Origin: Bugula neritina | Lineage: Eukaryota; Animalia; Bryozoa | Reading direction: 5' to 3' | Length of the DNA: 64,000 nt | NCBI GenBank assembly: GCA_964035545.1 | Contig: OZ037765.1 | Location: forward strand, 11,666,698 to 11,730,697 | Shown here: in pieces, positions 1-64,000 of the stretch | How the letters are laid out: each line of letters begins with the position of its first letter | Numbering within the stretch: the first letter of the stretch is position 1 | Notes under the pieces: generated by a model | The model's database searches: none | The model's input: the letters and a program-made list of their open reading frames with translations, nothing else | Told to the model about the DNA's origin: nothing | Position numbers and translations under genes: made by a program

Positions 1-3000
1 CAACCTTCACTAGTCGATCTTGTTATTTTACCTTGCTCACTTGTCTCAGGTATATAAGTTCTATGACTGCTCAATTTGCACCAACTCTCTGGGGGCCAAT
101 CTGAGTTAAAAGTTTAATAATTGAGCATGTAGGTGTGCTGAATAAACAGGTTTAACTTATTTGTATTATATGCTAGAGATATTGATTATCCCTCTGGGAA
201 AGTCTATTAACTAACAGGAAATTCAATTGCAAAGTATCTTTTGAACTGGCAGCGCACAATGCCTAGATAACTCTTAAAATAGGTTGTCGATTGTTTTTTC
301 TGTATCATCTCCCCTGTCTAACTGACAGCTTAGTACTTTGACTGCATGGGTTATATATTATGAATATGCAACTTAGGCTCACTATCTGCTAAAACATTAT
401 AGCTTCATATAAGTCATGTCAGTTCAACTTAATTACTAGCTGTGGAAGTCTGCATAATATTATACTTCGGCAAAGCTGCCACGTGATTAATGGCTCTGGT
501 ATTAGAATTTTAATTATACACAATATAGCCATTCTTGAACCTCCTTCACTGCATCATTAATAGCCAGGCAATGTCCATGTAGCTTAAAGCATTATTGATT
601 GGTGTGTGATGAATTGAAACTGACTATAATACTGGAATACTGTTGTTCTGTTACATTGAAAAGGTTTATTTACATCAGACTACAAATATAATGTACATTT
701 TAGTTTTACTAAACCTGTAATACAATAATAAATGCTCTGTAATAGACAGTAGTGAGTCTGTACACAATATTTATCTATAGTTTATTTTGTGCATTGGTTT
801 TGTGTGTAGCCATTATAGCTTCGCTATGCAGAACTTACTGCAGCAGGGGACACTGCCCTGCCTCACCCCAAACCCCAGGTCATAGTTTAAAATACTATGT
901 AGATTGGCCTAGCAACTATGTTTTTTAACCCCAATCCCAAGTGTAGGATATAGACATTCAATCAATTTAAGAAATATCAAGTTTTCCACTAGTCTTGTGA
1001 TATTTCAACTATTAGGCTAGTTAAATTATTAAACTTATATGTATTGGAATTTCAAAGTACTACTATTTTTCTTTTGTCGAAATCACACATTGAATACCAG
1101 CAAAAACTGGTTTACATCTAAATACCAACATGTAGAAAAATGGTAAAGACTAAAGGGAAATATTGTACATTGTTTTTAATTTAAAATAATAATTAGTTAA
1201 ATTTTTTGACAATGAACTCTTTAATTATAAGAGTTCTTCTCTTTTTTATAGCTTAATTAATATGTTTTTGCAAACATGCAGCTAAGAGCTAAGTGGAGAT
1301 ATGCAAATGTTTATTTATATAATTATGATGTGTTCTACTTCAGTGAATAAACACTGAGTTTCAAATAGTTAGTTGAATAGTAGGCTACTAGCTGTAGAGT
1401 GTAAACTGTAGAGATTTCTGTCATAGCGCTTCGTACTCCTGAATGTGTGAGCTTAGTAAACTGTTGATGTCTACGAATGAACTAATTTCATGGCAATGAT
1501 TGACTTCATGAAGTGATGAAACGCATTTCTTCTTCAACAGCTAACTTGTGGCTATTTCAGTTGTCGAGTACTTGTTTTTTTTTTCAAGAAAATCTTGAAA
1601 ACTTGAAAGTTATTCTATGCAATTTTGTCAACATACTTTACATTTGGGGACATTAACATTGCAATTGTTGACATTGATGGTTAAACACAAGGAGATTGTG
1701 AAAGCATTTCTTAATAATTGCACACTGTTGAAAAGTTTGAGTCATTCTACACACTCATCATTAGAAACAACAAACCGGCACAGTTGAACTTTGGTGCAGC
1801 CTAGAATGAAATAGTGTGATAAAAACCTGGGAAAGGTGATGCAGGAGATATTTTAGAATAGATAAAGTTGTGATAAAGTTATTTCCCATTAGTTTGTATA
1901 ATATTAATTGTAATCATAAATCAATAAGATATGGTGACACAGTGGTTACTGCAGTTTTGATGATTTAAAATGTAAATTGACTAAGGTTCTTTGTTGCTAC
2001 ATGCATGCGGACAGTGAATGCCAAGGCCACAATTGTTACTGATAGATAAATGGGTCAAGTCTAAAATATGTGTGGGTAAAGTTTTACCAGTTGACGTTAG
2101 GCTTGTTTAAAAATCCAGTCCTGTTAATGGCCGGTACTTGGACTTGAAATACAGTTCAAAATCAATTTTACTATAGAACTTTGACAATTTTAAACATTTT
2201 CCAAGCAACAGCTGCCATTTTGTGCAACTAGGTTTTGATGTGTTCGTTTAATTTTAGTATAAGAAATTGTCTGACCTTTAGTTGTTGCAGGCTTGCCAAT
2301 ACAATGAAATTAAGAAGAGTAGTTGTGGTGCAAAAACTATTAGCTGTTGACTTGCTAATAGTTACTTACATGTAGATGATGGATATCTAGTTTTTCCTGG
2401 CTTGAAATAAACTTAATTTCAATTTTTTAACCCAAAGTTGTCAAATGAGTGAATGCAGTAGAGTACATGATAAATAATATTACATAGCCTTCATTGTACG
2501 CATTTTATTCTTTAGAAAAAACAGAGACTAGCCGTTTCAAATTTCAAGGTATTGTAGTAATATCTAGCGTGTCATAAAGCAAGGAATATGTTTTAACTAA
2601 ATGAAAAATGAAGAGTGTTTGGCTGTATTGTGTATTCAGTTCTTTTGTGCTTATATAAATGACATGTGAGAAAGCTGATTTCTTAAATTACTCAACACAC
2701 AAGGATTCCAGTCGACTGGAAAGTCTATTAATCTTGTTGATTACTGTCTGACGAAATCTAATAGGACTGTAAGTGTTATCACTTATATACTTGACATCAT
2801 CTTTATAAACTTTTTATACATCTAGCAATGTGTGTATCTACTTTTTTGACTTTAATGTTCATTGCCTGTTCTCTACTTGTATAGTTTCCAAAATCAATTT
2901 TCAAGTTGTTGGTTCGGTTAGTGAACACATCTGAGTTATATTATGCTATTGATTCTCACAACTGCTATAATCACCTTATACTTCAACCCGTTAAAATAAG

Positions 3001-6000
3001 AAAAAAAAACCTATGAAAAAACTAGCCTCTCTGGTTGAGGTATATATTATGGTAAACAGAGTAGCAACTCATGAGCCTTTTTAACTTTGTCCACAAAGAT
3101 TAGTAGTCTGCTAGCCAACTATGAGTTATGAGATATGACAAAGCAAAGTATAAACCCAAACTGTAGTCAGTGATAATAAATAAGTATATTTATTATCTGT
3201 AGTCGCAACTTGCTAGTGGTTGATGGTGATTTTCCTTGTCAACAACCATGACAAAATTATTGTTTGATGTCATGGTTGAACATCGTCTACAATGATAAGC
3301 ATGGCTGATGAACAGTGTTTATGGTGGTAATAATAGAGGCATTAGCTGAGGTCATTGGACCAAAACAATGCTAAATCAATCGAGTTGAAACACATTATTG
3401 TTATAGTAATTGTACTCGCAGGGAGATGCACATCTACTAAGAGTGTAATATTAATACACGCGTTTATTCTATCTCTAGCTCACAGTAGTTACACCTACTG
3501 GCTACGCCTACTCCGTTTTGAGCTCGAACTCAAAAACCAAGTGGTTTACAATTTAGTTTTACTTTAAACTTTAGAGGATTTTGACATCCTAAATTTACTT
3601 GAAATTGGGTGAGTCCTAGAAATATCCTTCATTCTTTGTGTTTATGTTATATTATTATTAATATACTTATACTATTTGCTTCAAGTTCGAAGCTCAAGTC
3701 TTATACTTATAGTCATATCAGTTAAAGTTAAACTTTTACTAATAGTAATACTTAAAGTTAATCTTATATCTGGCAGTTCATACTTATAGTTAATAGCTAT
3801 ACATGTATTTGTAAAGTTCTACAAGTATAGCTTGTAGTTGTAAGTATAAGACTAAGCATAACTTTAGACTTAGTTCTGTTTTTAATGTTCGCGTCAATTT
3901 AAATTTTATCTCAGCTTTACTTACTCTTAGCTTAGGTTTACCTATGGGCTATGGCTAGCCTCAGGTTTTGTCTGGTCAACTTTTGGCATTTACTTTTCTA
4001 TTAGTATTAGTATTTTTCTACTGCTTTCCGACCCTGCCATCCTTGAAAGAGAAAGTGAAACTCTAACTAGTAACACCAAGTCTAACTACTAACTAGTATA
4101 CTCATACTGTAAGTGTATTAGTATACAACTGCAAGTACAAGTCTTCTAGTAATACTTTTAATAACATATAACTAATAAGCCTAAGGAGTAAGGAGTTTTG
4201 GCTAAACTGTTACTGTTAGTCAATGTTCAATATTGAATATAAATTTCATTGAGCTAAATCACTGGGGACTGATTACTATGTCCATTATGATAATTTAGTC
4301 CATGTGTATGATTATTTAACAAGAATGTAATTGTATGTATGTAGTTGGAAGTCTGCATGTTAACTATTATAATTATAACAATCACAGTGCTTTGTTTTTG
4401 TGGTTGTCACTTACAGTCACAGTCAGTGTCACTTGAACTGTTACAACAACATGAACTTGAAGCTAATTTAAATTAAAATTGGTAATTAGTTACATCAAAA
4501 TCAAAATGTTCATGTTCATGTTGATGGTATTTCTACTTGTAGTTGTTAGAAATTCATGCTGATACTGGTGCTGTACCATATATTTATAAATTTTTATTTT
4601 ATACCTATTATTATCATCGTTATGCCATTGCCATAGTAGTTTATTATAAATCATTGATGTTATTTTGACTTACTCTTGGGGACTGTCATAGTCATACTGA
4701 TACTCATTAAGATTAATAAATAAAATAGTAATACTTATACTGATAGTAATACGTGACTTTACCAAGATGGCTCTCAATATCACTTGCTTATTATAATTAT
4801 CAGTTATCACTACGATCAGTGTGAATATTATTATAAACTCAAACTAAAACCCTTAAAGTTAATCATCATCATGGTTGCAAATGCAGTGCTTGTGAGCATT
4901 AGTGTTCAGCGACCATGTTTCATTGTTTGTTAAATTTACCTTATATTTGCTCAATTTGATCTAATCAGAATGGTAACCAAAAGCAAAAGCTAAGGAATGA
5001 TGAGTACGAGTTTCACATTTCTCTACACTTTATATTGATGTTGTTTCATTTTGTATTAGTATAAGTGTATAACTATAACATTAATTCTAACTATGTTTTT
5101 TTCCCCAATAATAATTATAATGATTGAATAGTTATAGTATATCAGTATTAAATTTAATGTTATGTTTGCCTTTGTTTTTACTAAAACAAGTGTAACTACT
5201 TTAAAAGTTTTAAATTTACCTAATGACCACTTTTCTAGTGAACCAAGTCTGATTAGCAACTGCTGTTGAAACTTGTATTACTTTTTTTCTCAAGTGTAGT
5301 AGTTATTTCCTTGGCTTTTTGAAAGCAAATAAACGGCAGTCACAGTAATACCAGTCACTATGAGGAAACGCAGTTGTAGTACCTACACCAATTCTACTTA
5401 TAGTTGTGTTTCAAGTTTGAAACTCATCGCACATTCGTTTTCTCAGTTGGGCCTTATGGTTGGTCATGACTAGAGCTTTACAAAAGGAAGATTGTTAGTT
5501 AATGATTATGCTGGTACTTGCATAAACTTATTTTGCTCAGCAACCTTAGGTAGGCAGTATAATCTTGAAATTATATTCACTTGCACCAATTGCATACCAT
5601 CAAAATGATATCATATAGAAATATGGAAGGGGTATGGGTGTAGCTGAAATGAATTCGGTTTGCTTGTGTTCAAGTCATTATAATACTAAAATGATAGTTT
5701 TTCTAGCTTTATGCTTTATAATTGATTGGCATTTTAATGTAGATGTTATAATTATACAATAAAATGTAATTTACAAGGGCTAGTCAGCAGAAAGTTAATA
5801 CATTATTGAAACAGTATATGGTTATTTTCACGGTGAAACGAGGTTACTAGATAAATCTTTAAAAAAGACACTGTCTAGCACTCTAGCTACTCTCTCTAGC
5901 TATCTAGCAGGCATGGTTGACATCCGGCAGTTAGCTGCATCTGATAATTATAGGATTTGCAGTGGGCTGTGCCAGCTGTAAGGCTGTCACTGTCTATTAA

Positions 6001-8784
6001 ATCTTATATAAGCAATACAATTATTGTCTAGAAATATGATATGATTGTTTTGAAGAACAAGCGTGTCACTCAGGCCTACAAATGAAAGTGAATTACCTGT
6101 TAGCACTTGTCATCTAAGCTAATATTTTCCTGGGCAAAGTAACAGTTTTATCTTCATAATATGTAAAACGCAAATAACATAACTTTTTTCCAGCTTTAAC
6201 TGAGTTCACTTAACTATTTTGCTTAGTGGGTGTACTTCACGAACGATATGTTAATTTAGGCAATAAATTTCTAGCTCAATTGTAGCTGTTTTGTGGGTGT
6301 TATAGTTATTTATAGCAATTCAAGATTAGAATGTCCCAATAAAGTTGAGCAATTTAGTTCAGAATCAGCAAAACAAGGCTCTTCATGTCATTACATAGAC
6401 AGTAGATATCTCTATTTAGTTATCTGTAATGTATAAACAAGTTGTAAAATAGATTGACAGTCAGCTGAGCATAGAATAATGCAACCTTTTGCTGAATCAA
6501 TAGTTAATAGCTGCTCAAGTCTGCCACGCAGTCACTGATTTCATTGGCATGTCGTAGGGAGTTATATTTCTTCTGTACAGTTGAGCCGATTGAGATGAGG
6601 AGAGCCTAAATTCTAAAACATTCGAGTGTCAGGTCCTTCTTGTTTATTAACTTTTGCTGTGCATTCACACCATCTAGTTATTATTAACTCTAGAGTCTAG
6701 TTGTTGTGGTTAATGTGGTATTTGTTTGATAAAGGTTTGTGGTTTGTGTTAGTTAATAGATAGTCGTTTTTCGATAGCACTGTCCAGCGTGAAACTGTGG
6801 GTAGCTTGCCAAGTGCCGATCGTCTGTCGTCTGCAGTAGTCGTCTGCAGTGGTTGCCAACTGCGCAAGGCTGCTAAGTTTCTTAATTAACTTATTCCGTT
6901 GCAGGGATTTCCTTGTTTTTAGTCTTGTGTAGTTTTATTCAATAACAATTAAAAGTAGTGACCAGTGACTATTTTTAGAATGTAAAGTTTCCCCCAACTA
7001 ATTGACTTACAGTGATTGCTTGTGTAGTGACTCAAAATCACATATGTATTCCATAGGTTCTTCCCGGGCCATAGTTTTCAGAGATGTCTGACTCATAATT
7101 GTATGAGGTCTGGCAATTGATTAATACAACTAGTGGACCTACACATACATACATACATACAGGACCTAAGCGTACATACGTACAGTCTTCTACTATGCTT
7201 GCTGGTTTGCATGAGGAAATTTCATACCCAGTCATTATTTGTATAAGTGGAAAGTTTGTTATCAGGTAATTAAAGGATAAGATATTAGTAGACTTAAGTT
7301 GTGGTAATGAAGATGTTAGCACTTTCACAAGGTGTCAGCTGGTGTCACTCCGAGTACCTTTAGTCGTTCAACCTTACATATCTACTAGCTGTCACTTTCC
7401 TTTACCTTAATAGCTATTTTTAGCTCATTATAAAACCTAACTTTTTGCTTTATGAAATCTCGTTGCAATATTTTGCCTAAACTATGGAGGTTAGTAAGCT
7501 GGCAGCTCAAATGACTGGACTTTCTAATAGCAAGTGCAGAGTATGTAAACTCAACGTACTAAAGTTGCAGTGCAAACATGGGTTAGAGTGAGTGCATTTG
7601 AGTTTACAGTTTGCTTATATCATTATTGGCTGAATCTCACATTAAATCAACAGGATTTTTATTCCATTTCCTGTTAGTTGTAACGTCTTCCTTAGCAAAT
7701 AACGACAATCAAACGAGTGATGAAACTACGGTCTCTATTTAGGGCATGGTGGATTGACATTACTCTGTACACTTGAGAACATTTGCGATCATGTTCAGTC
7801 ATCAATTGGGTTACTCATATGTGGGTATTGATTACACAGCCTGGCCTCTTGCTCAAGGAACTAACCCAGTGTTTCAATTTTGTAAAGCGTGTTTACTTGT
7901 TGACAGTAAACAAATATAATTCCAATGTACGCTCCACATTCACTCGTTATCAAAGTGAATGTGAACGTTGTTCACGGTGAATAGGTTTACAATGCCTTTA
8001 CAAGTTTGGTATGCATCACCTTCTATTTCTTCACTTTGATGCAGACTGAGCAAGCTTGATCACCCAGTCTTTTCCGCGCTACACAAATACAATAAGAGCA
8101 GGTGATTTAGTTTCATTAGTAAGCTTTTTGGTTCACACCCCACTCCATTTCACTACTTACACTCGTCATCAGAGTTATGAAAGAGGAAACCAATACCTCG
8201 TGCCATCAAGTGTTAGAAAGTGCTATTAATATAATTTCAAGGGAATATTGTTAAATGACAATAAAAGTTGACATTTCCTTAATTGCTTCACCAGTGACCA
8301 ACCTATAGTAGTGGGGAAGAGTTATTTGAGTAAAAAACAACATTTTATTGGTCATTTAAACTATTGATAGATATTTTGAGTTTCACTGAGAGTATTTTTA
8401 GTTGACTGCATTGCTACTTTAGCTAGTTACTAGTTGGGTGTCCACTCTGTTCATTGTTCTCATGTCTAACAAGTTAATAGCATTTCTTCCTAATCTGTAA
8501 AGTCAACGTAGACAGGTACTGTTGATTCAGGTAAGGATTACAGCATTAGGTGTATGATTGAGGTCTAAAACCCATGCTATTTTGATTTCACCAATTTTGT
8601 AGCTGTCATATTAAGATTGAATCTGGGAGATTGAAGGAAGGCTGTTGTAAAGCATTTCTTTGATTGTAAATAGGCTACAAGAGGGTTATTGACACATTGG
8701 GTTCCAGAAATGAAGTGATATATATGCAGTGGGGTGATGATAACTTCTCAAATGTTGTGAACCTGTTAAAAGTTGTCTGCAATG

Positions 8785-8946
8785 AATGGTTATATAAGCA
8801 GCTCCGAGTTGGAGGTGATTGAGTGCAGTAGTTTGTGGTTCTCGAGTACAGAGTTAAGGGGTTTTAATAAACTCCAACTCCAAACTCCAGAATTGCAAAC
8901 TGCTGCACTCAATCACTCCCAACTCGGCGCTGCTTATAGAACCATT
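8785..8946. mobile_element. Palindromic foldback / degenerate MITE, 162 bp
   Basis: Left arm aatggttatataagcagctccgagttggaggtgattgagtgcagtagtttg versus reverse complement of right arm aatggttctataagcagcgccgagttgggagtgattgagtgcagcagtttg; short spacer; no clean TSD. Confidence 0.7.
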
Positions 8947-8991
8947 AGTCCTCAATGGATGTTTAGTGAATAATTACTAACTACTAGATAT

Positions 8992-9009
8992 GGGGGGGGG
9001 GGGGGTGGG
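8992..9009 (+). repeat. Poly-G tract (G14-T-GGG)
   Basis: Direct reading. Confidence 0.8.
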
Positions 9010-12000
9010 AGTGCCTAGTTGTTTAGTGGATGTGGAACCCTAATATGTGCTTGGATTAACGCTAAATCATGTCAACGAGCAAGTAGACTTTTTATAATTA
9101 CCAAAGTTGTATGTACTGAATATAGCATCGGTGTATAGTTTACCAACACATCTACGTTACATTCAGTGCTCTCAGCATTTACAATACATCTGTATTGTCA
9201 GTTGTATGCCTGTCACTGTCCAAGAGGTAGAGACTGATATACTGGTAACACACAACGCAGCTACTGCAACTGTTTACTCACGACTTGTCATGTTTTATAA
9301 ATTGCTCTTCCATGGCTAACGACCTCTACTGCGCATCCAGTAACGGCTGTATACTGGGAGCAGCTGGCTTGCTCTACACTGCATATTGGCAGGCAGTGCT
9401 TCTAATTATAATATTTATAATATCTATCTGCTGGTAAATATTGACTGTTGTAATAAGGTGTATAAGTGCCTAGCAAAATAACTCTGCAGTTAGTATGCTG
9501 TCAAGTATGGAGTACCAGCATAGTACTTTGTAAATAACCTGAAGTCTACTGATACGCAGTCATCTAGGAATATAGGCTAACTTTTCCTCCATCCTCTTCA
9601 GTTCTCTTGGAACTGTCTTTGCCCCAAGTTGCTGTTTTTACACTTCCTATACTCATTGATGAGCTCGGTGAACCTATTTTCTGGCTGCATAAGCAACCGA
9701 GGTATTGAAGCGGTAGATATATCCACAGTTTCAACTAAAGCATATAAGAAACTTTGTGTTGTTAACATTTTGAGCTAGCTATCATATGAAATGCTTACAC
9801 ACCTTCCTGTAACAGTTCTATATGCTGATTTCTCTTTCCATATTTAGCAGAAAAGGTCATGAAAAGATAACTATACTTAATCTGTATTGTTTCAAAAAAT
9901 ATTTTAGTTGCTTCTAGTTCTCAACTTTTCTTCAAAAAGTGTGTAAACTCTAAATCACTTTTGTAGCATTCTTCTCGTTACTCCATGAAAACTTAAGCTA
10001 TTGGTGACAGACTTTACTTGCCTTGAGAGCTTTCTATAGGGAAAGCTTTACATATTGTTCACAAATCTGCTGTGAGGTGGATAGTATGGGATGTTGGTTA
10101 ATGTTTATAGGAATCTGTAAATATTTAACAATGTAATTCTCTTTTGTTAGTATATTAAGCAATAAGTCAAGACTCTGTATTACTTGCCAAGTAAAAATTG
10201 TGTTATTTTCTCTTTTTTGACACATCTCACAATAAGAAATTGCTACCTGTTGCTGTATAAACAGCTAGGTCAAAACCTTTGTATATTTGAGTTGCATTTT
10301 TTGGCTAAGATGCAGTAGTTGGCCTTTTGCCATGTTTATACTGATACAGTTGCATTATTTAATAACGCCTTGAAAGTTACCTAGAGACTAGAAACTGTAG
10401 GAGGTATAGCTTGCTGTCACCAGCTGTACAGTTGGCTGACTTGCAGTATATGACCAATTCCTAAAAGCTTCTGCAACTAGGAACCTTGGCTAATATATTT
10501 TATTGCAATGAGTAAAACATAAATCTCTCAGTTCCTGAATTGCCAATTTTAATTTTTTTCATTTGGTTGCTAACCAGTTCAGTTGAGTTGCTACTCAGCA
10601 CTAGGCAGGCATACTAACTGATTACTAGACTGTACAAAGGGTATGATCGCTGTCAGTGGACTAAGGACTTTGGATTAACTTAAAGCTGACCACAACTCAC
10701 TCTCCAAATCTTCTCCTGATAAATATGCAGTACTTACTAAGCTGAGGGTGTGACTGTGGTGTGTCAGCCCTAAATTCTAGTTATGATGGTAGAACTTTAT
10801 AGATCTAAAAAAGTAGTATTAGTTCTAGCAAACACAATTATGAGTATTATGATTACTTGTTTATGAAATCAAGTGGTTGTGCTTGAACCAAGTTACAAAC
10901 TCAAGCTACAGAAAAATTTACATTTTAGTTTTCAAGATAAATATTTGACTTTGTACTTGGAATGTTAGAAATCACTATTATAATCTGATGCCTGTTCCAT
11001 AAATGATGTCTCATTTCTTTATCCAAATGAGTTGGGTGGTACCATTACTCTGTGGTAATGTCGTCATGACTAACATAGATGGTGGATTTTTCAATCCAGT
11101 ATCATCACCAGTTTCTGAAAATAATTAGTGAACATGTCATGATCTGGCAGGTTTAGGTTTCAAACATCAATTATTTAATTTGTTTACCAGGCATTTAGTA
11201 AAATGGATTTGCAAACATCTAGATTAGGCTGTGTTATGTCCTGTTATCAAGCTGTCTAGAATCTAGATGATTTTCAAAACTATTCCATTCTATAGTTTCG
11301 AAAACTTGGCCCAGGAAAAGAGTAATAAGCCTTTTACAGAAGGTATTTCTCAGTCTATGGTCGAGATTAGCCTGACTTCCATACATTTTATGAAATAAAC
11401 AAAAAATGATATTGGAAATGCGCTTCCTAAACTTTTTTCTTTGTTTTAAAATATAATAATATAACAATTTACATTTGGGTCCAGTTAGTCATTGAAGGCT
11501 GGGGCCAGAGGTGGGTTTTGTTTATCAACCTAATTAGTATTAATTATTTGACATTTTAGTCACATAATTGGCTGCTTATTTGACATCTCAAGTGTAAGTT
11601 ACTCAGCCGTTCACAACTCAGTCCACCCACTTTGCTCTCAAAGCGTCCACTCCCCTTGCATTCTTATGTGTAATTATCAGTTACAAGTTTTCTCATGGTA
11701 TTTCTATTACCAATATGATCTAAAAAGACAATCCACGATATACAAGCCTACCTATTTTCTTTCTGCTAAAATTTTTTACTTTATAAATCATGTGTAAATG
11801 CCAAAGCCAAAACCTTGCATGAAACCAAAGAAATGTTGGTCAGGTCAAAAACTTTTCAGGCTTGTTACTAAAAGTTGTTTGACAGAAAATGTTAACTACA
11901 GATGTTACACTAGGTCTTCTCTAGCCATATTTTGATAATGTAGCAGCTGCTGTTGTTGCCTTCACTCCCAGTATGCTCTGGCCTTATCCAAATACACAGA

Positions 12001-12209
12001 GTGCAATGTGTACAAGTTATTAATTTAATTTTGCATTACTATGGTTTTCCAATAGCAGAAGCTGCTATGGATTAATTTTTCTATATAGTTAAAATAATGA
12101 CTTGCTACAGGGGATATCTGAAATACAGCTGATGTATGAGTCTTTATGCCTTCTACTATCTAACATAATCCTGCAATTATAATTAGTAGAGATGATGTTA
12201 TCATTTTAG

Positions 12210-12398
12210 AACATGGTGAACTAGTGTTGCAGAAGCAATCCATTGCCAGCAGGTCTATGGTATTTTGTCAAACTTCAGCTACTAATCATTCTAACAAAAT
12301 GGATGCACCAGCTATGCTTATTCCAAATGACCACAGTGATGATAAGAAAACTCCTACAAATGGCACAGACTCTATAGAATTTGATTCATCTAGAAAAG
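12210..12398 (+). CDS. Probable upstream coding exon of the ARHGAP21/23-like gene
   Basis: tttttag acceptor, 189-nt open frame (HGELVLQKQSIASRS...IEFDSSRK), AG|gtatgt donor; phase 1 end matches the phase 1 start of exon 18909. No recognisable domain. Confidence 0.55.
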
Positions 12399-12873
12399 GT
12401 ATGTCCCTCAACCCTTCCCGAAAGACTTTGTCAATCAGTCGTTAGACATTTACAAGAAATTTTAGAGTTTAAATTTACCACATGGCACATATACATTTTA
12501 TCCTGAGCTGTTCATTTCGACAGCTGTTTGCTGAACTGTAAGACCATGAACTAAAACTATTAGGGTACTCAACTTTGCCCCCTATTGGCCAGGAGTGCCA
12601 CAGCTCCCTCTAAAGGGATTGTAAGGTGATGGGGTTCATTGCCATTGATTTAACTTCCAGGGCTCCAGGACAATACACAACAGAACCTCAGCTTAAAATA
12701 TACTAATAGCTACAATACTAGAGTTATAGGGTGTAGTGACTTGGGTTACCTCACCATCAGTTATAGAGTGGCAAGTGGCCTAGTCAGTGCACCCCTTTTT
12801 GACTTTAGTAAGCTTGCCTTAGTTCACAGTCTTTTTACTTTGAACCTGTCTTTGCTAAATGCATTCGCTAGAG

Positions 12874-13109
12874 CAGGGGTGGGCAACTTCGGACCCCAGG
12901 GCCACCTGTGGCCCTTTGCCCATTTTTCAGTGGTTCTTTTAATGCTTAAGATAGGTAAAGACTGTTATATGCATTTTGATTAGCACAGTATAGGTTTGGT
13001 GACAGATTACTTTATTATAATAAAATTTTATATGGGTACAATAATGTGGCTCTTTGCTTTGGCTGACTTCTGAACTTGGCCCTCGTGCAAAAGAAGTTAC
13101 CCACCCCTG
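12874..13109. mobile_element. Non-autonomous hAT (Charlie-like) MITE, 236 bp
   Basis: TIRs CAGGGGTGGG(C/T)AACTTC (17 bp, one mismatch); 8-bp TSD cgctagag (12866-12873) / ccctagag (13110-13117), 7/8 identical and CTAG-centred. Confidence 0.9.
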
Positions 13110-16100
13110 CCCTAGAGTCCTCACAGCATCCCTACCCCTTTCTCACATGCTAGAGCTAAGTCTTACTCCCTCCCAGTACTTGCTATTAACACTATTCTGA
13201 GATGGAAAATGACTCTGTTGAAGGCTAGTTTTAAAGAATTTAAAAAGCTTGACAGTTTTTAAGAATAAATTGTACTTTTATTGCAAAGTTGAACTAGTAA
13301 AAACACTCTTTGAGGATATGTTTAATGTGAACAAACAGAAAGAATGTGTTTTATTTTTATTGTTGACTATTTTTCTACAAATTATTAATAATCTGTGCAT
13401 GTTCCATTAGCTCACTTGTTTTGTAAATCCACTGTTCTATCATTACATTGGGAGTTATAATTATAGTTTTGCTTGTGGTTTTAGTGGAAGGCTAATGCTG
13501 AAAAAATTAGTACCTTCTGTCGTGTAGATTAGGGTGGAGCTGCCTGGAGTATATGCCATATTAAATACACTCTATACTAGCATAATTTACTCTATTATTA
13601 TGATAAAGCACTAAACTTGTAAATCAGATGAATGCTGAAGTAGCCTGGCAAAAAATATTAGTGATTTTTTTCCTCATCTTATTACTAGATTTAATTAAAA
13701 AAGAATATGTTTATAAACAAATGATCACAGAGCTTATGAATGTTTATATTATCACAGTTTAAAATCCCGAGGAGTTACGTCTACGTCTGCATATGCATGC
13801 TATGCAGTCTGCATTTGCTCTCAAATTATTCTTCACTACTGACGTCATGCATTCAGGTTGTGTCATTTTTCAAGCTTTGCCATTGTAAGACTAATAATTT
13901 GAAATATTAGTAAAATAAGGTATTTTGATCGTCACTTGAATGAACTATGGATAATGAAAATGTTTTAACTCATTTATGCTGGTAGTAGACAACTCTCTTC
14001 AATTAATTTCTCAATACAAATTATCTGAGTTGCAGTGACATGATTACAGTTGTCCTTCCTGAGTTGTTAATATATGTTTAAATAATTACACTAAACCGAA
14101 TGCAGCCATTGTCTTTGCTCTAGTATTAGCTACAGCCATGCTACCTGTTTTCTTGCCTTTTTATTTTCTCCTCAGCCTCTTCTTTTCTGATCTGTCACCA
14201 ATTAATTTAGACAGACTTAAAGTTTTGCTTAAGATTCTAATAGGTGTCTATACATCTTTATCGTATCGTAGAGTATCTTCAACAGTAAATACAGCTTTGA
14301 CACCGGACCGATTTTTCATACTTTTTGAAATGCTTGTCAGGTAATCTATGGTGTGAAACATACATTGCAATTGAGAATGGTAGACCAGGAGTTGTATGCT
14401 CTCATCTATGCATTATGACATCGGTTGAAAATCTTGCTATATTACTCACCAATAAACTATATACATCTACAAGTTTTGCTTTAAAAAGACACTGAATGTC
14501 TATGACCCTATTTACTTGTGAATAAGTTTAGACCAGAACTTTGTGGCACCATTATAATATTAAAAAATATAAGTTCATAACTACAGACATGCTTGTTGTT
14601 TTCATAGAATATTTGTAAAATAGATGGTTAGAGGTTTAGTCAATTAATAGATACCCGTGGGTTTAGCAATTTTTGTCATACTTTTTATTTCTAAAAGGGT
14701 TTATCAAAGTTGTTTATTGCAAGCCATTTTAGTAAAAGTACATTTAGTTGTTTAACTCACATAAACTGCTTTCAAAATTGATTGTGGTCATTACAAATGA
14801 CTGTTTTTGCCAGAGCAAACCCATGAAAAAAGTTAATGCAAAATTAGCTTCTGGCTTCTCTGTAAAACAGTTATTAATCAAGTGAGCTCTTGTTTCAAGT
14901 TAATGAAGTTATTGCTCAACCAAACCGTCTCTGCCTACGCCCAATAGCCTTCTTCCATCTAAATGGAGGCAACAAGTTAAAGCTGTGCCAAGTGAGACAA
15001 AGTGATAGTGAGGTGCAGCAACTATTTAAGCTCCTACATTGACTAACATAATTAGTAGAGCTCCTCTATAGTAAATATTTTCAAGTCACAAGTATTTCAG
15101 CAATCGATACCACTTTGCTGTCAACTACAGCCAGGCCAATGACAATAACAAATTGTCAATAACCATTACTGTATCCTCACTTACACACAGCTATGTGATG
15201 TGTACTAAACTTGTTTGCAAACATTCTTCTTGGCTATTCACTTAGCTATTAAATCCAATAAAGTGTTCAATGAATTGTAGGCTTAGACAAAAATCTTTTT
15301 CTCATGCTCATTGTGTGTCATTATTGTGCTGATGTCAACAATGAGAACAAAAGCTAGTCTATGTGAAGAGACTGTATTAATAGGCTCTCGGCACTAAGAT
15401 AACAGTGTGTGCACAATCACACTCCACTACTTCAACTATTTACACAATTACCTTCAACACTTTCAGCACCAAAGTTTGAGTCACATATCAAAGTGAATTT
15501 GAATATATTACCAATTGATTATACAAATATAAAGTGTTATAAGTGGGAGTGATGAGTCGTTCCTCTTGGACATCTCGATCACTATAACATGCAGTACTGG
15601 AAAAGTTTGTAGTTATTTAGCCTTCGTATGCCCTTAAAGGCTAAAAATAGGGACTTTTTCGCGATCGACCCTGGAGTTCTATTCATTGGTAAGTAAGAAC
15701 TTTCGATAATTTTCAACTCAACTTTTCGGAAGGAAGTGCATTCTTTTTTAACCGTTGAATAGCCTCCATGTGCTACGCTGCTAACCGTCTCCGAGTCGAT
15801 TGTATAAAATTGGAAAAGCTTGCTGTCCTAATGACATGTTATTATTGGTTCATTTTGATTTGCTTGGCTGATTCGCAGGTGTTTTTGTCTTAACATGGAG
15901 CTCATCATTTCATTGAATTAGTAAGTGAACGTGGTCATAATCCGCATAGTTGATTAACTTGAAGTTGATAGAGCTGTTGGTTGAACTTAAGTTAATAGTC
16001 ACCTTAAAGTTGATATTTTACGGCACTGGAATGGGTGGAAGGTCCGACATCAGCGATCATTGCTGAGGTAAATAAGCTCTAAATGTTACTTATAGTTATT

Positions 16101-18908
16101 ATGTAGCTAAATTGAGAAGATTGGAACCTTGTCCAAATGACAATCTAAGTAGTAACTGTAAGTGTAAGTCACTAAGTGTTAGTGTAAGTAGTAGATACTA
16201 TTACTATCAGTATTTTGCTATACCAAGACTAGTAAACTAGTATTAAATTTACGTAACAAAGTTCAAGTTGAAATGGTAGGCAACCAAAGTGAGTCTAGAT
16301 CAGTAGATGAGAAATGTACCAAGTCTTGTAGTTGTATACTATAGCTTTTAAAGTTGAACCATGCCCTAATGCTGTAATACTAATAATAATACCAATAGAC
16401 AGAGTGATATAGTGGTTAAACACGTTGAAGTTTCATGCCACAATACACTTGCAGCTTGAGCTTACATTTCAATTTTAAAGTTTTTATCCTGTGGTACAGT
16501 GTTAGGGGGAGGAGAACCAGTGACTGTGAGACTGTCATTTTGATTACATGACTATACTAATACACACTTTTAGGATTAGGATGCCTTGTAGAAGCTTCTT
16601 TTACCAATATTCACCGCCAGTCTGCTGTATTAGCTGAACTATTTAATTTTCACTTTTGTGGAGATAAATGTGGCTTTAATGATTAGTTTTTAATTTCAAT
16701 GTTAACTAAATATTTTGTTCTTAGTACTCTTTATAGTTGACTGCCATTTAAAAGGATCACAATAATGGTTGGAATGTTCACTAACATCCTTGGGTTTTGT
16801 TGTTTATTAGTGAAACCCCTTACATGGTTAAAATACCAGCTGCGATTTCCAACAGCGTATTTTGAGCAAGTTAAATATGTTAAATGGAAATTACAATAAA
16901 TGTTTAACTACTTCAAACTAACATTTAAAAGCCTAGGGTTTACCCGATTTTCTCTACCAGCATTTTTCAAGACTTTTCAAGTTGAGCAATGATGACCTAA
17001 GATTGACTTGATGAGTAATGGCTACCAAAGTCACTGAAGCAGTATCCAATTACATGACATGTTTATAAGACAAATTAATAATAGTTTGCTGCATGGGTTT
17101 GCCTACACAAGAGTTTATAATTTGCTAGAATCCTTTTTTTACCTCGCCAGAATTTGCCAGAATTTGCCATAGCTGACGGCTAAATATAGCCTGTGTTCTA
17201 AAGATGAACAGCTTGGTATTCATGTGGACTCTGCACCAAAATTAAGCTAACATGTAGTAAAGAACTTGGCTACTACTTTTAAATGACTTCAAATGTCAAG
17301 CAGAGACTGAAAAATCTTGTGCTTTCTACAGCAGAATAATCACCAAAAACTCATGGTGGCAATGAGTGTTGATCAGTTTTACTATTGAGTTTATTTATTT
17401 GAATAAAGAGCAGTATTTTGCCTTCTTGTCAAGGATATAGTTGACCATAGACTATTTATTCTCTGCTAGTTATTATATAACTGTAACTTCTTGGACTCAA
17501 CTTAGTCTAGATCTGTTGTTTTTTTTTCACAGCAGCTTCAGCCCTAGGCTCAGTAAACTAATATTCAAAGTTGTTTTTGATACGGGATAAGATTATGATA
17601 CAAGCGAGCCTGTTTTCCATCAGCTGAGATAACTTGGCACTTTACAAAGCTGCCTTGCATTACAAATTTCATTGTATTGTTGGCAATGAACAGCAGATGC
17701 TGTGCAGTATTTTTTTAGTGCCTTCGTAGATTGCAGTTTTCATTCATTGACTGCAGACTTCTCTTCGAGATTTATCGGCTGGCTTTTTGTTTATTTGTCA
17801 AGTGAAAATAAGACGGCCAGCCCCGGTGCATTGTTAAAGCCTGTAATTAGAAAATTTAGTTTTATTTGGCTTTGAATGCAGTTAGAGATCTTATTTTCAT
17901 TGCATTATAGACTTTATATACAAGCTTATGGTGCATAGCTTATCCCCATTCAGCAGCAACAATGATCCAGTGAATAAACCTAGTGTAATGGTTTGCTTGA
18001 GTAATATATTGGGAGACCTGCATTCTACTGACATTCAATCAATTGGGGTCAGGCTTGTAGGGTTACTTGTTCACTGCCGTCAGTAGCTGTCAAGATCTAT
18101 CTACTTTTACATTTACCAGTCAAGTGACACGAACTAAATATTCAGTTTAACTACCAACACATGGTCTATTCTGCCTGGTTGATAACTTATACTTTGATGA
18201 CAATGATAAATGTAAGTCTAAGTTATTCATTTGGACATAACTTATAGGTGATAATTTTATGATTTAGTAAGTAGATATTTCATAGGAATTTCGATGTGGT
18301 GGTGATGCTGTATGTTATTTCATTATTATGCATACATGTGAATATAGTAGAGGTAACTTCTGCATTGCTATGGGCGTGTTGAGCTGTGTTCTAATAGTGT
18401 TATACTTTCTGTATAAATTATACTAGGTGAGCTGTAAGAGTGCTGAAACTGCTGCTGGGCCGATAGTTGCCTTCTGAGGCCATACTACTGGTGGTTAACA
18501 TTTCACTGTTAAAAGGTCACTAGAAGCCACATTAAGTCACCATCAATGTTTATACTTGCTAAGGCAATGTTATGGTGTTATCACAACCTTACATTAGTGA
18601 CTCTCTAATAACACACAGCCAGCAAGTCAGTCGATTTGCACTCGGCTAGGCAGACATGCTCATTAACAACGCCCTACCTATGTTTTATAAACCTCACTAA
18701 GCTGCATTTCAGCCTACAACTTCTTTTCTGCACCAGTAAGCAAAATTGAAAAGCTTATCAAATCATAATAATCTCCACTTCTGACATTCCTGTCATTTTA
18801 ATGTCTATTTCATGTTTTTGTGGTTTACCAGTAAATAGTCAATAACTATTAGATTCAGTTCTTTCACTGCTACTTTACCAATTTATACTAATGTGATGTT
18901 TATTGTAG

Positions 18909-21900
18909 CAGTCAGATCTCATAGCTGTGGTAACATTCAAAAAGAACTTTCTCTACCTCCAACCTCTCTAAGATTGGAGGCCGGTGCTGTAGAACACACC
19001 AGTGCATCACCCACTCTCACCCCACCACTTGCATCTGCCGATACCCCACTGCATCACACATCTCCCAAACTCAATAACCACTTCCCTAAGAAGTTACATA
19101 CTCATTCTTCATCTGCCTTGACTGGCTCAAAGCTAGTTGATGGAGCTTTCAGCAGCAATACGTTGCAGCGCGTGATAGCAGGTGACATAGCTGAGCCCAG
19201 GGCGCCAGTTGCCACAGCAGAAGCAGATTCACCAGACTTGGAACAAGTGGATCTTGTGGAGGCGTCCTCAACTTACAGCTCCGACTCTTTTGATGAGGCT
19301 AAAAAGCCAAAACTTCAGCACTCACAGCCATCTACAAATAGTGACTCAACGGTTAGTTTATGGTTCTCTAGATGTGGATAACTTAGCAAAACATACCTTG
19401 CTAGATTACTAAAGCATTAGTTTATTAGCTGCAATTTAAATTTAAGTTGCTCACAATGCAATGTCAAGTGGGAGGTGGGTGTAGCATGCATTTTAGCTAC
19501 AGCCTAACTAATTTGTGAACTGGAGTTTTTCAATGGGCTGTGTTGGCATCTTTGAATTTCCACTATTAAACAGCCAAGGAATTCAGTACAATAGTTAAAA
19601 GTGTGAAGCTTTACAATGGTGATAGATTCTTATCTTTTATTAATGAACTTGGGGCAAGTGCTTTATCTAAGACACATAAATTACTTTTGTGTAATCAAGC
19701 AAATAATTTTTCAGGGCTGTGAGGTTAAAGGAAATGTGAAAAACAACAGTCAAGTAAAATTTTTGCCTGCATATAAAGATATAAGTGTTCAGAAAATGAT
19801 GGAAGACCAATCACCAAGAGCTGTGTGGCACCACAGTAGTAGAACTGTGCACAGATCACAGTCAACAAGGACTAGAAGTCCCCACACCCCTAGCCCCTAT
19901 TACTACAACAACACTGGTACAAACAGCAGGTTGATGGCAGGTGGCAGCAATACTATGAGCAGCAGCAATGTCCATGTTCCACACGGTAGAATATACACAC
20001 CTTCACCTCAACAATTTAGACCATTCAATACTCTTAGTCGAAGCCGTCCTAGCAATGGAAGTATTCGTGTCAATGATGGCACCCATCCCAGGATGCCCAT
20101 GAGGGCGATGCAGCCACAAACTTATCACGGCATCCCAGTGCACCTGCAGGCACATGCTCAGAGGCACACCTCCCCAACAAATTATGACAACAACTATGGG
20201 ACTGTGAGACGAAACCTGCTCAATTCTCAGTCACCCTCTCAGCCTATGAACTACCACCACAAGGCCCAGTCTCACGGCGATATGAGAGCTCACAGAGGGA
20301 GACTTTACAGTGACAATTCTTCTCCTTCCCACCAGCAGGTTGACAGGCACCCACAGGTGTCTACAAGTATTAGAAACTCTAATAGTGAGCCGGATATTGA
20401 ACAAGCCCAGCCAAAGCAGCGACAAATGGGCAGAGCTTATAGAAATAGGATGCATAATGCAGGGAACTATGCCATACCTTCCGGGACTTATGTTGCATCC
20501 AGCAGCATGACTAATATTCCCCAGTTTGCCCAGCTGATGCCTCCAACGCTGGCGTCACCCTCCAGATCAGACTCCTTTGGAACTGTTCAGAGACCACACG
20601 CGCTGTCACTGTCTCCGGACCTTCCCACAGACAGACATAAACACAACTCCCAGAACAGTGCTTACAGCTCACAGTTCAGCTCCTATGAAGATGTGTTCAA
20701 TGACTCATCTCTAACTCGTACTAGAGGGAGCACAACTCCAACTTCTCCTGTCGGCAGACAACCTTCCTATCTGACAGCCATGAACTCTCCATTAAAACAT
20801 CGTAAGATTACCAACAGTGTTTATACTTTCTATTCAATGAGGTTTTCTAGCCAGTTCTCAACCTTTAATTTCTTTCCTAATAATAATAGTAATAGCTTGC
20901 ACCTGGAATGCAACCTATTAACAATCTTACTGTTTTTATGATTTGGTTGTGCAATCCTTTTGGTAAAAAATTGTTCATCAAATTGGTGCTAGTTTAACAG
21001 AAAAACTTGCGTGGATTATTGCCCAAGAATTGCCTACTCAAAAAAGTGGACAACTTACCATATCTGTTTTGTGATGAGTAATGGTACATGAAATCATGCC
21101 GATCCTATTTACAAACCAACAACACCATGCTGTATTGCTCTTATATTGGTCAGCTCATTGGCAGCATTCTGATCAGATATTTGATGTGTAAAGCTACACT
21201 AACATTTTCAATGTTATCTTCGAATAGATCAACTATAATGCTTGCATTCCTCACTATGAGTAGTACAGTTCAACAGCTGAGTTTTAAAGCCTTACTGCTT
21301 ATGGTTATCATTATTTGTTTATTAACATTTTTATCTTCTAGGAGGCTTTCTAAGTCCCAGAGAGAAAAATGGTGACTTGAATTATGCTGACGGGCAAGTT
21401 GTGTTTAGAAACAAGCATGGTGACCTATCAGGTAAACACACTATCAGTTTGATTACAATTTTCTCAGTCATGATTATTAGTGGTTTTAACAACTTGTAAC
21501 TTTTAGAGAATAATAAGTCATACCTTTAGAGTATAATTAGGAGCACTTTTTATCCTTTATGATATTGTAGCCATGGTCTAGATTCTAGAATCTAGATTGA
21601 AAGTAATAATGTACTTTTAGGAATTGGAATGGTAAATAAAACTTGAAATTTTCCGGTGAAATTTATAATTAGTCATAAAGACTTTACTTGACGTTTTGTG
21701 GTAATTCTACCATAACAAAAATTCCTCGAAAAGAATTGCTTTTAATTTTCAAAACCAGACAAATGTGAAAACTCAAACTAATTATATTGGTTACAGCTTG
21801 GAAAATCAACTTTCATGACTTGTCAGGCTTATGGAAGCCATTTGCAACTTATTTCAGTGATTTAGGAGTTATCTCTCTCATTGTTGGTGTTTTTATTGCT

Positions 21901-24900
21901 AGAAGATGAGAATCAGAAGAAAATTTTAAGACGAACTTCATACCTAATGGCTACATCCAAGCCAGAATTCAATGTGGAGGACGGAACTAGAACAGCGTAA
22001 GCATACAGCTGCTGTCAGCAGTGAATATTGTCTTGAATGTGCAGATAGCTTATTGGGGCAACTTCTTGTTGACTGACTTTAAAAAAATTATAAAATGTAT
22101 CTCATTTTTTCAGTCAAAAGTCGAGAAAATTGAAACGGTTCTTTGGTGAAGGCAGCCCAGCTATAAAAGAGGCCCAAGAAAAAGCCATATATGGCCAGCC
22201 CGACTCTTTTACTCTTCCTGATCATTTGGATGTCCAGAAAACAGGCATCTTAGCTGTTAAGATAGTTAGTATTGAAGGCAAGAAGTCCCCCTCCAGGTCG
22301 TGGCGAGGCATGGGTGCTGTTCTGAGTAGAGATATGCTTTACCTGGTTAGAGACAAAAAAGAAAATGCTACTATGGTAAATATGTATTGGTGACATCATC
22401 TTGAATTTCCTGTGTTGATACATTGTTGATGGCTTATTCATATAAAAAATACCAATTCTATCCCACTAAACATAACTATTCTGGGGGTTGTTTGTCATTG
22501 TGTAACACATTCTGAGTATCTATAACATAACATACTCAATTAAACCTAATGATGCACCCAATCGATTTTAATGTGTTTCAACGTCTTTAGGAACATGAGT
22601 TGGTTTAATGTTTTTGGATGCTGTCATGTATTTTGGTAAAATTACTCTGATGATCTTGTTGAAATATACAAGTCAAAGGTTTAGATTAATATAACTGCTA
22701 TTAGAATTATTTGCTGTACAACTTGGCCTGTACTAATGAATTTGAAAATTACCCAGTTTCACATCATATACTCTCTCATCTAAACTGCCTGATAGTTTAT
22801 TCAATAGGTAACATTTGCTTAAAAAACAAGTTATCTATTTAATATAACCTTCTAATAAACTATGACTCATCAGTGTTATTCTATGCCTGGCAGCGCTATG
22901 AGGTCATGGAAAGTTCTATAAGTTAATGAGATATCATCAATCCTGTTCACATGATGTTTGTATGCTACAGTACTAAGCTGAGACACTGTTTATTAGAAGA
23001 AAATGTGTAATAGTTATTGCATTGAAGGTTAATGTTTTATTGTTGTGCAGCTCACTACACAGTCTGGATCTTTGAGCATCGATGAGAAGCCCATCAACAT
23101 CATAGCTTGCTTTGTGGCCATAGCACATTCATACACCAAAAAACGACATGTCTTCAAATTACGGACTTCGACTGCTTCTGAGTATCTCTTTCAAGCGGAA
23201 GATGATGATGACATGGTGGACTGGGTCAAGGCCATAGAGGCAAACCGGCACCCTGATAAAGAGGTAATTAGCTGAAGTCAAATGCTGATTATTCAGTGAA
23301 AGCATTCTAGTTATGGTAGCTTCAAATTACCTTCTGCTTGCTTAGTATTTCATTTTACCTGTTGCGTTGCTAATACTAGGATTCAAAATGCAAGACCAAG
23401 TTACTGCCTACCCATATAATTGGCTGTAATATGACATATTGTATTACTATGCTAGATGGAGAATCAACTATCTAACCAATAGCAAGGCCGAATGCAATCT
23501 GCAGAAAGTCCTAATAACCCAATTTTCAATAAGCTAAACAAAATCAGGACATTAATTATCTGTGCAAAATTATTAATAGTTCCATCTGGTATCTGCATGT
23601 ATACTGTGGGTCACCTATCAATCTTATCACCCTTATTGTTTCTATGGAGGTCAGCCTTTACCATAATTACTAAATGCAGAATACATTGTGCAAACAATAT
23701 GCAAAGTAGCTTTGCTTTTTCAATGTCTACTAACTGGATGCAAGCATTCAGCAATGAGTTAGTACTATTTTTCACCATCAGATTTGTAATGAATTGAAAT
23801 ATTAATTTTATATATTTGCAATTTAAATGAATAATCATTTCACTCTTTGCTGGGGAAATGTTCGCTTCCAGTGCATGTAATTTTTGGGCTAGACTTTACT
23901 GTTGTTTCACTTTTTTTTGCATGCAATCTACAGAGATCTTCTGGGATAAAGGTAGTATTGCTTACTCTGTTGTTTAGTGTTCATGGACATGTTGGCATTA
24001 CAATGACGTGCAATCCTGCATGCATAGCATTTAGTTAGTGATGATAGCTACCCTCTCTTCCTTTCACCCATGCCTACTACCTCTTTAATAAGTAGAGGAG
24101 CTTCTTGATTACACCTTTTCTGTTTAAATGAATTGCTATTCTGAATTGGGGTACTTTGGTATTTGTCTATAGCTTTTGTCATGGCAGCTGAAATGTACGA
24201 TGCTTGGCTAGTATTTCTTGTGCTCATTTTATATAATGTTGATTCCTGTTTTTGCTTATCCAACCCCTAGACTTTGCAACCTTTTGTAGTTTGGAATGAC
24301 CCTAAGGTAGACCAAGATTTCAGAGTGCTGTCTTTTGTAGTTGATTTAGAATTTTATGCGCATGATTGGTGGTGGGTGATATTTTCTGTAGCTACATTTG
24401 AGCGAAGGACAGGTGTTGAATAATTAATGTTTGACTTTTAGTCTGAGCAACTGAGCAGTGCAGATCTAGTAAAGAGAATTAATGATCAACAACAAAAACT
24501 CAACCAATCTAAAAAGAGGACTCTGGGTAGCCTGTCATTTAAATCCAAACAGCCACACTCTTCGCCCAAAACCAGTGGTAAGTATTCTGCGGATAGATAA
24601 TGCAAATCTGTGGATGTGCATTTATTTGTCTCCTTGTTACTTGCAAAAAAGATAATTCATTAGGACATAAATCAAATTGAACGTTTCTATTTTGGAAAAT
24701 ATTGCAAAAACTGAGTTATTTAGTTGTGCCTGTTGACCATCACATAGCCGTCACTTATTTAGACTCACTGAAAAAGGATGATAAGGACAAAAAGAAAAAG
24801 TTTGGACAAGGCAAGTTTTCACCAGGTGAATACAACTCTGAGCCAGCGTCTGGAGATTTCGGCATTCCCATTCACGAGTGTACTCCGTCTCATGAGAATG

Positions 24901-27900
24901 AGTTTATTCCCTTAGTAGTCGAGTTGTGCACCAAGGCTATAGAAGACAGAGGATTAGAATTTGTAGGCATATACAGAGTTCCTGGGAACAAGGCTGCTGT
25001 GGAGCTTCTCAAAAAGGAACTCAATCAGGTATTACACGTTAACAAATGTTTTTTATTTTTATACGCGTAATAAAGTTTACTTTATTGATTATTTTACATG
25101 AACGATAGGTATAAGAGGGGGTGAAATTGCACTGCACATCAATTGTTACCAGAGGTAGAGCAGTGGTAAATACTAAAAAGAAGGACAAAGACAAATTGCT
25201 TAGTGCTTATGTAAAATGAATAATTTACATACTGATTACTATTTTGTTTTGCTAACATTGAACTACAGTCTATTTGAAGATGTATAATCTTATAAATGAA
25301 TATAATATTCTAACTTAAAACACTGTGAGAAACGCCCATGTAGCTCTATAATAAAATAGTTTTTCTTGTTTCACCATTGACCTTAAATTGAACAATGATT
25401 TATTCATAGATAATAGTTTTATCACTTAAGCACATTCTACAGCTTAGTTATGTGCTGCAGAGACATTTTGGCAGTTGCCAAACTTTCAATATTTATTACT
25501 GTGAAATAAGATTCACATATAAATAATGAAAAGCCTTTAATCCAATTGAATTTATTAAATAAATTAAATTCTATGGAACGAATTTGGAAAATTTCACTCC
25601 TTACAATTTTTCTTCTTAAATAAATGCTCAAAATTTTTAGATAGTGCATCAATACTGGTTGATATTTGTTTTAGGGCATTATTGACCTAGAAAATGACAG
25701 ATGGAGAGACGTTAACGTTTTAAGCAGCTTATTGAAAACATTTTTCCGCCGACTTCCAGAGTCACTTGTAACTGCAAAAAAATACAAGGAATTTATAGAA
25801 ACCAACAAGCTGACGGATTCTAAAGCTCGGCTCTTTGCTTTGAAAAAACTTCTTGCCTCATTGCCTGAGTATAACTTTGAAACTCTGAAATATTTAGCTA
25901 TTCATTTAAGAAAAGTAGCTGAACATGGAGAATTAAACAAGGTAACATAGTCTAGTATATATTTAGTTATGCACACCATTGAAGATGGTGTCAGCTATCT
26001 TGCTATGTGGTTTTTGTCAGTATTTATAATCTTGTCATTCATCATAGTTAAATGCATGTTATGCAGTTTCTGGTTATACTTTTAAAGATGGACACAAGGA
26101 ATCTTGCCATAATATTTGGGCCAACAATAATCAGATCTGGGGATGCAAGTTCTGATGATGTCAGGGAATTGATAGCGGACATGTCCGACCAATGTAGAAT
26201 TATGGAGACTATGATCATATATCATGAATGGATATTTTCTGCTACTGACTCTGAACCTCCAGCTTTAGACGAAGCTGACATAACTGCCTCATGTGCTCCT
26301 ATCAGCGAAACAATAAACAACATGAGTGCTGATATCGCATTAATCACAAATGACAGTAAGCTAGTAATTCTAAATTGGTAATATGTATAAATACAGGATT
26401 AGAAAAAATAGAAGTTGATTAATTTACTGCTCTAATTCATCAATGTTGTGTTCTTTAATTGATCCTTATCTGGTTTAGTTTACATATACTTCCTAAAATC
26501 ATTAATTTGATTGTTATATTACAGAAAAGAAAAGTGGCTCTCAGCTGATGTCGGCCTTTTCCAATGCAGCCAACAGAAATATTAGCAAACCTTTAATGCC
26601 TTCTGATTCTGTTCTTCCAAACAAGCCAGAGCAGGATGATGAGCATGGATTTCGGAGCCAAACTCTTCAACAAGAGGCATGTTGTACTCATATGGTTATA
26701 ACTTGTACAGTTTTGAAGCTACCTACTTGAAAGGCTGACTTCTCATTATTTAGTATTGAATTACTTGTCTAATGATTTTCGTAGTTCTTCCAACATCTAA
26801 ATATGTTTAGAGCTTTAAAAACATTGAGGAAAAAATTGATTTTTTTCATGGAATGCAATTTTCCATGCCACCATCTACAAGATCATATCCAGATGCATTA
26901 TCTTTACAGTATATGTTTACCTAGCATATGCTCCTCCAATCACATACCTGAGCTCTTTCACTAGTCAGCTAAAATCACTCCGATGAGTGGCATGTAATTT
27001 ATTTTATAAAAGCTATAAAACAATGTATCGAACTATTGAATTTCAATAAATTTACAGCCATGGAAATGGTACCAAATACTTTAAAGTATATAAATTTTTG
27101 TTAATGGAGACACTGAATATATTTTTCACATTTTTAATATGTAACTTTATTCTATTTTCTAGGTTGCTGCTCGAAACCAGAAGCTTATGGAGGTAAGAGT
27201 AGAGAAATCTAGAGAAGCGTGGCGTGTGTCCCAAGAAGCTCAACCTGCCACAATAGCCGATCAATTAGGTAATGAGGTTTACATGCATCATCCCAACTTA
27301 CACAGATGGCAATCTGAAGAATCAGTGTTAGCAACTGGTGACCACCATAGGGTAACACACAACTTTTATCCTTACCATGCAGAGTATAAACAGATGTCAA
27401 CATCTGATAGACAATCTAATAATGGTACTCCACCTCCTCCCATTCCAGCTCGAGGTGCTACCTCGAAACCTCCACTTCCTCCCAAACCGATGCAGCTTTA
27501 TCATGCAACACCAACCCATATAGAAGAGGACAATCTCCCTAACAAGTTCTATGAAAATTATGAGCACTTGCAGTTAGAAATGCAACCAGCAAAACAGCCC
27601 AGGACACTGCGTATAATACATAATCAATTGAAGGGTCCTAGCTTCCGAAGAGGTTCGTTGGACTCTATGATGGATAACCTCGAGTCATTCCAAAACTATT
27701 CCTCAAGTTCTAGCACAGAATCACATGATGGTTCAGATCTTCTATCTAGTTTGACCACCACATTTGACCAAAAACTTAAGTTATTAGTTGATCCGAAGTA
27801 TTGTACAGATAGCCAAGGTAACAGGAGGCTAAAAACTAATAGTGACAGCTCCAGTGTTAGTAGCAGTGCTTGGAGTCATCGAGACCCAGTCTCACATCAA

Positions 27901-28584
27901 CCGTACAACAGTGTATCCGATCAAAGCCGGGAAAGTCTGCTGAGCATTCTCAGTAATAAAGAGAATATGCATGGCTGCGAGTCATTTTCTTCTAATCAAG
28001 ATTTCGAACCTGGTTATTCTGGGTCTGCTTCCAGTTTAGGGAGCCTACCTCATCGCCATGAGGCTAAAATAGGCATAGCCTCTAGAATAGAGCGGAAAGA
28101 TATCAAACCTTTGGTTTATGCACCTGTATACAATTCATCCGTTACTAGAGTAGTTAATGCAACAGGTAGTGTAATCTCTAACAATCAGAGTAATGTGGAA
28201 GATTTAAATAGTGAAGAAGACAAAGATTATGCTAACAATAATGCAATAGATTATCATGGCGCGCCTTATAAGCACCGTAAAATAAGTCAAGAAAAGAAGC
28301 GAATTCGGCGTCGACATACTGTGGGTGCAGCAGATTTTAATAACTCATTAGTTAGCCATAAGCAAACTGATGCTAGCCCTCTTACTCCGCAGGAAAGTCT
28401 CTCAGCTTGGCAAAGGTTGCAGCCTGGTGGTGGTATGGAACCATTGGGTTTCAAAGGCTGGATTGCTAAAGAAAGGTGTCGAGCAAGTTCACCAGAGTTA
28501 CATAGTCATGTGACACCCAATATTATGCATATACATAAAGTGGACCAATCTTTAGTCAACTCTCTTTTAGGATCACATATGTAA
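18909..28584 (+). CDS. ARHGAP21: Rho GTPase-activating protein 21/23-like (PH + RhoGAP), 3' portion; N-terminal PDZ exons not identified in window
   Basis: Phase-consistent exons: 18909-19351, 19715-20801, 21342-21431, 21903-21996, 22114-22375, 23051-23263, 24442-24577, 24763-25028, 25675-25941, 26088-26355, 26525-26676 (GC donor inferred), 27163-28584 (TAA). Motifs: RRTSYLMAT; PH domain (KTGILAVK..SWRGMGAVL..YTKKRHVFKLRT..EYLFQAEDDDDMVDWVKAI); RhoGAP with arginine finger GIYRVPGN, SSLLKTFFRRLPESL, NKMDTRNLAIIFGPTI; C-terminal RRRHT and WIAKER..SSPEL as recalled for ARHGAP21/23. Probably co-orthologous to both vertebrate genes. Confidence 0.9.
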
Positions 28585-29236
28585 CTGTAATTGGCATGCA
28601 CTGCTCACTTAGCATTTAGTAATACATTTTTTATGTCCCTGGATATAAATATATATATATAATGTGCCACACATAATATTTAGTTTTACACGAAAGATAT
28701 TTTTTGTAGCTATTGCAATATATGTCGACTATATTATATGCATGTAAATAGTTATTATACTTATAGTCAATTTGAGTTGATTGGTCTTATATCAGAAGCC
28801 TTACTTTATACTAATGGACACCTTAGTCACATTGTAAAATATTTCTTTATTTACACTATTAAAGAAAATATGCTACCATAACTATGTGATATTTTATGGA
28901 AAAGCTAAAATACATTATAATTTATAACCATGAAAACTTCTTTAGCCTAATGTGCATCATTTTTTGGTAAGGTAGTATTTCTGTTCTTTAATCCCAAAGA
29001 CTTTCCAGCAATAAGTCATCAAATGGCATATTCAGCAGTTCACTATTTGATATTATTCTCACTTTGACACTTGAATCCATCACAAGCTTCATCTTACTAT
29101 AATGATATTTTTACCATTAGAACTTTTCAAATGGAAGCTGATGTAATGGGATGACATATTTCAACTATTTGCATAATTACTAATAACACCTATAAATACC
29201 TTTCAAGAGACACTTTATGAGAGTCCAATGGTATAC

Positions 29237-32200
29237 CTAGATCAAAATGAAGAAACACAAAACTTTATAAATATACGGTCTTTGAGATAAGCTCATTTCA
29301 ATTCTAAAATTTGCACAAGTGTTACCAAGAGAATTACAGCAGGCAATACCTGAACATGCCTTAATACAAAAGGAAAGTGTTGTACAGCTTTGGCACCTTT
29401 GTTTAGATAACAAATGGAAGGTTGACAAAGAACTACTTTGGGTCAAATGTGAATAAAAAAATTCTGCTGTGTTTTAAAACCTAACCAATGTATCACATTG
29501 AAAATATTTTTTGTAAATTTAATTTTTTTAAACCATGAATTACCTGATGTATTTTTGTTGGAAGACATGTCGCTTATTTTGTCCACTTGAGTTGATGTCG
29601 CTAAGGGACCACCTATAAAAAGGACAACCTTTAATTTGTATAATATATTTGTATAATTTGTATTCTTGTGGGCTGCTAAACCATTTTTCTATGCAAATAA
29701 GCATTTATTAAGGTTTTTGCAATAACTCAACACCAACTATATTGAAGTTGTCTAAATCTATTAATCATGTTCATTACTTAATGTCGGTAATTAGCAGATG
29801 TTGCGAAGTTCTTTTAAGTTCTAATTAACAGCAATCAAAGTACAATTTTACTTTTATTACTAATATCTAAACTCATACCTAAACCGTTTCCAGCCGATGA
29901 ATGAACATGACCAAATGAGCTGTTTGATTTGTAGTTCAGACTCTCATTTTCTTTTGGAAGAACTTCAAACAACCCGGTTGCATTTAGTTGTTCACAAGGT
30001 GACTCTAAAGGTGAATAAACACTGCGGGCAGGTGATGGAAATCTGGCACAAATTTTATGAGGGGGCGAGGCAAACATTTTCCCATTGCATTGTATAATGA
30101 TAGGGTTTTGGGGCAAGGGAATTTTAGCAGAAGTCTTGCATACAGATGGTTTGGAGTGAACTTGACTTCTTGAAGAACTGTCTTCGAATAACTCATCAAA
30201 AACAAGCTGAGCAGCTGACCTGCAATAACAAGTCAGCGCTGATAGGTTTGACACCTTCCAACATCAAAACATGATTCATATATTCATTTTAAATAAAATG
30301 GTTAACATGCTCCATATGACAAGTTGTATAGAAAAGTCAATTTAAACCACAATAAATGTGTTATAGCTGACTAGAGTGGCAAAATTATTTAGCTTATTAC
30401 TTCTGTGTCGATGAAACAGTTTGGCTCGCTTGTGAATACAACGGTTGGCTAAATGGCAAAGATGTAATCTCTTTAGGAGGAGAAGCAATAGTCAGAACGG
30501 AATAGTCAACTTCTGTGCAATTTGATGCATCTAAATCAATAAAAAGCACGGTAAAATGTTAAAAATGATTGAAACTGCCAGTTATACTCGCAACACAAAG
30601 AATGTAAAGCAATAATATGTTATTAGATATATGAAATAACAAAGCTGTGACTGCAACAATTACAGAAGCTTCAAGATATAACCATAACTTCATTGGTGTA
30701 CAATAAAAAGTGTATATTAATTATAATATTGCATAACCAGCTGTACGTATATAAGACATACCTGAACTGACTGTTTCTGATTTATTCAAGAGTTGCTGCC
30801 TCACTTCATTAAACTGACAACACAAACGTTCATGAATCTTCACCAAATTAAGGCATTTTGTCAATCTAACACAATGCATAATACATATATAAACATTACA
30901 AGTTAGAACTAATGTTGGGCTTATTTTCAATATAGCTTTTAATGACAAAGAAAACGCCCATAAACATGCAATTAAAAATTAATCAACTTATTATAATGAG
31001 AAACATTGAATCTACTTTACATGATATACTAAATGTTTCAGTATAATCTGACTGAAATATTATTACACTAGCTTAATTGAGCTCAACCTTGTGTTAATTT
31101 GGAGTTGTTTTCTTTTGATAGACCTTGCAGAAAATCTGGAAGTGTTGGAGAAATTCTGACTATCACTCAATTCCTCTTTTGTCGACTTAAAGACTCGTGA
31201 CAATCTGCCCAGAGCTTCTTTAATGGCATCTATTTCCATTTCAACAGGCTGAACTTATGAAATTACACAAAAGTTACAAATTAACTACAGATATAAGAGA
31301 ATACTTTTGGTATCTTATAGAGTCAATAGAGCATTTGAAGTCAATTCTTGACACGCCTGAATATTAACGCCAATAAAAGCAAATACTATAAAATAAAAAG
31401 CAGGCCCACTTCCTCAACAATTCACATGTAATAAAACTTTGCATATAAGTAAGTCAACCTTCAGCTAACGAGTCAAATGAATCTTTCATAGATTCTGATA
31501 CTTGCTCCTGTCGCTGCTGCAAATGATACAATATAGCCATTGCTCTGCTGTGCTTCTAAAATTAAAAAGACCCCAACACAGACATTTATAATGATGAATA
31601 TTATAGGAAATTGCTAGTCTATTAGTATACAGCAGAATATTATTGAGTTAGTGAACAGCATAATGATTACATATCTGCATGTAAAAAGTTCTACAATAGT
31701 TTTATGTAGAAATTTATTTTTCATATATTATAAAAGTTGTTTAGTGTAAGTTAGGATTTAAATTTTAACATTACTAGTAGCCATAATGCAATAAAACAAT
31801 GAAAATGTAATGCATAAATAACCAATCAAAATCGATGTATATATTACATTTTAGTGAATACTAATGGTAGACGAATATGCTTTAGGCATGAACGATGTTT
31901 GAATTATTTTGTTACTTGATCATCTGCTTTTTCTTCTGCATAATCAGAATCATTCATATGACACAGTCTTTTGCTAGCTTTTCGAGTTGAAGCCCTTGTC
32001 TTTCTAGTAAATGGAGATGATTCAGTTAGCTTAGTGTTTTGAGATGATGCATCATGTTTTGTTGGGGAAAGTTGAGATGCAGAGGTGATTTCTGTTTGTT
32101 GCAGATTGTCCATTAAATATGCTGATCTAAAAAACACATGCCGTGGTAAAATATATACACAGAAAAATGGCTAATATAGGAATGAGTAAGACATATACAG

Positions 32201-32641
32201 TAACTAAAATGCTCATCTGCAATAAAAATGTGAACATAAAATAGTAACACAATTTCTAGTTGAAATTAGGCCTATAATAAAAAAGTAAAAACACTTATTT
32301 TCCCTGGTCTAGGTTAGATTTGAATTTACAGTTTCTATACATACTTTTTATGCAAGAGTTTAGCTAAAGGCACTAGTTCAAGAAGTTTGGGTAATTTATA
32401 AGTTATAAAAATATATTTTTTGAAATAATACATCAAAATTTAATTTCTTATTTTTATGATATAAAAGCTATTTAAACTTTTCTGTGATAATAAGCTAAAA
32501 TTTAGGTCAACATACAAAATTCTTCGTCGATTTGATCTAACAATGTCTGAACCAAAACTTCTTTTTGAGCAGTGCACAGTCTGGGTATCAGTATGCTATT
32601 ACTTACACACATTGCTCTGAGGCAATATCAGGAGAATCCAT
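29237..32641 (-). CDS. Uncharacterised Ser/Thr-rich protein with helical segment and Cys-rich C-terminus (about 450-475 aa)
   Basis: Eight consecutive GT-AG exons with matching phases and no stops: 32126-31916, 31555-31459, 31253-31088, 30865-30762, 30530-30401, 30219-29879, 29612-29544, 29466-29237 (TAG). Start uncertain: ATG 32641 via a 46-nt intron and a short exon near 32560-32517, or the internal MDNLQQ ATG. Last exon less certain. Confidence 0.65.
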
Positions 32642-33269
32642 CACAGTCACTACCAAGTCCAACTTTATTGAAACACTAAACTAAAAAGTAATGAACTGGT
32701 ACGATTAGTGGAAAATAATCGAGCGACACAAACCTAAAGAGGGAATTGCACAAACAAAAAATCATATTACTTAATCTTATTAGTCACTACTGACAAATGA
32801 TAAGTCATTATCATTACGATTACATTTACTTTGACACTTCTACTTTTAGTGATGTACTGTTTATTGATACTGATAGTAACTACGAGTATGACTGTCACTA
32901 TGACTACCACTATGAGTTCGAGCATAGGATGATCATCACAAAGTCGCATAAGTGATAAGACTAAGAATAAGTGTCATAAACTCATTATCATCATCATGAC
33001 TATTAGTATGAGAATCAGTATCACTATGATTCTACTATAACTATAACTATAAGTATAACTATGATCATGATGATGATGGTGACTAATGCAATTTCAATTT
33101 ATTTCCAATGATGATAAAAATGCAATAAATGTTTTAGCTTCCTCGCAACAATATAAATACATGCATAAGAATTTTGAAATTATTCTATTTTATAATGACC
33201 TTATGATTACGATGATCTTAATTTTGAACGGCTCAATTTATATTATTAATATTATCTACTCAAGCCTCA

Positions 33270-33430
33270 AGTTGAAGAAGTTAAGCTCGGAAACGGGTCA
33301 AGAGAAGATACTTCTGCTTTTTAGCCCGTCGTTTCACATTAATGCGTTTTATCACTTTTTGAAACCGAAAACCAAAGGACGCAAAATCAAATATTATTCG
33401 TAAATTATTGGGCTCGATAAAAATAATGTA
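33270..33430. promoter_or_regulatory. Putative bidirectional promoter core (uncharacterised gene / ankyrin gene)
   Basis: Lies between two divergent genes; local cluster of CpGs in otherwise CpG-poor DNA. Positional inference only. Confidence 0.4.
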
Positions 33431-33797
33431 ATGTTCTTAGGCTTAGAGTTTATAAACTTCAAATCACTGAACCAGAAATCATAAAATTGAAAGAAATAAG
33501 TATTAGATTCAATCTAACTTTAAGTTTATATGGCTTTGCTGATGCACTTGTATAATTATATATATTAAATTTCTATCAACTATGTCTATTGTAGTTTTAG
33601 AAACAGAGTCACTCTCAGAGTGACACTGACTGGGACTCTGGGAGAGTGAGCAATGCTCACGCCTCACACTCAGTCCCACAGTCCTGAGTCACTGTCAGTG
33701 TCACCACAGTCACTCTGACTCAGTCATTGTCAGAGTCCAGGCCCTAGATATGGGGATTTGAAGCCTGAAGCTGAAAGCCAAAGAGAATAATCATTAT

Positions 33798-33934
33798 TCA
33801 TTAGTATTAGTATTACATTTACTGTATTAGTATTATTAATAGTATTACTATTACTATTAGTATTATTATTACTATTACTATTAGTATTACTATTAGTATT
33901 AGTATTACTATTACTATTACTATTAGTATTAGTA
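33798..33934. repeat. Degenerate (TAGTAT/TACTAT)n microsatellite
   Basis: Direct reading: ttagtattagtattac...tattagtattagtattactattactattac. Confidence 0.85.
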
Positions 33935-35068
33935 ACTGAACATGAATATCAATAGACATACTGTGATACTGATACTCATAGTTTCAATATGAATATAGAA
34001 ATATCCTCTATAAGTCTTGCTATCACTATGAGTATGAATTATGGGTATCAGTATGAGTATGAATATCAGTTTCACATAAAATGTAACTTGCATTGAATGT
34101 AAAACTGATAGTCAGGCTCAAACTGATCGACTTACACTTATGGCCTAGTGTATCAGTATCAGTATGGCTATGAGTATGACTGTTACTGTTAGTCTTAGTG
34201 TGAGACTGTAAGTGTACAATAAAATTAAACATAGTATTAATTGTAACACTATAAGTATGGCTCATACTCCTAAGGATAATGATAGTCATAGTGATAATTA
34301 TAGTCACGCTATCATTATTAGTCTGAATATGATAATGGTGATTGTCTTGGACTATCAGCTTCAGTATGACTATGAGTATTAGTGTCTAACTCTATGACTA
34401 CTAGTATTCGTGTTACCATATTAAATTCAATGCAGATATGACATCTTGTTCATGATTATCAAGATCACTATGATTATGAATATTAGTATCAGTATGAGTA
34501 TGAAAAGATAATCATTGATTGTTGTTATGATGAATACAGAGTGTGAATGTAAATGAGGTTCAAGTTACTGTCAGAGCTGAAATGAGATTAAATTGAGTCA
34601 TGACACTGATGAGAGTTATTTTTGTAACAGCCTCCTTACCAAACTCAAAGGTAAGTTGAGTTTGAAGCTGGGATTTTGTAACTTACCTTTAGTTTTATGC
34701 CTTACAAACTCTGTAAATGCAACAGTAAGTGGTAAAATTGATTTGATTTTAAATCTCACTCAAATTCGAGCAAATCTAGCGTTGATAAAAGCTAATCTAA
34801 ACTAATCAAAATAAAAGACTATAATTAGGACAAAATAAGGTTTTATTTTAGAAATGATTCTTTTATTTCATGATTAAAATATTCCTGCTTTTAACTGAGA
34901 TTTTAATATGCTTCATGTAGTAAAATGTAGTGCAATATTTGGCTGTAATACTATGATTAATTAATATGCACAATTAAAAATTTTATTGGATCATTCATAG
35001 TGAAAGGTATGATTAATGCAAGTATTGGAAAGTCACTGCTAAAAAACTGAGAAAAGACATTGTATATT

Positions 35069-38000
35069 ATGGGTCAAGCTGAGAGTCGCCAAGAGCAGTT
35101 TTGGGAAGCGTGTGGCTTTGGCCATGTTGATAAAGTACGGGAATTGCTTGAAGAAGGAGTTGATGTCAATTGGGTTTCCAAGACGGTAACATATATTAAA
35201 GCAATAGATATAATTCAATATTTATTAATTTAGTTTGACAAAGATCTAAACTTTAAAGCCTTTTTTCCAGAAATAAAAGCGTAATATTTATTTCAAAACA
35301 TTTTTGTAGCATGATTCCTGTCCTATACACGCTGCTTCTCAAGGAAAACCGGAAATTGTGAAGATGCTAATTGAAGCTGGTTGTGATGTTAATGTTAGGG
35401 ATGAGGTAATTTGTGTTACCATACTAAATTTAGTTTTACGTGGCATCTTTGTTGATGGTAAACTTCTTTATTTTTCTGGTTTTTCTCTTCAGTGGTAGCC
35501 AAAGGAGATTAACTCTTTTTAGATTTTCTGATTTCTGGCATCTCTCACCTTAAGTTCTAGCTTTTTCATGTCATTTTTTACTGCACCTTTCAACTTTTTC
35601 TATAACTTTCTTTCCCACCTAGTCTTCTCAGCACATGACCATATCACTTCTTTTAATTCCACACCTGTTGTTCTTTTCATGTACTCATTTTTAATACTAT
35701 CTGTTCTTGTCATTCAAATTACTAGTTTAAGCATTCTTAGCTTCACTATCTCCTGTCTCCCAGTCCGTCTCTCTGTTTATGAATCATACATTACTTCTGA
35801 ATATCTTTTCGTTCAACCTAATCAACACATTATATTTCATATTGTTTCTTAGACTCTTAATTTATTTCAGCCTACTTGTACTGCTCCTCTAGCTGCAACT
35901 TCCTGCATTGTAGCTCTAATTTGATGTCTCTGGTTTTAGGAAGCCACGCTCCTTGCACTGTGGTTTGAAAATTCATACGCAAGTACTCAGTCTTTACTTT
36001 ACTAATTTTTTATTCTCTTGCTTTCTACTGCCATTCTCCATTTTTTTAGACTTTCTTCAAACAGCTCTTTACTTCTCTTACATTTAGCAATGGCATCTGC
36101 AAATGATATTGTTATATGGGGTCTCCTGTCTCACTTCATCTGTTAGTCTGTCTATCAATACTGCAAGTAAGAATGGGCTTAGCCTAGGGCCACACGGTGC
36201 GTATTTCCGCATGCGAAAATTGAACTCACAAGTAGCAAAGGTGTCCACTGTAGCGTCAGTGATGCGTGATAAATAAAGCTTTCATTTTTAAATCACACTC
36301 GCTTTCAATAAAACGCAATTTACTGGAATGTAGCACTAAAATAAAGAAATTGGGCTCGCTGAATAACTACCAGCCAATTAGGTAACGACGACAGAGACGA
36401 TTCGCACTTGCGTTGAAAATGCTGAGCGACAAGTGTGAATGTTTTCTCAACGCGCACAGTGGACACCTTTGCTACTTGTGAGTTCAATTTTCGCATGCGG
36501 AAATACGCACCGTGTGGCCCTAGGCTAAGAGCTAAATGTGATGCAGACTAACTTATATATAAGCTCCTACTGTACTCCTTATTGCTGTAACACTTCCCTT
36601 GTATATATCTGGTACTACTCTCACATTTCCCAGGTACATCTGAGATTCTTTAACTGTGCCATAAATTAGCTATTGGGACACACAGTGCAAATCATGTTAT
36701 TTTCTATGTTTTTTCTGTGAGCATCCTCAATGGAACTATTGCATCTGCCGTGCCCTTTCTAGACATGAACTCATACTGTTGTTCAAAAATCTCAACTTCT
36801 AATTTTTTTCTTCACAACTCTTTCTTATGCCTTCATGCTGTGACTTATAGTTTTATGATACTGTAGCTCATATAGCATTGTTCATCCCTTTTGCTCTTAT
36901 AAATGGGTACCAGCATGCTCTGTCTCCATTCTTCTGGCATCTTTCTCCTTTTTAAGACATGGTTGAATAGTCTAGTCAAGTATTTTACTCCTCACTCTCT
37001 TATAATAAACTGATTTTATATAAGACTTTGTAAGCTAACTGAAAAGAATTACAAATAAACTTGCATATTTACAAATATTTTTTTATTGTGATACTTGGTT
37101 AATTATCATTGTCTTTAATGCACAGCATCTCCTATTTAATATAAGTGTAAGAGTTAATTCCAGTGACAACCCATCTTAATGCTCAGTGAACTGATGATCT
37201 ATAAGCAATCTCATTGTTGTTTGTTTTAAGAATGTGTTGTTTATTCTGTTTGTCTGTATTTTAGAGAAAAAGTACTGCATTACATCATGCTGCTATGAAT
37301 GGATACACTGACTGTGTTAAACTGTTGATTGAAGCTGGAGCGTGTGTTAATGTGGAGGATAAGGTGAGATGTAGCAGTGTGTAAATTAATATTGCACTGC
37401 TTTTTGATTGTCTGTGACAGGGTTTACCAACCTTATTATATTACAACTAATTTGTGTACTGTAGAACAGCTGGACCCCGTTGCACAATGCAGCATACTGG
37501 GCTCATTCTGAAGTTACAGAAATTCTTATTTCACACAAAGCAGACTGCACTATAAAAAATAAGGTTACACCGGATATTATTTACCATTTATCTTCAAAAA
37601 TGCTAGTTGGGTAATTTGCACCATTCCATAAATTGTGTGTTTAAATTTAAAGTTCAAAGAGTTTTTATAAAAAAATATATTTTTAGGGCAAATAATTTTG
37701 ACTTATTGATTTTTATATGAAGATATACTTTACCTTGAATAAGTTTTCTAAGATTGTGAAATATTTGCTTTACAATTTAGGATGCACGATTGCCATTGCA
37801 TGAAGTAGCACGTAGTAGAAGCACAGATGAGAAGAGTATTGAAAGAATAACGGAATTGTTGATTGAAAGAGGATGTGATATAGAGTCCAAGGCTGGCACC
37901 GATGGTTTCAGTGACTTTACAGCCTTAATGTTTGCCAGTTATCATGGCCATGTCAGTGTAGTTCAACAGCTGCTGAAGGCAAACTGCAATGTCAATGCTC

Positions 38001-38702
38001 AGAGCTATGTAAGTTTATCAATCTAGCATTGTATATTATATTATATTATAAGTTTCTCAATCTAGTATTGTATATAGTATTATGTCAATTTATTATTATG
38101 TACCAGTTCTGATGGTTTTCTCGTTTTTGAAAATATTATAATTTGTCCATGTAAATATTATCATTGACTGGTTTATTGAATGTTAATTTCACATTTATGC
38201 CAATTTTTTGTTTACTGTTGCATGTGTTGCAGAACAAGTGGACTGCTTTGCATTGGGCTTCAGACAGATCTCATGCCGATGTAGTTGAGCTGTTATTAAA
38301 GAATGATGCTGAGGTCAACATTCAAGGAAATGTAAGACTTCAAATATAAAGCAAACCTGTTATTGGTTTAAGAAAAATCCCTCAAACATAGAATATAATT
38401 TCTACATTGTATTGTAGAGATCTGAGTTAGCTATAGACAGAGCGAAAAATGAAGAGGTAAAAGCTCTCTTTATAAAACTAGCCAATCAATCTCTTCCAAT
38501 CAAGAGTTCACCATTGAATAACTCAAAACCGGAAGAAGTTGCTGAAGTGGGACCTTTGCCAGATGAAATGCAGAGTTCTATGCGCAAGGATGTTGATTTG
38601 CTTAATGATACCTCATCTACTGAAACTCATTCTGCTGATTCTTCAGACAAGGAGTTGTTGAATGAACATCCATTGGCAAATCCAAATACACCTAATAATT
38701 GA
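35069..38702 (+). CDS. Ankyrin-repeat protein (340 aa, about 7 repeats, N-myristoylation motif MGQAES, acidic tail)
   Basis: Exons 35069-35185, 35310-35405, 37265-37363, 37465-37563, 37781-38008, 38233-38331, 38418-38702; all introns phase 0; ankyrin motifs CPIHAAS, TALHHAAMNGYTDCVKLLIEAGA, WTPLHNAA, LPLHEVA, FTALMFASYHGH, WTALHWAS. Confidence 0.9.
35465..36995 (-). mobile_element. Decayed 5'-truncated RTE-clade LINE (RT and C-terminus) in ankyrin-gene intron 2, interrupted by the MITE
   Basis: Minus-strand translation with stops and frameshifts: YLTRLFNHVLKRRKMPEEWRQSMLVPIYK, QQYEFM, ALSPFLLAVLIDRLTDEVRQE, FADAI, KTEYL, LRMLK..MTRTDSIKNEY, AVKNDM - all recognisable RTE motifs. Boundaries approximate. 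Confidence 0.85.
36182..36525. mobile_element. MITE, 344 bp, perfect 70-bp TIRs, probably PIF/Harbinger (Tourist-like)
   Basis: 36182-36251 is the exact reverse complement of 36456-36525 (GCCTAGGGCCACACGGTGCGTATTTCCGC...); flanks TTA / TAA; CpG-rich relative to surroundings. Confidence 0.9.
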
Positions 38703-39679
38703 TTTCCATAATGACTTGACCAGTGTGTAGTTTGAACTGTATAATTATTATTTTCATTATTGATATCCACATTGTATTTATACTAAATATGCCTTGTACT
38801 CATCTTAACACCCTCGGCTGCTTGTATCTATATGAGGGCTTGCCAATTACAAAAAATTAAATTCACTGTATGTTTTTCAACAGTTGGTGCTAAGTTTTTT
38901 AATTGGTTATCTTTTTGGAATTTAGTCACAATTTTAAAACTTTAGATATCTAATATTTCTTCAAGATTGCTGATCAAAATTTACTCCATCTGCCCAACAT
39001 AAAAATGGGTGTATTGGTGTGATTTTTTTTCTTCAAAATTGTCTTTAGTATTATACTTATAATATATTCCAAATAACCTATTTAGAGCTTTAAAACTAAA
39101 CTCTAATTGTAACTCGTTGTAGCAACATTAAAAGTAATTATTGCATAGTAAATACTATACATGTACAAATTAAAAAAGATATTTCAAATAATAATTGAAT
39201 GCATTATTTAAGCACATATTATTACACTTTAGGAAAGCCATTTTTGCTTTTATACATTGATAATTTTTTTGTTTTTATATTGTACATAACTTGATACTAA
39301 ATAGAATAAGCAAATCTCAAAGATACAAAAGTATTAGGTGCTAGATTTTCTTTTACTTAGTTATTCTGGTTTACATTAATTTTAAATTTTAAATAATTTA
39401 TTTTAAAAATATACTATTCTGACACAACAAAAGGCTATATTTTGAAGATATAGCTTTTAATTTAAGTACTTGTCACAAATAAAGTATCAGTACTTTTTGC
39501 CAACTTCTATATCTATTATGAATTACATATTTCTGATGAAATACTATTCTGTAAATTTGGCAAATAGATAAAAAGTGAAATAGAATATTATAATACGGAA
39601 CTACTTAACATGTAGAATCGAGTATTAATATTAATGACATTTCTGAAAAATACTATCATACTATTATGTGGATGTCAGA

Positions 39680-42600
39680 TCATACTTCAAAAGCGGGGAA
39701 CTTTGACGCAGCAGGACTTAAGATATCGTACAGGAAGTATGCGGTACCAGCCATTCCTACAAAAAGCACTAGCAAATAAAACACTTCAAATCTACAACAT
39801 TGTGCGTATTTATTAGTTCTACTAACAAAAGGCCTTAGGAAAATCCTACCTTCAAATAAAGAGTACGGCCTGTCCGGTGTACGACACCCATGTCGCCCAT
39901 AATCACAGCACCACAAGGCAAACTGAAAAAAAAAAACTTTCAGAAAGTAAAGTTATGCTCATAGACCAACTGCAATAGTTTCAGATATTATTTGATGTCT
40001 TCACAAGGTAATTGGATATTACAATGTAAACTTGAAAGTTGAAAATAAATATAATATCAAATATGCCAATATCCGACTCTTTGAGAGCAAATTCTACTAA
40101 CTTACTAAGTAATAATAATAGATTATGCAATAGCATAGTATTACAAGTCTAGCACTTTAGCTCAAATCTGTGAAGCTGATGAAATGAAAAAAAATTAATG
40201 AGCTGAGATTCGGCAAGTGCTAATTTATTTTTGTGTTGGCAAAATTCTGTCATAAAATATGTATTAGACAGAAACACAAGTATTCTATAAACTTGATTTA
40301 ATATTAGCATAATATAATAATTACCTGACAAGCTCTGTGAAGATGCTTTTTATCTTCGGAAAGCTTGTAGAGACTGAGAAATGTGTATGCGTTCCCAGCA
40401 ACACCATGGCAGATTCCATATCCTTTTTTTAATAACCCTCTTTTCCAAACAACATCCCCGCATGCCATGGCTGCCTGTTTGTAATTTTCATTCTTGTATT
40501 TCTACAGCAAGAATAAGTAGTTGCTCAAGCTATATCATAAATGCCTTAAAAATTCATGCAATATAACAAAATTAATCATATCTTAGTGCCTAACTAGACA
40601 AAACTAAGGGCTTCATAAAACTGATTGATTGATTTATTACATATCACAAACATGACAACACGTTGCAAAATTCAGTGTAAATACTGGCTATAATAAGTAG
40701 GAATGAACAAAAATAAGAGAAAAAATCAAAACTCTGTTGGATTATTTAAAATAAAAGCTCATTTAAAGTATTTACAAGATGCCGCAAGAAGCTATCTCTG
40801 CCCCATGCCCCTCTATATTTGATGGTTCGATATCTTCCAGAAGGGCATTGACTAAGAAAGTTGTTGATGAAATGGTCATTGTCTGTTATATATTTGATGG
40901 CAAGTTCTTTAGTGAGTTTCTGAATGTGCAAATCAATGTTTAGATACTTAATTCCGAGTTTTGAGCAATCTTTGAGAATTCTTCGAATAGCCTTTTTATC
41001 ACTGGCATAGATACAAGTAAAAATAGTAGGTAGACAATAGGCGATGCGGGACATGATGAAACTTTTGAATAGCATATTTGCTAGAGGTTTAGAGCTAAGA
41101 TACGCAAAATTCTTCACAATATACATTCTTCTTGATGCTGTTGTTACTACTGATTGTACATGTTCATGAAATCTCAAATTCTGATCCACTAACACACCAA
41201 GATATCTCACTTTTTCAGACAATACAATGTTTGTTCCATTCAATACGAGAGTAGGGGTATGAGGTTTAGCACGTTGGGTTGAGAACATCATTTCTTGGGT
41301 CTTGCTAGGGTTTAATAATAGATTTAAATCATCACATTGCTTAGAAATTCTTTTAATCTCGTCAAAGTAAATATTTAGATCAGACTGTTTGCCAATGCAG
41401 CCAATAATGCAAGTGTCATCTGCATATTTAATTACGGTGATGTTGCTCTGGCTTGAGGTAATCCTATTAGTGTAGATAGAAAACAATAGTGGAGATAAAC
41501 AGCACCCTTGGGGAGTTCCTGTGTTAGTTATGATTGGATTTGATGTTATGCCATCCACTACTGTGCGCTGTACTCTGTTTGTAAGAAAGCTGTAAATCCA
41601 CTCAGTAACATTGGAGTCAAGATGAGTTAGTTGCGTAATGAGGTCTGGAATAGATATAGTATTGAATGCAGAAGAGAAGTCTAGAAAGAGGCACCTTGCG
41701 TAATTGGATGCTTTCTTATCAATGAAACTTGTCACAGTTGTAGTTAGACATAACAGCGCATCTTGTGTAGAGCGATTTGTACGATATGCGAACTGATATT
41801 TGTCCATAGGTGTATAAGTTATAATGTAGTGTTTGATGAGCCTTTCCAGCATTTTGCATATACAGCTTGTGAGAGCAATTGGACGATATTGTTTAAGTAG
41901 TTCAGGATTTTTGACTTTAGGAAGTGGCTTGATCATTGCAGATTTCCATGAATTTGGAGTTGTCTTAGATTGGATGGAGAAAGTAAACAGTTTTGTAAAG
42001 ACAGGTGCTAGTTGATAGCAGCAGATTTTTAAAACTTTCGGAATGAGACCATCAGGACCTGCACCTTTTCGTGAGTTTAGTCCCTTTAGCTGTTTGAGAA
42101 CAGCGTCTTCTGATATTTCCAATGGAGGTGCACTGATAATGTTTCTATCAAAAACAGGCTGATGAGATATAGGCTTTTCATATCGGGTGAAGAAGGTATT
42201 TAGGTCATCAGGTGTAAATGGGTTAGCTTTAGCAGTAGTTGTCTTGCTGTGTGGTAGACCACTTATTTTCTTTATATCAGTCCATGCTTTGGCTGGTTGA
42301 TTTACTAATTGTAGTTGAATTTTCTTAGAGTAATTAACTTTGCTGTTGGTTATAGATCTGGTGATGTCACGTTTGAGCTTATTATATAGTTTACGGTTTC
42401 CATCTTTGTGGGCTACTTGTTTTTGATAGATCATTTCTGTAATATGTTTAGTAATCCAAGGTTTCTGATTGGTACATGTTCTGAAGCTTTTCGTGGGTAT
42501 GCAAATATCTGTGCAGAAGTTTATATAGTCTGTTACAATTTCAGTTTGTTGATGGATGTTATCATCATCAGAGAGCAGATTATTCCAGATAGTAATGTCC

Positions 42601-45600
42601 AATGCTGCTTTCAGCTTTTCACAGTTCTCTTCAGAATATATACGTCTGGTGACTCGAGTTGGTTTGTATTTAGATAATGGTGTGTAGGTTGGTATGAGAT
42701 GTGTTATAAAGTGATCTGACCCACCAAGCTTTGCAAGTTGATGGCATTGTTTGAAGGCATCTTTGATTCTGATATAGCATTTATCAAGAATTTTATTGTT
42801 GCGGGTAGGTGTTTTGACTGTTTGATAGTATCCATCAAGTTTAATCGGAAGCTGATTAAAGTCTCCCATTACAAAAATGCAAGAATCAGGGTGCTTTTTT
42901 TCTAGTTCTTTAACATGTGTTGATATTGTTTTAGCTGTGGATGAAGCATTTTGTTTTAGTCTAGAAGCACCGGTGAAGGGAGTATAGCATGAAACAGTGA
43001 TAATTGAAGTAAACTCTCTTGGAAGCCAGTCAGGTCTTGATTTAATTGTCATAATTTCACAGTGATTGTCCATATAGTTGAATATAAGATTGTTATTTGT
43101 TGACCATTTGTTGTCAATATAGACTAGAATGCCTCCTCCACAGGTTTTACCGCTAGCATCTGGAAGTCTGTCCATACAGAACTGCTCATAACCTTCAAGC
43201 TCAGTTCTTGAATGTAGCACATCTGGAGTAAGCCAGGATTCTGTTATACAAATAAGCTGAGATTGGTTACTAAGTCTTTTAGTTTTAAGGAGACCATGGA
43301 GTTCGTCGAGTTTATTTCTTACAGATTGTGCATTAGTGAGCACAACTGCAGGTAGTGGTACTTTACCAGTTTTAGTACTGTGGTTGACTCTAACTCCGCC
43401 ACGCTTGCCCCTCTTTCTAGATCGAAGAAGTCTCGGATCAATAACCTTTACTGCGTGTTTGTAGTTAGTGTTCCAAATATCTTTCAGCTGATGTCGAGTC
43501 ATAGAGCTTTTAATATCCAACAGAGCTTGATAATCCATAATAATATGTTCAAGGCCTTTCACTCCTCTTGGCTTGTAAATGAGGGTGATTATAAGCCAGC
43601 ATAAACAAAGGCTGCAATAACTGCGCCACAATGTCAACAGTAAAAGCATTACAGAGAGCATTGAAAACACAACCTCCCTCTGCGAGAGCCAACTGCCAAA
43701 CAAATAACAAATTAAGCAGCGAGTAGAGAGAATTGGCTTAAGTTTTAACAGCATTACTTAAAATCGTAGATCTAAAACTTATCAAGAATAATGCAGATGA
43801 AGTTTTAATCAAAAGATAGAGACCTAACAGCTAGCAGCGACTAGTTTAACATTCAGTACGCCTCCAACTTCCATTTTTTAACAGTTGAGCGACAAAACAT
43901 AACCAAATCTGCTAAAAGGCAAATTTTGATAAAATTAACATACAAGCCGAAAATGTCAAACCACAGAATATAGAATGCCAATAATGGGTTTGAACGTACA
44001 GAGCAGTGTGGGAGGGAACCCTTCTTAACTAGGTCAACTTTAAAAAAGTGGCTGGATAGTGAGCTTAGCATAAGAACTCATACCATACTACACAGGGGAT
44101 CCCTTGCTAACACTGTTCAGTTGTACTTGCCATCAGCAAGCAACTTTAGTTAGAATGAGTTTTGTTCACTTATAGTTTGTTATATAATATTTAGGTTACT
44201 TATTATAGTAGACCAAAAAACCGGATATGATTATCATGTAATGTTATTTCCTTTACACTAGCTAAATTTTTATATAGCTAAAATTTTAGTTTTACTTGAT
44301 TAAAATTGTACTAAATGAAATGTTGCTAATCTTCAGTTAATGATATCTATAGTTTCATACACAAAAATACATTTTACTATATTAAATAACAAGATTCAGG
44401 AGGGCCCTTGTTGCATCAAAATCTGAATGTTTCCTGTTTGTAAGAAACATCATTCACTCTAAAGTCTCTACTAATTAATATTAAATTAAAATTGAGCAAG
44501 TTTTGTTAGCATAAACTAACCTGATAGGCTGCAACAAGCATATTCACAAAGCCAGGTGCTCCATGACACCAGTGAACAAGTCTATCTCTTTCACCACTCT
44601 CAAAAGAAGATGGGAAGTTACCAGAAGGAAATTGTAAATCAACTAGATAGTCTATCGTAGGTATCAGCAGAGAATCTATATTCAATTCAGGATATTTGCA
44701 GACAACCTACAAAGTAACTCAAATATTCTAAAAACACGTTAAAAAACCACCACAAACAAAAATGGTGGTAAATCAGTTAAAACAAAGTTGAGTTGACAAC
44801 AAAGATGATCAGTTCATGTTATAACTCTCAATAAAATTCTGAGTTTAGCTATAATATACTAGAAACATTTTAGATTAGTAATTAATTTTATTACTAACCA
44901 CATAGTATAAAACTATTCTCAAATCTATAAAACCAAAATATATTTGCGAATGACCAGTCTTCAAGTTCGCCTTTAATATAATTTGAGCAACGCTGGTATA
45001 GTATTCAACAGCAAAGTTTTTCATATCTGAGTTCACTAGTACCTTAAGCAGCAAATATATTATGCCAGCATAACCATGTGCTGCTCCATAGTATTGCTTG
45101 TCATGCCAAGTGAAAAGCAGAGGCAAGCTTTGTCTACAATTCTTAGCAGCTTGTGAACCACACATAACAATGGCTTGAGCAACCTTTGTTGGAGAGAAAA
45201 ATTAAAGCAATTATCACAAAAATGTAAAAATAACACTCATCACTTGATTCCTCAGACTTCAAGCTAGATAAACATTAAATAAATTCTAATTCTTATTTCT
45301 TTATTTATTGGTGACAATTTTTATTGTGAAAAGTAGCTAAAAGCTAGAAATGAGAAATCAAGTGATGATATAAAAGGAATCAGTGAGTCACCTTAAGCAG
45401 CAAGTAGATGATACCAGCATGGCCATGGGCGGCCCCAGTGTAATACTCATTATACCAACTGTACATTAGGGGGCATCTACTCTTTAACTGTCCAGATAGC
45501 TGATGGCCAAATTTAACTATGGATGTGGCTACCTGGTACAGCCAAAGATTGAGATATATACAAGTTAGAAAACATCTGAACAGTAAAGCATGTTTTTTTA

Positions 45601-47502
45601 TTTCTAATTGCAGCATTCACATATTTTTTGTTTCTAGCAACTAGCAAAACAAACATGATAAATATTAAACTAATGGTTAAAATCGGCTTTAATGATTTTA
45701 CGATTAAATGTTACATTTGTTAGTATTTAAGATTGAATAAAAGTGTAAACAGATCTATTTCACATTTTGTGAAAAGTATAAAACTTTTGTAGAAGCACCT
45801 ATATGGCTTGCTACCTCCCCCCAATAATTGAAATTATAATCTATCGTATGTAACTCTTGTATTACTACCATACTTACATTTATTATGCTCTGTTTGCTGA
45901 TAGTTGTCTCCCCTAACTCAGTCTGTAGTAACAACAGAGTGTATAAGTAGCCAGCCCGACCATACAGCAGCTCATTAGGTAAGCTAGAGCTTTCACACAC
46001 TTCTTTTTCCATTTGAATAATCCTAGTGAGCAAACCAGACATACAATGACATCAGAAATTTTCCTTTTCAAATCCAACACCAATTTGTGCAGTTTCAGCC
46101 GCCTTACATATTCTTTCGTTAAACTGAATCGCATTTTATGGCCATAGTTCTATAATTTGGCATTAATTGTTGCTAATATAAATGGAACCAGCAACATGAA
46201 ACATTGAATATGTATCAGAGAGCAAGTGTAAACCCTAATGCAATATGTTACTGTATCTTATAAACCTGGCAATACATTGATCTCTTTGGGTGATGTACTG
46301 AGTACCAAGTCTGTTATATGCCAAAGCAGCCACTGCCAACGGACCACAGTCTCCACACAGGAAGGTACAATCTTTATGTTTACCTCGCAAATGTTTAAGC
46401 GATGCTTGTACTAAATCTAAAGCTTTCTGGGAGTTTCCTAACTTTAGGCAAAGCAATGCTACACCTGTAAATATAAGAACATAATAATTACAAAACACTA
46501 TAAATGAATAACATTACTCTACATTCGAGACAGTGCTTATTAATGCTGAACAAAGGGCATAATGATGGCAACAGCTGGATTTGTCTTCTCATTCTCAGCT
46601 GCAAAAGCTTTTATAATAATTACTTATTGACTGTTGCTCTCGAAAGTTTAAACTTCGATTCTATTGGTTAGTAGTGTTTTAGAGATATGAGTATGTCTAG
46701 CAACTCATGTTGATAACATTACACTAACAAACTGATTAAACTGATGATGGTATTCAGAATTCTCATCTATCAATTGAGTCTAAAGAACCTTACTCTATTA
46801 CTCAATAAACTGTACAATTATAACTTAAAATACTTCAAAGCTACAGCAGTCAGGGATTAGAACACCCTTGATTAATTAAATATATCCAGCAAAACTATTT
46901 TAGCTTCTGCATTCTACTGAATACTAGTTAATAGTATAAACCTGACAAGTTTATTCAACTGCATATTAGTATTACACTAGTGGAAGCATAAATTTATGAA
47001 TTGAGTGTAAACTATCTTTAACGAAAATTTTAGCCTGCATGCATGTCTCTGATTTATGAGGATACAACACATACTGTAACTTGGACAATTGATCAGACAA
47101 ACCTGAGTAGCCAGTATACACGCTGTAGTCATTTCCATCAACAATAGAGGGATTAGAATAAGCTGCCATAACTTCATTCAGCATCTTGTCTGCAAACGAT
47201 CTTAACTTTGCACTGTAGTTTTCACTCAGACACTAAAATTGTAAAATTTAAACATTGTGAAAATAAATATTTATTATCTAATATTTTTCTTAAAATTGCG
47301 AGCAAATTTGTCACAATAGTTTAAATTTGCAATTTAAAATAGTAATAGCATTTTTATTGCAAAACCACTGAAACATAAGTACGCAATAATATAGAAAGTA
47401 AAACTATTTGCATACTTCACCAGAACTGTCCAACAGGCTATCCACAATACTGCCATAATCAGGTAAATGATTTACAAAAGCTTTTTCATCTATGTTCTCC
47501 AT
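39680..47502 (-). CDS. LANCL2: LanC-like protein (LANCL1/2 family), 404 aa when one of two alternative exon-5 copies is used
   Basis: Exons 47502-47416, 47232-47103, 46464-46266, 46022-45878, [45532-45392 or 45183-45043], 44706-44521, 40501-40325, 39922-39850, 39756-39680. Motifs [58 protein letters not shown] and GICHGVAGN (Zn ligands C, C, H), [19 protein letters not shown]. Constitutive exons look closer to LANCL2 as I recall it. Confidence 0.95.
40622..44024 (-). mobile_element. Apparently full-length non-LTR retrotransposon, Rex1/Babar-type, in LanCL intron 40502-44520, same orientation as host
   Basis: Uninterrupted APE+RT ORF; 3' end on minus strand reads AATAAA overlapping (AATC)3 at 40640-40622. 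5' boundary approximate; no convincing TSD. Confidence 0.9.
40746..43754 (-). CDS. LINE ORF: apurinic-like endonuclease + reverse transcriptase (1002 aa)
   Basis: True ATG at 43754. KRGKRGG; endonuclease motifs [37 protein letters not shown]; RT motifs [50 protein letters not shown]. Confidence 0.95.
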   Translation of the reverse strand: MLLKLKPILSTRCLICYLFGSWLSQREVVFSMLSVMLLLLTLWRSYCSLCLCWLIITLIYKPRGVKGLEHIIMDYQALLDIKSSMTRHQLKDIWNTNYKHAVKVIDPRLLRSRKRGKRGGVRVNHSTKTGKVPLPAVVLTNAQSVRNKLDELHGLLKTKRLSNQSQLICITESWLTPDVLHSRTELEGYEQFCMDRLPDASGKTCGGGILVYIDNKWSTNNNLIFNYMDNHCEIMTIKSRPDWLPREFTSIITVSCYTPFTGASRLKQNASSTAKTISTHVKELEKKHPDSCIFVMGDFNQLPIKLDGYYQTVKTPTRNNKILDKCYIRIKDAFKQCHQLAKLGGSDHFITHLIPTYTPLSKYKPTRVTRRIYSEENCEKLKAALDITIWNNLLSDDDNIHQQTEIVTDYINFCTDICIPTKSFRTCTNQKPWITKHITEMIYQKQVAHKDGNRKLYNKLKRDITRSITNSKVNYSKKIQLQLVNQPAKAWTDIKKISGLPHSKTTTAKANPFTPDDLNTFFTRYEKPISHQPVFDRNIISAPPLEISEDAVLKQLKGLNSRKGAGPDGLIPKVLKICCYQLAPVFTKLFTFSIQSKTTPNSWKSAMIKPLPKVKNPELLKQYRPIALTSCICKMLERLIKHYIITYTPMDKYQFAYRTNRSTQDALLCLTTTVTSFIDKKASNYARCLFLDFSSAFNTISIPDLITQLTHLDSNVTEWIYSFLTNRVQRTVVDGITSNPIITNTGTPQGCCLSPLLFSIYTNRITSSQSNITVIKYADDTCIIGCIGKQSDLNIYFDEIKRISKQCDDLNLLLNPSKTQEMMFSTQRAKPHTPTLVLNGTNIVLSEKVRYLGVLVDQNLRFHEHVQSVVTTASRRMYIVKNFAYLSSKPLANMLFKSFIMSRIAYCLPTIFTCIYASDKKAIRRILKDCSKLGIKYLNIDLHIQKLTKELAIKYITDNDHFINNFLSQCPSGRYRTIKYRGAWGRDSFLRHLVNTLNELLF
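45043..45183 (-). CDS. LanCL alternative exon 5b (LANCL2-like)
   Basis: ttttctctccaacaaag acceptor, 141 nt, phase 0/0, [50 protein letters not shown]|gtacta donor. Confidence 0.85.
45237..45368 (-). promoter_or_regulatory. Intronic RNA stem-loop between LanCL exons 5a and 5b (candidate splicing control element)
   Basis: Arms 45237-45254 (tcatcacttgattcctca) and 45351-45368 (tgagaaatcaagtgatga) are reverse complements at 17/18 positions; the mismatch is a G-U pair in the minus-strand transcript. Regulatory role is inferred. Confidence 0.65.
45392..45532 (-). CDS. LanCL alternative exon 5a (LANCL1-like)
   Basis: cag acceptor, 141 nt, phase 0/0, [50 protein letters not shown]|gtgact donor. Confidence 0.85.
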
Positions 47503-49532
47503 TATTTTTTCTTTTCTACTATTCTAAAACTTGTACAAACTGATGAAAATCTAAAATATAAATCCCAAAGTTAATTTTAATTTCATACACCTAGAATTTG
47601 CCATCAACAAAATAACATAAATATTAGGCAACATGAAAGATGTTTATGCCACTAGATAATAGCAGCTTATTAGCAAAAAATCTGTTTAATGAACTTCAAA
47701 CAAATATCTTTATGATAATAGTATAAATGTAAATTTTTCATATTATTTAATTACTATCAGTAAAACTTTGAAATATAGACCGAGACAAGCCCTGTAGAGC
47801 CAGGACTAAGAAACAAGTGAACCACAACTCTAACACTTATGTCATTGGGTGCACAACAATTCAATATTTGTTAGAGCAATTTATTAATTATTGTAGAGAT
47901 GAATTCCTGCAGCTGTAATTCCATTGATTTAACATTAAAATAGAATCTACGGAACTCCAATTTCAGTGTTTGGTTAACTATGGTCTGCTTTTTGTACCAC
48001 AGCTACTGCTAGCAAACAGAAATGTAATTTATGGTGTTTCGTTATCAAAGCTAGGGGCTGACAGTAACACAGCTATGATTTGCCAATTCAGATTATAACT
48101 GCTGTTGGCAGAGACAGTGACAGAAATTTCATAAAAAAATCGTTAGCAATAGAGTTTAACTAAACTTAATCGCCACTATAGTCAATCCTCAAATAATATT
48201 CAGTGATTACTTCGCAAAAAGTGATTCACAAATAATGAGCAAAATTTTTGTCTAAAATAATCGACTACATTCAAAGCATGTTAATAATAGACAAGTCTTA
48301 TCAGAGAAATGGCAGTATTTATGTTTGAAGGCAATAAAACATTATTCAAGAAAAACTCATATTTTCACCAGATAGGTGCCTTCAAATGAGTTAAACTGTA
48401 TGGTCAATAATAACCGGTACATAAACATAACAAAAACAATGAAACTATTTACTAATTACTATATACATTAAATACTAATTCTTTTATACATTAAATACCT
48501 ATAAATTTCCTATTTTTACGAATAATATTTGTGAAAAACTCAGAAATAACAAAACCAAATAAAACCTGAAATTAATTTTAAAATTTGTAATAACAAATTA
48601 CGATCTAGGTCCTAGGAGCATTATTAGTTAGTTTTGATTTGTCAAGTCTCTGTTTATCGCAGGCAGTTCAACACAAAGCCCTCCCTAAGGTCACCACAAC
48701 TTTTCAAAAATATTGTTTTATGTCTACAGTAACTAAAAACAATATTTATATAAATATATTAGCAGTGTTATTAATAATAGTGGTTGAAATGCTTTATTGA
48801 AAAATCTCACTATGGCTATTAGTATTATAACTATTGACTATTGTCTGTACACTGAATAAAGTAACCATACCAGTCTGATCAAATGACCAAATTCAACCAA
48901 TATATATAAAATACTATTTACTACTAATTAATAATTACATACTGATTTAGTCATTCACATTGCAGAGTGATAAACAAGTTTTAAATTAGCATAGACCTAG
49001 TCATTAAGCGATTATCATTAAGGTTTTCTGAATCATAAATATCATTAATTATTTTATATAATAATAATAGTAATATTCACATTTCGTGATTTCTATCTCA
49101 ACCTTCAAAATTAAATTTAAAATTACAACTAAATTAATATTAACCAAACCACAAAATGGTTAAATTTCATCTATTAGTATTGATACTCATGGATAAAAAT
49201 TGACCAAATCTAATTTAATTTTAACTTATGGTTTCAAGTAAATCTGAATCTCATTTAGGTACACTCATCAGTGTTCTTTCGATTCTCTGATTCAATGAGT
49301 AATTCTACAAGATGAAAATGATCAATAAATGATCATGATATTGATTATCATAATCCTTATGATTATAACTTAAATTATTCAGCAAATGTAACACTAATAG
49401 TAATTTTAAAAATAAATCTGATATCAATATGAATTATGAATATGAATACAGAACATCAATGTGGAACTACAAAATTACTTGCATCATTATCATATTGATA
49501 CTCATTCAATCATTGTAAATAAAACCAAACCC

Positions 49533-49700
49533 TAATATTAATACTAATACTAATAGAGTAATAGTAATACTAATAGTAATACTAATACTAAAAGTAATAC
49601 TAATACTAATACTAATAGTAATACTAAGTCTAATACTAATATTAATAGTAATACTACTTATACAGTATAACTTATAGTAATTACTAATTTATAATTAGTA
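49533..49700. repeat. Degenerate (TAATAC/TAATAG)n microsatellite
   Basis: Direct reading; reverse-complement family of the 33.8 kb and 51.0 kb tracts. Confidence 0.8.
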
Positions 49701-49919
49701 ATTAATATAAGTGTGTACAATAATTATTAATTTGGTCATACAAAATTACAAAAAATATAATACGACAGATGAAATAATAATTATTAAATAATTTTACTGA
49801 CATAAAGTTAAACAACCGTCATTCTGCTTCTAACAAACTCAGCATTCTAACAAAATACTTAAACTTAAAACTTGAACTTAAACTTAGACTTGAAATACAA
49901 AATTTAAAAATAAACTTAC

Positions 49920-50370
49920 TTGCATTGCTTTTGCACAGACCAAGATTCTTAGCAACTAGTATATCGGAATTCAAGCATGTTTGCCAAGTTACCCTGGTCT
50001 TCTATTATCCTATCATTGGAGATAAGAAAGCTGCTATGAATTTGAGAAAATAACTCTCCGCAAATAAACAAAATGCGCAAAATTTCATGTATGGCAAATG
50101 ATATTATTATTGCTCAAGTGTTCTGGCTTGGACACGAGTCTAGGCTTATTATATTGCCTTAAATATTTCGTGCTTTATTCATAATGTGCACGATACTTCA
50201 ACGAAGTATATTATTAATAATAATAATGTGCTTGTATAAGGAACTTTTCTAGCTTTCAATATCACTGTGGCTGCGTTACTCCACAGTGGATGTGATGACT
50301 GTTGCAATCACAAATTAATTATAATAAAATAAATATAATTATAGAGTTGTAACTAAGTACGCGTAAAACC
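49920..50370. promoter_or_regulatory. Putative bidirectional promoter / first non-coding exon (LanCL / PCSK5)
   Basis: Between divergent genes; CpG-containing; minus-strand donor caa|gtaagt at 49919 fits a LanCL 5'UTR exon. Confidence 0.4.
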
Positions 50371-50394
50371 AGTGACCATTATGATTATTCACTA

Positions 50395-50922
50395 TGATTA
50401 TTGCGATAATCATTATCATTATGATTATGACTCATCGTTATACTTGTCTTGTACTAATACTTATAGTTATAGTTATACTTATACTTATAGTTATACTTAT
50501 AGTGATTATTATTATGATTATCCGTATTGTTCAATTTTAATTTTATCATTGTGATTGTGTAGTTCAGACTAAGTTACCGTTTTAGTTTAACTTAAAGTTA
50601 ATAGTTGAAATTAAAAACTAAGCTAATGAATAATTTTAAGTTGAACTTAATAACTTTAACTTTAAGTTAATGTTGTAGTTATTGATTATTGCGATAATCA
50701 TTATGATTATGATGATGACTCTGTCTCATCGTTATAGTGGTTATGATTATCCGTATCGTTCAATTTTAATTTTATCATTGTGATTGTGTAGTTCAGTGTA
50801 GTTCAGACTAAGTTACTGTTTTAGTTCAACTTAAAGTTAATAGTTAAAATTAATAACTAAGCTAGTGAATAATTTTAAGTTGAGCTTAATAGCTTTATGT
50901 TAAACTTAATGTTGTGGTTATT
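50395..50922 (+). repeat. Two-copy tandem duplication (units about 288 and 240 bp)
   Basis: Both units start tgattattgcgataatcattat (50395, 50683) and share tatgattatccgtat-gttcaattttaattttatcattgtgattgtgtagttcag...aacttaaagttaatagtt...ttaatgttgt-gttatt. Confidence 0.85.
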
Positions 50923-50954
50923 CACAATCACGTGGATATTCATATTGTAATACT

Positions 50955-51112
50955 GTTACTATTAGTATTGTATTACTATTGTATTAGTATTAGTATTACT
51001 GTTAGTATTACTAATGCTATTACTATTCGAAATTAGTATTACTATTAGTATTAGTATTACTATTACTCTTGAGATTACTAATACTATAACTAATTTAGTA
51101 GTACTAGTAATA
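50955..51112. repeat. Degenerate (TAGTAT/TACTAT)n microsatellite
   Basis: Direct reading: tactattagtattgtattactattgtattagtattagtattact... Confidence 0.8.
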
Positions 51113-52543
51113 GTTCAGTAATCATTCTACTTGAAGTTCATTGGCATTATGATTATGATTATAATAGGTTGATTGTGATTATCATGATTGTGACTCACTT
51201 AATAAATGAGGTTTAGTCATCATTAAGAATATGATTATGTTTGTTATTATTCTATAAGTATAAACCATATTAAATTGATGACTGCCACCTAAGGGCTAAG
51301 GCTAAACCGCTACCTATGACTATGAGTAAGACCTTTATTTATCCTTGAATTGCATGTTACTTAAGTTTAACTTTAAAATTACTCAATGAATATGACGATT
51401 AGTAAGAATTATAATAATTACTGTATTTATAAAATTAAACCACAAGCTCAGGTTGATGCTGTGATCATCTCATTATGATCATGGCTGTAAAATATAACTA
51501 AAATAAATTATTCAAGTATTGTTATTAGAATTACTTTTATTTATGATAATAATCAATTATTATTTTTGTTACAAATACTATTATATTTATATATTTAGTT
51601 ATTATATTTATTAAATTTCATATTTGTTAATATAAGTATTATTTTATAAATTGATTGGCAACTATTGTGACCTTGTTTTCATTTATTTTAAATCATTAAC
51701 TTAAATGGTAAGGGTTAAACTAATTTGGATTATATTTATAAGATTAAGTAGTCTCAACATACACTCACACACAGGGAATCACTAAAAGGTAAAGTAGATG
51801 TAATGATTAGTCTTATTCGTATGCTCTATTCTTATTAGATTTAGTTTTATTCTTTAATTCTTAGTCTATCTAGTTAAAAACAACTACATTTTTTAAAGGA
51901 TTGTGCTTCTACTTCTAGAGCATACTAAGAATGTTGAAGTAAATGTAAGTAAATGTATTCATATCTCCATGCTCACATTGACTTTGAGCTTTGATTAATC
52001 AATTCGAATTTAAGCTTTCTTTAACTCATAGCCATTACTGTACTCATAGTGTAAGACTAATTTAAACTATACTGTTAGCAATATTGAAGCTATAATTCAC
52101 TAAGATTTTAGGTGAAAAGGTAGTTATAAGAAAACATAACTTCTAAAATGGTCAAACTAGATCAGCAATCAGTCAAGAAGAAACAATAAAGATCTTAATA
52201 CATTTACTAAACTTTGAAATATTAATATTGAGATCCGAAATTTTTTTTAGTGTATTGATGTCTGTCAGGGTATGATATAATAAAGAATCTTGCATGCTAG
52301 TCTATATAATGTTATGCTTACAAGGCACACCAATTGCTTTGTGTTTTAGACTGATCTAAATGAATTTACCACCAACACAGATTCTGGTAGACAAATAAAA
52401 CAGGTATCTTTTCATCAATAAAGTCAAGTCTTATGTATGAATTGTAATGGTTGTTATTAAAGTGGTGTTTCGTAGTGCTGAGCTGTTATATTGAATTATA
52501 AGTTATATACTTAAATATTGTATTTTAGAGACAACAGCTCAGA

Positions 52544-55500
52544 ATGTATACTTACCCAATCCTGCCTAGACAATCCAGCCTATCACTTCTAACACTATTT
52601 ATTTTTACCCTCACCATATTTTACACACACGCTTTGGATGAGGGGGCTCATTACACAGACACTTGGGCTGTAGAGTTTGATGCAGATCTCAGTGAAAAAG
52701 AAGTTGATGAAGTTGCTCATCAGTTTGGATTTGAAAACAAGAGAAAGGTACTCGTATATTTAAAGGGTTTAACTCATGTTTGTTTGCTGTTGAAGTATTT
52801 ATATATCAATGAGCTGCAAATCAATATTAATGCTCGTTTAATTTACTGAATGTGTGGCTGTTAAAACCAAGTTCTGTATAAGCTTAGCTCCCTAATTAGG
52901 AAATAGTCTGAGCTAAGCACAACTTAACGAATATTTCAGCTTCTTTTCATTCTTGTAACTTAACTTCTATATTGAAAGTGTTAACGGTTGAAGCACAGGT
53001 CATCAAACAGTTGTTTTATATAATACTTATGGCATATATATAGTTCAATATCACCTAACATATGGTTGAATGCTACAAACAGTTCTGTTGAATTTCATAT
53101 CTAATAGTAAAGGCAGTTGATATAATCTTTAGTAAGCTGAATATTAAATATATATTTTTAAACTAGTATAAAACTTCTTGCACTTTAAAGTCTACCATCA
53201 TTTCAAAGTTCTATTAAAGATTCAATTAATTTGTCATCACACTTTTGTTACATATTAGCGTAATATAGCTTTACGCAGAAGTTTAATATCGAGCTTTAAA
53301 GATTCAAGTGACTTATAACAAGTTTTTTTGCATTCCCATAATGAGACTGCTATTGAAGGGTCTATGTCCTTTGTATTTGAATACATTATTGCCTTTCAAG
53401 CACATATTGATTGTATACCATTGTATTGCATAATTAACATCAGTAGACACAAGGATTTTATAATGCTATAGAAATGAAGTTTTGATACTTTTCTATGATT
53501 TTTGTAAGCTTGTTGTAAATGAATTACATTTGATTTGTGAATTAATGTATTATATAAATTAATTTGCTTAGGTTTATAACGGTTCTGCAGAAAATAGGTA
53601 TAGGCCTTATAATTTGCTAAACACATTTAAGTCAGTACTAAGTACTTATAGCAACTATGGCGAGATAATAGCACTATTTTCTTGAAACTGTGTTTATAAT
53701 CATTCTCGTGTAACAATAGTGATATGGTATTTATGCAATCATGATTTGAGGGTCTTATTATTTTGTCACACCATTTTCATAAGAATGTTTGCGCTTTCAG
53801 TTGTTTGAAGACTTGAATATTTATGAGTTTTATCACCCAAGAGTATCGAAAAGATCTCTGAGCAGTTCTGATGAGCACACTGGACTCCTTTCTAACCACA
53901 ACGCCGTAAGTCTGCCTCTATACTGATTTTATCATCACTCACAACACAAGTGTTTACTGAAGCTAACTGAGACATTGTTTTATTTTATATAGTGATTTGA
54001 TATTTTAGGTGATATCAGCAGAGCAGCAGATTGGTAAAATAAGAAAAAAGCGAGACTACAACTCTGAACAGAGCATTACATTAAATGATAAATATTGGAA
54101 ACAAACGTGGTATTTGGTATGTTCTTTTAGCTTTATTTTACCTGCTAATGTAGCATTAATGTTATGTTTTTAAATTGATAAAATATACACATTTTATTTA
54201 ATTGTTTGTTATGGCATGTTCTGTGGAAGTTGCAACAATTTTGTATTTTTCTTCCTGGTAATTTAGAATAGAGGCGCCGATGGCCACTCGTTTGATATGA
54301 ATGTGATACCAGCCTGGCTGAATGGTTTTACTGGTAAAAATGTTGTCGTCACCATTTTGGATGACGGAATTGAAAAAAATCACCCTGATTTGAAAAGGAA
54401 TTATGTAAGTCAGATCAATATAATTAAATGAACAAATATAGTTTAACTGACGAATTATTTTATTACTATTACTTTTTCAGCAGTCACTTGAAAATGTTTG
54501 TCTTGAGTTTTTCTCAAAAATATGTTCAGTTTCGCTATAAATTTATTCAAATCTCAGTGTGTTGTCTGTTATTGATGTTTAAAAATGATATTTATTGAAG
54601 AAGATTGCAGTGTTAATTGGTTTATAACTGCTAATCTTAGAATATTATCGCTGGATCCCCCAATTACAGCAGAATATTCTGTAGGATCCTCAAGCTAGTA
54701 CTGATATCAATGGCAATGATGATGATCCCCAGCCAAGATATGACTTCAGCAATGAGAACAGACATGGCACGAGGTGTGCTGGTGAAGTAGCCGCTGAAGC
54801 CAACAATTCTATATGCAGTGTCGGTGTAGCCTACGATGCTAGTATTGGAGGTTAGTGTGCGCAATACAGACGCTTGATTTCATTATCAAGTAAAAACACT
54901 TGGGTATACTTTTTAGCTAGATGTGAATAAGTGTAACTTAAGTTGAAGTCTTGAGCAGTCCAAAGCAACTATAGACTATATTTCAAATAGTATGGTTATA
55001 GAACTGTAGCCCCTACTGCCATAATCCATGTAGGTAGTAGTAGTTTGTGTTCAGCTCTATTCATGCGGGTGTTGTTTACTGAGACTTCCATTAGATTATT
55101 GATCAATATTGATTTGAAGTGTCAGATTAATAGACATTTATTTGTCATCTTCAAGGAATTCGAATGCTGGATGGCAGTGTAACGGATGTAGTCGAAGCAC
55201 GCTCTCTCAAGTTTAACCGAAATCATGTCGATATATACTCAGCAAGTTGGGGACCGGACGATAACGGCCGTACCGTAGATGGCCCTGGAAAGCTGGCTAC
55301 CAAAGCTTTTGAAGACGGTGTGGCACAGGTTAGTATTTTATATGCACTTGAAGGACCCTGCAGTAGATATTATGTATAACACATCATAATTAGTATCTAA
55401 TTCAATATGATGATTATGTATAGGGCCGGAATGGCAAAGGCAATATATTCTTGTGGGCATCGGGAAACGGTGGAAACCATCACGATTCATGCGCATGTGA

Positions 55501-58500
55501 TGGCTACACGAACAGTATCTACACTCTGTCAGTGAGCAGTGCCTCTGAGAGTGACACCAAGCCTTGGTATCTGGAACCATGTGCCTCTACATTGGCTACA
55601 ACTTACAGCAGCGGCGCCACTGGAAGGGAAAAACAAGTAGGCCAAGTTATAGGGCTTTTGTTTTATACACGTGTACATTTAAAAAGGTTTTTTAAATACA
55701 GACTTTCTGTCACTATCCTACAATAATTTAAAATATCTTTATATATTGATGTCAAATATCATTTCCACATATTATATTTCCATTTTGTATTTTAGATAGT
55801 TACGACGGATTTAAGAAAAATGTGCACAACCAGTCATACAGGCACCTCAGCATCTGCACCTCTGGCAGCTGGTCTCGTCGCTGTTATGCTTCAAGCCAAG
55901 TATGTTGGCCATTCAATAAAACTTGTTGCTAATAACTTGCAGGTAGTAATTCCTTAAAATCTAGTCTCACATATTAACATATATTTCTGTTGCCAGTACA
56001 AATCTGACGTGGAGGGATGTTCAATATGTTACAATGGCTGCTGCGAACCCGGAACCACTTCTCAGAGCTGGGGATTTCAAAACTAATGGAGCTGGTAGAA
56101 AATGTGAGTACTGGTGTCTACTGGTTGCTGTGAAATGCTTTGCTTGTCAAACCTCGTGTACTGCATAGGCTATATTAACTTGAATTTTCAACATTTTTTT
56201 GCAGAAATGATTTTGAATATAGCATACATATACATATTACTGAGTTTGGTTGAGTGAAGCTGTTTATTCATACCAGCTTTTTTGTTGTCCTGTAGTTTTA
56301 GTTACAATATTTTTTCGTAAAAATATTTCATTTTCAAAATTTCGAATTTTTTTCTGGTTTATTATTCTGTATAAACATTGTATTTTAATGGCTATGCTTT
56401 TTTAGTTTTTATCAGATTATTAGCAGTTTAAAGATTTGTCCAACCATAATTTGTGACGACATTCAATATCCGTTAATTTTTTGCAGCATAAGTACTGTCA
56501 GCAGCATCTCATTCAGTGTTGTTACTGCGTTGTTCTAGTTAGCCACAAGTTTGGATATGGACTAATGGATCTAGGAGAAATGGTGGTTCTAGCTCAGTCC
56601 TGGAGAAGAGCTCCAATTCAACTAATAAAGCGCTTGCCGAAAGTAAATCCAGACGCGTATGTTAAATCTACTCTTGCAACATTTTAAAACTTAGAATTAT
56701 CAAAATTTTATCAAGAACATAAAACATAGTACTATCTGATTTTCACAGTTTCAAATTGTAGCTAACTCATACGTGATTGTTGGATTTTTTAGCAATTTGA
56801 GGAAGAAATATACAAAAACACTGCATGTGCCATCTTGCTCAAAGAATGATATGGGTTGTATCAGGTATCTAGAACATGTTCAGCTGGTGCTCACGATGAA
56901 ATCGATCAAAAGAGGTCATTTGACAGTAAGTGTTTTGGGATAACAAGCCAGCTCTGCTATTGGATATTACCTACATGTAAACTTGAGGGTGGCGGTTAGA
57001 CCAGCCACACTAGCTTCCTTCTATGTACACCCTTTTGTGTAATAACTTTTATTTGTAGTGTTCTAGCTTTGCTTTATATGATAGTCAAATTTGTTGAAGT
57101 CAAATCTTCTACTAACCTACAGACTAGATGTGAAATATGATCAACTGTTAGCTAATCAGTGTGCACACTTTAATACATACAATCATTGAATACCCAGGTC
57201 AAGATTAAAAGTCCAAGAAATACAGTGTCGACATTACTGCCTGTGCGAAGTTCAGATATCTTGTCTGCTGGATTCACCGATTGGCCATTCATGTCTGTAC
57301 ATTTCTGGGGAGAAAACCCATCTGGAGATTGGGAATTTGAAGTAGACAATGGGAATATGAATGGCATGTATAGGATTTAGATTTTATATACCTTTAGATA
57401 ACTTAGTTGTGACAAGTAACGCTTTTTGTGAAATCTTTTGAGTTGATACACTGGCACTCCTGCAGTCTATTATTACTTCATGTGATCATGGTAACAAACT
57501 GTTTGAACATGTTACACGCAGCATTTTTAATGCAAGGATATTTCTGCCATTTCGAAGTGACATGTGGCTGTAGTAATTACTTGTGAAGTACAGCTATCGC
57601 TAATGCTGGAAGTAATGATGTTACAGGAGAACTCAAGTCTTACCAACTTGTACTTTATGGCGTCTCGGTTGATCCGTTTGACAAGAATAGACCAGAGTTA
57701 CCGGATGAGATCAGCTGCCACCGGACATGCGCTGCCTCCACTGACTCCAATCTGGCTTGCTTTGGCTCTGGACCTGATCAGTGTAAGAAATGCAAGAGTG
57801 AGCTGTATCAAGTGGAGGACACAAAGTAAGATATGGTTTTATTATCCCCTACCTTATGTAAAGGAATGTAATTTATGAATAGGATAAGAAACCTCTTTCA
57901 CTGTTTGCTTTTGTATTATTTGCTTTTTGTTTTCTTCGAGATTCAGGTTTAGTAAAAACTCATGATGCATAAAATTTCTTCAACTTACTTCCCTGTTTGC
58001 ACTTTTATTATCTTGCACCTATTGATGATATATTCCTTCAACGATCTTAAAGTTAATTTATTTTTTTGAAAGTATTTCAAGCTTTACGCTAATATATAAC
58101 TTGTTGAATTTAAAATAAAAATAAAATATCATATATAATATATCTAATAATGTTGATTAAAGTTACATGAACTTTGCAATCACTACTCCAAATTTTGCAT
58201 GAGTTTATAACACATTGAGAACTGTTTTCAGTGTAATTACAAGGTAAATAATGTTTTGTTGATAGTTGTGCTGCTTCCAGTTAAACCTTGTTTTCTTAGT
58301 TTTCGTTTTGTTGAATTGTTCTTTTTCTATCAAGTATTTTGATTATTCTATTTTATACGCAAAGACTACATTGCTTGCTTTTTATTAAAAAGGCCCAAGC
58401 AGTTTTCGATTTCTGCCAAAATCATGTGAATATCTTAGAATAGTTATGTTATTTCTAGTTATTTGAAGCTTATTTCCGAAACTGTTGTTAGAGAAAAGAA

Positions 58501-61500
58501 CTATTTCAATATAAATTGAGCTCAAGTCTAAATTGTTGAATATAACACTATTGTTTTGCATCTTATTTGATTATTCTAGTATGTGTGTCGAGGATTGTGG
58601 CAAGGGCTATTATAAGAAAGTTTCTGAAAAACTATGCGCACTGTGCGACAAGTCGTGTGCCACTTGCTCTGCTGGAGGTGCGACATCGTGCACTTCCTGT
58701 GAAGGTGAACTGCTGTTAGACAGTGAAGGTCATTGTTCTGATGAGTGTCCCACTGGATTCTTTCCTGGTTAGTAGTGTTGGCTGTTGTACAGCTATGCAA
58801 CTTTAATCTGGAGGCTTGAAACGTGATTTAAATTGTTGAAAAGTTTGTCTTCCATTTTGTACGAAAATTATTCTAATATATTTTGTACCTTTTTTGCTGT
58901 GAGTAGAATTTTTTAAAACTGTGCCTGCCGTAAATAATATGTGTGATGCCATTAAATTATGCATATCGAAATTATAATCTATATTTATACTATATTTAAA
59001 ATGATACTGGGAAGTTTGCACCGCTCTAACTGTAAATAATCAACCTGAATGTTATCATCTGCAACCAATATTTGACCAAATATAATCTCAAAGTTTTGCT
59101 GTTTAATCTGCTGTTTCAATCGGTCATATGTTTTGAATAAAAATATTGGATTTTTGTTTTGTTTTTAGGCCCTTAGTAGCGAATATTCTAAAAAGTGCTT
59201 TGTTCAGTAAATGATTATTTAATGATTGAAAACACATGATGCTTTTAATAAATTGAATCTAAATACACTGTGTATTAGGAGCAGTTCATGTTATAAATTA
59301 TATCATACCATATCATATTTTACACTAAAATTATTTTTTATATTTCAAACAAATATCATTTCTAGTATTTTAGATTAAAGAAAATGGTTATAGTCACTTT
59401 TGACATTAGCTTTTGTATTTTTGCTGCATCTTAATTTGGCTAAAATAATAAATACAAGTTTTAATGTTTTGAAACATGTCAAATGTTACATCATTTCAAT
59501 CAATATAGACAGAAATGTGATGTTTCAGTTATGTTATATAAATGTTGTGAACACCTTCTGTAGCAAGTATGTTATGTTTACAGCACCAGATGCCAATGCT
59601 TGCCACGCTTGCAGTGATAAATGTACGAACTGCGTGTCGCTACACGATTGTTTAAACTGTGGCGCTGGGTTTGAAGTTGTGAAAGGAGAGTGTAAGGAGC
59701 TGTGTAAAGACAGGTATGATACATATTCACACCAGCAGGTGCTATATGGTGCTTTATCTCAACCATATACTTGCCGTTTACACTATGAATATTTTCTTGC
59801 AGCTTTTTTTCAATTTCTCTAACTCCATATTTTGTGACAATGAATTTAAAATTCAAAATAAGCTGCATGTGCTTATCTGCTATTACACAATAATGCCTGG
59901 TTGGTGCTGTAAGTGCTATGCTACTATCAGTATGATTGTTCTAAACACGCTGTTGTTTGTTGACACTGGTGAAATTGTATGTAGCAACTATATATAATAT
60001 ATTAATTTCATTTGCTGTAGTGATTTTTCTTCTGTCCTGTTAACAGAGCAATTACTAAGCAACTTTCTAAGGTAGTCTCAGATTTCTAGAATTTAAGACA
60101 AGTTGGAAACTAAGTGAAGATTACTCCTCATTCTTACTGGGATACCCAGTTTATCAGTAACTGTCTCTTATTTTATCACTCTGTAGCATTAGCTCTATAA
60201 AATAATGCCTAGTTCTAAATGTCAGGAACTGCAGCATTAGCTTTGATATTGTATAAAATAATGCCCAGTTATAAATGATATATAATAATTGCAAACTTAT
60301 TGGCATTTAATGTACAAGACATAAGTGTTGGCATTATTATTGTCTACTATTTCCACATGCTTCACTTCTTTTGCAGTGAATACAGAAATGATGAAGATGA
60401 ATGTGTGTCATGTGAGAATACCAACTGTCTAGTGTGCACTGGGCCACACACCTGCGTAGGCTGTAATATCGGTTACTTCCTCTACCACGGTAACTGCACT
60501 CAGAAGTGTCCTCAACAAACATACATCAAGAAGACTGGCCGTGACAGTGGACAAGATGAATGTCACGAGTTTGTTATATGCAATAATTCTTTGTGGATAA
60601 ACCTTTATTACTGACCTGTGTTGTGTATAATAGTGCAGATTTTTGTTTCTGCTTTTCAATTTATATTAGAGCTATTTTCTATACTAATCGTTCATGATAG
60701 GTCAACTGCAGTTACAATCTATTTAAGTTTGTTAACATAGATTGTGATGAAATCGATTTGGTTCACACATAGTGTCTGTGTATGTTACAGTTGCCACGAG
60801 AGCTGTGAAACATGTAATGATGGTCTGGATAACAATTGTCTGTCTTGTTATGATCTGTACCAGCTGAGTTCCTCCCACAAATGCATACGCAACTCTACGT
60901 GTGAAGTGGGGAAGTTCAGGGAATTGGATATCGGTGACTGCGAACCCTGCCATTCCTCGTGTCAGACATGTCACGGGGCGGGGTCTCTCGACTGTACTTC
61001 CTGTCATAATGAAACGTAATTTAAGTCTTGAATTTCGTTTACACTTTCACAGTTTTTTGTCCGAAATTCAATTTGACCGAGTTAAAATTCCGCCGAGTTG
61101 CATTGCTTTGTAAAAGCCACTTGAGTCTCTGCTGTTCCACACACCCTGGCAACTTGTGTTTCTTTTCTTGATTTTTTTTAGTCTTTTAGTTTTTGAACTT
61201 GCATTTACAAAACCACCATCTCTTTCACTTTAATCTGTAGACTTTCTATAAATTACAGTTATTTAAAAGATGGCTCATGTGTGAAGGAGTGTGGTGACGG
61301 AATGTTTAATTACGTCGATGGGCATGACAATCACGCTTCTTGCCAACATTGTCATCCATCTTGCCTTAGCTGCTTTGGTGAGAAAGATAATCAATGTCTG
61401 AAGTGTCCTGAATTTATGGAATTAGTTGATGGGAAATGTAATTCAACCTGTCCCACAGGGTAAGAAAGCACATTACACTACCTTACCAGTTATACTAGGG

Positions 61501-64000
61501 TGCAATGCAACACTTAACTGAGAGTTGTATCACACTGTATGTGTATAGGAACTTAAACGTGTGATGTAAAGTTTTTGCTGCTTATGGAATAAACAAGTTT
61601 GTAATGCACTGGATACTTATAGCAAACGTGTATTGATAATAAATTGGTAACCCACATGTGCTATTACTCACTCAGTCATATTTAGTTCTACATAAGGTTA
61701 AAAGTAGTGATTTCAACCTTTTTTTAGGACATACATTTATAAGAATAATGATAAAAAGGAATGTCGAAATTGTTCGAGGACATGTTCAACCTGCAGTGGT
61801 CCATCTGAAGCAGACTGTATAAGCTGTGAGGGTGAAAAATCACTAACACAAGGTATAGTATATGCCTCTGACTGCTTGAAATAAATGTTTGGTATGCAGT
61901 GTAGACACTTGGTCAATGTGCATGCACAAAGCTGTCTGGCAAACGGAAAGTTCTGCAACATCTTTAGTTGTTTCTATACCAACAAAACTATTTTGCATTT
62001 TAGAAGGAAAGTGTGTGACCAAATGTGAGGATGGTTACTTCAAGAAAGGCTTGTCTATGGAAGGAATGCAAACTGATTACGTTTGCCATCCTTGCAATCT
62101 CCGCTGTGCTACATGTAAAGGTGATTTTATAATTTTAATATGCAGTCTAGTTGTAGCAGTTATAGTAGGAGTTCTCATTGTTAAGAAGCTGATGTCTGTA
62201 AGAGTAGATTTTGTCGTAATACAGTTACTTATCTTTTGATCCGAGTTGTTGGGACTCTTTATTAAGTTTACAAATTTACAAAAGTTTGCAAATTCTAATT
62301 GATAGAAGCAATTTTTTATCTCCAATAAATGTTGCTGTTGTGTTATGTGTCTGAATATTAAATGTATGTGTAAATTGGAAATCATTATCTTTAATCCCTT
62401 TAATATTTCGTGTAAAGCAGGTGTGGAGGGATTTGTTCTTTGGTTGTATTTGCTAGTTTATAAATAATACCTGCACCTACGCAGAGTTTATTGTATTTGT
62501 TGTATAATTGTGAAGTTGCATGAGTAAGGTGGTTTATTCCCATGTCCAGGAGAGCTTTCTTCAGAGTGTCTCTCGTGTCGTGATGGTGATGTGTTGTTCC
62601 AAGGTCATTGTAAAGAGAGAACTCAATGTTACGACAGTCAGTACTACAATGCCACAGCCAATGTGAGTTATAGCTATTCCTGGCTTACAACAGCCATTAT
62701 TCAGAGTTTGTAGGCCATAACAGGGCTGCTTTATGAAATATAGTATGTGAATGTTGTAGACACAAATAACTTTATTCACTTCTCTGACTATGAATTGGGT
62801 TATCTAATTATCCACTTCATACAGTTGCAGGTGAGGGTTAAGTATGAATACAATGGATACTGTTACTCATTTATTATCATATTTGTTTATTAATTTATGT
62901 AAAATGGGGGTTTTGCTATTGAAAAGGAAAATAAAATGCATGTTTTTGTTGGAGCTATAGTAGCTAGCATACCAGTTACTACAGTTTTCTGGTTGGCTTT
63001 CACTAATAGGAGTGTCTAAGTTGCAACAGCATGTGTGTCAGCTGTGTTGGACCAAGTGAGCATGAGTGTACCTCGTGTGCACCTGGACAAGAGCTCTACC
63101 CAGATACCAAAACCACTTCTTCATCGCCTACAACTCAACGTCCAGTTGGAAAATGTGTTTTGTGCTGCTCTAGTGACCAAACTGACCCTTCTCTTTGCTG
63201 TGATTGCAGTCAACATGGTAAGAACTTGTCACATCTCCACATATACATTTATTCTACAGTATATAAACTAATAGAACTGCTCTTTGATGGACAACAACGC
63301 TATAGTGTATTGCAGTATTTTAAGCATTTTCCAACTACTAAATCCTAAGTAGGCCTAATGGTTACTTACATAGCAACTTACACTGGCATTTTACTGCTGG
63401 CCATTTGACTATCATGTGGAATTTACTCATACAAATATGTGTCAGGTTTCCATAAATTTATTGAATACGCTTGGAGTAGAGTTGCAAGTTTGTAATTTGT
63501 ATTCCACTTTTTGCAATAGAAGTTATTGTGATACATTTAACTTGGTAGGTCGTCTTGCTTTTTTAGAAACTACTTTTATGATTTATTATTTTCATTGAGT
63601 ACTCATAAGTTTTTTACAATGTAAGCACTAATATATTGTGGTATATTTTCGAAATTGCATAAAGTCTCAGGCCTAAATATGTTTTTCTAAGTCGATTTAA
63701 TTCAAAGTGAAGACAGTTTGAAATATATTTTTCTACAGGTGATCACCCATCTCAACTTAGTCAGCTAAAATCTGTACTTGAGAAATGGTAACAGTTGTTC
63801 GTATAATACTCTAAACTCATCCACATTCTTTCTATTATAGCTTCACTGCACTCTTTTCATAACAGTGACGTCTATTTCTTTCATAATAATCTTCTAATTT
63901 CTAGGTTCTCCAGTCTGCGGAAGCATCGATCAAAAGAAAGCCACTACTAAAAGTGTTGAATCTTTGACAATAGAACAACATAGACCTTTCATATCTATTG
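52544..64000 (+). CDS. PCSK5: Proprotein convertase, PCSK5/furin-2-like (S8 kexin family) with long Cys-rich region; 3' end beyond window
   Basis: Exons 52544-52747, 53801-53905, 54009-54116, 54267-54404, 54685-54850, 55156-55328, 55424-55636, 55796-55899, 55997-56103, 56539-56656, 56793-56925, 57198-57363 (GC donor), 57594 (or 57627)-57825, 58580-58767, 59584-59713, 60377-60568, 60791-61015, 61241-61459, 61728-61852, 62004-62120, 62550-62662, 63010-63217, 63905-end. Signal peptide, prodomain (YTDTWAV, RVSKR, RKKR|D), triad ILDDG / HGTRCAGEV / GTSASAP, oxyanion WASGNGG, P domain ([25 protein letters not shown]), CxxCxxxCxxC furin-like repeats, CC..CCDC juxtamembrane motif. Confidence 0.93.

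What the first reader, a model, noticed from the sequence alone, without database searches (positions are those of the whole stretch)
45043..45532. One LanCL gene carries two tandem active-site exons, one LANCL1-like and one LANCL2-like: candidate mutually exclusive splicing switch
Seen: two exons of exactly 141 nt, both phase 0/0 with intact splice sites and open frames, 24/47 aa identical, many synonymous differences but GAAHG and AGIIYLLLK conserved, so both look selected and the duplication old. Using one gives a normal-length 404-aa LanCL. Knowledge (recalled, needs checking): human LANCL1 reads PLMYEWYQEYYVGAAHG and LANCL2 reads PLLYQWHRKQYVGAAHG; exon 5a reads [17 protein letters not shown] and 5b [17 protein letters not shown], matching at the diagnostic positions M/L, WY/WH and EY/KQ. 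The His in GAAHG is the active-site His of LanC/LanCL enzymes, which add thiols such as glutathione to dehydroamino acids. Inference: an ancestral bilaterian LanCL may have made acidic-loop and basic-loop isoforms by alternative splicing, later partitioned into LANCL1 and LANCL2 by reciprocal exon loss after vertebrate duplication. I know of no description of this.
Basis: partly seen in the sequence, partly recalled or inferred. Interest (0 to 1): 0.92.

Follow-up and report, generated by a model that had tools for sequence, protein, structure and literature searches.

The report
Recurring two-state switch in LanCL enzyme
This animal's only LanCL enzyme gene splices in one of two duplicated active-site exons, and the two-residue difference between them (His-x-Lys versus Tyr-x-Glu) also separates vertebrate LANCL1 from LANCL2 and seems to have evolved again in at least six lineages, which gives a simple test of why animals keep two forms.

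Summary
Observation confirmed. The single LanCL1/2-type gene has two 141-nt phase-0 exons (5a, 5b), each with the catalytic His. Three other bryozoan-like species keep the pair, with 28-46-nt introns too short to splice; here the intron is 208 nt with an 18-bp stem. LANCL1 and LANCL2 share a 2-residue insertion that 5a and 5b lack. The likeness rests on two sites. Outside them 5a is closer to LANCL2 (52%) than LANCL1 (46%). Hemichordate, annelid, bivalve, tick, damselfly and termite genes have one exon. AU tests on 47 columns do not formally reject the model. The better reading is convergence: the coupled H-x-K / Y-x-E pair (172:1 and 1:52) recurs by exon duplication (bryozoan-like animals, stick insects, one unidentified animal) and by whole-gene duplication (vertebrates, gastropods, a mite-like animal). 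Function is inferred only. No paper found; the scan had noted only this intron's stem, nothing on other DNA.

The parts
45392..45532 (-). Exon 5a, 141 nt, Y-x-E form (WYNE); catalytic His codon 45425-45427; CAG acceptor; spliced to exon 4 in all four RNA runs
45043..45183 (-). Exon 5b, 141 nt, H-x-K form (WHDK); catalytic His codon 45076-45078; uncommon AAG acceptor, also AAG in the three orthologous loci; spliced to exon 4 in two of four runs
45184..45391 (-). Intron between 5a and 5b, 208 nt (180 nt in the strain of runs X1/X2); single copy in the genome; seen unspliced in RNA; stop codon in frame at its fourth codon
45351..45368 (-). 5' arm of an 18-bp intronic stem (17 Watson-Crick pairs and one G-U)
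45237..45254 (-). 3' arm of the 18-bp intronic stem
45383..45387 (-). Branch-point-like CTCAC at intron positions +5 to +9, matching CTAAC at the same place in the 28-nt intron of L011; use not shown
47416..47502 (-). LanCL exon 1 (coding part from ATG)
47103..47232 (-). LanCL exon 2
46266..46464 (-). LanCL exon 3
45878..46022 (-). LanCL exon 4; its donor joins either 5a or 5b
44521..44706 (-). LanCL exon 6 (WCHG: zinc Cys and enolate-stabilising His)
40325..40501 (-). LanCL exon 7 (GICHG zinc ligands, GSH-binding Lys)
   Evidence: (loose end of exon 6 contigs)
39850..39922 (-). LanCL exon 8
39680..39756 (-). LanCL exon 9 to stop codon

Best explanation
A lineage-specific tandem exon duplication, old within this animal group (probably cheilostome bryozoans; inferred), gave the single LanCL1/2-type gene two mutually exclusive versions of the exon that carries the catalytic His and the beta-turn before it. 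SHOWN: both exons are spliced to exon 4 and no 5a-5b joint is seen; both are under purifying selection in four species. INFERRED: exclusion is steric, because the intervening intron is 28-46 nt in three relatives; here an 18-bp stem shortens the 208-nt intron to about 50-75 unpaired bases or a donor-proximal branch point is used; 5a is the default and 5b (weak AAG acceptor) is regulated. SHOWN: the two forms differ at a coupled pair, W-H-x-K (common state) versus W-Y-x-E, and the same pair separates duplicates in vertebrates, caenogastropods, a mite-like animal, stick insects and an unidentified animal. INFERRED: these are independent origins, and the pair is a charge switch on the active-site face that changes which protein substrates or partners the enzyme prefers, or tunes the catalytic His, without touching glutathione or zinc binding.
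For: RNA bubble with two 190-nt contigs in X9 and X11. Orthologous pairs in L011, L016/L017/L019, L096 with 28, 46, 31-nt introns; steric limit about 50 nt (PMC7969005). pN 0.11-0.23 against pS 0.50-1.04. Stem z -2.97, unique in genome. Coupling H-basic 172, H-acid 1, Y-basic 1, Y-acid 52 among non-independent proteins. Outside the turn, Y-forms are 59-76% identical to own-lineage H-forms and 47-53% to other Y-forms in six of seven lineages. One clade of all Y-forms rejected without the turn columns, AU p 0.004. Whole-gene duplicates group by lineage at SH-aLRT 97-99. Vertebrate-only 2-aa insertion. W and K/E bridge a two-residue turn in a pLDDT 95 model of the hemichordate homologue.
Against: The bryozoan-like pair is as far from each other (47%) as from other lineages (48-50%), and direct AU tests of lineage versus type grouping are not significant. 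The formal independent-pairs test found only 3 informative pairs. The product-bound LanCL1 structure shows no contact between substrate flanks and the enzyme (PMC9934072), so the functional step has no direct support. A TTAAT motif about 20 nt before the 5b acceptor could be an ordinary branch point in this species.
Confidence: 0.7

Rival explanations
1. One reading: the bilaterian ancestor had both exons; most lineages lost one, and vertebrate LANCL1 and LANCL2 each kept a different one after gene duplication.
For: 5a and LANCL1 share Y-x-E, 5b and LANCL2 share H-x-K. Tandem pairs occur in more than one protostome lineage. AU tests do not reject 5a+LANCL1 (p 0.17; 0.14-0.36; 0.52 in a noisy search).
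Against: It needs the same 2-aa insertion twice in vertebrates. H-x-K is the common state in plants and invertebrates, so the 5b-LANCL2 likeness is uninformative. 5a is 46% like LANCL1 and 52% like LANCL2 outside the turn, while LANCL1-LANCL2 are 59% alike. Single exon in hemichordate, tubeworm, pearl oyster, tick, damselfly, termite and gastropod loci; exon order reversed in Timema. Gastropod and mite-like pairs show the switch can arise anew.
Confidence: 0.08
2. The exons are mutually exclusive, but H-x-K and Y-x-E are two structurally compensating states of a beta-turn with little functional difference; what is selected lies elsewhere in the exon (the variable N-terminal half) or in regulation of enzyme amount.
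For: No substrate contacts outside His277 and His219 in the LanCL1 product complex; LANCL1 and LANCL2 both accept many substrates (PMC9934072). Tight coupling is also expected of a compensating pair. Most 5a/5b differences are in the N-terminal half.
Against: Duplicates keep one copy of each state again and again, by two different routes, while the single-copy loci examined mostly hold H-x-K or H-x-S/T. Neutral toggling would not predict that.
Confidence: 0.2
3. 5b is a minor or decaying copy, or both exons are often included together.
For: No 4-5b junction in X1/X2; 5b evolves faster and its loop length varies (135-141 nt) among relatives; one related contig (L029) has a broken pair.
Against: 4-5b contigs at depth 27.9 versus 47 (X9) and 10.1 versus 9.3 (X11); unbroken 5b contigs imply no 5a-5b joint in those graphs; purifying selection on 5b in four species.
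Confidence: 0.02

Closest known systems
Mutually exclusive tandem duplicated exons with steric exclusion (OGDH 4a/4b, PMC7969005; reviewed in PMC9741552 and PMC5740500)
   Same: Equal-length homologous exons, one included; donor-to-branch distance under about 50 nt; a stem in the intervening intron; the swap alters a functional site of an enzyme.
   Different: Not described for LanCL in the papers searched. In relatives the whole intron is 18-46 nt instead of holding a distant branch point. Branch point not mapped here.
Eukaryotic LanC-like proteins LANCL1 and LANCL2 (PF05147; PDB 3E6U, 8CZK, 6WQ1)
   Same: All catalytic motifs present (GAAHG His, WCHG, CHG, GSH-binding Lys and Arg regions); the two isoforms carry the same turn residues as LANCL1 (Y210, E212) and LANCL2 (H255, K257).
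   Different: One gene with two exons instead of two genes; lacks the vertebrate 2-aa insertion; neither exon is shown to be orthologous to one vertebrate paralogue.
Recurrent tandem exon duplication (for example Dscam; PMC3342872) and partition of homologous exons after gene duplication (recalled, not checked here)
   Same: The same exon duplicated independently in several lineages, suggesting selection.
   Different: Here the same two-residue change recurs, and it is reached by both exon and whole-gene duplication; the partition history itself is not supported.

Membership tests
Mutually exclusive tandem duplicated exons | Adjacent homologous exons of compatible length and phase | tested here: met
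   141/141 nt, phase 0/0, 24/47 aa
Mutually exclusive tandem duplicated exons | Each exon joined separately to the flanking exons in mRNA | tested here: met
   4-5a and 4-5b junctions listed; joints to exon 6 inferred from 190 = 28 + 141 + 21 nt contigs
Mutually exclusive tandem duplicated exons | No double inclusion and no double skipping | tested here: inconclusive
   No 5a-5b or 4-6 joint in four contig sets, but contigs drop rare forms; no raw reads offered
Mutually exclusive tandem duplicated exons | Both exons under purifying selection | tested here: met
   pN 0.11-0.23, pS 0.50-1.04 on the last 28 codons among four species
Sterically enforced exclusion | Branch point within about 50 nt of the upstream donor | tested here: inconclusive
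   Necessarily true for the 18, 28, 31 and 46-nt introns of other species; for this 208-nt intron only motifs and a stem were seen; lariat mapping not possible
LanC-like (LanCL) enzymes | PF05147 match with catalytic His, zinc ligands Cys/Cys/His and enolate His | tested here: met
   residue roles from PMC9934072
LanC-like (LanCL) enzymes | Glutathione addition to dehydroamino acids | not testable with these tools
   needs an assay
Ancestral exons partitioned into LANCL1 and LANCL2 | 5a groups with LANCL1 and 5b with LANCL2 in an exon tree | tested here: inconclusive
   Never the best tree; lineage grouping preferred by 3-8 log units in four constrained tests, none significant; free trees
Ancestral exons partitioned into LANCL1 and LANCL2 | No derived exon-5 characters shared by LANCL1 and LANCL2 alone | tested here: not met
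   Both carry a 2-aa insertion absent from 5a, 5b and nearly all invertebrate exons aligned
Ancestral exons partitioned into LANCL1 and LANCL2 | Tandem pair present in invertebrate deuterostomes and broadly in protostomes | tested here: not met
   Single in Ptychodera, Ridgeia, Pinctada, Ixodes, Hetaerina, Batillaria and termite-like loci; Branchiostoma gene intronless (uninformative); lamprey, hagfish, tunicate and echinoderm DNA not examined

The most novel reading that the evidence does not exclude
H-x-K / Y-x-E is a functional two-state switch at the rim of the LanCL active site. Animals have rebuilt it at least six times, by mutually exclusive exons or by gene duplication, and these two residues account for much of the biochemical difference between LANCL1 and LANCL2.
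Probability: 0.4. Interest if true: 0.82.

Novelty: new variant of a known kind. Interest (0 to 1): 0.66.

Why it matters
Why animals keep both LANCL1 and LANCL2, and what their natural substrates are, is unsettled (own knowledge; both accept many substrates in vitro per PMC9934072). A gene whose two isoforms differ in one 47-residue exon, and a two-residue pair that recurs whenever this exon or gene is duplicated, reduce the question to a two-point swap that can be tested in any LanCL. It is also a clear case of exon duplication and gene duplication reaching the same protein change in separate lineages.

Tried and rejected
Transposon origin of the intronic stem: intron and arms are single-copy. 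Nonsense-mediated decay as the means of exclusion: double inclusion stays in frame, so it cannot act. M/L and Y/Q as diagnostic sites: they vary without regard to type. Pinctada's extra motif copies as alternative exons: they are partial tandem repeats of the exon's 3' half. The mite-like L025 pair as exons: two whole intronless genes. Single-sequence structure prediction was too weak in the loop; no coordinates were available, so distances to the active site were not measured. The 2009 and 2021 LanCL structure papers were not held; two LANCL2 docking papers do not mention these residues. Sample accessions of L004, L011-13 and L096 were not found in papers, so those organisms stay unidentified. 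A few peptide hits look like mammalian LANCL1/2; their contigs were not fetched, though the peptides sat in the bulk motif profile and tally and may be among the LANCL1 rows without a species name in the exon trees.

Full report
OBSERVATION. Both match Pfam LANC_like. The genome has one LanCL1/2-type locus. Nine exons with one copy of exon 5 add up to 1215 nt, 404 residues plus stop (arithmetic only; the model was searched exon by exon and never joined). The source is not given. A 216-Mb genome with symbiont-metagenome RNA runs suggests a cheilostome bryozoan such as Bugula; this is inference from memory.

RNA. Four contig sets were laid on exons 1-6; spliced joints show they are RNA. Exon 4 joins 5a in all four. 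Exon 4 joins 5b in X9 and X11, which come from two studies. In those runs each exon lies in its own 190-nt contig (depths 47 and 27.9; 9.3 and 10.1). The length fits 28 nt of exon 4, 141 nt of exon and 21 nt of exon 6, and the exon 6 contig begins with the few letters the two exons share. The joints to exon 6 are therefore inferred, not printed. An assembled 5a-5b joint would have split the 5b contig; none is listed, nor is a 4-6 skip. X1 and X2 look like one data set filed twice: they show 4-5a only, plus a low-depth unspliced piece of 5a end, intron and 5b. Contigs cannot show rare forms or give true ratios.

CONSERVATION AND EXCLUSION. Three further species with closely similar exons keep the pair in the same order: L011 (intron 28 nt), L016/L017/L019 (46 nt) and L096 (31 nt). 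Both exons are under purifying selection, pN 0.11-0.23 against pS 0.50-1.04. Those introns are under the roughly 50-nt donor-to-branch limit cited in PMC7969005; an ordinary short intron in L096 is about 60 nt. All four species give 5b an AAG acceptor and 5a a CAG or TAG, which fits 5a being the default. In the window the intron is 208 nt. It folds an 18-bp stem (z -2.97), is single-copy, and starts GTGACTCAC against GTGACTAAC in L011. With the stem closed, 23 nt remain on the donor side and 53 nt (25 nt in the X1/X2 strain, which lacks 28 nt) on the acceptor side. Either a donor-proximal branch point or this shortened geometry could keep the exclusion. Neither is shown.

HISTORY. The recalled vertebrate motifs are right, but the likeness reduces to two sites, the first and third residues after the Trp. 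In quartets the 5a-LANCL1 versus 5b-LANCL2 signal comes almost wholly from those columns. H-x-K is the common state in plants and invertebrates, so 5b resembling LANCL2 says nothing. LANCL1 and LANCL2 share a 2-residue insertion in this exon that 5a, 5b and nearly all invertebrate exons lack. Without the four turn columns 5a is 46% identical to LANCL1 and 52% to LANCL2, and LANCL1-LANCL2 are 59% identical. Full loci of Ptychodera, Ixodes, Ridgeia, Pinctada, Hetaerina and Batillaria, and termite-like loci spanning exons 4-6, have one exon; the Branchiostoma gene is intronless. Free exon trees put 5a and 5b together with moderate support (96/84 with a long mite-like branch inside; 92/78). The partition model is thus unlikely, not disproved.

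WHAT RECURS. The two sites are tightly coupled: among distinct motifs in the fetched proteins, His goes with Lys/Arg 172 times and with Asp/Glu once; Tyr goes with Asp/Glu 52 times and with Lys/Arg once (sequences are related, so this is not a probability). Both states occur side by side after exon duplication in the bryozoan-like group, in Timema stick insects (order reversed, 5.4-kb intron) and in the unidentified animal of L004 (18-nt intron). They occur after whole-gene duplication in vertebrates, in caenogastropods (two Babylonia genes) and in a mite-like contig with two adjacent intronless genes (L025). Plant sequences show both states too, but whether they co-occur in one genome was not checked. 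Outside the turn, each Y-form is closer to H-forms of its own lineage (59-76%) than to other Y-forms (47-53%) in six of seven lineages; the bryozoan-like pair is equidistant. One origin for all animal Y-forms is rejected once the turn is masked (AU p 0.004; p 0.18 with it). Whole-protein trees without this exon group the gene pairs by lineage. L004 and Timema might share one origin if L004 is an insect; the count of about six origins is an estimate.

FUNCTION. In a confident model of the hemichordate homologue (pLDDT 95) the exon spans half an outer helix, a loop and the inner helix that begins at GAAHG; the Trp and the Lys/Glu form a beta-bridge closing a two-residue turn that begins with His/Tyr, seven to nine residues before the catalytic His. 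PMC9934072 assigns His219 as the acid and lists glutathione contacts, none from this turn, and sees no specific contacts to substrate flanks. The most likely role, by inference, is a charge switch on the active-site face that biases protein substrates or partners, or tunes the catalytic His. I put this step at about even odds; a structurally compensating pair with little effect is the main rival.

COMPARISON AND VERDICT. The arrangement is a member of the known class of mutually exclusive tandem exons (OGDH 4a/4b is the closest mechanism) in a bona fide LanCL. No paper on LanCL alternative exons or on this residue pair was found in the searches run, which miss most subscription journals. Novelty: new variant of a known kind.

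Noticed in passing
window:40749-43757 (-): A LINE-type element with a 1003-codon endonuclease plus reverse transcriptase frame sits in LanCL intron 6 in the gene's own orientation; RNA contigs join exon 6 to exon 7 across it.
   Followed up: partly
L009:3700-4750 (Pinctada imbricata LanCL): About seven tandem copies, spaced near 160 bp, of the 3' half of this same exon with its donor follow the real exon; some have frameshifts. It shows the exon is prone to local duplication.
   Followed up: partly
L025:2026-4654: Two adjacent intronless LanCL genes in a mite-like AT-rich contig, one H-x-K and one Y-x-E.
   Followed up: yes
L004:1391-1690: Tandem exon pair separated by only 18 nt, in frame, in an unidentified AT-rich animal that also lacks the intron between exons 3 and 4.
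   Followed up: partly
L015 and proteins P0003, P0151-P0155: Public Timema gene models join both alternative exons into one protein, probably an annotation error.
   Followed up: partly
L029:100-400: A broken copy of the pair in a species like L016: deletion in 5a, lost 5b acceptor, His replaced in 5b; pseudogene or low-coverage assembly error.
   Followed up: no
L007 (Branchiostoma floridae): The amphioxus LanCL1/2 gene has no introns, suggesting a retrocopy replaced the parent gene.
   Followed up: no
P0286 (Scleropages LANCL1): An exception to the coupling: His with Glu, and GVAHG instead of GAAHG.
   Followed up: no
window:46023-46290 and 46439-46679: Intron-containing RNA contigs in LanCL introns 3 and 2 in some runs; retained introns or pre-mRNA.
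   Followed up: no
window:19600-28600 (+) and 52500-63400 (+): Neighbouring genes: a RhoGAP-domain gene and, by eye from the translated frames, a furin-like proprotein convertase with Cys-rich repeats.
   Followed up: no
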